This document shows positions 1-64,000 of a DNA stretch of 64,000 nucleotides, piece after piece. Origin of the DNA: Botryllus schlosseri (taxonomy: Eukaryota); assembly GCA_051294905.1 (NCBI GenBank), contig CM119371.1, positions 34,102,001 to 34,166,000 of the forward strand, given 5' to 3'. Made by a program: the position numbers and the translations under genes. How positions within the stretch are numbered: the first letter of the stretch is position 1; every line of letters begins with the position of its first letter. The notes beneath the pieces were generated by a model. That model did not search any database. It was not told the origin of the DNA and saw only the letters and a list, made by a program, of their open reading frames with translations.

Positions 1-1065
1 AAGTATTTAAACAATTATGGCATAATTTTACAACTAAAAAAACACAATTTTGTTTTTATTTAAAAAGGCCTTTTTTTAAAACCACGGGTTAAAACATGTT
101 TTAACTCCAGTGGTCGGGAACCTATGGCTCGCGAGCCATATATTTGGGTATAAGATATGGCTCTTTGCCAAATATTTATTTTTGTATTGAACTGATCAAT
201 ATTGCAACGAGTTGTTGGTAAATTTTAATCGCGGCCAAAATAATTATTCTCGTGGCAGTAATACCAACATGTCTTTGAGAGGTAAAGACAATGTCGTCTT
301 CAGGTTTAGGAGCTCGGACCCCCACTTTTCAAAATCATCAAATTTAAGTTACTGTCAAGCCGGCGGCCAATATTACTCGCGAATTCTATGACCCGACTCG
401 AAATCTTGAATTGCGCGATACGTTGATTAATCAAAGAGCATAGCAGACACGGCGTTGCCCATTTCAAAACGCAGTTCTCAAATACGTATTGTCTTCCTGA
501 TCTACGTCGCGAAATGAACTGTTGTGAATGTGACAATTACAAACTCGAATTACAAACGATGCCATAGCTATCCACGTTCTTGATCGGTAAGGATAGCTCT
601 GTGTAGTACCGACGATAAAATGTATACGTGTAGCGCAACGTTATGTTGCCGCCTAATACTTTGACAAGTCGATAAGTATTTAGATTTTCGATATCAGTGT
701 GACAGTCACATTCGATTAATATCAGTTGTAAAAAATTCTAAGCTATATATGAATTGCGTTATGAAGGGTGAGGCTGCACCCGTCTGTTCTATACCTCTCG
801 TTTCGACCTTTATTTCCGAACAATAAATACCAGATTTTACTGAGAAAATATGGCGCACACGAGGAATCCCATGCAGTGAGCTCGAATTAGTGCTACCGTG
901 ACGTCATGAATTTTCAATTGTGACATAACAGTTGATTGGCATGTATGGCTCTTGGGAGTTGAGATGGAAAAATAGGGTCAATATGGCTCTTCGGACAAAA
1001 AAGGTTCCCGAACACTGTTTTAAGCAAAGTGTTTTAAAACACCGTTTGTTTTAAATGGAACCCTA
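1..1065. mobile_element. Right part of a non-autonomous hAT-like MITE (same family as 21138-21551), interrupted by the 108-1017 element
   Basis: Ends ...gttttaaaacaccgtttgttttaaatggaacccta, matching the right end of 21138-21551; bases 1-100 match the interior of that copy. Confidence 0.7.
108..1017. mobile_element. Non-autonomous hAT (Charlie/Buster-like) element
   Basis: Termini cagtggtcgggaacct / aggttcccgaacactg; TSD degenerate (tttaactc vs ttttaagc). Confidence 0.7.
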
Positions 1066-1404
1066 GTATGGTCACTCCAAAAAAATTGAGCAAATAGTTG
1101 AAATCAGTCCTTGTGATTGCAGAAATAGTCAAGATATCTTGTCCTGGTACCCTATTCCATCATATGGTTTTGACTTTGACCACTCTATTCGTATTGCATA
1201 TTTTTTTATTTCAGCGGCAGGGGTATTCTTTGTGCGGGTTTGAGTTACTTGCTACATTGTCTGTTGCAAAGCTTGCTTCTAAACCCTGACTACGCCAATT
1301 ACTCAACCTCCTCCTAGTTAGGCGGTTACACAGTTGTATTTTGCTAATTCCAGAACTGTGATGCATATGGGGGCCTATTCCTGAACTTGTATCGATTTGA
1401 TGTC

Positions 1405-1640
1405 TTCATTTAATACAGAGATGGATCAAGAAAAGACCCTCCAAGAAAGTTTTGAACCGGCGACGCAGGACACACGACGGTAATCCACCCGCCAGAAGAC
1501 GCAAAAAGGAACGACGCAGTGCCGAACGGGGCTCAGAATAAACGGTCAGCTTAACGCGAAAGATCAACCAAGATACAGCTGCGCCCTTCTCGAGAGACTT
1601 GTCGCGTTTACCGAGTTTTAGGTACTCACAAGTACTAACG
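1405..1640 (+). mobile_element. Possible decayed 3' fragment of an RTE-type LINE
   Basis: Frameshifted translation (H..RMDQ.RPSKKVL...RR...AKD) loosely resembles the RTE ORF C-terminus; weak. Confidence 0.25.
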
Positions 1641-4268
1641 TAGCACTTAAACCGCACCGAGTGACAATTTGATTCACCCGCAGACTGCCGTGATAAAGTT
1701 GAGCCACGTTTGTGAGTGCGAGTGGGGATTGTAGTCGAGCAATCGCCAGTTTAGAAACGCCTGTAAATCGTCAATTGGCTGATATAGATGATATAGAAAC
1801 GTCAGTCAGCCGAGTGCTGTTATTTCCCGCCTGGCATAACCAATTTTGTAAATTACTTCGACGGAATTGTGTAGTACTAATCAAAACAGTGGGGAGTTCC
1901 ATCATTCTCCAGGCCTATCTGCTTTATTTACAAATCTGCTTATCCGGGAGATGGCGCTGATGAACCGAAGCAATATTCTCCGAGATAGCACAAGTTGATG
2001 AAATCATGTCCGGTAGCTGGTGATAGTCAGTGTGATGCCGGATTGGTTGTCACACTCATGTTTCTAATTAGTCAGGAAGCATTGTCGCCGTGACTTTACC
2101 ACCAAACTTCGCTATGATGCGTGCCGACTACAGTTATATTCACTAACTCTCATTTGTAGCTACTGTACGTCTTTACTTCACGAATATAGTATTTTATTCA
2201 CCTTAGCAAAGTATCACATCGTTCTACCGTCTTGAAAACAAATATGACCCTATCTGCATCAAAAACAACAGCTATTGATCGTTAAGTTATACACATTCGA
2301 CGCGAATCGAACCTCATTGAAATAATTCGTGAAGTTTTTGAAGAAAATTTGAGATATGTAGATAACTAGATATGTGTGGTAAGTTTATTGAAAGTGAACT
2401 GCGTCTGTGTTGTAACGGTAACCCTTTAATGGCATGCGTAATCAAGACAGCGCATGCAAACCTTATGCCTTTACCTTGTTTTCTATCTTCCTTTTATTTG
2501 ATAGATGTGCGTAGATTTTGTAATCGTCGTTAGCCATATCCTTTTTTTTTTCTAAATTAATTACGTGTGTAACTATACTTCGGGTTCCCCCGGTTCCAAG
2601 TTATTGTCATACTAATGTTAGCTTTCTGTTACCTGCCTGTACCTATGCAGTTTGTGTGTAAATAAAAGAGTCTCGAAAACAATAGGTGTAATAAGTCACG
2701 GTAAGGGGAAATGCAGCAGTCGGTATACAAGGTATTTAATGGTGACGGGACTACGGCTTGAGATCCGGAGTCGATACACGGTAAAGTGGCGGGGTGGCTG
2801 GATGCCGTTCGGCTACTGAACAATGATACTTTATTCGCATGTCTTTACCTTACAGCAGTAGCGAGAGTTGATCAGGGAAGCGTGCGCTGTGCACTGGGAA
2901 AGAGGTCTCATACCTATCGACCGATCGCAAGTCGCAATACTATATCAATGGGTTCTGAGTTCAAGTCCGACCTAGGTTGGCTCCAGAATTCCTACTTGAG
3001 TATCGGGTGCTTAATTGCTCATTAGGGTCCTACACTCTTGGCGAAAAGAGTGATGACAGCGTACGATTTCAATACCACTCTTTGGGGAGCCACACAGCTC
3101 AGCTCGTGGTCGATGGTCAATGGTGCGGTCATACACGTAGAAAGAAAACAAATGCGTACCACGTTTCTGCCATCAATCACCTGGCATAATATTGAACTCT
3201 TCATTGTTCAAGAATGTTGACTGTTCATTTTGTGTCAGGGCGGACAACTTCTCCGGTCGACGGGCCAGATAAAGGTAAATGAAGTAGGTCTACTTGGCGG
3301 GCCGGATTACAGAATCGATACAATAATCGCGTATACATTCATAGGCGCCGAGTTACGGGGTGGCGCAGCCACACTATGAATCAGAAGATTAAACGCCCGT
3401 CGTCTGCGATTTCAAATCATCAGCGCTGTCAATTAGCAAGTCCGTAATAGCGCGTAAATGCTAACTATTTACCATTAACCGATACGCGCGCGAATAATTG
3501 AATACGCAGCACGTTGGCGGAATAAACAGCTTTGTTGGCGACAACTAACCAGTGCATAAAACGCCCCAATAAATTGTAATCCGTGATTAGTAATCAATGG
3601 AAGCGACCTCGTTCACGATGACGATTTCGTCACACGCTTGCGCCGAGAAACACCATCTACACTCTCGACCAGACGAGCGAATTCACATTCTTCTTCTCTC
3701 AATTGAATTGTATTTGCGCCCATATTTGTTTACGAAATATTTCTTGAGTTAGTTCCGTGATGATAGTCTCTTTAATTGGAGGCGTGGAGCGCGAAATAGG
3801 ACAGTGTGTTTCTGTAGCCTATGCCTGAGAATTGAAAGTCATTCCTGCGCAAAGTGCGCATATTCATTACTCTAACATGGCTTTGCCAACTTTTATCGGG
3901 AAATGCAACAATGCAGCTCAAACGTCCTTATAATGAGCGAACAATTGCCGCGATGTCAGACTTGGAACCCCGTTGTGCTATACGCAAGTTGAGGAATTAC
4001 TGATTAGATGGGCGCTTTCTCGGTTGCTATCATCTGTAGGCTACGAATTCTTGACTGCTTTATACAGTCGTATTCCCTCGATGTCACTTGTCAGTGTTAG
4101 ATCTGTTATTAATACTGCACATTGTGCAGTGCACGGCGTTAATTACGTAGTCAAAATTGACGAAACACGATATTATCGGTGGCGCAAATTTTGAATTTAT
4201 TCGGTTAGTTTGAACGGGAACCTTCTACGTTCCAATAAACTTCATTTCTGAACGGAGTCTATCTAGCG

Positions 4269-4966
4269 CAGGGCCGGCCAACCCGTGGCCCGCGAGAAGG
4301 TTTTGAGTGGCCCGCGACGTAATTTTCGAAATTAGTAATATTATCAAAAAGGGATTCACAGAATGTGAACTTGCAAGGCCAACCAAAAATGTGATTAGTC
4401 TGGTCGCAACACTTGAGATGTGATGACTAAAATATCAGTTCCGACGCATTGGCAGATCTATGAACCAGTCACATTTTGGTAGATCTTCGTACACTACAAT
4501 AAAGCAGAATAATTTGCGATAGTAAAAATTTTCGACACGCTTCGCTCAACATGTTGTCACTTGATTTCTTGCACTTGATATTGTTACCCCTTTGTGAAAA
4601 CGAAAGAACTCCTAATGTATCAAATTGAGTATAACAATATTCGCGATTATGAGACAAAAGGTCGTTTAGCATATGCGACCTTACGTTTGCGCTTGCAGAA
4701 AGACCGTCGACTATAAAAGCTAGGCACAAAACGATTGACGCATGTTGGTCGAAGCTTTCGATATCGATACGTCCAGCACAGGTGTCGAATAGTCCAGTCC
4801 TTGCAAACTGAGCCCAGCGATATACAGCAGGCACGCAATATAGTCAAGTGACAATATTATTGACCTATGAACTTCGAAAATTTTTCGCTCTTCGCGCGGC
4901 TATTGGCCCGCGCAATAGTTCGTCAATCCAATGTGGCCCTTTGGCTCAAAAGGTTGGCCACCCCTG
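4269..4966. mobile_element. Non-autonomous hAT (Buster/Charlie-type) MITE
   Basis: Termini cagggccggccaacc / ggttggccacccctg; perfect 8-bp TSD atctagcg. Confidence 0.9.
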
Positions 4967-6215
4967 ATCTAGCGCAACCATATCGCGTATCGAATTTCAA
5001 ACCTTTGGGATATGTATTTCTGTTGATAAGGTCGTGGCATGCGCCCATATTGCTCTTACTGCAATACCGCGTGGATAATTAAAAGCGCACCATTTTACGA
5101 TCAAATTCGACTGGCTGATCGGGTCCTACGTAGGCCGTGGGCCCCGGGCTGATATTAACCAGCGCGTTGTCGGCATAAAAACCCTAGGTGCGTAGCCAGT
5201 GAGTTTCTCATTGATAACTAGAAATCCCGTCTTTTTGAAATGCCAATTCGCTAATTCGTATTATCGATGCTGCGTTGCAACTAGCGAGAATCATTTGTAT
5301 GCGAAATGGGTCATCGATATCTCATGTGCGCTATCGTCGGTGGTTTGGTTTAACGCGTCCGCATGCAGGCCTGCTACCGTCTGCAGAAACACTTTCGCCA
5401 AACACTAACAATCTCTGAGTGTAATATTGTTTGTTTTTATGTATGTTTTTGATTAAAACTGATGCCCGCGTCTGAACAAATTGTGCTCGTTGCCATTGCC
5501 GATTCCGGGTATTTAGGTATGACTATAGCGCACCCTGTAATTATATTTATTGCAGGTTTGCGGCATGTCTGCAATTTCGTTATCAGCGCAACTTTGTCGG
5601 TCGATTGTACAGTCCGATAAAATTGATCACTGCTATGTATTTCGCACAGCGTACCGATGCTGATTTCAGCAAACTAACGAATCGTATTAGATGTACAAAT
5701 TCGACCTGATCGTTAGAAACGTAGATTTGTTCGCGAGCTCTGCGAAACACCATCTCCTATCGCGATTTGACGACTAAATATACGTTCACCTTCTACAAAT
5801 TGAAGTGCATTTTCTACATCGATGAGGGCCGCAAGCCGCGTTTAAAATATTTTGTGAACCATTTTTGTGATAAATATTCTCGAAGCGCTAAGTTGAACAG
5901 TGTTTTATTGTGTGTGCCTGCTAGTTGGAATTTATTCCAGTGCCCATAATATTAATCCAATTATGCTTTGCGAACGTAAATCGGGAAATGCAGCAATGCA
6001 GTCAAAATCGATGTTTTAATTTGCAGCCAATTGTTGCGATGCGAACTACTCAATACCAAGTGAAAAGTCATGGTGTTGGCGGTATAGGATAAATACTGAT
6101 TGGCCGCGCGCGTTTGTAATCATAATTCTTGTCTGTTTTTCGTGTTCCAGAATGGACTGGACTGTGTAAAGCCCGTTGCACACTGACCTCGCGACGCAAC
6201 ATCGCGAGTTGCGAG

Positions 6216-6730
6216 TAGGGCTGGGCAAAATCGAGTACCTGAGTGATTCGATTCTGAATCACGTAATATGCTTCGAGTCGAGTCGAGTAATCGAGTATCA
6301 CTCATTGTGACGTCATGCCACAATAGAATACGTCAAAGTGCAAATATGTATCTTTTATGCCACCACAAAGAATATAATGCCTGTAATCCTTCTCATAAAT
6401 GATACTCTGGTATTTTTCGACCATACCGAATTCATCCCACTTGATGAACATATTGTTGGATAATCATGATTTCGGAAACGTGCTACGTCCAGTAGCCTTC
6501 GTAGCTTTGTACTAGATGTTTCGCATGCTACGATACGGCTAATCAAGGTTTCAACGCTTCAATAGTGAAAATTATTATCAAAACTATAATTCTCATTGAT
6601 AAATTAACTTTCAGTGGCGAGAAGCGTATAATTTAGTACTCGAAAAAATCTTCTTTTACTACTCGACTCGAATCATTAAAATTAATACTCGATTCAGATT
6701 CGAGTACTCGAATCATTGTGCCCAGCCCTA
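6216..6730. mobile_element. hAT (Ac-type) MITE
   Basis: Termini tagggctgggca / tgcccagcccta; perfect TSD gttgcgag; cgagt/actcg subterminal repeats. Confidence 0.9.
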
Positions 6731-7451
6731 GTTGCGAGTCGTAAGTCGCGAAGCAATGCACATTGCACATGCACACTGGTCCCGGCAGTGCCCACAAGCG
6801 GCAACTACAGCTCTTGCGCGTTCTGTCCGAAGTCTCGAAATGGATACAAATTGCACAGCTCCTGATAGATCGCAAACTGAATATTTCGATGGGTATACAT
6901 GGGTTTGTCAATGAATAAGATGACGTCTTATATGCACACACTTTTCCATTAACGAACCAACATCATATTTCAATGCTGAAAACGCATCATCTGAGTGACC
7001 CAGTTGAATGCGCTATTCCCGGTTGCCGATCCAAATTTCTGAAGTTCTAGCTGTAGCCTACTATGCTACACACACCAAGCCTTTCTGTATTCCATTGCCT
7101 CAGTGACTGCATCAACTGTCAAGCACTCATACATTAATTTCTCGATATGATAGAGAACAACATTCATATGCATTATAATTTTGTTGTGTTTTAATTAAGT
7201 CTTAACAATATTTAAATATAACTCTGAGATTCTTTCCTTTTCAATCTTCGATTCGCCCTCAGGTATCAAACATTGAAATTGATCCGTGGGTCAGGTTGAT
7301 TCATCTTCCATAATGATACATAGTCCATTTCTGACTTTTATAATATTAGCCATTACATTTCGTACCGAAGTCTGATAAAGAGTAGAATAGATGAAATCTT
7401 ACATCAAGAATTACACTGCTTGCTGCTACTTGTCAACAAAAAGGTTTTCAG

Positions 7452-7717
7452 CAGAGGTGGTCAGTAACGAAGTACTTCTACTTTTTGAAGTACTTGAAGT
7501 AGATTTTTTCTACTCACACTACTTTTTAAGTAGTTATGATTTTAGACTACTTCTACTTCTACTTGTCAGTTTTCAGTTTTGTAGGCACAAATAAGTGTAG
7601 AATACCTACTTACTTACTTACTTGTGAACCACCACTTCTACTTCTACTTGAGTAGAAATTACGGCGGTACTTCTACTTCTACTTGAGTAGCGACGGTGAC
7701 TACTTTGACCACCTCTG
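7452..7717. mobile_element. hAT MITE with (CTACTT)n arrays
   Basis: Termini cagaggtggtca / tgaccacctctg; perfect TSD gttttcag; second copy at 29967-30236. Confidence 0.9.
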
Positions 7718-7973
7718 GTTTTCAGACGTCGTGTACCAAGATGTACCGGTATCTGAAATATACATCAGTGAACCCATGACATACCACTATTATATGTACC
7801 TGCTTAACCCAGTTTCAAACCGATGCACACTGTACAGGTTAAAATGAATCAGACAAGGTATATATATCTAATAAATCCACCTGTAGACATAAAATGACTG
7901 AGAGTTTCGCGGTATCGGTACTGCCGGTACTGGTTTGCCTTTGGTAATTACCAAGTACCGGTACTGCTTAGAG

Positions 7974-9140
7974 CAGGGGTGGACAAACTACGCCCGCGGG
8001 CCGCATGCGGCCCTCCACACCGTTCTGTGCGGCCCGCGGGAGTCTAACGAAACTTATGAAAAATATTGATAAAATGCGTACTAAAAATCGAATTAATGCT
8101 GGGATTCTATTAAACTCTTTCTTAGTATCTTTCACCATGATAATTCTAAGGCAGTGGTTCTCAAACTGGGGGCACACCCCCCTTGACGGCGAGAAAGCAT
8201 CTGAAGGGGGCGGGAAGCCGAGCTCAACTGAAAATTTTTTTCGCGCTTCGCGCGATCTACATCCCGTTCATAATTATTGCTCTGTATTCAGTCTGAAATT
8301 CATATTTAAAAATCTCTCATCCACACAAATTCCATGCCATCTAACTATCCGTTAGGTTTGCTCGCATCCTGGTTGCGTTTTGTGATATGACGATAAGGGG
8401 TCACGGAATATTTACCATCATAGGGGGGTGTCTTAAAAAGTTTGAGAACCACTGTTCTAAGGTAAATACTTCCTATATTATTTTTATGTTCAACTTCTGG
8501 CGCGACAGCCCGATCTCAAGGCCGACGTAGTTTGAGAGGTTTCAACTGCTAAGCATCAGAGAAATCCTAAACGAGATTGATAATTCGGATCACTAGTGTA
8601 ATATCAGATTGGCCATTCCAGTTTTAATTATTTCAGTGATGTGCTTATAAAAAACGATTCGCCCGTGTCTTAGGTAGATTCGTTCTCTGTATGCGCAGAA
8701 TTAGGGTATTTATATTTTATCTGCACATAGTAGAAGCGTGTTTGCAGCTAACATGGTTATGATGCTGTTAGCATTGTGTATCCTGAAGTGATCCAAAAGT
8801 GATGGAATTATTGAATCCATGAGCAAATCACTGCTCACAGATTTAAATTTAAATCCTGTTCTAGGAATCGGGACAACCGACTTTCATCCCTATAATTTTG
8901 ACAAATTGGTTATTGAGGTCGACCAGCCTATTAAATCTCGTCACTGTTTCTGACGCGTGTACGATATCAGCAAAACAATTTCTGGATTGGTTTAAATAAG
9001 CATATATATTATGTCATTGTCCTCATAATGTAATACCAATATTGCGTTTTAGTTAATAATCCCAATTTTATATAAAGCGGCCCGCGAATGGATTCAGATG
9101 TTGAATGCGGCCCGCGAGCTCAAAAGTTTGCCCACCCCTG
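7974..9140. mobile_element. Composite Buster/Charlie-type MITE, copy A (carries inner MITE 8152-8454)
   Basis: Termini caggggtggacaaact / agtttgcccacccctg; TSD gcttagag/gcttaggg; homologous to 16991-18052 and 48239-51909. Confidence 0.9.
8152..8454. mobile_element. Inner hAT MITE of the composite element
   Basis: Termini cagtggttctcaaact / agtttgagaaccactg; TSD ttctaagg. A free, reverse-oriented relative lies at about 20104-20403. Confidence 0.9.
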
Positions 9141-10240
9141 GCTTAGGGCTTACAGTAGAATGCGTTCTTGCGGTTAAGCTTCAAGTTTTATAATGGCTTC
9201 AAATCAGTCAACATTCAATGAGGAAACAATTGTAGATGCCAAAACACGCAATACCCGGACAAACTATTGCGGTGACATAGAGCTGACGATCAGGAACAGC
9301 TGACCAGTCGCTCGCAACTCGCGACAAAGTTGAAAATTTTCAACTTTGTCGCGGAGTTGCGCAACCCTGTCGCAGACGGCATGTTGCGAGTTGCTGGCGA
9401 CTCCGGTCTGCATTGTCCAGTCGCAGACAGGCGCGATTCGCTTGTTTTATCGGGTCGCGAGCGCAGTGTGCAGCGGGCTTTACTACTCAGTCCAGCGACG
9501 AATTTCGAGCGCGCGGTAATCAATGACCTACTTTTGCAATCATCTCAGCGTGAGATCGCGTCGCGTTGCATTGTGCGATGCGATATGCGTGCACAGACGA
9601 ATCTCGTTAATTGGTCGCCGTCCCGCATAACACTGATAATACGAATTGTTGAATTGCAACTCAATATTAGCTTCAGAATGGTCATTTCAAAAGGACGGGG
9701 TTTTACGTTTCAAAATGAGGGAGTTTCGACACCCCCTGGCTACGCGCCTGCCGTCACCCCATGCAAAAATAAAAGCAGGTGCCTATATATCCACTTATAT
9801 AAATGTTATTCAATTCTATATAAATGTAAAGTTTAGGTTTATTGCTTGGAGACCAACAACAGTATTTAATGAATATATTAGCATTGGCACTTCAATATCT
9901 GCTGAAGTTAATCAGACGTCTGTGGTCGATCAAAGTTCTGAACAAGTTCTTCGAACTCTGTCTGCATGTCGGATGTAGAAACCCTTACTAAATACTTCAC
10001 GTGAATATCAGTTATATTGGAACACAGCCTTGTCTTATCAATGTTCAGGGTCGGAAATGCTTGCTCGCTGTAGTTTCGTGACCATCTTTCTCAGGTTGGC
10101 TAACTCGGATTCATTATGTGACGCATAAAGTATGTCAATACTTTTAGGGTAGAAACTGTCTGCGGGCCGCTCTAAATCCCGTCGGGGGCCGGATCAGGCC
10201 AATGTACCGTGTGTTTCATGCCCTTGGTTTATGTCATAGT

Positions 10241-10428
10241 CAATGTTCCATGCAGTCAAGCTGCGCGCGTGCGCAATTGCGAAGTGCTGGCACGGTCTCT
10301 GTGCACTGAAAATCGGAGCTGCGCGAAAATAAAAGCCGAAGTGATGACCTTTTTTTCAGTCGTTACGCAGTTGTCCAAGGCTAGTTGGTGAGTGCGCGCA
10401 GACTCGTGAAACATTAGAGGGAACATAG
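10241..10428. mobile_element. Short hAT MITE (relatives at about 13318-13510 and 13840-14015)
   Basis: Termini caatgttcc / ggaacatag; perfect TSD gtcatagt. Confidence 0.8.
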
Positions 10429-12660
10429 GTCATAGTCCTTGTATAAATAAAAAGTACTGGTTCTTTCACAAACAAATCGATTAGATATAGTCGATTACGG
10501 TTAAGAGTACTTTGGATTTTTTTCCGAATATAAACGATTACTAATTACGATTACCCAGAGTCTGGTAAGCATAGTTTTGCCGCGAATCTACGCGACAATT
10601 CCATTGAATGTTCACATTGTATCGCCGATCGGGGCCTGGATTTTACGCGACAACATTTATCGAATGTGACATTCTAGCGCCTTGCGCAGGGGATTTATAT
10701 ATAGGATTTATATATCGCCGAGCGCGGGGTTTGGGTTTCTAGTGCTTTTTGCCTTCATTCAATCGTGAATAAAAAGTGTAATATGCGTTCGCTTATGGGT
10801 GAAACGTCGACTAGTCATAACAAGTACTATACTGAGATGTTGACTACTGGCGAGAAATTTTCAAGTTTCACTCACTGTCAGTAAGTTTTGGAAAGGTCGA
10901 AGGTAGCAAGATGCATGCATCTAGTTTATTCGTATCTCAACTAGCGAGAGCACCTGTGCAATACGTAGCAACACTGTTATACACATTCTGCAGGTAGATA
11001 ATGACTTGGGGTTGCAATGTTGTACTATTGACTCTCGATGACAACGTTAACAAAGGCAATATATTATGTTTGCAATGCCACCAACAGAAACGACTGCACA
11101 ACAGCAGACAAAAATCGTTACCAGCAGTGTTCACAAAGTCGGTCTTCCTGCCAATCAGTAGCTTTTTATTATCGGCTTCAACCAATCAAGATTATTGGCT
11201 TTTGTTTGCCCGCCCACTTCATCGATTCCCCACCCGATTTAGACAAATCTTACCGGCTGTCCTGCGAGCTTCTTTCAGGCCCATTATTGTTTTCTAACAA
11301 TAATCTACAGAATAAGCATTTTCCAAATTCTGAACAACCCTAATGCACTCGATGCATGCTGTTGTCGATGTAATAAGATTTGGCGCTTATCGCTTGACGG
11401 CCCTTTGCACCACGGTCAGCGAAATTGACATTGAACACGAAGAAAAGAAGTCGGGCGAAATAACGATAAATATCAGGAATAGAGTAGCCTATATTGGATC
11501 ATAAATGGCGGTTACACGATAACACAAATTGAACCACGTACAAACTGACGATCAAATATCAGAATAGAATAAAACACTCCTGTCAAAAATTCACTTTTAA
11601 TTGAGCACATTTATCAACAAGAATTCTACGACGAAAATCATATTTTGGACAACTATGCAAAATATTATCCACAGTTTTGGGTCAGCGGCAATAACAAATA
11701 AAAGTAGAGTCTGCATGGGATGGTGTGAACGATAGGTTCACATTCATGTTCTGTATGTAAACTTGAGAAATTTGGAGGTTCCCGATCACAAACGAACGAA
11801 CATTGGTAGGTTCTGTACTGTGAGCCTTTTTCGTGTAATACAATTTTTCACGTCATTATAACGTATTTGGTTGAGCTAAGAGAGAAGCGCACTACATGCG
11901 AATTGCGAATTGGGCTTAGTCAACCAATCAATTATTTAGGTCAACGTAATTGATATATAGAAGGCATCGATGTCTAATGTAAAAAGTCTATCGGGCATAC
12001 TTGATCTATCGTGATTTGACATCTAATTGCACCATTAAAACCATATCCTTCCGATTGGGATATTGGTGCTTTCGGACCTCTGGTACTCTTGATCCCATAA
12101 TGCCATGCAGAAGCAATGTATTGTGTGGCAGTCTTCAGCAACGAATGCACGTTAGAGCACTAGAACAGTCTGAGATAATCAGAAATTAGGTCGACCAGTC
12201 ACTATTCCTAGTAATCCAGCTCAGCGCTTGGATGATCGCTATCAGCTCCATCGTGTAAGCCAGTGGTTCCCAACCTGTGGTACGCGTACCACTAGTGGTA
12301 CGCGAAGGTCTTTCAGGTGGTACGCGAGTAGATTCTTTTTTTCGACCGAAGGGAGGTAGTAGTTCAGGTGGGGTTGATTTTGAGTTTTTTGAAGCCGTCG
12401 TCGTCGTGGTGGTAAGGTGGTCGTCATCGTTGGTATAGTGGCTATTAGGGATGGTGTGAACCTCTGAAAGGTTCAGGTTCGTGTGAATGCGAACCTTTTT
12501 GAAAAGTTCTGTGTGAACACGAACGTGAACCTCGTGACAAACGTAAAATGACTAATGACATTGCGAGAAGATAGAATCTCGAAAATGTATTCAGTTGCCA
12601 TGATACAGGGGCTATTTTGTCCGTTTGCCATGATAATTTCATTCATAAAATGGTTTAAAG

Positions 12661-14263
12661 CAGGGGTTCTCAACTTCGCATGTACAACGGGCCGCATTTT
12701 ACCCACAAAAGACGCTGCGGGCCGCAAAACATTATTACCATACATTTGTGAGCTTCTATCAAATTTAGGCTACTGGAGCCTATTTATTAGTCGTATACGG
12801 GCGTCTAGTCCATTTTTATGCATTTCAAAGCATTAATGGACAGCGTTCGTAAGTTTTCAATCGCTGTTTTGTGTGAGAATATGTATCTTCCGGCGTCGCA
12901 AGTAAATCACTTCATGATGCGTGCATTGCATTCATTTCCAAGTCGGTATATGTAGGCTACCTTATTAATATTATTACACACGGTATTGCTGTGACGCTTA
13001 TCACCGTTCAGGCCTTGTGCGTCACAACACAGGCACTTTTTTGTTACAACAGAGGCCATTATCACTTTGAGCTCTCAGTGAAATGAGAAGAAGTCTGGCG
13101 TTTCGGGGTCATTTCAGAGCAAACCAATTAACCCATGTCCTTTCCTTCCATGGCTGGTGGATTCGTCCAATGCTAGGCTAAAGTAGTATACGCGCCTACG
13201 CGGCAACGGGTTTCAGAGCATGCGATAAAATGTCGACTGGCTACTCTTCTGGTCACGGTTGAATCGGACAACTTTAGCTTCAAAATTTGTCTGGTAATGT
13301 TGTCCTTGCTGATAAGCAGTGTTCCCTCTAATTTTTGACGAGTCTGCGCACACTCACCAACTTACTGCGCAGACCCTTGGACAACCGTGCGTAAAGACTA
13401 TAAAAAAGGTCATCATTTCGAATATTTTGTGCGCAACTTAGATTTTCTGTGCGCACAGATCGTGTCAGCACTGCGCATTTGCGCACGTGCCCAGCTTTGG
13501 AGGAAACAATGCTGCTATAAGTCCCGGAAACAGCGAATATTCGCACTGTATGTTAAAGTATTAGTGAAATCACACCTTCTCCAGCAGATTTCTTGGGTTT
13601 AGCGATATTCCAAAGCGTCTGTAACGTCGTCGGCAATTTTAATAATTCCTCGAACTATGGATTATACTGGGCTTGACGCCTAGATAGTAACGTTTTTTCT
13701 AAGGTCAGGTAATATGTAACCTAGAATAAACTTTATTGGTATCGTTTTAAGCTTCTACGCTTCGTTACGACAACTGTTCTTCGACAAATATGACAAATAT
13801 AGGTTTTTCATTTATATAAGAGAAAGCAAATTCATCAAATTCAAGCTGCGCGCGTGCGCGGCCGCACACTGCTGACAAAGTCGCCACGCACAGAAAATCT
13901 GTGCCGCGCACAAAAAAAGCCGAAGTGATGACCTTTCTTTCAGTCGTTACGCACTGTTGTCCAAGGAAGCGCGCGGTGAGTTGGTGAGTGCGCGCAGACT
14001 AGTGAAAAATTAAAGGTCCATACCAATACTGATTAAGAACAGTAACAGTCTAAACTCGAGAACATATCAAGAGACAAGAACACGTCAAAGAATGGGTGTT
14101 CAAACAAAACAGCGACGGTGCGATAAGAGAGCTAAGTAGCTAAATTAATATGCAACAATGCTGGGCCAGTAGTAATTGAGTTCGTAATGAAAGGTGCCGC
14201 GGGCCGCAAAATGTACCTCTGCGGGCCGCATGCGGCCCGCGGGCCGTGGGTTGAGAACCCCTG
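12661..14263. mobile_element. Non-autonomous Buster/Charlie-type hAT element with two nested short MITEs
   Basis: Termini caggggttctcaac / gttgagaacccctg; perfect TSD gtttaaag. Confidence 0.9.
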
Positions 14264-16990
14264 GTTTAAAGCATAGTCCAAAACAACTTTGTTTTTCATA
14301 AAATCCAATTTGCAAAATGTAACTATAGTTTAGTGTAAATAACTGTTACCTAGAACTGGAACTAGTCTTGAAATATAACCACTGTAGTAAGTCATAAAAG
14401 TGAGCAAAACCTACTTGAGCACTCAGAATCGGTAGAAGTACTTTGTTACCGACAGCCGCTGGTCGCAAGCATACTTCCATCATCGTTCGATGTTTGATCA
14501 TCCCAATGAATCAGGAAAAGACAAACATACACGCGGATTTGGAATGTGAACAATGCCAAGTAGGCTGTAAATTCTGTCCACTATTATTGAAAGCAAAGAC
14601 CGTGCATGCCTACCGATTGTTACACTGCGATCGCTCGACATCGGAGTTTAATGAGAAAGTCTATGGGTGTACAAGGGGTGTACCAGGGGTGTCAAACTCA
14701 ACTTGCGTCATATTCAAACCTTCAGGTCGCTCGCGGGCCGCAAATGTCAAATGATTCCAAATGTTACCTCGAAGTCCATGGTCGGTTTTTCACTTAAGTA
14801 TACTTTATTATCGAGCATTATATTCTATTGTCGGTCAATAGGGGTTCAATTCTAGCAACACCGTTATTCACAAACAACGGAATTGGTACAAATGCGATGA
14901 TCGGCCGCTTTTATACAGTTACAAATCACTAAAAAAGCTGCTCTGATGGCGATATAAGTTGGCATGTTTCTATGCTGCCTTTGCTTTAGTCGTAATCTTA
15001 CGTCAGCCCTGCTAATGCGTTGACAGTAATACCTGAGACTAACCGTTAACGTGGACGTTGGAATTTGGTACCTTATCATTATATCGTGATAAGGGATTAT
15101 TTTCCCCACGTATATTTGAATTATATTTTTGTGGAACTATTGTATTCTCCATGCAACCTGCAACGGTGTGGCACTGGCGTTTTCGATGCTGCGAATAAAT
15201 AATTTTTTATGGTAACTTTTCTACCAAAACTCTGAATTCAGTGTGGAATTTTAGCCTTGTCAACACCACTGTCGGGTGTTTATAATGTGGCCTATGTACA
15301 TTGTACATGCTCGACATTGACTGTCTTGAGGGAATATTTAATTGAAATATTTCATACTAAAAATCTCAATGTTTGTTAGAAATGTGCTGGATAATACAAG
15401 CATTTTTCTATCAATTCAAAATTGTTTACAGTTTACAGTGGCACATCCCTACTCAATTCCAATTTGCTATGTCACCTTCTCGCCATATTGGTAGATCGTG
15501 TATATAGAAAGCAGATGTGGTCAGTAACGAACTAACTCTACTGTTGATACTTTTAAAACTACTTCCACTTCTATTTAAACATGTGTTTGAGCAAAACTAC
15601 TTACTTTTTGCAAGTTGGATTTTGTAAAGTAGAAAGTAGTTTTGGAATATGCTTTTATCACTTGGAAGAGCCCTGTATCACGATAATTGAATATATTTTC
15701 GGAAATTATACCTATTAGCAGTGTCATTGTTCATTTTGCGTTGGTCGCGAAGTTGCGCGCTGCAATTTTGAAAGTGGTCACCTCCGATAACTCTTGAAAG
15801 TATACGACACACCTACCAAATCAAAATTTTTTGACATTTCTTTGAAATAGCTATATAGTTCTACGTGCAATTGAGCAAATCATTCAGGTACTATCACAAT
15901 GCCTACAGCTATAAAGCACAAAGTAGAGCACCTCCTGAATCTGTGCTTATATTTCTGCTTGATTTTCCTATTCCTCAGATTTGTCATTCGTTCGTTGTAG
16001 TAACAATGGCCGTCGACACTCAATGAAAGAATGTCGTGTGATTCATGCACTTGGTGTATTATAGGGCGCGACCGCATTCATGATAATTCGTGAACATATT
16101 TATATATACTAAAATGCTTCCTAATATAGAGTCGAGAAAATCGTCAACTGAACAGAATACGACCACAAGAATGCGCGCTATCTATAAATTTATTGCTAAG
16201 TATACGTTGACTTCAACCAGCATGAGCGAATGTCAATGTTATTATGCTAGTGCTGTGACCATGACAAATAAACGCAAGCAAACGGTCGATGTTATATTGA
16301 ACCACGCATAGATTTGGGTAATAGTTGTCCCGACCTTGCTACGCATTGATCCGACCATGGGCGAAATGGTCCGCTCTATTATATTTTTGGCCATCGGGCA
16401 TATGGTATGGTTTATAATTTACCAATCAATACCGAAATAATTAGAATCCATACTGCTACAATTAACCAGCTACTTTTACGACAATGAAATAATTCAGTGT
16501 CAGTCTAGTCTACAATTTTCGTACCTCGACGTCAGTCGTGATACGACTATACAGGACCACTTGTGCCCGCGTTCTTATGCATCAAACCGTGTCTACATCA
16601 ACCTGACGGACAACAAACTGGTTCTTTGAGTAGACCTGGTTCTAGTTGCGGATTTTCAAAAGGGTTCTATTTTCGCTGTGACACAATATTTAGTTGCCGA
16701 AAAAGCTGTCCGTGTCCTCGTTTGGCGTGATTAGTGATGTTGGCGTTCTGTCGTGTGATTCATTGTGAGTCATTACTACTAAGAGTCTCGTAGCCAGGAT
16801 GTGAATTTTGGGGGCCGAGACCCCTCCTCTTTCATGCTAAAAATACCATCTCTCCGAAATGCCGAGTTTATCTCCAATATCTCTTGACTCATTTGCCACT
16901 CAGCAATTTGTATTTATCAGTGCTGCCTATGATCATACCTGCTGTGACGTCAGCGAGATTCATAGTTGGAGAGGCACTGACCCTTTAGAC

Positions 16991-18052
16991 CAGGGTGGGC
17001 AAACTACGGCCCGCGGGCCGCATGCGGCCCGCAACACCGTTCTGTGCGGCCCGTGAGAGTCTAAAGAAACTTATTAAAAAAATATTGATAAAAAGCGTAC
17101 TAAAAACCGAATTAATGCAGGGACGTGATTAAATTTTTTCTTCGTATATTTCACCATGATAATTCTAAGGCAGTGGTTCTCAAATTGGGGTGGGCGCGGT
17201 GTGAAAACATCTGAAGGGGGTCGCGAAGCTGCGCTCAACTGAATTTTTTTCGCGCTTCGCGCGATTTACATATAATTCATAGTTATTGCTCTGTATTTAG
17301 TCTGAGTTTCATATTTAAAAGTCTCTCATCCACAGTCGTAACCTTCCAAGCCATCAAACTATCGGCTATGTTTGCTAGCATCCGAGTATGTCACGTTTTG
17401 TGATATGACGATAAGTTGGGCGCGAAATCTTTCACCATCATAAGGGGGGCGTGTCTTAAAAAGAACAACTGTTCTAAGTTAAATACTTACTATATTATTT
17501 CTTATTTTAATTTCTGGCGCGACAGCCCGATCTCGAGGCCAACGAATTTTGAAGGGTTTCAACTGCTAAGCATCACAGAAATCCTAAACGACATTGACAT
17601 AATTCGGATCAGGACTCACGAGTGTGATTTCAGATTGGCCACTCCAGTTTTAATCATCTCAGTGATGTGCGTATAAAAATGATTCGCGCGTGTCTTAATT
17701 AGGTAGATTCGTTCTCTGTATGCGTAGAATTAGGGTATTTATATTTTATCTACACATATAGTAGAAGCGTGTTTGAAGCTACCATGGTTATGATGCTGTC
17801 AGCATTGTGTGGCCTGGAACTGAACCGTGCCAGCCTATGAAATCCAGCCACTATTTCTGACGTGTGTACGATATCATCAAAGCAATCTTTGGTTTGTTTT
17901 AAATATGCATATATATTATCTTCATGTCCTCACTATATAATTAAACACCAATAATGCGTGTTGGTTTATAATCTCAATTTTATATAGTGCGGCCCGCGAA
18001 TGGATTCAGATGTTGAATGCGGCCCACGAGCTCAAAAGTTTGCCCACCCCTG
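16991..18052. mobile_element. Composite Buster/Charlie-type MITE, copy B
   Basis: Termini cagggtgggcaaact / agtttgcccacccctg; perfect TSD ctttagac; inner MITE at the same ttctaag site as in copy A. Confidence 0.9.
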
Positions 18053-18998
18053 CTTTAGACTCTTACAGTCAGACTTACATATATATATACCGAAAATGGT
18101 AGCTGATAGTATTAGTTGTATAAAAAATCGAAAAACGTTGCAAAAATTGCATGAAAAATCGATAAAGTTGCCAAAAGTTGCATGAAAAAATGAACAAAAG
18201 TTGCAATATAAGACTCCTCCAAACACCTTAAAGTACAATACCACATAACTTCTGAGTATTAAGGAAGCTGCCGAAAGTTGCAAAAAAAAAAAAAACGTTG
18301 CAAAAGTTGCAAGAACTTGTCCTACTTGTTATGAAAGACTTTATATTATGCAAATACATTTTCCAAGTTAATGATGACATGCACTGTAATTTATTCCATA
18401 CAATGTTTTTGTTGTCCATTATGATTGATTTTGCATCGATCTTGGTTCGTACCGTTGTTAATCGTATTTCATTCTTGAAATGTATGCGATTTTTAGTATT
18501 CATTATTTCTCTACATACACACGATTCGGGTCCTGAAATTTCAATTCTGAATTGGCAGATGTTGCATTCTTCAAGTGTATGCATTTATTTTTGTCGTTTA
18601 TCGATACTTGAAATAACATGATTTCGGTCCAGGAAATAATTCAATTCTGTATTAAAAGGCATATAATATTTGGTGGAATGATCAGGGAAAGGCGACTTTT
18701 TAGCACAGGGGTACGAATGTCAGCAGTTAACCGGAGATGATCACTTTTGAAATTGCGGATTGCATCTTTGTGACTACTGCAGAATGACCAATGACACTAC
18801 AAATGGGTGTAAATATTCAAAATCCAAAGTGCAAAAAGTATGTTGGAATGGAATCGGGTTGTGCCACTCACAATCGTGCTTGAACGACCCCGACTATGTA
18901 AATATACGCCCGGTTGGGCGTCATCGTCACACGGCTACCGTATGGTGATCGCGCTAATCGCGAGTCTTGAATGTGTGAATTCGATCTTGCGATACCTG

Positions 18999-19042
18999 AG
19001 GAATCCCCTATTGAGATTTATGCAAACCCAAATGTATAAATA
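18999..19042 (+). promoter_or_regulatory. Putative core promoter of E2 copy 1: kappaB-like site plus TATA box
   Basis: AGGAATCCCC (reverse complement GGGGATTCCT) at 18999-19008; TATAAATA at 19035-19042; the TATA-to-ATG segment is conserved with copy 4. Confidence 0.5.
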
Positions 19043-19084
19043 CCACGTGAACGTCGTCGAGCGATTCAATAGTAGTGAACAAGT

Positions 19085-19705
19085 ATGCCTGACAAGGAAA
19101 TGGCTATGAAAAGGCTGCAGTACGAGTATAAGAAATTTTTGCAAGAGCCCGACAACCTTCCTATTAGAGCGGGGCCGATCGAAGAGTCGGACATGTATCA
19201 TTGGTGGGCAACGATAGAAGGACCTCCCGGAACACCTTTCGAGGGAGGGGTGTTTCGAATTCTCATCGAATACCCAACAGAATATCCGTTCAAGCCTCCG
19301 AAAATGCGATTCGAAACGAAGATTTTCCATCCTAATATCTGCGGATGGGGTACGGTATCCGTAGATATTCTACAATCGCAATGGTCGCCTGTCCTTACGA
19401 CGTCTAAAGTGCTTTTAACGATATATTCCCTGCTTTCTTCCCCCAATATCGATTACCCTGCAGATGCAGATAGTGCAAATATGTACCGACAGAACCCGAT
19501 TAAATATTCAAAGAAGGCCAAGCGCTGGACGAAGAGGTACGCTATCAGCAACTTTCAACCGCTCAGAGAAAAGCCTGGCATCGGGTATGCGCAAAGCGAA
19601 ATCATAACTGATCAACCTGAGCCCGTCAGCTTATTTTGCGTCCCCGTCGAATATTTAACACCTGTCTTAGAAATGGGTTGGCGCATTTTGTCGCTGTTGT
19701 TTTGA
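19085..19705 (+). CDS. Intronless UBE2D/Ubc4-like E2 (copy 1); catalytic Cys replaced by Ser; about 50-aa C-terminal extension
   Basis: 206-aa ORF with E2 motifs GPPGTPFEGGVF, YPFKPPK, FHPNI, WSP, WTKRYA; GTVSVDIL where UBE2D has GSICLDIL; AATAAA at 19747. Confidence 0.9.
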   Translation: MPDKEMAMKRLQYEYKKFLQEPDNLPIRAGPIEESDMYHWWATIEGPPGTPFEGGVFRILIEYPTEYPFKPPKMRFETKIFHPNICGWGTVSVDILQSQWSPVLTTSKVLLTIYSLLSSPNIDYPADADSANMYRQNPIKYSKKAKRWTKRYAISNFQPLREKPGIGYAQSEIITDQPEPVSLFCVPVEYLTPVLEMGWRILSLLF

Positions 19706-20641
19706 AACAACGATTGGGACGATAGTCTACGACATCCTTGATGTTCAATAAAAGCGATTTAGGCTTTACAACCACGACCGAATATATTTCTCCACCTACT
19801 GACATATCTCATTTGATTTCATTCGCTTATCTATTTTATGCTATCGCAATGCTTCTCATTCACTGTACGTCCATCTTATTTTACATGTTCCAGTATTAAC
19901 ATTCATCGTATTGGTCAAGGTGGATCTTCAAATAAAAGACGTTATAAATATTCGCAATTCAGCGTACATATTACTATTGTTTATTAATATACGTTGGCCA
20001 GTGGGTTCAGGCCAATATTCTTAGCTTGATGGACGCCGAGAGCCGCAGCATATTACAATAGTGGTGTTTAATTCTCTGTCAGAGGGCATTATATGATTAG
20101 ATTACTGGTTCTCAAAGTTTGTTTGATATTGTTTGTTTTTGATATTGAAAAATTTCGCTTCCCCCTTATCGTGATATCACGAAATATATCAAAGAGAGCA
20201 GTCAGTATTCAAGCAATCACGACGGATAGTTTGATAGTATTGAAGTTTATGGCTGTTGATGAGAAAATTCTGAAATATGAAATTCGGACAATGGACAGAG
20301 CAACGACTATGAGATCGAAGTAAATCGCGCCCATCGCGAACAAAATACAGTTAACTTCGATTCCCGGCCCCTTCAGATGCTTCCCCCAGTTTTAGAACCA
20401 CTGGATTGTATGATAGTGTCTGATTGGAACATGAGTGGTCTGAGATCTGATTCCGTACACATCGTCAAAATGAACATTGTCGGCGACAGTGAATCATCGA
20501 TGCGCGAAAAAAAATCAAATTGTTAAGATTCAATTAAAAACGACTAGATATATTGTACCATAGTGACGGGATATCGTGTGTTCGTACCATGAATCGACTG
20601 CGATCATCAACAATACCAAAAGTTTATGAATTAGTCTACAC

Positions 20642-20943
20642 CAGTGGTTCCCAACGTGGGCGATATCGCCCCCCAGGGGGCGATTTGGCGTTCTAGGGGG
20701 CCGAAAATGACGAATAGGGCGATAGGGGGGCGAAAATGGACAAAGGGTGCGACGGGGGGCAATAATAGCGAATGGGGCGACAAGGGGGCGATGACGCGTC
20801 AACACAGCTGACCTTTTTTTTTAGTCAACCCGCCGGTGATTACAGATTGTATGCCCAATTTTCGGTACACAAAATTTGGGGAGCGATGATCGGCGTTGAG
20901 CTTGAAAAGGGGGCGATGGGTCGAAAAAGGTTGGGAACCACTG
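20642..20943. mobile_element. hAT MITE with ggggcga repeats
   Basis: Termini cagtggttcccaac / gttgggaaccactg; TSD gtctacac/gtctacag. Confidence 0.88.
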
Positions 20944-21137
20944 GTCTACAGGGTAAATATACGATCTCCCATTCCACCTATCACATTACTCGCTGTATTG
21001 TCTCCAAAGCCTCCAAACCCAATGTAATTTGTAATTTCCAGTAAACGGCATAACGAAACTGATACAAATACATAACATAGAGACGAACGCTGGTGGTAGT
21101 ATGATGCCATATCATCATATGATGCAATAGTTACGAC

Positions 21138-21551
21138 CAGGGTTGCATTTAAAACAAAAATCAATTTAAAACAAAAACATGCTTAAAACAAGTCCGTAAT
21201 TTAAAACATGTTTTTTATTGTTTTTTTAAAGCCATTACGTCACGAATATTCAATTGTGACGTTACAATGGAATGACATTGTCTATTGAAAATATAGGGTA
21301 AATATAGCTCCCTTGATGAAATATCTGTACTATTAATGTTGTACCGAGTATTTGTAGGGTTGCAACCATCCCATATCGATATATGTCGGCTATATTGGGT
21401 GTTAATAATCCGTAGGCTCATACACCATGTTTTTTGGAAAGTAGGCCTATTTACAGAATTATGGCATAATTTTAAACCTTCAAACACATTTTTTTAAAAA
21501 GGCCTTTTTTAAAAGTGTTTTAAAACACCGTTTGTTTTAAATGCAACCCTA
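21138..21551. mobile_element. hAT (Ac-type) MITE
   Basis: Termini cagggttgcatttaaaaca / tgttttaaatgcaacccta; perfect TSD gttacgac. Confidence 0.9.
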
Positions 21552-21914
21552 GTTACGACATATAATAGCTTGTCTGGTATACATACATGTAGCATAATCA
21601 AACGCAATGAAAATAATTGCATGTGCATGTAATTGGAAAGCGACTGGCATGTATTTTGAACTATAGAGTCCACCTTCTCCACAACTACGCAATGTATCTC
21701 TGAACACACTGTCTGTTGATTTCATTTGTTTTACGTGTTTGCTGCCATACCCATGGCACACCTTTCTTGTGAGTGAGATCGTTGATATTTTCAAAGCACA
21801 ACAGAAACAGTACGGGTCACTTAGCACTTACGCAACTTGAACAACACTATCGCTTGATTTACTATTATACAATTAGAAAAACAAGACAATAGAATAGTCA
21901 CGACTCACGAGTGT

Positions 21915-22354
21915 ACCAGAGCTGCAACACCAATGGCTTACGACGTCGATTCCAACCGAGGTCAACTCCAGAAATAATAGCTGCGTAAGTGTCGAGAGCT
22001 CAAATGTCACACTCGGGTGTTCTGAAGCTTTTTCAGTACTGAATTTACACGCCTCTTGCGATTGCGAATTATATTCTCAAAGGAAAATTATCGTTCGATA
22101 CTTCCTACACATCACATCATCCAAAACACGAGGTTCGGGCTATGCATTGTCACGGCGTTAACGCTATTTTTATGCCCATACGAAATTATTTCTGATCAAG
22201 TTCAACGGGTGATTATTTTTTGTGAAATGAAAGGTCGCCCATATCTCCATTTCTCCATGTGCATGACGTCATAATTGGTGATACTCGCAAAGTCGACTTG
22301 ACTCAAAGTTTAATACTCCACTCGGTATCGAATCATCTACGATTACATGTATAG
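21915..22354 (+). repeat. About 440-bp repeat (SINE-head fragment joined to MITE-like sequence) with an inverted copy at 40422-40862
   Basis: High reverse-complement identity over the full length by eye. Confidence 0.85.
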
Positions 22355-22859
22355 CCCACTCGATTTTGCGCAACCCATAGGGTTCTACACCGTAACGCCA
22401 GAGTAATTTTATAGTGACTGACAGAAATGAGGTTTATTTCTGAAAATGAGAGAATATATATCCCTGAAATGGCGACCAGTGATATACTACCGGTAGGTCA
22501 TCAGGTCATCCGGTGGATTATACAGTCATCATATTCAATAGGCCAGTGGTTCACAATATTAGTGTGATGATTGGACTGCTTAGGGGTGGCGCGAGATAGT
22601 GTAGTAAACAAGGTCGCTGTATAACTAAAATTAATGAATCCCTATTCTGAAGCGTGGTATAATCGGCGGTTTTATTATTTGTACCATCTCAAGACTACTC
22701 ACAATGTACAATGCCATGCAATGAACTCGGCCTTCAGCCTAATGCCAATGTTCGATCTTTATCTTTCATTTTGGGCTTCCTCGCTCATTTCATCATCTTC
22801 CTTGGATTGATCATTGGTCTGGTATTTCTGTGGACTTCATATTGTGAAGTCGCTGTAAG

Positions 22860-22985
22860 AACCGCGACGTAGGAGGGGGATCTCAGAAAAACCCCGGCGC
22901 TACGGAACTTCCTACCTACTATACTTAGAATCGAACCGGGGTCTTCACCGTCAATGGTGGTGGTGCGCGAACTCGCCCACATATA
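22860..22985 (-). mobile_element. Degenerate tRNA-derived SINE head
   Basis: The minus strand has a B-box-like ccccggttcgattct. Confidence 0.35.
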
Positions 22986-23429
22986 TAGTAGCATTTTGGA
23001 TGGGGATAATTAAAAAAGGTCACTCTGGCAATTGGACCGTTGTGTTGAGGTCTGGTCGAAGGTTTCAACCTATAGTCACTCCCATCAGAAGAACCGAGGG
23101 ATGTGCAGTGACATGAGGCAAGTTGGTGGCCTTTTTCTGTTTCTTCTTTCAGTCAGCACCTTGTCAAATCTTCGACATCTGTGGTCATTCTCAGGTTTGT
23201 GGAGTCGGAGTCGGTGGAGTCGGAGTCGGAGTCGTGAAAACTATAATGGATGGAGTCGGAGTCGTGGAAAAAATACTGACTGGAGTCGGAGTCGGAGTTT
23301 GTGAAAATGACCCTGACTTCGACTCCGACTCCGACTCCAACTTCTCTATCATGAAAACATTTGCTTTCAAAGGATTTTCAATCGAATTTTTATGTACCAC
23401 CAATCACTGGTATTAATAACCATACAGAT

Positions 23430-25642
23430 CAGGTGCGGCCAGCCCGTGGCACGCAGGCCAACTTTGGCACACGAGAAGGTTTGGTGTGGCCTGCGAGGCA
23501 GACTTGTACAAACTAAACATTTAGTTAGTTGACGGTCAACTAACTAACAGTTTTTCGAGTAGTTCTAGTTCTAGTTGTAGTTGCAGATTTTGAAAATTGC
23601 GTAGTTCTAGTTCTAGTTGTAGTTGCGGATTTTGAAAATTGCGTAGTTCTAGTTCTAGTTGTAGTTGCAGATTTTGAAAATTCAGTAGTTCTAATTATAG
23701 TTATAGTTGCGCATTTCAAAAAAATATTAGTTGCCGAACAACTAGAAAACACTCATGTGTCCTGCGTGATGAGAACTCTCCTCGCGTGACAAGTGAGGTT
23801 ACTGATGTGATCATGACAAAGGATCAAATGCTCATTGTTGGATCATAGTTAATACATTGATTATGCCGAGTTCACTGAGAACTCGGCAAATTTACCACAA
23901 TCGACAGTCCGCAGCGACACGCGATCTCCCGCTGAGGTTGTTTACTAATTGGAATGTGATCTACTGCTTTGCGCTGACGAGTATTATCTCGGAACTAAGC
24001 TGTCGCGTCTGTTAAACTAACGAGATTTGATTCGTGATGATGATGCCGACCACGTCTGCCCAGGCACAAAGAGAAGACGATCTGGATTCGCCGAAGGTAT
24101 CTTTACAAAGGAAATTGCATAAATTGCCTGGTTCGTCTTCTACTGGCTCTCCAATGCACAAGAAACCGAGACTCTCACTCTTCAACTTTCTACCTCAAAG
24201 TCAGTGTCGTCCGCTTGAAGTTAAATCAGGCCCGTCTAAGGTGAAAAAGTATGCCAGGGAACAGCGACTACCCTTGGGTCAGAATGTGCTAAACTGTTAG
24301 CGGAATATGACCGACTTGCCAGAATTACCAAACTTGGCGAAAGATTTTCTTGGATGACTGCGACATCTGCGCCCAGTGAAAGGGCTTTCTCGCATGCTGG
24401 GATTTTGTATTCCCCAAAGAGAGCAAAACTCAACGAAAAAACGTTTTCGCGACTCATGTTGATTCGCTGCAATCATGCAGCAACAGCTGCAGAAAATGGT
24501 TTAGTTTATCCTGCACTGAATACAGAATAGGTCTGTCTGTCTGATTTGTCAGTAATTTCGCTGTACCGACGCTCATGTGGAAGGCTGGAACGCCGAATTC
24601 GATTAAAATAAAAATGAATGAGTTGATTGAGAATTAAATTTAGTTAGTTGTGTTTTAGTTAGTTAGTTGCCGATATTTAGATTTCGTTAGTTCTAGTTAT
24701 AGTTCTAGTTGCGAGTTTTGAAAATTGAGTAGTTCTAGTTCTAGTTCTAGTTGCAGGATTTGAAAAATGGGTAGTTCTAGTTCTAGTTATAGTTGCGAGT
24801 CTTAAAAATTGAGTAGTTTTAGTTCTAGTTCTATTTGCGCTTTTTGAAAATTCAGTAGTTTGTACAAGTCTGCTGCGAGGTAATTTTCGAAATCATTTAT
24901 AACATCAGGCACAATTGCAAGGTCAACCAAAATTTGATTAGCATGACCGCGAATTTTGATGATGACTGAAACAACAGTTCTGACGCATTGACGTATCCAG
25001 GGGCCAGCCACATTTATCCCAGATCTTCGTATATGACCATAAATTGGAATATTGCATAACAGATTTATTTGACTTGAAATTTTTCTCGGTACTTCGCATG
25101 ATTCATTGTCACTAGATTTCTTGCATTCAGTATTGGAGCCCCCTTCTGAAAATTATAAATACATGCTATTCACAGAATTGAGTCTAACTATATTTGCAAT
25201 TAGGAGATAACGTGTCGTCCAACATGCGGCCTCGCTTGTGCACTCGCGGCGAGATCGTCGACGACGAAACATTTGCACAAAATGAAAGAGGCATGTTCAC
25301 CGATACCGTCGATTTTGCTGTGTCTAAACGTCGAATAATCCTGTCCTTGCCAAATGAGCCCAGTAGTATACAGATACGACCCCCAATGTATGTTAGCAAC
25401 ATATTTATTGATATAATTCAGTCATTATCTTGCAAAAAAATTTCGCGCTTCACGCGACCAGGGCCTGATTGCACACTGCACAGTTGCATGACATATTGTT
25501 ATCAATTTTAGAGCGTATTAATATAAGTCTTGTTTGCATTGTTACCTAATTCGGTTCGCTCCTATCGGACGAATAGAAAAAGGTTATCAACATTCCAGTA
25601 AATCTCATGTGTCCCTTTGGCCGAAAAAGTTGCCCACCCCTA
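23430..25642. mobile_element. Buster/Charlie-type MITE (family of 4269-4966) nested in 23192-26569
   Basis: Termini caggtgcggccagcc / agttgcccaccccta; its interior resumes after 24880 with sequence matching 4320-4460; TSD degenerate. Confidence 0.7.
23499..24872 (+). mobile_element. Internally deleted hAT (Ac/ZBED1-type) element retaining the transposase C-terminal dimerisation domain
   Basis: 17-bp perfect TIR cagacttgtacaaacta; TSD ctgcgagg; (TAGTTC)n arrays; about 24240-24480 translates, with lesions, to ...LAKDFL..TATSAPSERAFSHAGILYSPKRAKLNEKTFSRLMLIRCN. Confidence 0.9.
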
Positions 25643-26577
25643 TTATCGATAAAATTAGACATTACTTGCAAATTACAACTCAGTTGCAGAGGGGAAGAAA
25701 ATCGTAATATGCGTTTTCGCGATGCGATCAAATTGATGCAATTTTTGGAATTATACCATGATACTGTGACAGAGCAAATGCATCGGCTGGTTTTGTAAAA
25801 TTGTATAAATGATGTAAATATAACCAAACGATGCTTCCCACTTGACAAAACTAAAACTATTTGTAGTATAGCTTAGCTGTTTGGGTCGAACAAATGATTA
25901 AGAAATACTGCAAGTCCCAATCCTTGTATACTTGACTAATTACATGTAGACTAGACATAGGCTATGGTCTTTGACTACTTAACTAAATTCCATTTATGAC
26001 CAATGTTTGTTAGTAGTAAGAGTGTGTGTGCTTGTAATCAGTATAGTGTGCAATGACAAAATTAGTAAGTTCAATCTCTGTATTAGTTGCTGACTCATAC
26101 ATAAGAGCTACACTTGGATTTTTTTATCTACATTTTTATTATACAGGATTGGATATATGCCATATTTGAATGATTCATACATTTCAGGATTTAGAGAGTC
26201 CATGTTATAAAAACTTGAAAAAGGAAGGATATTTAGCAAATCTTTCTTTCATGTTAATTGCATAGTGGATAATTCGAGCTGAGCAACAATGAAACAATTT
26301 TGCATGCCATCGTTAATCATATGTTTGCATGTGTCTAATGGTTGTATGATAGTCATTTAACCGACAGTGTGGCATATAATTTTCGAAGTAAATTGGTAAT
26401 ACTGTTGGAGTCGGAGTCGGAGTCGGTACGTTTAAAGACCCAGGAGTCGGAGTCGGAGTCGGTACGTTAAAAGACTCAGAAGTCGGAGTCGGAGTCGGTA
26501 TATTGAAAATGTGTGGAGTCGGAGTCGGAGCCGGAGTCGGTGGTAAAATTTACCGACTCCACAGCCCTGGTCATTCT

Positions 26578-26810
26578 ACACCAGACCGATATTGCTTATA
26601 ATGATTCTCGTTATAGCACGGTCCACTTTTATCCAGACATTTTGTAGGACACCGGTTAAGCAGATCGGATGGCGAGGAGGAACCTAAATAAACCGACAAC
26701 ACTTAGGAACGGATTTTAGACTCGACCTTAGTCGGACTCGAACTAACGACCCATTTGTGTTGCAGGCTTGCAGCGATGCAACGTACCATTACTCAGGGCA
26801 CTCGAAGTGC
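26578..26810 (-). mobile_element. tRNA-derived SINE (family of 52947-53224), with its 3' part at about 23110-23183
   Basis: The reverse complement matches the SINE head (gttcgagtccg) and body; split by the 23192-26569 insertion. Confidence 0.65.
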
Positions 26811-27283
26811 AATAGCGTGTTGCGAACTATTCTTCCCATTGAGAGGGTGTCTAAAAAGTTGAAAATCACTGATAATGGCTTATATATGTTATAGCTACAA
26901 ATAAATACAGTTAAAAATATAATGCAATACTTCACATCCAGTGTGCATGCCGCCTATTTGCATGCCTTATGTCAAGGGTAGACAACTCAAATTGGGTCGC
27001 GAGTCACTTTTCAAATGTCGTAGAAGCCGTGGGCTACAAGAATGCAATATCGAAACGAAATAGGCCACACAGGTGACCAACCATGTTTTAAAACTTTACT
27101 TCAGTACGACGCTGAGCTCTAACATGGGTGATAGGCATAGTTACCACAAAAGTATTAATCTTTTATTAAATAAGTCAAATACAATATAAATACCTGACAA
27201 CAAATTTCAGGGACTACGGAATCGATATTGGGGCTAGGGAGACACGTTACTAGCTGAAAGATAGGGTTAACGTCCTTCTAGGA

Positions 27284-27833
27284 CAGGGGCGGGCAACTTC
27301 CCGGCGGGCCTGATATGGGAAAATGAAATAATTTGCGGGCCGAACTACAGAATCGGTACATTAATCGCGTATATATGCATCCTCGTATTTAATGTAAAGG
27401 TAAACTGCAAGTTTAAAGCATAGAGAATAAAACAGTATATTTAACGAATCTATTAACCTAATGTACTTTAACAGCTAATCAAGTCAATCAGACATATGTG
27501 GTCGATCAACGTTGCCAACGAGTTCTTTGAACTCTGGCTGCATGTCGGATGTAGGAAACCTTAGTAAAGACGGCACGCTAACATCGGTTTGATTGGAACG
27601 CAGCATTGTCTAGTTAATGTTCATGATGATCGAAAATATTTGTTCGCAATTACATGTAGACCCGAAAAGAACTAGTAGTTTCATGGCCATCTTTCTCAAG
27701 TTGGAAAACTTGAATTCATTCTGTGACGCATGAAATTTTTCAATACTTTTGGATTAAAATTTCACTTTCAGAATAGATACTCTCTGTGAGCCGCTAAAAA
27801 ATCCCGTCACGGGCCGTATGTTGCCCGCCCCTG
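27284..27833. mobile_element. Buster/Charlie-type hAT MITE, nested in a degenerate tagggtta-family MITE
   Basis: Termini caggggcgggcaac / gttgcccgcccctg; perfect TSD ttctagga. Confidence 0.9.
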
Positions 27834-28920
27834 TTCTAGGAAGATTTTCCCTCCTTTTTCAAGAAATCTAAAATGTCCTCCGAGGACGCCAAAATGTTCT
27901 CCCTTTTAGCAACTTGTCTTCCTTTATAGCTTTAACAGCCAGGCGATTGTATAGGCAGGACTGAAAAACGACAGAAACGACGCAAAATCCGGATTTTGAC
28001 GTCGTTGACTGCAGCAAGAAGCCGGTCGTCCGGGTGTCAATCTGGAAAAATGATCATTTCGTTTTAGTGAACACAACATTATTTCCAGTAAAAATTTTCA
28101 AATCACCCGTTTCATCCCTCGATGTTATAAGTTTTGCGATTCGTTAAAAGTGTCCTCTTTACCGAATCTCCAAATATGTTAAGACTGTCTCCTTCGAAAG
28201 ATTGATCAAGTCGGCACGCCCTAAGCTGTTTTCTTAGCGTCTCGGTCTTCGCAGTGTCTGGGCCACTGCACGCGAAGGCAATATTCTTAGCTGCACATTC
28301 ATATCAGCTGATTCTCCCTCGATGGATTGATGTCGCCATCGCCGAAGCCGTTTCAGCTGGCGAGGAATAGTGATGTTTGTCAAAGGTGATTAGTTTATTT
28401 TGAAACAACAACAAAAGCATTCAGCAACAGAAACATTTTGAAACTGAAATCAAATAGACCATTTGAAAATTTTTACTTAGCGTTCTTCCAAAATATGAAA
28501 TCAGATCTAGGGCCGTAAAATATGAACTGGCGAACGGCGTGTTATTGACCCCTGCTCTAAGCCAGAGGGGGTGTCTGAATAAAAGACTACTCCAAGTCGT
28601 TTCGGAACCCTCTATCTTTTCATTATATCGCAATCTAGTGGTGTTTCGATTAGCATTACTGAAATTTCAAAAATTTTAAAATCTCGCCATTTTCCTTTGG
28701 GGGCAGGTTGCTCCCCGGATTATGTGTGTGTTGACCAGTTTCACTGTGAATAAATAATGTTAATACTATGTATAACAATATATGTGGGTGTGATTCGCAT
28801 AATTTTTGCCACACAAACGAGATGAACGAGTAACACAATTTCAAGCAGGCAGAAAAGTAAATTTCACACGTAGATTTTTGCCGCCCGGGCCTCTGATTAT
28901 TTTCCGTATTCCACTACCAC

Positions 28921-29327
28921 TAGGGTTACCATACGTCCTCTTGTACGAGGATTTGTCCTCTTTTTTGACTTTTTTGAAAGTGTCCTCGGAGGACGCCCAT
29001 TTTTGAGATTTTGTCCTCTTTTTTGAAAATTTAGGTCAGATTTAGCACAGAAGTGGCGCTCCGGCGGGTATTTCGTAGCGAAAAACGGTGATTTCAGCTA
29101 TGAGCGAATAGATGACCTTTTTTTAGTCACAGACCTAGCAATGCGCAGAGAAAAACGGTATTTTGAGCTCTGAGCAGAAAGATGACCTGTTTTTTTTTTT
29201 TTTTTTAGTCAACCGATCACAAAGTGGGAAAAATTCACCGGTTTTTGAGAATTCTACTCTGGTTTTGCAAGTCTGAAATTTCTGAAAAAGTGTCCTCTTT
29301 TTAGATTTCCAAAATATGGTAAGCCTA
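28921..29327. mobile_element. hAT MITE (tagggttaccata family)
   Basis: Termini tagggttaccata / tatggtaagccta; perfect TSD actaccac; gtcctc repeats. Confidence 0.9.
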
Positions 29328-29704
29328 ACTACCACACAAACTTTCCACACATCCCCACGGTTTAGCGGAGAACTATTGCTGCAAATTCGCTTGTGATGGA
29401 ACAATGACGAACATGTCCGTTCATCCATTTAATGGAAATACTCGACGCTTTATCGCCACCACGCGTCTTAATTTAGTAGCATGTTTATCGATGATACATA
29501 ATCAAGTTTTAAGTGGCCAGCATAGCAGCGGAACGATCCGCTGCATCTAACATCAATAAAGAGTCCTATCAACGTCGACTTCTCATCTCCACCCGTTATC
29601 TACGTCGGATATTTGGAAATATAAAAAAATCTACCTGACGTAAAATGACAATTGACGTCGAAGAACCATGAACACCAAACAACAACAACAACAACAACAG
29701 TACA

Positions 29705-29870
29705 GGCTCGTCCTCGCTATCTCATCCGTGTAAGCGGTTTCTTACAAAAGCCTAGAAGCGGGCCGTGCTACAAGTCGGCAGATACGGAATCAAAAATAAG
29801 GAATATCGGCCTGGTGTAAATATGACCATAGTAGTAGACCAGCACCATGAATACCAAAACACCAAACAAC
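29705..29870 (+). mobile_element. 5'-truncated copy of the tRNA-derived SINE
   Basis: Matches the body and tail of 53065-53224. Confidence 0.7.
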
Positions 29871-29966
29871 AGTGACAACAACAATTCTTTGGAGCCAACT
29901 TTCCATGCCGAAGAAAATCGACCTGAATGTCAGTTTATTTCTTATTTGTGGTTGGTGATATAGGCC

Positions 29967-30236
29967 CAGAGGTGGTCAGTAACGAAGTACTACTACTTTT
30001 TGAAGTACTTGAAGTAGATTTTGCCTACTCACACTACTTTTTAAGTAGTTATTATCTTTGACTACTTCTACTTCTACTTCTACAGTTTTCAGTTTTGTAG
30101 GCAAAATAAGCGTAAAATACCTACTTACTTACTTACTTACTTGTGAACCAGCACTCCTACTTCTACTTGAGTAGAAATTCCGGCGTTACTTCTACTTCTA
30201 CTTGAGTAGCGACGATGACTACTTTGACCACCTTTG
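29967..30236. mobile_element. hAT MITE with (CTACTT)n arrays, second copy
   Basis: Homologous to 7452-7717; perfect TSD tataggcc. Confidence 0.9.
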
Positions 30237-30879
30237 TATAGGCCTAGGTGTGGAAGGGATATTATTTTTAATTTATATCACCATCGATTTCACGCGGTTC
30301 GATAATAAAATTGACCAATTTCTAGCACGTCAGCATCATATTTTGTCATTGATCAGCAATGTCTTTATCCAAACTATATCATAGTCCCTTTTCAAAATGT
30401 AAATGCGTGGATAAACAGCACGCACAGTTCAGGCATACCTAGAACACGATGATTGGTCGATTGGTCATGGCGAAGCGACGAAATATTCTACGGTAAATTC
30501 TATTATTTCAAACATTGGTCAAAATTTCAATTTCCGAGTTTGCTGATCCGGAAGATGGTGCTGATGGATCGAAGCAATATTCTCCGAGATAGCTTTAAGT
30601 TGGTGAAATCATATCTGGTAGCTGGTGCTAGTAAGTCTGCTGCCAGATTGACTGCCATACTCACGTTCATAATTAGTTAGAAAGCATTGTCACCGTGACT
30701 TTACCACTAAATTTCGATTTGATACGTGCCGACTACGGTTATATTCACAAACTCTCTGTTTTCGCGCACCACCTTCTTCGGCTCTTCGGGTATGAATTCA
30801 AACTCTTTTTGCTAAGAGTGTAGGTCTCAACCATTTGATAATATATACAGATTTTACGTGATTGAGCAAACACCATAAC

Positions 30880-31233
30880 CATAGTGTCCTATATGGTGTA
30901 GACACAAGTAAATCTCACGGCTCAGTGAAATTGGTCTACGTCACACTTTCCATTTGGCTAAAGGCAATTCGATGTTTGCGTCACAATAGCAAACCCCGTT
31001 ACAATCCACCATTCGAAACTGACTTTGGGGGATTCCGTGACCACGAGCAGAATAAAATTTATATTTGCGCAATCAGTGCCGCGGTAGCTTTCGATTGATA
31101 CCCGTTTTACCAAATTTTGCGCTCGAAAAGCCGGTCGAAAATTACCGTCAAAAGCCAAATGGAGAGTGTGACGTAGACCAATTTCACTAAGCCGTGAGAT
31201 TTGCTTGTGTCCACACCATTGCAGGATATCATG
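30880..31233. mobile_element. Foldback MITE with long TIRs starting CATAG (superfamily unassigned)
   Basis: About 80-bp inverted termini catagtgtcctatatggtgt...ccatttggc; related arms at 40190-40371, 48848-49020 and 49279-49451. Confidence 0.75.
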
Positions 31234-33391
31234 CCATAAAATCTCAGAAAAACGGTCTGGATCTGATTAGTGGTCGTCCGCACGCTCTACATTTCGATGA
31301 AACTCAAGTTCAAGTCCGAATTAGTGACGAGATTACCGTTACGACAGCATAGGAATTTACTTTCAAACTTTTGGGTATACTTTGTGGAAGGTGGATTCGT
31401 GATAGTAAGGTCGCGATATATCCCGATCGAATTGTGACTAAATGGCTTTATTATTGTGGGACCTGTAAGAGCACATCAGTTTTTAACACTGAAGATATGG
31501 CGCACACGACAAATCCCCTGTATAGTGAACTTCTATTTCATGCCAACATGACGTCACGATCCTTCAATTTTTATTTCGCAGTTGACATAGTTACGTTGCT
31601 TCTTGTCAATTACAAGGCCATGGTTTTATCGCTGCCGATCTCATTGGCACCGCAGTTTGCCCAGCCGCATGTTAGCAAAAAATCCATGTCTTAATGTGTC
31701 CCTGCGCTAAGGGGTTGTCCTCAAAATACCTGTGTCTCGATTCCCGCACCCACTCGTTGCACACCGCTATATTATAGAATCCAAACGGTCTCCATCAGTG
31801 TTTTCCATAGAATGCAATGTCGAAGAAATATTATAATAAATTCAAACCAATTTGTGTGACACAAAGGTTGGTGTATTTTCATGATGAAGTAATATTGAAC
31901 AGAAGCGTCTTTTCTTGGTGTCCCGCTAATTGGCTATAGAATCTAACTCAGTGGCCTCGGATATGTATAGACATGAACAGAATTTCAACACATAATACTT
32001 AAATATATTAAAAGGTCGCTCTGATGCTGGCACGGCCCACAATTACACCACTCGTCACTCATTCTTGGGTCGCGACCCCTACTTTAAAAACCGGGCCTTA
32101 AAAGGAGGAAAATTCGCAGTACTTTTTGCTAACATGAGTCTGTAATAATTATATATACTACTATCTTCGTGCCTCATGTTATTCGAATCATAATTACGAA
32201 ATTATAATGATTGATTAAGAAAAGATAGCAGGAAGTAAATTTTACATCATTTTCTCGCGCGTCGTGGGGTCAGATGTGCTGGTTCAGTGTATCCCTGATA
32301 TACCCGCTTTCTAATCAGAATATTAATTTACCACGGCTGCTGCGAGACAGAATTATTGTAAAAGCTACGATTATGGTAGTGCGTCAGAAGTCAAACAAGC
32401 TTTGTACAAATGCGTCTCAACGACGAAAGTTACGGAGATACTGTACGTAAATTTCCTATCCAGTTTATGTGAATATTCCCCGCCAGAAGAGTAACAAAAT
32501 GTACACAAATTTCATCCACACCAATCTGCACACCGTGTGACATCCGCACTGCGATTTGCTTCATCTGCACAAGTTCGTAAACCATCCGACAGGTTGAAAA
32601 GCATCGTTGGATTATGGTATAAAAGTTGGCTGTCACTAGTCTGGTTCCATACTCACACAGTTTTCGGCTATAACTTTTCACTAGTTTACTTCCATTTACC
32701 TGCAGAGAGTTTTCAGGCACGCTAAAAGAGCCGTCGAATGGTACTACTCGACCTCCATAACCACAGGTATTCCTGTCACGCTATAATAGCCGTTGAATGT
32801 TACTGTACTTAATTTGAAAATTACATGGTCAGTTACTTTGTAAAATGGGTTTCATTGAAATATCTATTCGTAGACTTCACATACTGTTGTGCCGTTAACT
32901 CATGATAGGGAGCACACGAAACGCCGTCGCCCATCCGTTTGACGATAGTCTGCAAGAATTCTCTTTCCCGGTTTTCAAAAGCGGTCTTGACGGCTTTGAG
33001 CATAACTAATATCCCTCATCTTAGCATTCATATACAGAAATTGACTGTACCTATTCATAGAAACAAACAACAGCTGTCGTCTATTATATTTCGTGGCATA
33101 TTTAGAGGTCAATCAGAGCCGTAACAAGACTATCTTGGAGCCGCGGTTGGGAATCATTGATATAGATTAACAGAAAGCTTTCACGGCCGCTGTTTAGATA
33201 GTTTCAAGCTTTCAAATCGTCGCGACCGAAGTGCACTAGGCAACAGAAAGCGGACGAGTCACGCTATAACTTATCACGGAGTGTCGGAGGGCGCATTAGT
33301 TGCTATCGTTACAACCTATTCTATTTGAATTAGAAAAGTGACGAGTACTGCTGTAAAGACAACCGCAATGTACAATGTACATACTATTATT

Positions 33392-33564
33392 TACGAGGGG
33401 TGGGTGATTACTTAAGTGTGTCTCTACAATATCTGCAGTTACTGAACCACCGGTACCGATGAGGGGCGGATGATTACTTAAGTGTGTCTCTGCAATGACT
33501 GCAGTGGTGCACCGGCGGTTCAGTAATTGCAGACATTGTAGCGACACACTTAAGTATTCACCCG
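33392..33564. mobile_element. Small foldback element, possibly Tc1/mariner-derived
   Basis: Begins tacgagggg; about 50-bp inverted arms with an internal about 66-bp tandem duplication. Confidence 0.5.
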
Positions 33565-33842
33565 TTTGTCATTTCCAAACCCCTATTTGATTCCTTTAAT
33601 ACGCGTTAGAACGCACATACCAAAATACAATCTTTATTCATCTCCACAGCACTTATTTAATACATGCACTGAAGACATTAACAATAGTCATGCGACGAAA
33701 GAATTAATATGCACTTTTTGTGAAGCATCGCCCACCAATTCCTGCTTCCATACTCACACAGTTTTCCGCTATAACTTTTCTCTAGTTTACTTCCATTTAC
33801 CTGGAGTTTTCAGCCACGCTAACAGAGCCGTAGAATGGTACC

Positions 33843-35227
33843 ACTCGACCTCTATGGCCACAGATATTCCTGCCACGCTATAATAGCCGTTGAATGATAC
33901 TGTACTTCGTTTAAAAATTACATGGTCAGTTCCTTTGTCAAATGGGTTTCATTTAAATACCTATTCATAGTCATGCTGTCCTGTCGTTAACTCGTGATAA
34001 GAGCACTCGAAACGCCGTCGAGTTGATAAATTATATTGTAATGAATGTAGTCCTGAGAGTAATTGAAAAAAATGTACAATTTCAAAAAATGTAGCTATAC
34101 ATTTTTCCGCGTTCTCCGCAATGGTTGGCTTGGAACCGTTATCCACTTGATGACAGTATAGAATCAGAAATCATGACAGTGCAAGATTTAACGAACCAAT
34201 CAAAAACGCAGGGGTTTCCAACACGCGTTCCGCCTCTACATTTCGCGAAACAGTTCAACAGTATGCGTTTATGCCTTCCACAATTCTGATATATTATTGA
34301 ATTCCGGCACTATCTGATTTCGAGCCGGTATTTTACAACTGTTTTGCGGGTATAATTAGGGTTACCATATTTGGGAATCGGGAAAGGAGGACACTTTTTC
34401 AAAATGTTCAAACTTAGAATACTGGAGTAAAATCCGGAAAAACGATAAATTTTTCACAATATTATGGTTGGTTGACGAGAAAAGGCCGTCAGCACTTTCG
34501 TTCGAACCACAAATTTCCTATTTAGCGGCATTTATGTCCATTTTCACTCGAATCTATCAACTATCTTATGTTAAACCAAAACTGACGGAGCATGCACAGG
34601 TCCCCGCTGTTCTATTCGTTTCTTCGAGGTGTGAGCAACAGCACGCGCTCCCCAATATCCAAATAAATCTCCCGATATTCCATTGGGACGTAAAATAGGC
34701 TAAATGGTTCGAGTTGATAACGCACAGGTTCGCCTCGCGCTTTACAGGCGCCAGCATTGTCTTCGGACGATGGAACGTTAGTGCTGGCGTACCTCTTCGT
34801 CCATAACTTGGCCGTCTTTGAGTATAACAAAGGGTCCTGTCGATACATAACTGCACTCTCGGTATCCAAATGACTGTTGGCATCGGCAGCGGCAAGCAGG
34901 GAACACATTGATGAAGCAATTTCGACGTCGTAGTGATTGGTGACCATTGCTTCTGCAAAATATCTGTGCATATTGTCCCACTTCCGCTAACATTGAAATG
35001 AAATATCTTGGTCTCGAATCGCATTTTCGGCGGTTTAAACGGATATCTCGCTGAATATTCTATTAATATTTTAAACAATCCGCCTTCAAACGGCGTTCCT
35101 TCTGGTCCTTCGATAGTTGCCCACCGTCGGTACAGATCTGAATCGTCGACCGGCCCCGCTCTAATCGGTAAATTGCTGGGCTCCCGCTGGAATTTTTTGT
35201 ACACGTATCAGTCGCTTTAACGCCATG
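33843..35227. repeat. About 1.4-kb direct segmental duplication of 38006-39410 (E2 plus 3' flank); further partial copy at 32645-32930
   Basis: Continuous alignment by eye of the CDS, the shared MITE fragment and the flank. Confidence 0.9.
34590..35226 (-). pseudogene. E2 copy 2, pseudogene (duplicate of copy 3)
   Basis: Aligns to 38684-39409. It has a 2-nt deletion at codon 7 and a 1-nt deletion near 34912, and HPN is changed to HFN; ORFs 34566-35204 and 34612-34971 are the two broken frames. Confidence 0.9.
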
Positions 35228-36281
35228 CGCGCGCCACGGCGGTTCCAGATGTAAACGAAATCATTGTACTATCTAGTGATTTAACTAAAAATAACTGGAA
35301 AAATATCAAGCATTGTTGACTTTATGGATAGAAATCGACTTAAAATGGAACACAATTATGTACTTATATATTATGATCCCAAACTTCATTGCTAATGATG
35401 TTAACTTCTGTCTTGCTACTAAGCTGAAGTAGAAGTAATATATGTAAATTTCTACTCAAGTAGCAGTAGCGATCTCCAAGTAAAACAGTAAGTATTCTAG
35501 GCATAGTTTTGCTTGAAAAAAATGAAAACTGTGAAGTAGAAGTAGTCTAAAATTTTAACCATTCGAGGATAACTTACTTGAGTACTTTTACAAAGTAGAA
35601 CTACTTCTTTATTGACCACCTGTGGTATTCATTCAAAGATGGAATGTCAATTATTTCCAAATGAACAAAATCATGATGGCACATCCATATTGGTAGCTGC
35701 CACGCCCAATCTAGACTATTCACAGGCCAGACTCAAATGGCGATTGTAGGCTAGCCGCTGTCTTGATATATTGAGTCGTTCTGTCAAGATATTTAGAGCT
35801 GAATTGACAGAGAGTGTTGTGAGTCACAGGCCGGCAAAGTGCTGACCTGATTTTTCATGAACTGACCATGTCATGTTCCATCCTGAAGCTGAGTATCATA
35901 TCCTGAACAACATCATGAAAGTTCAGAAAGCTAGTACACAAGCCTCAAGTTCCACAGATTATTATCACATAATATATAGAATAACAGTACACCTTGGTTC
36001 TGGTAAAGAGGCACTTCGGCACCAAGAATCCAAAGCAGGTACCTTCATGTGGCATACTACAGACTGATTGCTTTCACGATGTACAAACAACTCGATTGGA
36101 CGCAAAGCTCTCACAACCCATAATAATTGTTTTGCTAACAACGTTTGAGTGCACGGCACACTTTGTCTATCATATTATTTGTTCGAACGACCGCAAAGAA
36201 CATCGAATATTTACATGGTGTTCTTCCAGTGTGACAAGCTCGTATTTTATCGCTATAGTTATTGGTTGCATACCATGTTAC

Positions 36282-37849
36282 CAGACATGGGGTGATTACT
36301 TCATGAATGTAATCGATTGCGATTACGATTACTTCTGAATCACGCGATTACGATTACGATTACAGCAAAATCTGGAAGTAGTCGATTACGATTACGATTA
36401 CATTGGAAAAGTAATCACGATTACTCACGATTACATTTATTTTGCATCTTAGTAGTTATATTGGAAGACAATACATGGATTGCGCTGTAAAGGCCAATGA
36501 TATAACAACTGTCTTTAAAAAAGATGGGACATGTCCTTGTTACGTCATAATGTACCCAATGTCCATTTTATAGAGGACGGTTTATCGCACCTAATGATTT
36601 GCATTCTTGCCAGGTCCATAACTGCCGCACCCCAATTCCCCAATAGGGTGGGGAGCGTGGTTGGAGGGGACTCAAAAGTATTTTGTAAACCAACATAAAT
36701 TATAGAGTATTTTAGAGAGATTTCATTAACTTGGAATTTCTCTTTGAGCTTTGCGATTTAAATTTCTCTAGATAGCTTGACTTCGAAATGCATACGTCTC
36801 CCCCTCAAGAAATAAAGCATGCATAATAGGCCTTTAGGTGCCAGTCAATACCGCTCCTCGACACATCAAAAGACATATGCAGTTTCGGCCAACATAAGAC
36901 TCCACGAAGTGTGCTATTAAAGAAAGACACTGGCCAAAACTTAGGGTATGTGTCCATTGTTAATAGCCGGGCTTGGTGGGCATGACTAACAGTCCATTCC
37001 TTCCAATCTGAGCCCACGATGCAAATGCCACCCGGGCGATTGGCGCCCGTTTTGAGTAGAATAATATGAGAATAACAGAAAGTGAACGTAAAATACTGCC
37101 TTCAACTTAATGCAGATAATGTAATGCAAGCTGCCATTACGAGAAACGGCAAAACAACGGCCCAGTTATGATAACCGTTGTGGAAACCGTAATGTTTTAT
37201 TTGACGAGCACAAAATTTTAAACCTTTGTCTGCTGTACGTTCGTATACTATATAGGCCTACTGCTCGCCAAGCAGCAACGGTGAAACTGCATTTAACTAT
37301 GCAATTAAAACTAGTACATTCTATAGTTTAACTAAGCATAACCATGACCAAACATCAATACAAAAGTTGCTATTTTAACTTAGGCAGAGAGGTGATTATG
37401 ATCAATTATCCTGATGCGAGGTAGTGGCGTCTGAAATGTATTGATAAACCGATATACAGCACGATGGGTTTTCTTACAACCACACTAATGTACATCGAAT
37501 ATCTATTTACTATGTGTGGACACTTCCTACGCAAAGACGAGCAAAGCTAATAGGCTACCTCTGACGTAATAATGAGCAGTGGCATTTGAAAATCAGACGT
37601 TTGTGCTCTCAATAACTGGTATAATATCTCTTCCTTGTACACGAGTGTTCAGTTTATGTCACAGTCCTTGTACAAATAAAAAGTAATCGTTCTTTCACAA
37701 AGAAATCGATTAAATATGGGAATTAGTCGATTACGATTACGATAACTTCGAGATTTTTTCTAATGTAATCGATTGCGATTACGATTACTTGAAAATGCTG
37801 TAATCGTCGTAATGGATTACGATTACTAATCGCGATTACCCCATGTCTG
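36282..37849. mobile_element. Non-autonomous hAT element with (CGATTA)n subterminal arrays
   Basis: Termini cagacatggggt / accccatgtctg; perfect TSD catgttac; a degenerate right end of this family lies at 10227-10564. Confidence 0.9.
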
Positions 37850-38683
37850 CATGTTACAGACATTCAGTCTGCTTCCAAAGAACTTGTGCCCGGCAACGAT
37901 GAACAATATAAACGCGAGGTGAGGTCATTATACGCGACATACCGGTACGCGCCTCTCGACTCACGTGACTTCATGTAACATGAAATAGACAAGCCGAATA
38001 ACTATACTCGACCTCTATGACCACAGATATTCCTGCCACGCTATAATAGCCGTTGAATGTTACTGTACTTCCTTAAAAAATTACATGGTCAGTTCCTTTG
38101 TCAAATGGGTTTCATTAAAATATCTATTCGTAGTCATGCTGTCCTGCCGTTAACTCGTGATAAGAAGCACACGAAACGCAGTCGAGTTCATAAATTATAT
38201 TGTAATGAATGTAGTCTTGAGAGTAATTAAAAAAAATGTACAATTTCACAAAGCACACTCCTACACTACTCCGAGTTCTCCGCAATTGGCTTCGAACCGT
38301 TATCCTCATGATGACAATATAGAATCAGAAAACATCACAGTGCAAGATTCAGCAAACCAATCAAAAACGCAGGCGTTTCCAATACGCGTTCCGCTGCTAC
38401 ATTTCGCGAAACAGTTCAACAGTATGCGTTCATGCCTTCCACAATTCTGATATATTATTGAATTCCGACACTACCTGATTTCGAACCGGTATTTTACCAA
38501 CTGTTTTGCTGGTATAATTAGGAACACCATATTTGGGAATCGGGAAACGACTATTTTTCAAAATTTTCAAACTTAAAATACTGGAGTAAAATCAGGAAAA
38601 AATGATAAATTTTTCACAATATCATGGTTGGTTGACAAAAAAGGTCTTCACTTTCGTTCGAACCACGAATTTCCTATTTAGCG

Positions 38684-39409
38684 TCATTTATGCCCATTTT
38701 CACTCGAATCTATCCTCTGTCTTATCTCTAAACTAAACTGACGGAGAGGAGCGGAAAGGCACATGGACGAACATGCACAGGATTCCCATTGTTCTTCGTT
38801 TCTTCGAGGCGTGAGCAACAGCACGCACTCTCCAATATCCAAATAAATCGCCCGATATTGCAATGGGACGTAAAATAGACCAAATTGTTCGGGTTGATAA
38901 CGCACAGGTTCGCCTCGCGCTTTACAGGCGTCAACAATGTCTTCAGACGCTGGAACGTTAGTAGTGGCGTACCTTTTCGTCCATAACTTGGCTGTCTTTG
39001 AGTATAACAAAGGGTCCTGTCGATACATAGTTGCACTCTCGGTATCCAAAAGGTTGTCGGCATCGGGAGCAGCAAGCAGGGAACACATTGATAAAAGCAA
39101 TTTCAACGTCGTAGTGATTGGTGACCATTGCTTTTGCAAAATATCCGTGCATATTGTCCCACTTCTGCTAACATTGGGATGAAATATCTTGGTCTCAAAT
39201 CGCATTTTCGGCGGTTTAAACGGATATTCCGTTGAATATTCGATTATTATTTTAAACAATCCGCCTTCAAACGGCGTTCCTTCGGGTCCTTCGATAGTTG
39301 CCCACCATCGGTACAGATCTGAATCGTCGACCGGCCCCGCTCTAATCGGCGAATTGCTGGGCTCCCGCTGGAATTTCTTGTACTCGTACTGTAGTCGCTT
39401 TAACGCCAT
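38684..39409 (-). CDS. Intronless UBE2D/Ubc4-like E2 (copy 3); HPN and catalytic Cys intact; about 90-aa C-terminal extension
   Basis: 241-aa ORF starting MALKRL, with GPEGTPFEGGLF, YPFKPPK, FHPNVSRSGTICTDIL and WTKRYA. Confidence 0.92.
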   Translation of the reverse strand: MALKRLQYEYKKFQREPSNSPIRAGPVDDSDLYRWWATIEGPEGTPFEGGLFKIIIEYSTEYPFKPPKMRFETKIFHPNVSRSGTICTDILQKQWSPITTTLKLLLSMCSLLAAPDADNLLDTESATMYRQDPLLYSKTAKLWTKRYATTNVPASEDIVDACKARGEPVRYQPEQFGLFYVPLQYRAIYLDIGECVLLLTPRRNEEQWESCACSSMCLSAPLRQFSLEIRQRIDSSENGHK

Positions 39410-39460
39410 GTCCTGTTTCGCGATAAACTAGTTTGAAGATAAGTGTCACCTTCCACCGCA

Positions 39461-39498
39461 TTATATACAGCAGAGAAGAGATATCCTAGGGAATTCCC
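39461..39498 (-). promoter_or_regulatory. Putative promoter of E2 copy 3: TATA box and palindromic kappaB site
   Basis: TATATAA on the minus strand at 39461-39467; GGGAATTCCC at 39489-39498. Confidence 0.55.
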
Positions 39499-39967
39499 CG
39501 GGTACAGCGTACGGCCGTACGCGCAATCTGGCCAATTTTGAAAAATAACAAATTAGCAATGCCTTCTTCAGTTCCTTCCATCTACTCAATACTGACAGAA
39601 AGTGATAGCAGTTATTGCTCCAGCGTCAGCCACACGATCAATGATCGATCATACGCGAAAAGACATGTCTGTTAATGACTAGCCGCAACACACATTATAG
39701 AGGATAATGCTTGAAATAAAACAGGAAGTAGATGCTAAAAGCTGCAGAAATGTATTTAGAAATATGATTTAATGACGCGTTTCTAAATCTATGTCAGGTA
39801 TATTTCAATGTTATATTCTATACACAATTCAGTAGCCAATAACCTCCTGTATATAAATCGCAGGTAATATAGCGATCACTATTCAGCATTTTCATACCTT
39901 GTGGGATTTACGTAACTGTTGTAACATGACGTGTTCCCTGATGCAAATCATAAGTTGTGGAATACAG

Positions 39968-40371
39968 AATTTCATTCTGCTCGCGGCCCCAGAACCCCCA
40001 CAATCAGCCTCGAATTTTTCATTGTTATGGAGATTGGCATTGGGACGCAACAATGCTGTCCGCTCTTCTTCTCCTGAGCTACTCTCTCGTTTCGCCAGAC
40101 AGCATTGTTTCGTCCCAATGCCAATCTCCATAACAATGAGAAATTCGAGGCTGCTTGTGGAGGTTCCAGGGCCGCGAGCGGAATGAAATTTATATTTTCG
40201 TAATCAGTGCAGAGTCAGCTTTCGATTGATACCCGTTTCACCAAATTTAATGCTCGGCAAGCCGGTCAAAAAAGACCGTTAAATTGCCTGTAGCCAAATG
40301 GAAATTGTGACGTGATACAGTTTCACTGAGCCGTGAGATTTGCTCGGGTCGACACCATATAGGACACTATG
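39968..40371. mobile_element. Partial CATAG foldback element with a long central hairpin
   Basis: Arms 39968-40060 and 40098-40190 are reverse complements; the right arm continues to the ...taggacactatg terminus. Confidence 0.75.
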
Positions 40372-41904
40372 GTGATACAGTGAAATAGCTATCCGATGTC
40401 GTAATGATACAGTGATCCATACTATACATGGAATCGTAGATGATTCGACGCCGAGCCGAGTATTAAACTTTGAGTCGAGTCGACTCTGCGAGTATCACCA
40501 ATTATGACGTCATGCACATGGAGAAATTGAGATAAGGGCAACCTTTCATTTCACAAATAATAATCAACCGTTGAACTTGATCAGAAATAATTTCGTATGG
40601 GCATAAAAATAGCGCAACGCCATACTTACAATGCATAGCTGGTACCTCGTGTTTTGGATGATGTGATGTGTAGGAAGTATCGAACGATAATTCTCCTTGA
40701 GAATATAATTCGCAATCGCAAGAGGCGTGTAAATTCGGTACTGAAAAAGCTTCAGAACACCCGAGTATGACATTTAAGCTCTCGACACTTACGCAGCTAT
40801 TATTTCTGGAGTTGATTTCGGTCGGACTCGACCTCGTAAGCCATTGGTGTGGCAGCTCTGGTCAGACTTATTATGATAGGCAGCAAAAACTTACATTCAG
40901 CTTTAAACGGGCGCCCAAAGTCATCCCAGCTGTCGTTGTCGCTATGAGAGGTGCCGACGAAACGTACGAGGAGTACGGAATTTATGTATAGCCTATACAT
41001 ATTGACTGAGAGGTGACATTCGTACACAAAACCTATTAACATAACTTATAGTTCTTACTCCTTAACAACCGCATCATACAAGATTACTATTAGGCTACTC
41101 ATGGATTATAGTACATTTTGAAAACAAGAAAATGTTGCTCAGTTCAACAAAGCAAAAATAGAGAAAGAGGCAAATATGGTTGGTAACGACTCTGTAGTCT
41201 TTTCTGTACGTCTGGATGATCGTTTTATAAAGTTAGAAATTATTCTGTTCAGACGTGATCAGTTGTTATGAATCAGCAATACCATTTCCGAAATCCAGAC
41301 AGATCACATTGATCATTTTCGTTATACGAATAAATTTACAAAACAAACATGTCAAATTATGTCATTGCCGTTTTGTCACCCAATTATTTCTGTTATACGA
41401 TTGCTGCATCACTGCATCATTATGACATCGGATAGCTATTTCACTGTATCACTGTAGGCTATACTTCGAGTCATGTTGCAAGATATTGAGAGATACTGTA
41501 AACTGTAAAGTAAATATGGGTGACTCAAAGACCCGATACATAACAGACCTCATACATGGTTTACTGCCTCGAATATAATCGGCACAAGCCCGCTTACGTA
41601 AAAAGTGATGGCACGCGCGGTCTTCAATCTAGCATCCATCTCGGCCTAATAATGGCCCAGGTGATTGGCTTCTATTTTGATCTCTTCAGCTGTGTTTCAG
41701 TTGCCTATCCTTGCAATTCACTGTTCACTTTCCTGGCATTCGCAAAGCCGTGTCTTTGTCAAAGAATTAGCCAAGATAAACCGAGGAGGGTTGTTGTTCT
41801 GATCGTACAAATAAGAAAGGATTCCCTTGCAAATGCTCAAGAGAGAGCGAGAGTGAAAGAGAGAGAGAGAGAGAGTGAGAGAGGAAGCGAACAAACTTAT
41901 TTTT

Positions 41905-42020
41905 ATCCTAACCAGCGGATACCGTGGATACCAGTTTTCGAATCTTAGGTCTGACCCGCCCGGAGATTGAACCCATGATTTACAGATCAAACAGAGGCGC
42001 GCAGCACTGCTATGCTACCC
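41905..42020 (-). mobile_element. tRNA-derived SINE head (second family)
   Basis: Minus strand ggtagcatagcagt...gggttcaatctccgggcgggtcagacc: degenerate A/B boxes. Confidence 0.45.
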
Positions 42021-42647
42021 CCCCCCACCATTCCTTCCATCAGTTCCGCCACACACAGATAATCCTACCCCACTTGGGAGGGGGTGCCGAAGGGTGTCGA
42101 AAATATTTCGTAGAAGAACATTAATGATACGCTCTATATTTGAACGTTTTTGCAACTTTTTAATCTTTCTCGCGCTGGGTGCGATTTCATGTAGATAAAT
42201 GTTTTGATTATCAGCCACCCTTCCTCCACGATAAATACGCATCATTTATGGAAGTAGACATTTAAGGGTTGGCCATTAACACGCCACGATGTATGAAGAC
42301 ATATGAAGTTTGGGCCAACATGGGTCTCAGAGAAGTGTGCCAAAAAGATCGTCAGCGAGAAAGCATTATCCGAAAGAGGATTGCCCTTATGTAGACCGTA
42401 AACTTCGTTATAAAAATGTCTTTGTCCGGGTGCCTAAATTGCTGGCGCCGAATATTCATGTCGTGACAATCTGGACCTCACATGACAAATGACATCTCAT
42501 CCCAAATAATTGTTTGACAGTGAAGAAATACCAATTTTGAATCGTGTGCTTCTTTTAGTTTAGTAGCCTACATATAGGCGAGTTCAATATCTTTTGATTA
42601 CATAGCGCGCATGAAGTCAAGAAATAACAACATGTAGCTAAGTAATT

Positions 42648-43340
42648 CGTTGAACCGATAGCAGACGATATAGATAATAATAAGATCTTGGTTATGCTTT
42701 CACACCTTATCTAACGTCCACTTGCAAAGTAATAAATATATTTATTATACGAGCTTTCGGAGCGCCGCTCCTTCATCAGGTGTTAAAGTGAAAGTAACGC
42801 AAAAGATTTTGAATCCAAACATATACGCATATTGTGACATCATAGACAAAAGTACTTTCAGATCAGAAAAATGTGTACATTTATGACGTCATAAACAGGA
42901 AACTCGAAGTTCATATTTTAAACGGCTACAGCAAGTTGTGGCACTGAAAATGAGATTTGATAGAGTGTTTACAGTAATTGAATGCACACCCGCCGAATAT
43001 ATCAACAGCAGCTTCGCATGGTGTAATGTGACATGGAGCCTCGATCTATATTTAGCCCTTGATGGAACATGTTAAATATGTCGATGTATTTTTGTTCTGT
43101 GGCCTTGCGCATGATTGAGTTCTCGATGTTCCCGGCCAACACGTTGATTATCATATCATTTTCTTAGTGTCCTGCTGAAGAAAAGTGCTCATCGACAGGC
43201 TTCGATCTGTTGCATTTAGAAATGTCGTGTCGATGCTGAAATTCTCTTATGGAGTGGTTGACCAGTTTCTCCAACGTACCAGGCATTGCCACATCCATTT
43301 CGGCAACGAATTAAATATATCAAGTCATTGGACTTGCATG
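42648..43340 (-). mobile_element. 5'-truncated Penelope-like retroelement (GIY-YIG endonuclease remnant plus pseudo-LTR)
   Basis: The minus strand translates, with lesions, to TCKSNDLIYLIRC..C..WYVGETGQPLHKRI..HRHDI..PVDEHFSSAGH..RKATEQKYI..GLN; flanked by a 15-bp direct repeat tgtagctaagtaatt (42633-42647 and 43341-43355). Confidence 0.9.
42745..42786 (-). ncRNA. Minimal hammerhead ribozyme motif in the Penelope-like pseudo-LTR
   Basis: Minus strand uuaacac-CUGAUGA-a-GGAGC-ggc-GCUCC-GAAAGCUC-guauaa: core boxes, 5-bp stem II, palindromic AGCU stem III. Confidence 0.75.
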
Positions 43341-46300
43341 TGTAGCTAAGTAATTGCACCAACGGGCCCGCCCGATTATGTTCATTTGTTCAATTATTAA
43401 TTACGTGCCCTGAATATTCCTAGACAATACCTCACTCAGCTCTACAGGTAAATCTGATTACGTGGACTGAGAGGATACAAAATTTATAGCAATATATTAG
43501 CAATTATCAATACTATTGACCGAATCAATCATTAATTATAAAAAAATTTACGTGGTCGCATCTGAGTTGAAATTACATAGGTCAAAAGTGCTACATTCGG
43601 TCAAAGTTGGCGGTCACCGGATAGATATATGATTCTTGATTGTATCAATGTGAGGCGTGATGCTATGTAACAGTCACTGGATTCATGGCTTTTCCCTATA
43701 CAAGAATAATATATTGCTCGGAGTGCAGTAGTCAACGCAGATGAATGTAAAATGTGATCTAATATAGCCGCGGGTGTAATCATCCCCTTTCCGCATCCAC
43801 ACCAATTTCGTTGCTAGCACCGACTAGCATCGCCATAGAAACTGCTTTACCGTCTGCGAAGTAACACGTGCTAATGATAACAATATATCTCGTCGTAATT
43901 CTCGGCCTACGGACCATGTGACCTCAATCAGCTTTCCATACCTACGTAAGTTTGTAGCAATTCCATAAATGATTGTAATCACCCTATCATCGTCACCAGA
44001 AACGCATAGTTGAAAACGTGTGATATCAACCCAGCGTACGTTTAACAATAAATTCAACTGAAGTAGCTCATGTCATCCGCTCATACCATGCAGCAGTGTT
44101 GATTGAAAAATCGAGCTGGTTTATTCGTCATCACATACAAGGATAAAATGACTCTGCAAAGCTAACATAAACAAATATTGATGATCAGGCTGAAATGTGG
44201 CGATATAGGATTGGAAAGCAGCCAAGTGCAAATAGTTAATTAGTTGACTTGTTTGGCATTTCATAACGTCACAATGCTGCGACAGGAGAATGTCAAATCA
44301 AACAGCTATCAAACATATTGTGGTATCAGCTATAAATACTCAGAGTGTCGGATTCGCATGAAGCGCCGGTTACAAAGCTCAGTATAGGCTTCAAACCCAC
44401 AATCCTACATTATATGCGTTACATTAATACTTTCCATGGGTACAGATATTTTAGTTTCCTTATATTAAAACAAGGTAAGAAGCAGTCTGATTCGGGTATC
44501 GATTACGGCCCCCGTCTGTTCAAGTCAAGGCAAGGGCAACATTACATATATTGAATGACTGATGTTGAAGTGATCAGAGGGTATAGCGTCATCATCGTTG
44601 CTCATTATGGCAGACTAGGGAGTGATAGTCACATTTGCGTCTGGTTATAATGAAGCCTCCGCAGGCACTTATCGGTCACGCATTGAACAGAATTGCGTGA
44701 CGGCAAATTCATTGGAGTGTCTTCCCAGCTACCTTAACGTCTCGATTGTTTGCAGTGGCTGAAAAACAAGGCAGCGATGTAATGCCAAATTGTTAACTAC
44801 ATGCAAAGTACACACGTTTGGAGATGATACACAACTCCAGTAAATTGCAAAACAAAAATGCAACATGATAAGTTGCCTCATCAAGATTGAGCTTTACAAT
44901 AGGCCACACACTGAATTTTACAACGAATCAATAAAACGAAAAGGCAGATGTTATCGTCACTATATGCTTCCTCACACAGCGTTTGAATACGATTTATCAA
45001 TATCAATATTTATCAGTATCTAGTTGAATTATTTGAAATTAATCGGGAAACAATATAAAGTTAACGTTACGCGATCAAAATATTCTCAGATATATTGAGC
45101 GGGCAGTCAACATTTTACTAATTGAGTTATGTGAACACGTTATCAAGGAGGATTCTGAATCCGTTGCTACTCACATAGACGTTTAAAAATGTATCAGAAA
45201 GCGCGTTACGAAGTGAAAATCTATTACGACATGAATTGAATTAGTGAGGGAAAGGTCATAGGCCGCAGTATCCGTTTGGCGACTGTCCTGTCCAGTATTT
45301 ACCCGTTCGCGTGAAATATAACACAACAGAAGAGAAATGCGTTCTATATTCAATACTCACTTTTTGTCATGGAAATGGAGTCGGCATGGCGATCCAAATT
45401 CACACGCTATTGTACGCAGAATTCAGCAGCTATGTAGAATACTCTTCAATACGCAGAACGAATCGTTCGATGACAACATTGATTGGGAAGTAACTCATTC
45501 ACGCATGTTTGCATCTTAAACTTTTCTTATAAGATTCGTGTTTATAGGATTCATGCTAATATACTTGTCATGAAACTTTAGGGCCATGAGGTGCTAATAC
45601 ATCTTCTGCATCATTCTACATCATCTGCTAGTCCATCGTCCAAAGTAACGTCCATTAAAATAACCTGCTAATACGCTGAAACTAATCTTTCAATCACTCG
45701 GTGACAGCGGACATGAGACCTTACCAGTTGATGGCACGCAATTGGTCGCGCGTACGTATACAATACTAAAGTCATCGACCTAATTCAACATTGTGAATTG
45801 TGCCTATCTCTGTAAGAAAGGCGGCATGTTAAATTTTTTGTGATAAAAGTAGGCTATTCCTAAGCTACTGATCGATCTGTATATTCTGCGAATTCGGTAG
45901 CCTTTGGGAGACAAAAACCGGCTTTTCAAACGCCAATACCGGGCCAACCCCGGGTCCCAAGCCGTTGAATCGGATATCATCGCGTTCAGTTCGACGAGAG
46001 GAAAACGGGGATAACTCTGTCGAACCCCTTAGACCAGCGGTTGTCGGTCGGTATTTCGATCTCTGTTCTGATACCGACCGATCGAAAAACCAATTGCGTA
46101 ACCCATATTGGCGTACCATCACGGGTTTTTGGGAGAAAACTTTTTTCTACGCGTCCCAGCCCCATTTCCCGGGCATCGTTGGAATCGTAATCGAATTACG
46201 CGTCTGCCGGTACCAAATTTATCCGGCTACGATATTCGGTTGGCGAGAAATCGGTCATTAAAAAAACTGTGAAAAAAGCGCTATACACTGTTTTTTGAAG

Positions 46301-47469
46301 GCCGATCCCGAGTCAGCTGAAAGTCCGATACGATCGTATCGGGTATCGGTCTACGCGGGGCCCGAAGACGAACGCAGCGGTACCTCGTATGGCCCAGTGG
46401 TGTGAACGACCGAGACGGAACCTCGGATAGCCCGCCTATGAAAAACGTGAACTTCTCGGATGATCCACCTATCCAGGATAATCCGAGGATTTTAATCGAA
46501 AAACTCACATAACTCCGCTTCTACTGGTCGGAATTGAGTCAAATTTGTTTTGCAACGTCTTTGAAAACAGCTCAACAATTTCATGGGGTTGGCAGAAAAA
46601 TTTGATTTTTTTTTAAATTTTACCTAATAAATTAAAAATTCTAATTTGATCTGCGGAGTCCTATGCTTGTTAGAATTGAACCAAATTTGGTGTGCAGTGT
46701 TTTTTTAGAGTAAGCTGACAATTTAATAAGTGAATGGCTGGAATCCGGAATTATTTTTTATGACATTTATGATCAGTGCGGGATTTGAAGCACAGGTCTG
46801 CAGACATGGGCGGAGCCTGGAGCCTATTAAATCATATTACGTCGCGTGCAATACCTCGGTTACAATGATGATGACCCTATCAAGCGCCAAGGTAATCAAG
46901 GAGGTTCGCAATTCGAAATGAAGATAGGTTGGGATTGGTTTATACAGGGTTTGACGCTTTGGCCATGTTGATAATTGTAATTATAATTGATCGGGCAGGG
47001 TTATTACCCGTAACATTTATGATACCTTACAAAACGCGTATTCAACGTAGTATTGGCGACAACTATAGCTTTAGTTACGAAATTACACATGAAGGAAATC
47101 TATCGGTATCAAGGTCAATATTACATGACTTCACTATTTCGAATCTGGTTTTACTGGTGGATGGCTGCATCAACAAACCCACTCTGACTGTTTTAGTATA
47201 GATTAGTGAAGATTCATTCGACTCCGAGCCGGTAAATCTAGGTTAATGTGTTTCAACTGCGAAAGTATGAACAGTGAACATAGACGATATCAGATCGATG
47301 CGATTCATGAAAGCAATTTTCACGCCGCAATATAGCGTACCCCAACAATTTTGGTCGTTATTGTTTGATATTCACGGTGCTCGACTACATTGTTCACATT
47401 TTACACCATGCCGATGTTTTCTATGCCATATTTACCTTCATAAGACAACGATTACGCGAATGAGATGCT

Positions 47470-47600
47470 ACGTAGAAGCCGAGATAAACCTTTATTACCT
47501 TAGTAAAAATTCTGGAGTCGACCTCGGTCGGACCCGAAACCGCAACCAGCTGGTCTTGCGGTTGTGGATTATTCTACTATGCGCTATCTCGCCACGCTCT
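47470..47600 (-). mobile_element. Degenerate head of the tRNA-derived SINE
   Basis: The reverse complement matches 52947-53065. Confidence 0.6.
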
Positions 47601-48315
47601 CACTAGCGAGCATGATTGAATTGGAGATCTAGGCGTGTCTATGAATGCGGCGAATGTTCGGTTAGGTTTGCTGGATTTCCCGCTGCGTAGAAGCCGAGGC
47701 CAGTCAAATGGAAATTTCAGTCATTTTTGAAGTAATAGTATTTACGGTGACCAATTTCGTCACACCGACATGACCAAAAATCGTGTTTCATTTATGCCTG
47801 AAGAGGCAGGGATGTCTTCTAGACTTGTTTTGATCTTGACAAGGGCCTACATCGCCAGTAAATGAAAGAAATTGATGACACATATTAGCTGTAAATTAGT
47901 CCACTTCATTGAAATAGACACGTTAAAACGATGGTGAGATAATTTTCCAATAGAGTAGTTTACACACTGAAATTCACGACCACAATAAGCACGCAAAATA
48001 CGGGTAAATATATTTTTCAAGTGATAGTCAATATCTATATTCTTTATCGGTCCAAGGTGGATTCCTTCACGCTACAATTTGATATTTATGATATTCTATC
48101 ATTTGCTCTGCAGCACTCCTATAGTACTCTTACAGGCGGATTATAAGACTAATTGGCATCGTGACAGATCTTATTCCTATCAAAAGTCATCGTCCTTTTT
48201 TCATGTCATCCTCCACATTCGGTGAATACCATCTAATACAGGGGTGGGCAAACTACGGCCCGCGGGCCGCATGCGGCCCGCCAAACCGTTCTGTGCGGCC
48301 CGCGAGAGTCTAAAG

Positions 48316-50232
48316 CAGAGGTCTCAAACTCAAATGTGCTCGCGGGCCAATTCCTACTTTTTGATGGCGCCGCGGGCCGCAGCACCAATAATAGGGGATT
48401 TCAATGTACTTCAAAGTAGACCCTATTTCCGGGTTTCGAGCATAGGCCTACTCCTGATAACTAGGCTATATTGATCATGTCATTACCGAAGTCAAATAGA
48501 ATCAGCGTTTGATTTGACCTTCGAATGTTGGAACAGATCAATAACAACTTCACATAATGGATACTGTGCCATATAGCAATAGAAATGTGCAATTGCCGAA
48601 AAATCGATTGGTGTTACAGCTGTGAAGCGTAGGCTACGACTAATTAATACTCGCCATATTAAATTGGTGATAATGACATACATAAAGATACCCAATATGA
48701 CACAGGATGTATCCAACTATACATCAAAGGGGTGACATAATGCCAATTGCCACACCTACCTGCTTAGATATCTAAATAAGCTAAGCAATGCAAGCTACGA
48801 CCTTTTGATATTCTATCATTTCTTATATCAGTTTGATATAGTTTGTTCATAGTGTCCTATATGGTGTGGACACAAGTAGATCTCACGGCTCAGTGAAATT
48901 GGTCTACGTCACACTTTCTATTTGGTCAAAGGCAATTTGACGGTAATTTTTGACCGGCTTGTCCAGCATTATCATGGTATCAATGGAAAGCTATCACGGT
49001 ACTGATTGCGAAAATACAAATTTTAGACCAGAGGTCTCAAACACGCGGCCCGCGGGCCGCATGCGGCCCTCGAGACCATTTTGTGCGGCCCGCGACGGCA
49101 TTTGGGATTTCGAAGTATTCGACAATATTTACCTCCACTTTTTTTATGAGAACTTAAAATTCGCTCTAAAACTACTCCAGAAGCCTGAAACTACTCATCA
49201 AATCACCAAACTCATTTACAATGCAACATTCGAGGCTTAGTTTGGGTAGTTCCAGGGCCACGGACGGACAGTCTAAAATTTGTATTTTCGCAATCAGTAC
49301 CGTGATAGCTTTCCATTGATACCATGATAATGCTGGACAAGCCGGTCAAAAATTACCGTCAAATTGCCTTTGACCAAATAGAAAGTGTGACGTAGACCAA
49401 TTTCACTGAGCCGTGAGATCTACTTGTGTCCACACCATATAGGACACTATGAACAAACTATATCAAACTGATATAAGAAATGATAGAATATCAAAAGGTC
49501 GTAGCTTGCATTGCTTAGCTTATTTAGATATCTAAACAGGTAGGTGTGGCAATTGGCATTATGTCACCCCTTTGATGTATAGTTGGATACATCCTGTGTC
49601 ATATTGGGTATCTTTATGTATGTCATTATCACCAATTTAATATGGCGAGTATTAATTAGTCGTAGCCTACGCTTCACAGCTGTAACACCAATGGATTTTT
49701 CGGCAATTGCACATTTCTATTGCTATATGGCACAGTATCCATTATGTGAAGTTGTTATTGATCTGTTCCAACATTCGAAGGTCAAATCAAACGCTGATTC
49801 TATTTGACTTCGGTAATGACATGATCAATATAGCCTAGTTATCAGGAGTAGGCCTATGCTCGAAACCCGGAAATAGGGTCTACTTTGAAGTACATTGAAA
49901 TCCCCTATTATTGGTGCTGCGGCCCGCGGCGCCATCAAAAAGTAGGAATTGGCCCGCGAGCACATTTGAGTTTGAGACCTCTGTTTTAGACTGTCCGTCC
50001 GTGGCCCTGGAACTACCCAAACTAAGCCTCGAATGTTGCATTGTAAATGAGTTTGGTGATTTGATGAGTAGTTTCAGGCTTCTGGAGTAGTTTTAGAGCG
50101 AATTTTAAGTTCTCATAAAAAAGTGGAGGTAAATATTGTCGAATACTTCGAAATCCCAAATGCCGTCGCGGGCCGCACAAAATGGTCTCGAGGGCCGCAT
50201 GCGGCCCGCGGGCCGCGTGTTTGAGACCTCTG
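48316..50232. mobile_element. hAT MITE (about 955 bp) containing an inverted copy of itself
   Basis: Termini cagaggtctcaaac / gtttgagacctctg; perfect TSD gtctaaag. Confidence 0.92.
49029..49983. mobile_element. Inverted, near-identical inner copy of the 48316-50232 element
   Basis: Same termini; perfect TSD ttttagac (49021-49028 and 49984-49991). Confidence 0.92.
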
Positions 50233-50690
50233 GTCTAAAGAAACTTTTTAAAAATATTGATAAATTCCGTACTAAAAATGGAGGACTTCATTAAACTTTT
50301 TCTTAGTATATTTCACCATGATAATTCGAAGACAGTGGTTCTAAAACTGATTTACGCCCTCCCTCCACTGAAATTTTTTTCGCGCTCCACGCGATTCTCA
50401 TTCACGTCATGATTATTGCTCTGTATTTAGTCTCAATTTCATATTTAAAAATTCCTGATCCACATTCGTAACCCTCTGTGGCATCAAACTATCTGTTAGG
50501 TTGCTAGCACCCTAGTTGCGTTTTGTGATATGACGATAAGGATGGCGCGAAATTTTTCACCATCACAAGGGGGATCGTGTCTCAAAAAATTTGATAGCCA
50601 CAATTCTGAGGTAAATACTGTCTTACTTTATGATTAATTTCTGGCGCGACAGCCCGATCTGAAGGCGCACGCAGTTCTAAAGGTTTCAAC

Positions 50691-51346
50691 TAGGGATGGT
50701 GCGAACCTCTGAAAGGTTCAGGTTCGTGTGAACGCGAACCTTTTTGAAAGGTTCTGTGTGAACACGAACGTGAACCTCATGACGTCACGTGACGTCATAT
50801 TGCTAATTCTAACCCTATCTTTCAATGAAGTGATAGCCTATATCAATGTACAATTGTACATGTACAGTACATGTACGTACACGATACCTAGCGACGACTC
50901 GGGCCACATAATCCCACAATGCGGACGTACATATTGGCGTTTCAAACGTCGCTGAATGTATCAACTGAGGCAATCAAATGATACAATACTTCCATAAAAT
51001 CAATATTATCCGTCGCTTTGCCAACAACTTCGACGAGGACTTACCAGGGAATATAAGAAACGCCTTAACGGTCTTGGCCAGACCGGACAATGTATTCGGC
51101 GTCTGATTATTGCTACATATTCGCTTTGTGTTTATTTTTTCTGCTGCCAGCACCATGCATAAAGTGGCCCGCAGTTGAAATGCAATAAATTCGTACCAAA
51201 GATGTCATAATAAAGTGAAAATTGCAATATATTAAAAAGGTTCACAGTGCAGAACCTATCAAGGTTCTGTTGTGAACGCGAACCTCTGAATTTCCGAGGT
51301 TCACACACAGAACGCGAACGTGAACCTCACGTTCACACCATTCCTA
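50691..51346. mobile_element. hAT (Ac-type) MITE with gtgaac/gaacct repeats
   Basis: Termini tagggatggtgcgaac / gttcacaccattccta; perfect TSD gtttcaac; partial ends also at about 11716 and 12446. Confidence 0.9.
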
Positions 51347-52946
51347 GTTTCAACTACTAAACATCGCGGAAACCCTAAACGAGATTGACATAATTCGGAT
51401 GACGAGTGGGATTTCATATTGAACACTTCATTGCAGTTTTAATTATTTCAGTGATGCGCTTATAGAAACCATTTGCGCGTGTCTCTGTATGCGTAGAATT
51501 GGGGTATTTATATTTTATCTACACATCGTAGATGCGTGTTTGAAGCTAACATTCTTATGGTGCTGTCAGTATTGTGTCCTGGAACTGAGCCAAAAGTGTA
51601 TTAGTAAATCTATGAACAGATCGCTGCTCATAGATTTAAATTGTAATCCTGTTCTAAGAATCGGGACAAACGACTTTCATCTCTATAATTTTGACAAATT
51701 GGTTATTGAATTCGACCAGCCTATGGAATCTCGCCACTATGTTTCTGAAGTGTGTACGAAATCATCAAAGCAATGTTTGTTTTGTTTTAAATAGGAACAT
51801 ATATAATCTCCATGTCTTCGCCACATAATCTCAATTTTATATAATGCGGCCCGCGAATGGATTTAGATGTTGAATGCGGCCCGCGAGCTCAAAAGTTTGC
51901 CCACCCCTGATCTAATAACTAATTGTATCCATATATCGTGTTAAATCACCAATGTTTTTTATTACTTTATGACAAGAAGGGGGTTCTGGTGATATTGAAA
52001 GACCAGAAAATATCTAATGTGCTTTATAAGCTCAGTGGGTTACCATTTAGTTTCCCTGAAGCTCGCAAAGTTTCCAGCACATACACAGCTCTAGTATCAA
52101 CGCCTAAGTGAAGTACCATAAATGCTTTTTCAACTCATAAATACCATTCATTGGCATAGCCCATTCTCAATTGCAATCGGCATCATTTACGCCCTGGATC
52201 AGTCAATGTCAAGTGGCAGAGAAATATTCGAACGCTGAGTTGCTGAGGAATGCAATTGATGTCTCTGTGGATGAGATTTTTGGAATGGCGACTTTGCAAT
52301 CAGTAAAAACTTCGAATCAAGGCAGAGAGACATCGGTGTGCCCTGCATAACTGGGATTGATTTCATGAAATCTAAATTGGTCCGACAAAAATACATGTTA
52401 CTATAACTGGAGAAATATATTTACCCGTATTTTACCTGCTTGTCAGCTCATTTTATTTTCGTCGTCCTTAATTTCAAAAAATTACCCCACCACCCTTTAA
52501 TGGAGTTATTTTAATGAAGTGGATTAATTTCCAGCTAATCCATAACGATTTGAAGCGGCTATAACATGACGAGAGTCTGAGATAGGAGGTAGAGACATGT
52601 TAAAGTGGTCTTTATTCGAAGGTTTCTGTCTTGCAGCACTAGTAATAATTGATCAAAAAGTGTGCCTTACGTTAAGCCGAAAATTGCCTTATAGCTGCTA
52701 ATACACTCCAAGTCCATGAAACAAGAAGCTTCCGATGGATATTAGGGTCGATTATAATAAATGAATATATTTATTATTTTATGGTAACTGAGATCTGCTA
52801 TCGCAGCAAGGTAGCTATTGAATGTCGTAGTTATTTGCATACCAGCCGTAGAGAACTGGTGATCTAATCTGCAGCATGGCCAACTGTAGCTTCTTATAAA
52901 GACACATGTTCCGTATTTTCACAGCAGTTTTCAAACGCAAATATGT

Positions 52947-53224
52947 GCGTGGTGAAATGGCGTGGTCATTGGTATAATCCACAGCTGCAACACCAATGGG
53001 TTGTTGGTTCGAGTCCGGCTGAGGACGACACGAGAATTCCTACCCAAGTGTTGGAGGTTTATCTAGGCTCCTCGTCGTCATGTGATCCGCGTAAGCGGTG
53101 ATTTATAAAAGCCTAGGACTGGGCTGTGCTAAAAGTCGGTGAATACGGAATCAAAAAATGAATATAGGCATACTCTAAAACTACCAAATTAGTCAAAACA
53201 CCATGAATAAAAAACAAACAAACG
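52947..53224 (+). mobile_element. Apparently full-length tRNA-derived SINE
   Basis: A-box-like tggcgtggtcattgg, B box ggttcgagtcc, (aaac)n tail; several dispersed partial copies in the window. Confidence 0.8.
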
Positions 53225-53689
53225 GCGAATTATATATCGCGATCATCGATATCGTACAAGGATGACGTCGTGGATTTCAAATAGTGACGTCAAAAGTGAT
53301 TGTCATTGGTAAATGACTCTTTTGACGAAACTGGTTCCCGAACCTTGTCATATAATACGACGTCAATGTCCACCTTAGTTCAGTAACAGCAATGGTCATG
53401 GTCTGGTAATTCAAAATGGCGAATTGTCTCCCTAAGTAACAAATGTCCACTAAAGTGGTCTATTAGATACTGCAAAAGTTGGGAAAAATTAGGGCGACCG
53501 CAGTTGGAGGACATTTCGTGTATATTCTAAACGCTGCGATATAAACCGCAAATCACCAGTGACAAAGCGCGGAATCGATATTCCAAAACCAATCGAGTTA
53601 TTTTCAGACGCCTAGCTTGTCTCCTTCTGTTGGCGATAATTGTCGCCCAACTGCTTCAAAACAGGACTGTCCACCAAAGTAGTTTAATA

Positions 53690-53694
<5 letters not shown>

Positions 53695-53722
<28 letters not shown>
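53695..53722. repeat. (AT)n microsatellite
   Basis: Pure AT dinucleotide run. Confidence 0.95.
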
Positions 53723-54881
53723 GGAAGTTTTTGGTCAACAAGGGGCAGCCGTTTTCGGCCAAGGTTTTCGCGCGGCCAAATATTTAGCACACGCTTGGGA
53801 GTCCCATGTTACCTTGAACTTAATTATCTGTTGGTGGGTCGTGGGGCAGAATTGGCTGACACTGGAATGCCTATTTCTGTAAATCATGTGTATTTCTTTG
53901 GGGAAGGGCATCCAATAATGGAGTCTGCAGCAAATTTGATGTACCTACTGGAATTCTTCATGGGCCCAGACTTCGTTGAGAAAAAGTTTTTCCATGATGT
54001 AAAAATTGTCAGTTTTTAAGTCAAAAAGCTTTTTGCAGGCCGAACTACTTCGTAAAGACAGACATTTCCAATCAGAATTGAAGGAGATAAGTAGTGCGAT
54101 TCTAAGATTGTGCGAGAATACCTAGTTTACATACATTAGCCCCAAATCTTCCGTTTTTAGGTAAAAAATCGCCATAGTGATGACCCACCTGTCTATGCTT
54201 TCATTGGCTGCTGACCATTAGGCGCGATCAATGGACGAATCAGGGCTGTTGTGTGGTACGTCGTGTGCAGTGGCGTACGACCGTATACGCAGTTTGTTTG
54301 AGGTTCTGAATCGGAATCTTGTCAAACCGATTCTATCTTCTACATACATTAGCTCATTTTGAATTAAGTGATTGGTATCACTTTGATGCGCTTTGACTGA
54401 GCAATACCACGATACTTTCAAAAGCGAAGCGTCGCAATTTCGAACTGGTATCTGAAAGGGGCAAGAAGTAGTCACACTTGTTGGCAATAAATATTCAATA
54501 TAATGTTATTGTCTTGTCTGAAAATCATACTTTATTGGTTTTGTTCTTTTAACACTTTATATGTGCACTTTCAATTAGTGAACAAGTAATCTGCAATAAT
54601 TCATTGGATAATATTGGTAGAACATTATTTTTAATGAGTCACCCAAATTTCCGCCGTCACCTTGGTTTCGTTATCGCTTGCAGGTTAGCTTCATAGTTTA
54701 CTCATATATTCATTGACTCATTTCCGAATCAGTGAGTTAAATTTTCCATGTACATAATACACAACAATTTAAAATATGCAGTAGTTTTGTAGAAATCACA
54801 GCAACTGCAATTGCAGCATATGATGTAATTAATTTGTAAATACTGCATAATAATCGGAGACAGTAGTCGAGGAGAAAATAT

Positions 54882-54959
54882 GCATTGCCGGCGCGAACCT
54901 GCGCGGACAGAGTCCAACTAAATTCTGGTCTGCTGCCTCAACCTCTCGGCCAACAACTC
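54882..54959 (-). pseudogene. Degenerate tRNA-Ser-like sequence
   Basis: Minus strand tggccgagaggttgaggc...ttggactctgtccgcgcaggttcg resembles the tRNA-Ser D arm, long variable arm and T arm; the 3' end is broken. Confidence 0.6.
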
Positions 54960-54960
54960 A

Positions 54961-55026
54961 AGCCACCGATGAGATTCGAACTCATGAACCCTAGTTTACG
55001 AAACCAGTGCTCTGAGCTACAGCAGC
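54961..55026 (-). pseudogene. tRNA-Thr(CGT)-like pseudogene with a D-loop deletion
   Basis: Minus strand: anticodon arm ctggt-ttCGTaa-actag, perfect T arm atgag-ttcgaat-ctcat, G-U-rich acceptor stem, D loop missing (gctcagagc). Confidence 0.75.
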
Positions 55027-55361
55027 TTCGAGCACTGCTGGTAAACCTTGCTGTCCGTTTTCACTCGTTATTGCTGTCAAGAAAACTATCAATATTTACT
55101 TAACTTTTCATATTATACGGGGGGAGTCCTCTGTCGAGTTCTGTGCGAAGTTAATTCTATCCAGTTCTCCTATCCATATCATAAAAGGCACTCCACTAGC
55201 CAAATCAGAGAGAAAAGGTTATAATTTAGAGGTATTTGTTGTTCCTTCATCACTGCTCTTTTCGCGACAAGCTCTCTGTTGTCAAGAAACCAACCGTAAT
55301 AAAGGCTCTAACTTTACCAGAGTCACGTGGGTGCTTGAGTATTGGCCGGCAGCAATCTATA

Positions 55362-55369
55362 TATAAATA
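55362..55369 (+). promoter_or_regulatory. TATA box of E2 copy 4
   Basis: TATAAATA followed by gtcgagcgattcaata, as upstream of copy 1. Confidence 0.55.
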
Positions 55370-55412
55370 CCCTGATCGACATCGTCGAGCGATTCAATAA
55401 CAGCGAGCAACA

Positions 55413-55834
55413 ATGCCTGATAGAGAAATATCTATGAAGAGGCTTCAGTACGAATACAAGAAATTTTTGCAAGAGCCGGGTGAACTTTCTATAAGAGCAG
55501 GGCCAATCGATAAATCGAACTTGCATCATTGGTGGGCGACGATAAGAGGACCACGCGGAACACCATTTGAAGAGGGGGTATTTCGAATTACCATCGAATA
55601 TCCAACAGAATATCCCTTCAAACCCCCGAAAATGCGATTCGAAACGAAGATTGTCCATCCAAATATCTGCAGATGGGGTACGATATGCGTGGATATTTTG
55701 CAAAAGCAATATTCGCCGGCCGTTACGACGTCGAAAGTGCTTTTGTCGATATGTTCTTTGCTTGCTTCTCCTGATCTCGATCACTCTGTAGACCCGAGAG
55801 TGCGATTATGTACCTGGAGAACCCGGTGCTATAT
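55413..55834 (+). pseudogene. E2 copy 4 (Cys retained), frameshifted and truncated by LINE insertion
   Basis: HPNICRWGTICVDIL; a 1-nt deletion near 55794 shifts ESAIMYLENPVLY into another frame; homology ends at a poly(T) run at 55834. Confidence 0.88.
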
Positions 55835-56510
55835 TTTTTTTTCAGCTCAGGTCGTGCCATGTTCAGCCATTCTCATGAGTTTGAGCGGCTTTCGGTATCG
55901 TTCGTTTTTCCGGTTCTCAGGCCTGCAGACCTTCATGGCAGTTTCATCATTGCTTATCAAATTTATTTATTCGGTAAAAAGAGGCATAGACATATAGACA
56001 TTGATATAGCATTATGCATTGTTGGTGGGTGTGGATTGGTCTTCGTTTCTTCCTGTGTCTTTTCCGTTTTCTCTTTAGATGACATCTTTCAGGGCTTTCA
56101 GGCTTTCCGGAAGTAGTTCCTGTGTTTCTATTCTTTTAAGAGCTGTCCTCCTTATCTTCTTGCATGTTGTTTTGACGTATTGCTCGGGGTCTTCCTGGTA
56201 TTTGTTTTCTACTTCAAGGTATCTTCTGTTTCCGATAACTTTATTTTTGAATATCGCTATCATGAGTGATGTTGCTGTATCCATTCTGACTCTGTTTCTG
56301 CCAAGAATGCTGTCGTCGTCGAGGTTGACGTTTTTTCTTGTTGCGTCTGATAGTATGCTTTGCATCATCCTGATCATCTCTTGGGATGCTTTACAGTGAT
56401 ATAGCAGATGGGACATTGTTTCATTCCTGGCCTTGCATTGCCTGCAGTTTGTCAGGGCTATTTTGCCTGTGTGGTGTTGGAGGATGTTTTTAGTAAGCCA
56501 TGTGGGGACG
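55834..56510 (-). mobile_element. 3' fragment of an L1/Tx1-type LINE, antisense to the E2
   Basis: Minus strand NCRQCKARNETMSHLLYHC (CCHC knuckle) followed by ...SILG...LMIAIFKNKVIGNR, stop at 56075, 3' UTR and A9 tail. Confidence 0.75.
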
Positions 56511-56697
56511 AAGGAACCCCCTCGCGCACGAGCGAGAACACTTCAACCATTGCTAAAAGCGGCACGCCCAGTGCGAGCTCCGATACACCTGAGTACCAAC
56601 CGTTCGTTCCAACGCCCATGAGAGGTGTCGATTTAACAACTCCTCATACTACTCTGAAGCAGCATAGTACGCCATATCCATCGAACCCTTCACCCTA

Positions 56698-59621
56698 ATG
56701 CAATGGAATTGTCAAGAAATCCACCGCAAAATTCATGAGTTGAAATATTTTCTGGAGCGCACCTACCCAAACCCTGATGTCATTGCCCTCCAAGAGACCC
56801 ACCTCGTCGCCAAATATACACCTAAGATACCGAATTATGTTCTAGTTAGGAATGATCGTGACATACACGGCGGCGGTGTGTGCCTATTCATTAAAGCGGG
56901 ATATCTTTCACACAGACAAAAATTGCTGATATCGAGCCGATCGAACTTCAAATAGTCCACCTAGGAGGTATTACAATCGTCAACGCATATGTCCCTCCGA
57001 ACAAGTCCATACCCGGATCGGTTTTTCGCAAGTCGTTCGCGAAATTCGACTCTTGTGTGATCATCGTTGGCGACCTCAACGCGCATCATCCGATGTGGGG
57101 AAGCAATCATCCGAACGCTTATGGTAGGCACATTTTATCTGTGATGGAGGACCTGGAACTAGTGATGATCAACACTGCCATACCCACCCGTATCAGCTTA
57201 TCCTCAACCAGTCTCGGCGCAACATCGTTACTTGATCTTACTATTGCGTCAAAAGATATTGCGCACAGAGTGCGAACAACAATCACGGACGAACTGTTTG
57301 GCAGTGATCACTATGTCATATTGAACAGCCTCGACATGGAAGTCAATATCCAAGATCAACATCACCCATCGTGGTCACTCCGTCGGGCCAAGTGGCCACA
57401 TTTCAAAAACATTTGCCATCAGCAACTCTCCAATCTAAGTAACGACGCCGGTCAATTGACGATCGAAGATATAACTAACGTCATATTCCAAGCCGCTAAG
57501 CATACCATTCCGCTTACAAAGGAAGTTAGAAAAAGTAGTGTGCCTTGGTGGAAGTATAGCTGTACACGAGCTGTCCGGTTAAAACGGGCCTCTTATCAGA
57601 AAATGAAGCGATCCTTTAGCGTTGATGATGTTATCAAGTTCAAGCAACATCGAGCGCGTACGAGAAAAACGCTACTCGATGCAAAACGATCTTACTGGGA
57701 GTCTTTTTGTAACAGCCTAAATCGCAATTCCAAATTGACGAAAGTCTGGCGCGTAATTAGTTTAATGTCAGGCTCGCGCTCGTGGAATCAAATACACCAA
57801 TTGGTCTCGAACGGCGCGCTAATCACAGACAATGTAAACATGGCAAACACACTGGCTCGGCATTTCGCGTCAACCAGTAGTGATGAAAATATAGACGTAT
57901 TACACCGCCAACGTCGCTCCGATTTCTGCAGCGACACTATTCCCGCAGTCCTAGCCGAAACTCCGAGCGATGACATTATGAACCTACCTTTCACCCGCTC
58001 AGAATTGTCTGATGTTTTGCGACTTAGGAAGAATACTGCGCCGGGCATTGATGGAATTTGCTCCGCAATGCTTCTAAACCTCAGTGAGTATAGCCTCCAA
58101 ACACTTTTGGATTCTATCAATAATTTGTGGGTTTCGGGCCAGTGCCCAGCATCTTGGCGGCATTCAATTATTGTGCCTATTTTAAAAGGTAGCAAACCCG
58201 CGAATAATCCCTCTTCTTATAGACCAATTTCTCTGACGAGCAACATCTGTAAGACAATGGAAAGGTTAATTAATAACAGACTAACTTGGTGGCTTGAACG
58301 GAATAGAATACTGCACCCACGTCAATGCGGCTTTCGACGCAAACGGTCTACTCGAGATTGCATAATGTCACTACACGACGATATCTATAAATCATTATTC
58401 AATAAAAGATTCGTTTTAGCGGTGTTCTTGGACTTTGAAAAGGCCTACGACATGATTTGGAGAGACGGACTCGTACTTAAACTGCGGAAAATTGGCCTCA
58501 CAGGAAACATACTGCGGTGGGTGCATTCATTCATTAACAACAGAACTTTTCAGGTTCGTCTCGGTAACACCTTATCAGACACATTTGCGCTCGATAATGG
58601 TATTCCACAAGGAAGCGTGTTGTCTCCGACTTTGTTTGCAATCATGATCAATGACCTCCCTCATGACCTTTCGACTAACATCAATGTATTTGCAGATGAC
58701 GTATGCATTTGGGATATCGGACTAAAAGCTTGTGATATAGCCTCAAACGTGCAAGCCTCGCTCAACTCCATTCAGGAGTGGTGCCATCATTGGGGATTCA
58801 AAATTAACGCAAAAAAGTCGGCCAGTGTGTTGTTCACGAGAAAGCGCAAGTACCCTAATATCAATTTACTCATCGGACAGGTCACATTGCGCTTAGAACG
58901 AGAGTTTAAATATCTAGGGATGATATTTGATGCAAAACTCAACTATGGTCCGCATTCGCGTATGGTAGTCGCAAAGTGCTCAAGACGGCTCAATGTATTA
59001 AGGGCATTGGCTGGTACTACCTGGGGTGCCTCGAAGTCTTGCCTTATGATCGTATACAAAACTTTGATTAGATCAGTTATGGAGTATGGTATTGAGGCGT
59101 ATTTATTCTCACCAAAATACGAATTGAAAGCGCTACAGTTGCTTCAGAACAAAGCGCTGAGAACATGCAGTGGTGCAATGTCGAGTACACCATTGTATGT
59201 ATTACAGCACTCGTGTCATGAACTGGCTATGCACTTGCGACATCTGCAAGCCTGCCTCGACTATCGCTGCCACATCATGGCAATCGAAAACCACCCATGT
59301 ACATCGCTAACAGAGCAGAGTTGGCATGAAATTTTTCCAGATTCATTTCGATTCGGAACTTTTAATATGCTCACCAGGTTGAATGAGGGCATAAAAGACT
59401 TGAAAATAGCAGAATATAATCTTTATCCCGATGCTCCTTGGAATGAACAACCATGTTACACCGTCGATACGCACTTGCAATCGATCATATCCAACATGCA
59501 GCACCCTGATGTAATCAAGTTTGAATCCAACCACTATATTATGTCTACATACGATTCTTATATACAAATATTTACTGATGGATCGAAAATGAAATTTAGA
59601 TGTGGGGCAGGAGTAATGTAG
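56698..59621 (+). mobile_element. I-group (I/Nimb-like) LINE ORF2: APE endonuclease, reverse transcriptase and start of RNase H; one frameshift; 3'-truncated
   Basis: Motifs LQET, GGGV, NAYVPP, GDLNAHH, SDH; YRPISL, QCGFR, LDFEKAYD, GIPQGSVLSP, FADD, KYLG; IFTDGSK just before the stop. The frame changes near 56900-56950. Confidence 0.93.
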
Positions 59622-59747
59622 TTGGTATCGTTTGTTGCCCCGCCCCTCAGGCTATTTAGAATGTAAACACTCTCATAATATAATTAACGTCGGATTATGG
59701 CCGGTCCATGCTTCCGAGAGATAAATAACATTCATTATACGTTAGAT

Positions 59748-61321
59748 CAAGGGTCGGCTACCTACGGCCCGCGGGCCGGATCCGGCCCGCCAAGCGAAAT
59801 CGTCCGGCCCGCGACATAATAATTAGTTATCACAAGAATACGGCCCGCCGCTTCGTAATGAGTTTCAATCTGCAGTGCAGCGCTGCATGAAAAAAATGCG
59901 CCATTGCTACGATATAATAGTAGCCTACATCGTATTAGTCTATTGTTACGCCATAAAACGAAGGTGGTTGAAGTAGGAGATGGAGATAGACTAGACTGGA
60001 TCAGTGCTTATCAATCGGGTGTATCTCACAACCGAAGGTGTTCCATGCTTTTTTAAAGGGTTAATCACTCTAACGGGGTGTGACAATAAAGGTGTTCTTC
60101 CTTTGCTTCAAAAACGCTCGGAGCATCTCAGACGCAATGACGGAATCTCAAGCTATTCAATTATAGATAACTAGCCTCCGTATGTTAGTTAGCCTGTCCA
60201 TAGTTTGATTTTCCAGAAGGCATTGTGTGCCAAGACAAAAAACCTGAATAGTGTTTTGGCCACAATGGTGAAAACTGTTGCTATGATTTTTGTCTCATCA
60301 ACTGAATCAGTTACGCCAGATGTTACTAGAAGCAGAGAATCAATATGGCGATGTCATGTATAGGCCTATATCTGTCATGTTCGCTCATTGAGTCGAACAG
60401 CTATGCTTACACGAGTGTATGGACTGAGAAATGAAATAGCAACTTTCCTCGAAAATACAAATATCGCCGACTCATAATCATGTATCTCATCTTGCTTTCC
60501 TGGTACATTTAACGTCACATCTGAACAAATTGACCTTGACACTTCAGGGGGAAAACAACATACATGAGATGTTGAGGCGCATTCAAAACAAATCTGTGAC
60601 TCTGGAAATGTCAACAGTACAAAGAAAATTATGCTCACTTTCCTATACTGGAGGAGAGAAAACCTAGTACCAACACTACATTTGTAACTGTGATACGAAA
60701 TTTAACTACTGAATATTCACCCGCTTTTCCGACATTCCTTCTCTACAAAATGAATTCTGACTATTCAGTACTCTGTTTAATGTGGACGCCAATACCGTTG
60801 CCTGAAAATTTCAAATGGGCCTTTCTGAAATGCGATGCAGTTGAACTGAATGACAAATTTCATACAAAGAGCATATCGCTGCATGACTTTGACAAAGAGT
60901 ACGTTCTTGAAATTGGTCTTTATCCCAGCTTAACCAGCAATGCAAAAGAAATTGCATCGATTTTTGGAAGCACGTACGCATGTGAACAATAGTTTTGAAC
61001 AATGAAATTCATGAAGAGCAAGCTAAGATCACGTATTTCGGACGTCCAATTTGAATAGGATCTGATTCTTGTTTCATCTGACTTGTTACCAGAAGTTGAA
61101 AACCTTTCACAAAGCAAGCTGCGTCAATTGTCACAATTATTCTGTGTCGTTGAAGTGTAAATACATGTGTCTTCGGATTGGTATGATTGAGATTGCAGCA
61201 ATGTAGGATAATATACCGAAGTGAGCGTAAAATATAGTACTAAGAAAAAATCCGGCCCGCCAGAAGGTTGTACGTACACCCGAAATTTGGCCCGCGACTA
61301 GCAAAAGGTTGCCGACCCCTG
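59748..61321 (+). mobile_element. Decayed Buster/Charlie (GTF2IRD2/SPIN-like) hAT transposon
   Basis: Termini caagggtcggctacct / aggttgccgacccctg; perfect TSD cgttagat; transposase remnants QKALCAK, HLNKL..LQG, IFGSTYACEQ..MKFMKSKLRSRI. Confidence 0.9.
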
Positions 61322-61969
61322 CGTTAGATGATACTTTTCCTTGATATTCTAATATGTGTATTTAGGACTAATGCGACAACGGTAGACTATCACCGTGTGT
61401 ATTTATGAGCATCTCTCGCCGCTACACTATCGAAACTTTCCTCCGACAGTCTATTATGTGTATTTAGGACTAATGCGACATCTATTGCGTAGAATATGCG
61501 TACTGAGCTGTTTTTGAGAATATGAATTCTCGCATAATACACATAACGTTGAACTAGATTTCATGACATCATCACAGAGGAATTAGGCGACTATCTAGGT
61601 TGTAGGTTCGATTCTTGTAGTATAAGATTCAGTCATACGATTCAGTCATTTTCATGTCACTAGAATAAAGGTAATTAAATCGACGGATGTTCGCGAGATA
61701 TTCTATGTGTATTTAGGACGACTTGATAAGTGACTATATTCGCCAGATAATATTATTATGTGTATTTTTACTTTGTATTTTAGCGGATAACATGACTTCT
61801 AGGATAATACTCATCAACGTTTAACTGTAGTCGCAGTTTTATGATGATTACGTTAGATGATTAAATTCCGAAACTTCATAATAACTTGCTTTCATGGATA
61901 TAAATTCAGATTATACACATGAATTTCGAAAACTATGATGTCAATGCAAGACTCCACCACCGCGAACCA

Positions 61970-62355
61970 CAATTCCAGCATCGGTATTGGCAATAAAGCC
62001 TAAGAATTAGAGTCGCACCTTAACGCAAATTATGCAGGTATTCTAGCAGACTTGTCACATTTTCTGTATCTGAAGTCGAATTTCAGCATCGTTATTCACT
62101 ATAAGCCGAGAAATGTACCTTCGCGCAATCTATACAGACAGACGCATACACTTTGCTGCATCTGAAGTAGAATTTCAGCGTCGGTATTTGTTATAAGCCG
62201 AGAAATGTACCTTCGCGCAATTTTTACAAGTAGTCGCACATACTTTGCTGCATCTGAAGTGGAATTCCAGCGTCGTTGTTTGCTATAAGCCAGGAAATTA
62301 GAGTCGACGCTTCGCGCAATTTTGACAGGTAGTCTCACACACTTTGCTGCATCTG
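61970..62355. repeat. Minisatellite, about 92-99-bp unit, about 4 copies
   Basis: tttgctgcatctg recurs at about 62060, 62152, 62244 and 62343. Confidence 0.85.
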
Positions 62356-63539
62356 GGCTTCATACTAATACATGCATGATTTTGGCATGTCGAGAATACG
62401 GGTAATTATAATTAAATCATCAATAAACGCCGGAGGCGAGTCATTTAAACCTTGTTGGTAGATTATAGCGCTTTCGACTACAACAAAGTTGCCCTGCCAC
62501 AAAAAATAGAAGCCTTAATGATCATACAGAGGAAAGTTCAATTTTACATCGAATTATTCGAATCGACTACGTACATTGCATAGGTATGAGGTGAAATAAA
62601 ACGGATTTACGCAAAAGTTCGACACTAAAACGCCGGCGGTGTCTTATAAAGTAATAATGTAAGCTGCGATGGATGCTGCTATATAATGCTAGTAGCGAAT
62701 ATAGTAGAAAGTCCGCGTCTGGATGAATGTAAGCAGGTGCGCTTAGTAACGTAGTAAATCGCATAACAGAATTTACATAAATAGCTACTTCTACCTTAAT
62801 TTAATGGATTTATCTGAGATCATTGCTTTACTTAATCTGTCCAAAATGTGCATTATACAAGTACGTCACCATCGAAACCATCTGCCTATAACTATCTGGC
62901 AGTATAATTGCAGCAAATTTTAAACTTATCACCCAGCACGGACACTCAATGAAGAGCACCCTGGAGCACCCACATAAATGCTCTACAATTCTTGACATAT
63001 AATATACTGATCATATAATAAGCTTACAAAACTTATACTTGAGTACTCCGAAATGTACAAGTACTTTACCTTCACACGATGTTTTTGTAAAATGATACTT
63101 TAAAATGACGATTACACAAGTACTTCCCCTAAATCCGAAAGACTTATTCGCTCGAGTTACAGCCGTAGCGCTTGGACCAATTTCGCGTAGGCTATGCATA
63201 CAAATGAGGAAAGTTACATCAACCCGTGTTAATCAGTTGTATTATGTAGCTTGTAATTCATGCAAGTAAGTCGGACAACCCGGAACGAGTTAAAGCGTAT
63301 GATGATGGAACAGATTGCACAGCCATGAAGGTGCGTTTTATCATTTCTCAACTATATTGAAAAAAATCGCCAGCGTACCGAGATTTTCCCTATATCGTAC
63401 CATTTAAATAGCTAATAACGTAATAATGAGTTCTGTGCGCGGCTATAATGTTAAGAGGCAATATTGCCGAAGTCGCATAAATTCGAATGTATATGCTAGC
63501 TCTCTGTTATGTGTAGACTCTCTAGCCCTGCTTATTACT

Positions 63540-63760
63540 CGAATCTCGCTGTGGTTACAATATTATGAATTAATTAAGTAGAGCTACTGTATATTATTAA
63601 TCACCTATATTTAAATTCTATATGCTAATGCGTTGAGTTTGAAGCTATCGAATCGTGCTGTATGGTTACAATATTGTGTATTAATTAAGTAGATCTACTG
63701 CATAATATTTAACGCCTATATTTAAATTCGGTATGCTAATGCGTTGAGTCTGAAGCTAAA
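63540..63760. repeat. Tandem repeat, 110-bp unit, 2 copies
   Basis: ggttacaatatt at 63554 and 63664, with the unit alignable throughout. Confidence 0.85.
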
Positions 63761-64000
63761 ACATCCTTTTTCATGCGCCCAAGGAGACTAGCACCGCGTA
63801 TGCATGACAGACTTCACGCAAAAGTTGCTATTCCGAAAATTTTGTAAAGTTATTAGTTTAAAAACTTATACTTCAGCACTACGAAATGTACAAGTACTTT
63901 ACCTTTACACGGCGTTTTTGTAAAATGAATACTAATTTTAATAAAAAATAGAAAAGAGCGAAAAATTACATTTTATCCCGGAACGCAACAAGAAAAATCG

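Follow-up and report, generated by a model that had tools for sequence, protein, structure and literature searches.

The canonical class-I E2s UBE2D1/2/3 (UbcH5a/b/c) are the closest described relatives of the gene reported here, and two kinds of E2 without a catalytic Cys bear on it. In engineered UBE2D, replacement of the Cys by Ser or Lys gives conjugate mimics with an oxyester or an isopeptide bond, and a review describes the Ube2D2~Ub oxyester conjugate (4AUQ) as a stable mimic (PMC4822130). UEVs are natural proteins, presented in two papers as E2 variants that are catalytically dead and act in regulation or ubiquitin binding (PMC12513931, PMC4481407). An earlier note on the DNA analysed here, a 64,000-nucleotide stretch of a Botryllus schlosseri contig (the window), had stated that Cys-to-Ser E2s form stable oxyester adducts and that UEV proteins lack the Cys, both in agreement with these sources. 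It had also reported an intact E2 ORF with the catalytic Cys changed to Ser.

An intact UBE2D-like gene with Ser in place of the thioester Cys

This ORF (copy 1) was confirmed: its 206-codon frame is open, with no stops or other frame-disrupting lesion, and codon 92 is TCC (Table 1). The 206-aa translation contains FHPNICGWGTVSVDILQSQW and belongs to the UBE2D/UbcH5-like class of E2 genes. Copy 1 has the sequence profile, the predicted fold and the HPN motif of UBC proteins (H in 120/120, P in 120/120 and N in 119/120 of the best database relatives), and it also keeps Asp94 and the YPFKPP E3-contact region. With Ser92 in the Cys column, it lacks the active-site Cys of an E2.

Table 1. Positions in the window of copy 1, its elements and the other family copies.
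Feature	Position	Strand	Description and basis
Copy 1	19085..19705	+	Intact intronless ORF, 206 codons and TGA stop at 19703-19705 (ORF translation)
UBC core domain, copy 1 residues 10-148	19112..19528	+	Pfam UQ_con, E 3.5e-43, profile positions 1-139 of 140
HPN motif His82-Pro83-Asn84	19328..19336	+	Kept in copy 1; codons read directly
Cys86 codon TGC (HPNIC cysteine)	19340..19342	+	Aligns with Asn after HPNI in UBE2D1
Ser92 codon TCC	19358..19360	+	Thioester-cysteine position; codons read directly, alignments
C-terminal extension, residues 155-206	19547..19702	+	Specific to the long-tail subclade; common SLFCVPVEYLTP block in alignment
TATA box TATAAATA	19035..19042	+	43 nt 5' of the copy 1 ATG
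kappaB-like palindrome GAGGAATCCCC	18998..19008	+	Some 30 nt before the TATA box; one mismatch to GGGRNWYYCC
AATAAA, polyadenylation-signal-like hexamer	19747..19752	+	42 nt past the copy 1 stop; read from sequence
Copy 2 (L007)	38684..39409	-	Intact long-tail paralogue, GTICTDIL, no stops
Copy 3	34633..35207	-	Broken: two frameshifts, HFN for HPN; Cys codon kept, GTICTDIL
Copy 4 (L016)	55413..55840	+	Broken; reads HPNICRWGTICVDIL; frameshift after codon 127, homology gone about 15 codons later

Structure modelling predicted a UBC fold. AF2 pLDDT was 86-97 in 10-residue blocks over residues 1-150, and mostly over 90 in the core, except in residues 91-100 (68), and the best Foldseek match of the model was UbcH5A (3ptf_B of 3ptf; E 6e-19, TM 0.96, rmsd 1.2 A, 153 columns). 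Ser92 falls in the active-site column, where it aligns with the Lys of the top-ranked UBE2D1 chains ('gsikldil'), which we take to be engineered C85K conjugate mimics. A C85K UbcH5b entry (9yea) was among the structural matches of copy 1, and 4auq_A was among both its sequence and its structure matches. In the C-terminal tail pLDDT was below 50 at residues 161-198, the last blocks having means of 45 and 56, and its dN/dS, at 0.72, could not be told apart from 1 (p=0.10). The hydrophobic end of the tail prompted us to consider a membrane anchor, which was set aside (Glu, Arg and Trp present; only a short low-confidence helix at 196-205).

The other window copies had been said to read GTIC(T/V)DIL, and they do (Table 1). 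The codon aligned with Ser92 was TGC in 13 of 17 close relatives, TGT in three and TGG in one, the broken L029; a single G>C transversion separates TGC from TCC. Among the 120 best database relatives, the active-site column held Cys in 118, Arg in one, Tyr in one and Ser in none. In the places fetched from this genome, Cys occupied the residue-92 column in 99 of 102 spanning alignments, a count in which two genes appear twice (overlapping loci) and from which 12 weak matches (E 7.6e-10 or worse) are left out. The three exceptions were copy 1 (Ser), L029 (Trp; this copy carries a stop and a frameshift) and L097 (a 37%-identity alignment ending at that residue). The Cys-to-Ser change is thus unique in this genome. 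It is also the derived state, because the sister of copy 1 in the protein tree (P0001; bootstrap 85, 205 aa, 76% identity, same tail, reciprocal best match) keeps the Cys, its active site reading GTVCVDTL.

Constraint on copy 1 and its relatives

Rates were estimated by pairwise dN/dS and by branch-model codon likelihood. The terminal-branch omega of copy 1 was 0.31-0.34, compared to 0.04 and 0.065 in the healthy short-tail copies L006 and L013 and 0.38-0.41 in the definitely broken L002. Equality with the broken class was not rejected (p=0.47), while equality with the healthy class was (p=0.0008). Copy 1 thus has the relaxed constraint of a pseudogene, in an omega that averages over a long branch and next to a Cys-bearing sister that evolved equally fast. 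Omega was also significantly below 1 (p=0.004-0.011), which is weakened as a sign of function because L002 gives the same result; since that paralogue carries two stops, an open frame and dN/dS below 1 on a long branch are no proof of present function.

The whole long-tail subclade showed similar changes. Eight of the 66 family-conserved core positions were altered in copy 1 and eight in P0001, and deviations numbered 5-12 in long-tail copies, 0-1 in the short-tail copies of the array and 0-7 in intact copies of other subfamilies. With about 12% of these positions substituted per copy in the subclade, relaxed constraint would suffice to account for a hit at one particular conserved site in a single copy out of eight. 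Copy 1 was not accelerated compared to P0001 (Tajima counts 13 vs. 12, 11 vs. 11 and 10 vs. 13; protein-tree branch lengths 0.183 vs. 0.176), and its terminal-branch dS was about 0.27-0.34 (three-taxon decomposition by hand from pairwise values). Five of the eight long-tail copies in the genome are broken: L002 (two stops), L003 (one stop), L004 (one stop), copy 3 (two frameshifts) and copy 4 (frameshift and truncation). The other three, copy 1, L005 and copy 2, have open frames.

We consider that copy 1 is a nascent pseudogene, a recently disabled duplicate rather than a purpose-built decoy, with a probability of about 0.6. Its source would be a fast-turnover, lineage-specific array of intronless UBE2D/UbcH5-like genes, in which a single G>C transversion would have turned the thioester codon from TGC into TCC. 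The change would have struck a long-tail subclade whose constraints were already relaxed or altered and which was largely decaying, with the frame, TATA box and poly(A) signal not yet hit. The product, if made, should have a normal UBC fold and form no E2~ubiquitin thioester; if engineered Cys-to-Ser UBE2D is a guide, the most it might do is load slowly into a stable oxyester. We infer in this way that activity was lost and that no new function was gained. Because its frame is open on a long branch, copy 1 cannot have drifted long. Under substitutions alone, the frame would still be open with a probability of 0.21 at 0.05 neutral substitutions per site and of 0.04 at 0.10, so that neutral drift can have covered no more than about 0.1 substitutions per site; either the loss is recent or the frame is still selected. 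The same calculation puts the neutral shares of nonsynonymous and synonymous change at 0.71 and 0.24, close to 3:1.

In the alternative, copy 1 would be a selected pseudoenzyme, an E2 without its Cys that engages E1, E3s or ubiquitin non-productively and modulates its many catalytic paralogues. It could act as a dominant-negative, as an E3 competitor or as a slowly loaded and discharged oxyester 'ubiquitin trap', and the earlier note had proposed much the same (a UEV-like decoy, E3 competitor or ubiquitin trap). We regard this as unlikely. Despite its long terminal branch, copy 1 has an undamaged ORF, promoter elements and poly(A) signal, but Ser was found neither in the nearest relative, P0001, nor in any of the 120 best database relatives. 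Branch omega is below 1 and the rate no higher than in P0001, but the rate signature is that of broken copies and not of healthy ones. The confident UBC core superposes on UbcH5A and retains HPN, Asp94 and the YPFKPP region, although model confidence falls to 68 around the active site (residues 91-100). TCC is also present in a second sample (see below), but both differences of that sample from copy 1 are nonsynonymous (S98T and L104F; Leu104 is conserved in at least 90% of database relatives). In PMC4822130, the UBE2D2~Ub oxyester conjugate is described as adopting a closed state with a RING E3.

No full match to copy-1-specific sequence was obtained in 6.9 million records of X17 (6% of the run) and 10 million of X18 (13%), bulk RNA-seq of unspecified tissues and conditions that had no positive control, the paralogues giving at most partial reads. 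No RNA runs were listed as containing the 1-kb stretch. We found no positive support for the proposed decoy, competitor or trap, and there is no indication of selection maintaining the Cys-less state of copy 1.

Family context, Cys86 and codon 92 in other samples

Intronless UbcH5-like copies gave at least 115 matches in the genome, including the four window copies. The position of the TATA box is conserved in L002, L006, L003 and L016, where it is followed by a common CGTCGAGCGATTCAATAG block. Of the 16 closest cluster copies, 10 had a strict match to GGGRNWYYCC, which we take to be the kappaB consensus, at the equivalent position. None of 25 other copies did, and copy 1 itself carries a degenerate form only. 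This promoter motif suggests inducible and not constitutive expression.

Some copies of the family ride on Maverick/Polinton-like elements beside Bcl-2-like genes. The window array was considered as part of such an element and this was rejected, as ten translated element ORFs gave no tblastn match in the window. A literature search, with subscription journals outside its coverage, found no report of E2 and Bcl-2 cargo in Mavericks or adintoviruses.

A broader version of the selected-protein proposal would join these elements. Copy 1 would be a selected dead E2 (dominant-negative or oxyester trap) in a stress- or immune-inducible UbcH5-like host array with a kappaB-like palindrome and TATA box, while relatives of the array and Bcl-2-like genes travel on Maverick/Polinton-like elements genome-wide. 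Array and element-borne E2s would interact, perhaps by competing for the same E3s or as shared targets of the same factors, with copy 1 as decoy or brake. We hold this to be distinctly improbable for copy 1. The family context itself is the more promising lead, with more than 100 intronless copies, some of them carried by Maverick/Polinton-like elements, and with a kappaB-like motif that is conserved in the promoters of the host array.

The earlier note had further pointed to a second Cys next to HPN, shared with copy 4, as a regulatory or alternative thiol. The sharing is exact, and copy 4 is a pseudogene, because its homology is lost after a frameshift. The Cys86 codon is TGC in copy 1, L002, L003 and L016, AGC in L006 and L007, and GAC in L004 and L005; among the 120 best database relatives, only P0001 has Cys in this column. 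Because L002, L003, L016 and P0001 have both Cys86 and the catalytic Cys, Cys86 is inherited and not compensatory, which weakens the proposal of an alternative thiol. It is very improbable that copy 1 has stayed active in conjugation, with Cys86 as a relocated nucleophile or with Ser92 forming a genuine oxyester intermediate. Cys86 lies six residues before the lost Cys, aligned to the residue after HPNI in the loop toward the active site, and J2-family E2s handle hydroxyl chemistry on their substrates according to PMC11649903 and PMC4822130. However, Cys86 is older than the loss, three of its four other carriers are pseudogenes, and the literature search, at the level of titles and abstracts, found no naturally occurring E2 whose nucleophile is relocated or is a serine. 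Nor did this search, with subscription journals outside its coverage, turn up a natural UBE2D-type E2 with the Cys-to-Ser change.

X1-X4, DNA runs of what is probably the source sample, contain 81-96% of the sampled words. Codon 92 was examined in other sequencing runs. X5 (share 0.14) gave short pieces only, and none spanned codon 92. In X10, from an independent sample and study, a 133-nt contig (record 4, 19303-19435, depth 8.6) spans the codon and carries TCC; the RNA label of this run is a guess. Positions 19376 and 19394 are the only differences of record 4 from the window, which places TCC on a distinct haplotype. Record 4 is the sole copy-1-like piece in X10; the other pieces were mostly paralogues diverging at 19332 or 19358, one of them a Cys-bearing relative reading TGC ACG GAC ATT. 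That the TCC codon arose by error in assembly or sequencing, or is found in the sequenced individual alone, is scarcely credible: TCC is one base away from the TGC of the family, but its presence in another sample, on another haplotype, shows that the codon is no assembly error, an outcome that the earlier note had named as one that would refute its reading.

Comparison with known systems

Copy 1 resembles UBE2D1/2/3 most closely. These were its best solved-structure sequence matches (E 4e-47 and worse, about 50% identity) and its best structural matches (TM 0.93-0.96), and copy 1 shares with them UQ_con, HPN, the YPFKPP loop, an Asp two residues past the active site and the layout of four helices. 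It differs from them in the Ser for the thioester Cys, in an Arg at the position aligned with Ser22 (Arg or Lys throughout the expanded family), and in a Tyr where 101 of 120 relatives have Asp, presumably UBE2D Asp117. It also differs in a 52-residue, poorly predicted C-terminal extension and in being intronless and belonging to a family with at least 115 matches in the genome.

The engineered Cys-to-Ser (oxyester) and Cys-to-Lys (isopeptide) mimics of UBE2D are altered at the same residue, and the former by the same replacement. They are laboratory constructs charged in vitro, whereas the change in copy 1 is natural and known from sequence alone, and the neighbouring loop reads NIDYPA in copy 1 compared to NPDDP- in the mimics. 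A selected Ser form would be the naturally evolved counterpart of the stable-conjugate trick that biochemists perform with C-to-S mutants.

Like UEVs (UBE2V1/2-Mms2, the UEV domain of Tsg101, AKTIP/Pendolino), copy 1 has a UBC-like fold without a catalytic Cys. UEVs are old and conserved across species, whereas copy 1 is a recent variant seen in one genome, with a sister that has kept the Cys, so that its Cys-less state is not conserved among orthologues. Copy 1 has no Pfam UEV match (UQ_con alone at E <=0.01) and nests in the protein tree within a clade of Cys-bearing UBE2D-like paralogues. UBE2V-type UEVs lack HPN and the C-terminal helices, while copy 1 keeps HPN and all C-terminal helices. 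Were the Ser form selected, copy 1 would show the origin of a young UEV-like pseudoenzyme, caught in the act.

Still-open, nascent pseudogenes share with copy 1 the loss of an essential residue in a large tandem family, siblings that carry stops and frameshifts, and a dN/dS raised to the level of broken copies. Copy 1 differs in having as yet no stop, frameshift or promoter loss, and for this reason its pseudogene status is one that we infer. As the evidence stands, copy 1 suggests that in a rapidly duplicating family the catalytic residue can go before the frame is broken.

Copy 1 and its neighbours in the window

Copy 1 is a gene without an intron and its 206-codon ORF is uninterrupted. Pfam placed the E2 catalytic core (UQ_con) on residues 10-148 (E 3.5e-43), and human UBE2D1/2/3 were the top solved-structure relatives (about 50% identity, E 4e-47 and worse). 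In the AlphaFold2 model (120 relatives in the input), pLDDT was above 90 across most of residues 1-154, and superposition on UbcH5A gave a TM of 0.96 and an rmsd of 1.2 Å. The fold and the other motifs are retained despite the loss of the nucleophile. Residue 28, which corresponds to UBE2D Ser22, is Arg or Lys throughout the expanded family. Arg was aligned with this residue in the best PDB matches ('hcragp') and a Ube2d2-S22R entry was among the structural matches; S22R abolishes non-covalent 'backside' ubiquitin binding.

The earlier note had reported a Cys-to-Ser change in the active-site peptide and a second Cys next to HPN (HPNIC) common to copies 1 and 4. The translated window sequence, FHPNICGWGTVSVDIL, matched its peptide exactly, and the observation was confirmed in every detail, including the HPNIC Cys. 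In the active-site column, which Ser92 occupies, 118 of the 120 best database relatives had Cys, one had Arg, one had Tyr and none had Ser. In the structure-sequence matches this column was Lys in the top-ranked UBE2D1 chains, which we take to be engineered C85K mimics. The two Cys-less relatives were P0040 (Arg) and P0073 (Tyr, annotated at source as a protein of Adineta steineri), so natural Cys-less UBE2D-like sequences exist elsewhere (about 2% of the 120). Three further copies were found in the window by tblastn with copy 1 as query; two of these are pseudogenes, the HPNIC-sharing copy 4 among them.

Coordinates of features (window positions, unless a locus is named)
Feature	Position	Strand	Remark
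kappaB-like palindrome, copy 1	18998-19008		upstream of ORF
TATA box, copy 1	19035-19042		upstream of ORF
Copy 1 ORF	19085-19705	+	
Copy 1 residue 28	19166-19168		
HPN motif, copy 1	19328-19336	+	read from sequence
Cys86 codon, copy 1	19340-19342	+	TGC; read from sequence
Ser92 codon, copy 1	19358-19360	+	TCC; read from sequence
Copy 1 residues 121-129	19445-19471		PNPDDPM loop
AATAAA, copy 1	19747-19752		downstream of ORF
Inverted repeat copies	21915-22354 / 40422-40862		166-193 nt pieces, 94-95% complementary
Tandem-repeat blocks	23518-23774 and 24646-24902		42-nt repeat
Copy 3	34633-35207	-	two frameshifts; HFN replaces HPN
Copy 2	38684-39409	-	open frame, GTICTDIL
725-nt inverted repeat	48304-49028 / 49271-49995		99% complementary, 242-nt spacer
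Copy 4	55413-	+	reads HPNICRWGTICVDIL; frame shift after codon 127, homology then lost
908-aa ORF	56895-59621	+	Exo_endo_phos_2 (1.1e-21), RVT_1 (3.2e-38)
Broken relative L029	G000:C152:12183-13556		GTIWVDIL
Element protein gene	L101:5643-6194	-	
Element protein gene	L101:8989-9495	+	
Element protein gene	L102:5362-6420	-	
Element protein gene	L102:7260-8084	-	

The family, its promoter motif and an E2-bearing element

The genome (495 Mb, 219 contigs) gave 115 six-frame matches to copy 1; with at least that many matches, this UBE2D-like family has expanded very strongly for an E2. About 25 matches form a tandem array of intronless copies at 34.10-34.50 Mb of the same contig, of which the window spans 34.102-34.166 Mb. 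Matches outside the array were dispersed, many of them near-identical ORFs of 160, 172 or 173 aa. The family survey comprised 100 fetched places and copy 3 from the window, leaving out the 12 weakest matches (E ≥ 7.6e-10). Residue 92 was Cys in 99 of the 102 alignments spanning the site in the fetched places, a count that takes two genes twice, as the loci L004 and L005 overlap. The three others were copy 1 (Ser), L097 and L029. The L097 match (37% identity) is unreliable, its alignment stopping exactly at residue 92. In L029 the family has lost its catalytic Cys a second time (Trp, TGG); this copy is also disrupted by a stop and a frameshift.

One promoter layout is common to the closest array copies: a kappaB-like palindrome precedes the TATA box by about 35-45 nt. 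Ten of these 16 copies (L002, L004-L007, L010-L014), versus 0 of 25 others, had a strict match to the kappaB consensus, which we assume to be GGGRNWYYCC; the copy 1 palindrome has one mismatch. This motif suggests Rel/NF-kappaB-type inducible expression of the array.

The members of one dispersed E2 family (L017-L020, 3.4 kb each) are 97.5% identical across more than 3.2 kb and lie inside an element with further genes for two Bcl-2-family proteins (E 7.5e-20 and 5e-22), a chromodomain-bearing rve integrase and a Pox_A32-type packaging ATPase, a gene set presumably typical of Maverick/Polinton-like elements. The element-borne E2s nest among host-array copies in trees, and no genes for the element's proteins were found in the window. 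Repeats were also observed in the window. The 908-aa ORF, about 1 kb downstream of the truncated copy 4, is a LINE-type retrotransposon. The 725-nt inverted repeat, part of which matches L101:7331-7687 at 79%, is probably a foldback or MITE-like repeat. Two tandem-repeat blocks lie about 1.1 kb apart, and inverted repeat copies flanking the copy 1-copy 2 interval hint at a segmental inverted duplication in the array.

Derivation of Ser92 and constraint in the long-tail subclade

The sole close relative of copy 1 in a collection of 5.8 billion proteins was P0001 (205 aa, 76% identical), which shares the C-terminal extension. Searched against this genome, P0001 matched copy 1 best (E 9e-103, versus 2e-89 for the runner-up), and the two were sisters in the protein tree (bootstrap 85). 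P0001 reads HPNICRCGTVCVDTL, with both the catalytic Cys and the HPNIC Cys present. As the sister keeps the catalytic Cys, Ser92 postdates the divergence of copy 1 from the P0001 lineage and, on this phylogeny, is the derived state. The residue-92 codon was TGC in 13, TGT in 3 and TGG in 1 (the broken L029) of 17 close relatives, so that TCC is one G>C transversion from TGC.

Copies with the C-terminal extension (long-tail) form a clade (support 96), and 5 of 8 in this genome are broken. Among 66 family-conserved core positions, copy 1 and P0001 each deviate at 8 and other long-tail members at 5-12; array copies lacking the extension (short-tail) deviate at 0-1 and intact copies of other subfamilies at 0-7. 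With about 12% of conserved sites altered per copy, one Cys lost among eight copies is nothing out of the ordinary under relaxed constraint. In the PNPDDP loop, the Asp that we take to be UBE2D Asp117 is shared by 101 of 120 database relatives, and every long-tail member has Tyr, Asn or His in its place. The PNPDDPM loop, adjoining the active site, is diversified in copy 1 and the long-tail copies (NIDYPA, NAENLT, DLDHPV, DLDNPM, DADNLL), which could reflect altered lysine reactivity or plain decay. Tajima counts for copy 1 against P0001 with five outgroups (13/12, 11/11, 10/13, 8/12 and 12/11) gave no speed-up of copy 1, so the raised rate is a property of the clade that preceded the Cys loss.

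Pairwise dN/dS was 0.20-0.32 between copy 1 and its closest paralogues, 0.04-0.12 between intact short-tail copies and 0.41-0.77 for pairs with broken copies. Three-taxon decomposition by hand (copy 1, L003, L005) gave a copy 1 branch with dN of about 0.075-0.083 and dS of about 0.27-0.34. In a GY94-type branch model (F3x4 frequencies, 10 taxa, 148 core codons), terminal-branch omega was 0.33-0.34 for copy 1 over three topologies (against omega = 1, p = 0.004-0.011), 0.38-0.41 for L002, which has two in-frame stops (p = 0.007-0.010), 0.04 for the intact L006 and 0.065 for the intact L013 (both p < 0.0001). The L002 control was decisive for interpreting copy 1: as this broken copy is also below 1, such values on long branches show part-time constraint of the lineage only. 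A four-class model gave 0.31 for copy 1, 0.43 for broken tips and 0.069 for healthy tips; equality of copy 1 with the broken class was not rejected (p = 0.47) and equality with the healthy class was (p = 0.0008). The C-terminal extension, predicted to be disordered in the AlphaFold2 model, had an omega of 0.72, no different from 1 (p = 0.10).

Fate of copy 1 and comparison with known systems

The best reading is that copy 1 is a newly disabled paralogue (probability about 0.6). We keep the figure there because the open frame is the chief argument for a selected pseudoenzyme, the second-ranked reading, which we consider distinctly less probable: 206 codons are still open over a branch with a dS of about 0.3. 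Stops are created by 5% of random substitutions in the CDS, and the chance of remaining open would be 0.21 after 0.05 and 0.04 after 0.10 neutral substitutions per site, and lower with indels (rate assumed). Set against the terminal dS, these odds mean that any period free of selection covers at most about the final third of the copy 1 branch; the Cys was lost recently, or selection on the frame continues.

It is very improbable that another residue took over as nucleophile, as the earlier note had raised as a possibility for the HPNIC Cys (Cys86). The TGC codon for Cys86 is common to copy 1, L002, L003 and L016 (AGC in L006 and L007, GAC in L004 and L005). This Cys was inherited and, judged by its distribution, is older than the Ser92 change; all four relatives with Cys86 also keep the catalytic Cys, which argues against a compensatory second thiol.

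That the Ser92 codon is an artefact is scarcely credible, since a 133-nt contig (19303-19435, depth 8.6) from X10, a sequencing run of another sample and study, spans it with TCC; this removes the objection of an assembly error, for one extra sample only. The contig differed from the window solely at 19376 (TCG>ACG, S98T) and 19394 (CTT>TTT, L104F), so TCC is present on a different haplotype. Both differences are nonsynonymous, and Leu104 is kept in at least 90% of relatives. For the remaining X10 contigs, the match was confined to the conserved central part of the gene, beyond which they continued as paralogues; the labelling of X10 as RNA is a guess by the tool. In the sampled raw reads of two bulk RNA-seq runs of unspecified tissues and conditions, X17 (6.9 million records, about 6% of the run) and X18 (10 million, about 13%), no copy-1-specific reads were found, with no positive control; two reads in each fitted partly and then diverged. 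The result speaks only weakly for low expression, and only in those samples.

A single transversion took away the thioester nucleophile of copy 1, a member of a decaying subclade. By established E2 chemistry the protein would be unable to form a thioester. By analogy with engineered UBE2D2, for which PMC4822130 describes an oxyester conjugate, E1 would at best load Ser92 slowly, as an oxyester, and this conjugate would be stable and not reactive. Such loss of function in a redundant paralogue would make copy 1 a nascent pseudogene. If transcribed, copy 1 could be weakly dominant-negative, an effect compatible with the data but not required by them. The chemistry in the earlier note was right, and the proposed function as a decoy, E3 competitor or ubiquitin trap was unsupported. 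The finding itself is modest; the family context merits separate study.

A literature search at abstract level returned no report of a natural Ser-for-Cys UBE2D-type E2. Copy 1 is a UBE2D-like UBC-domain protein by descent and fold, and it lacks the catalytic Cys that defines E2s. Its likeness to UEV proteins is limited to the missing Cys: no UEV profile matched it, it retains HPN and the C-terminal helices, and the Cys-less state is not conserved. With laboratory C-to-S mutants, copy 1 is identical in kind.
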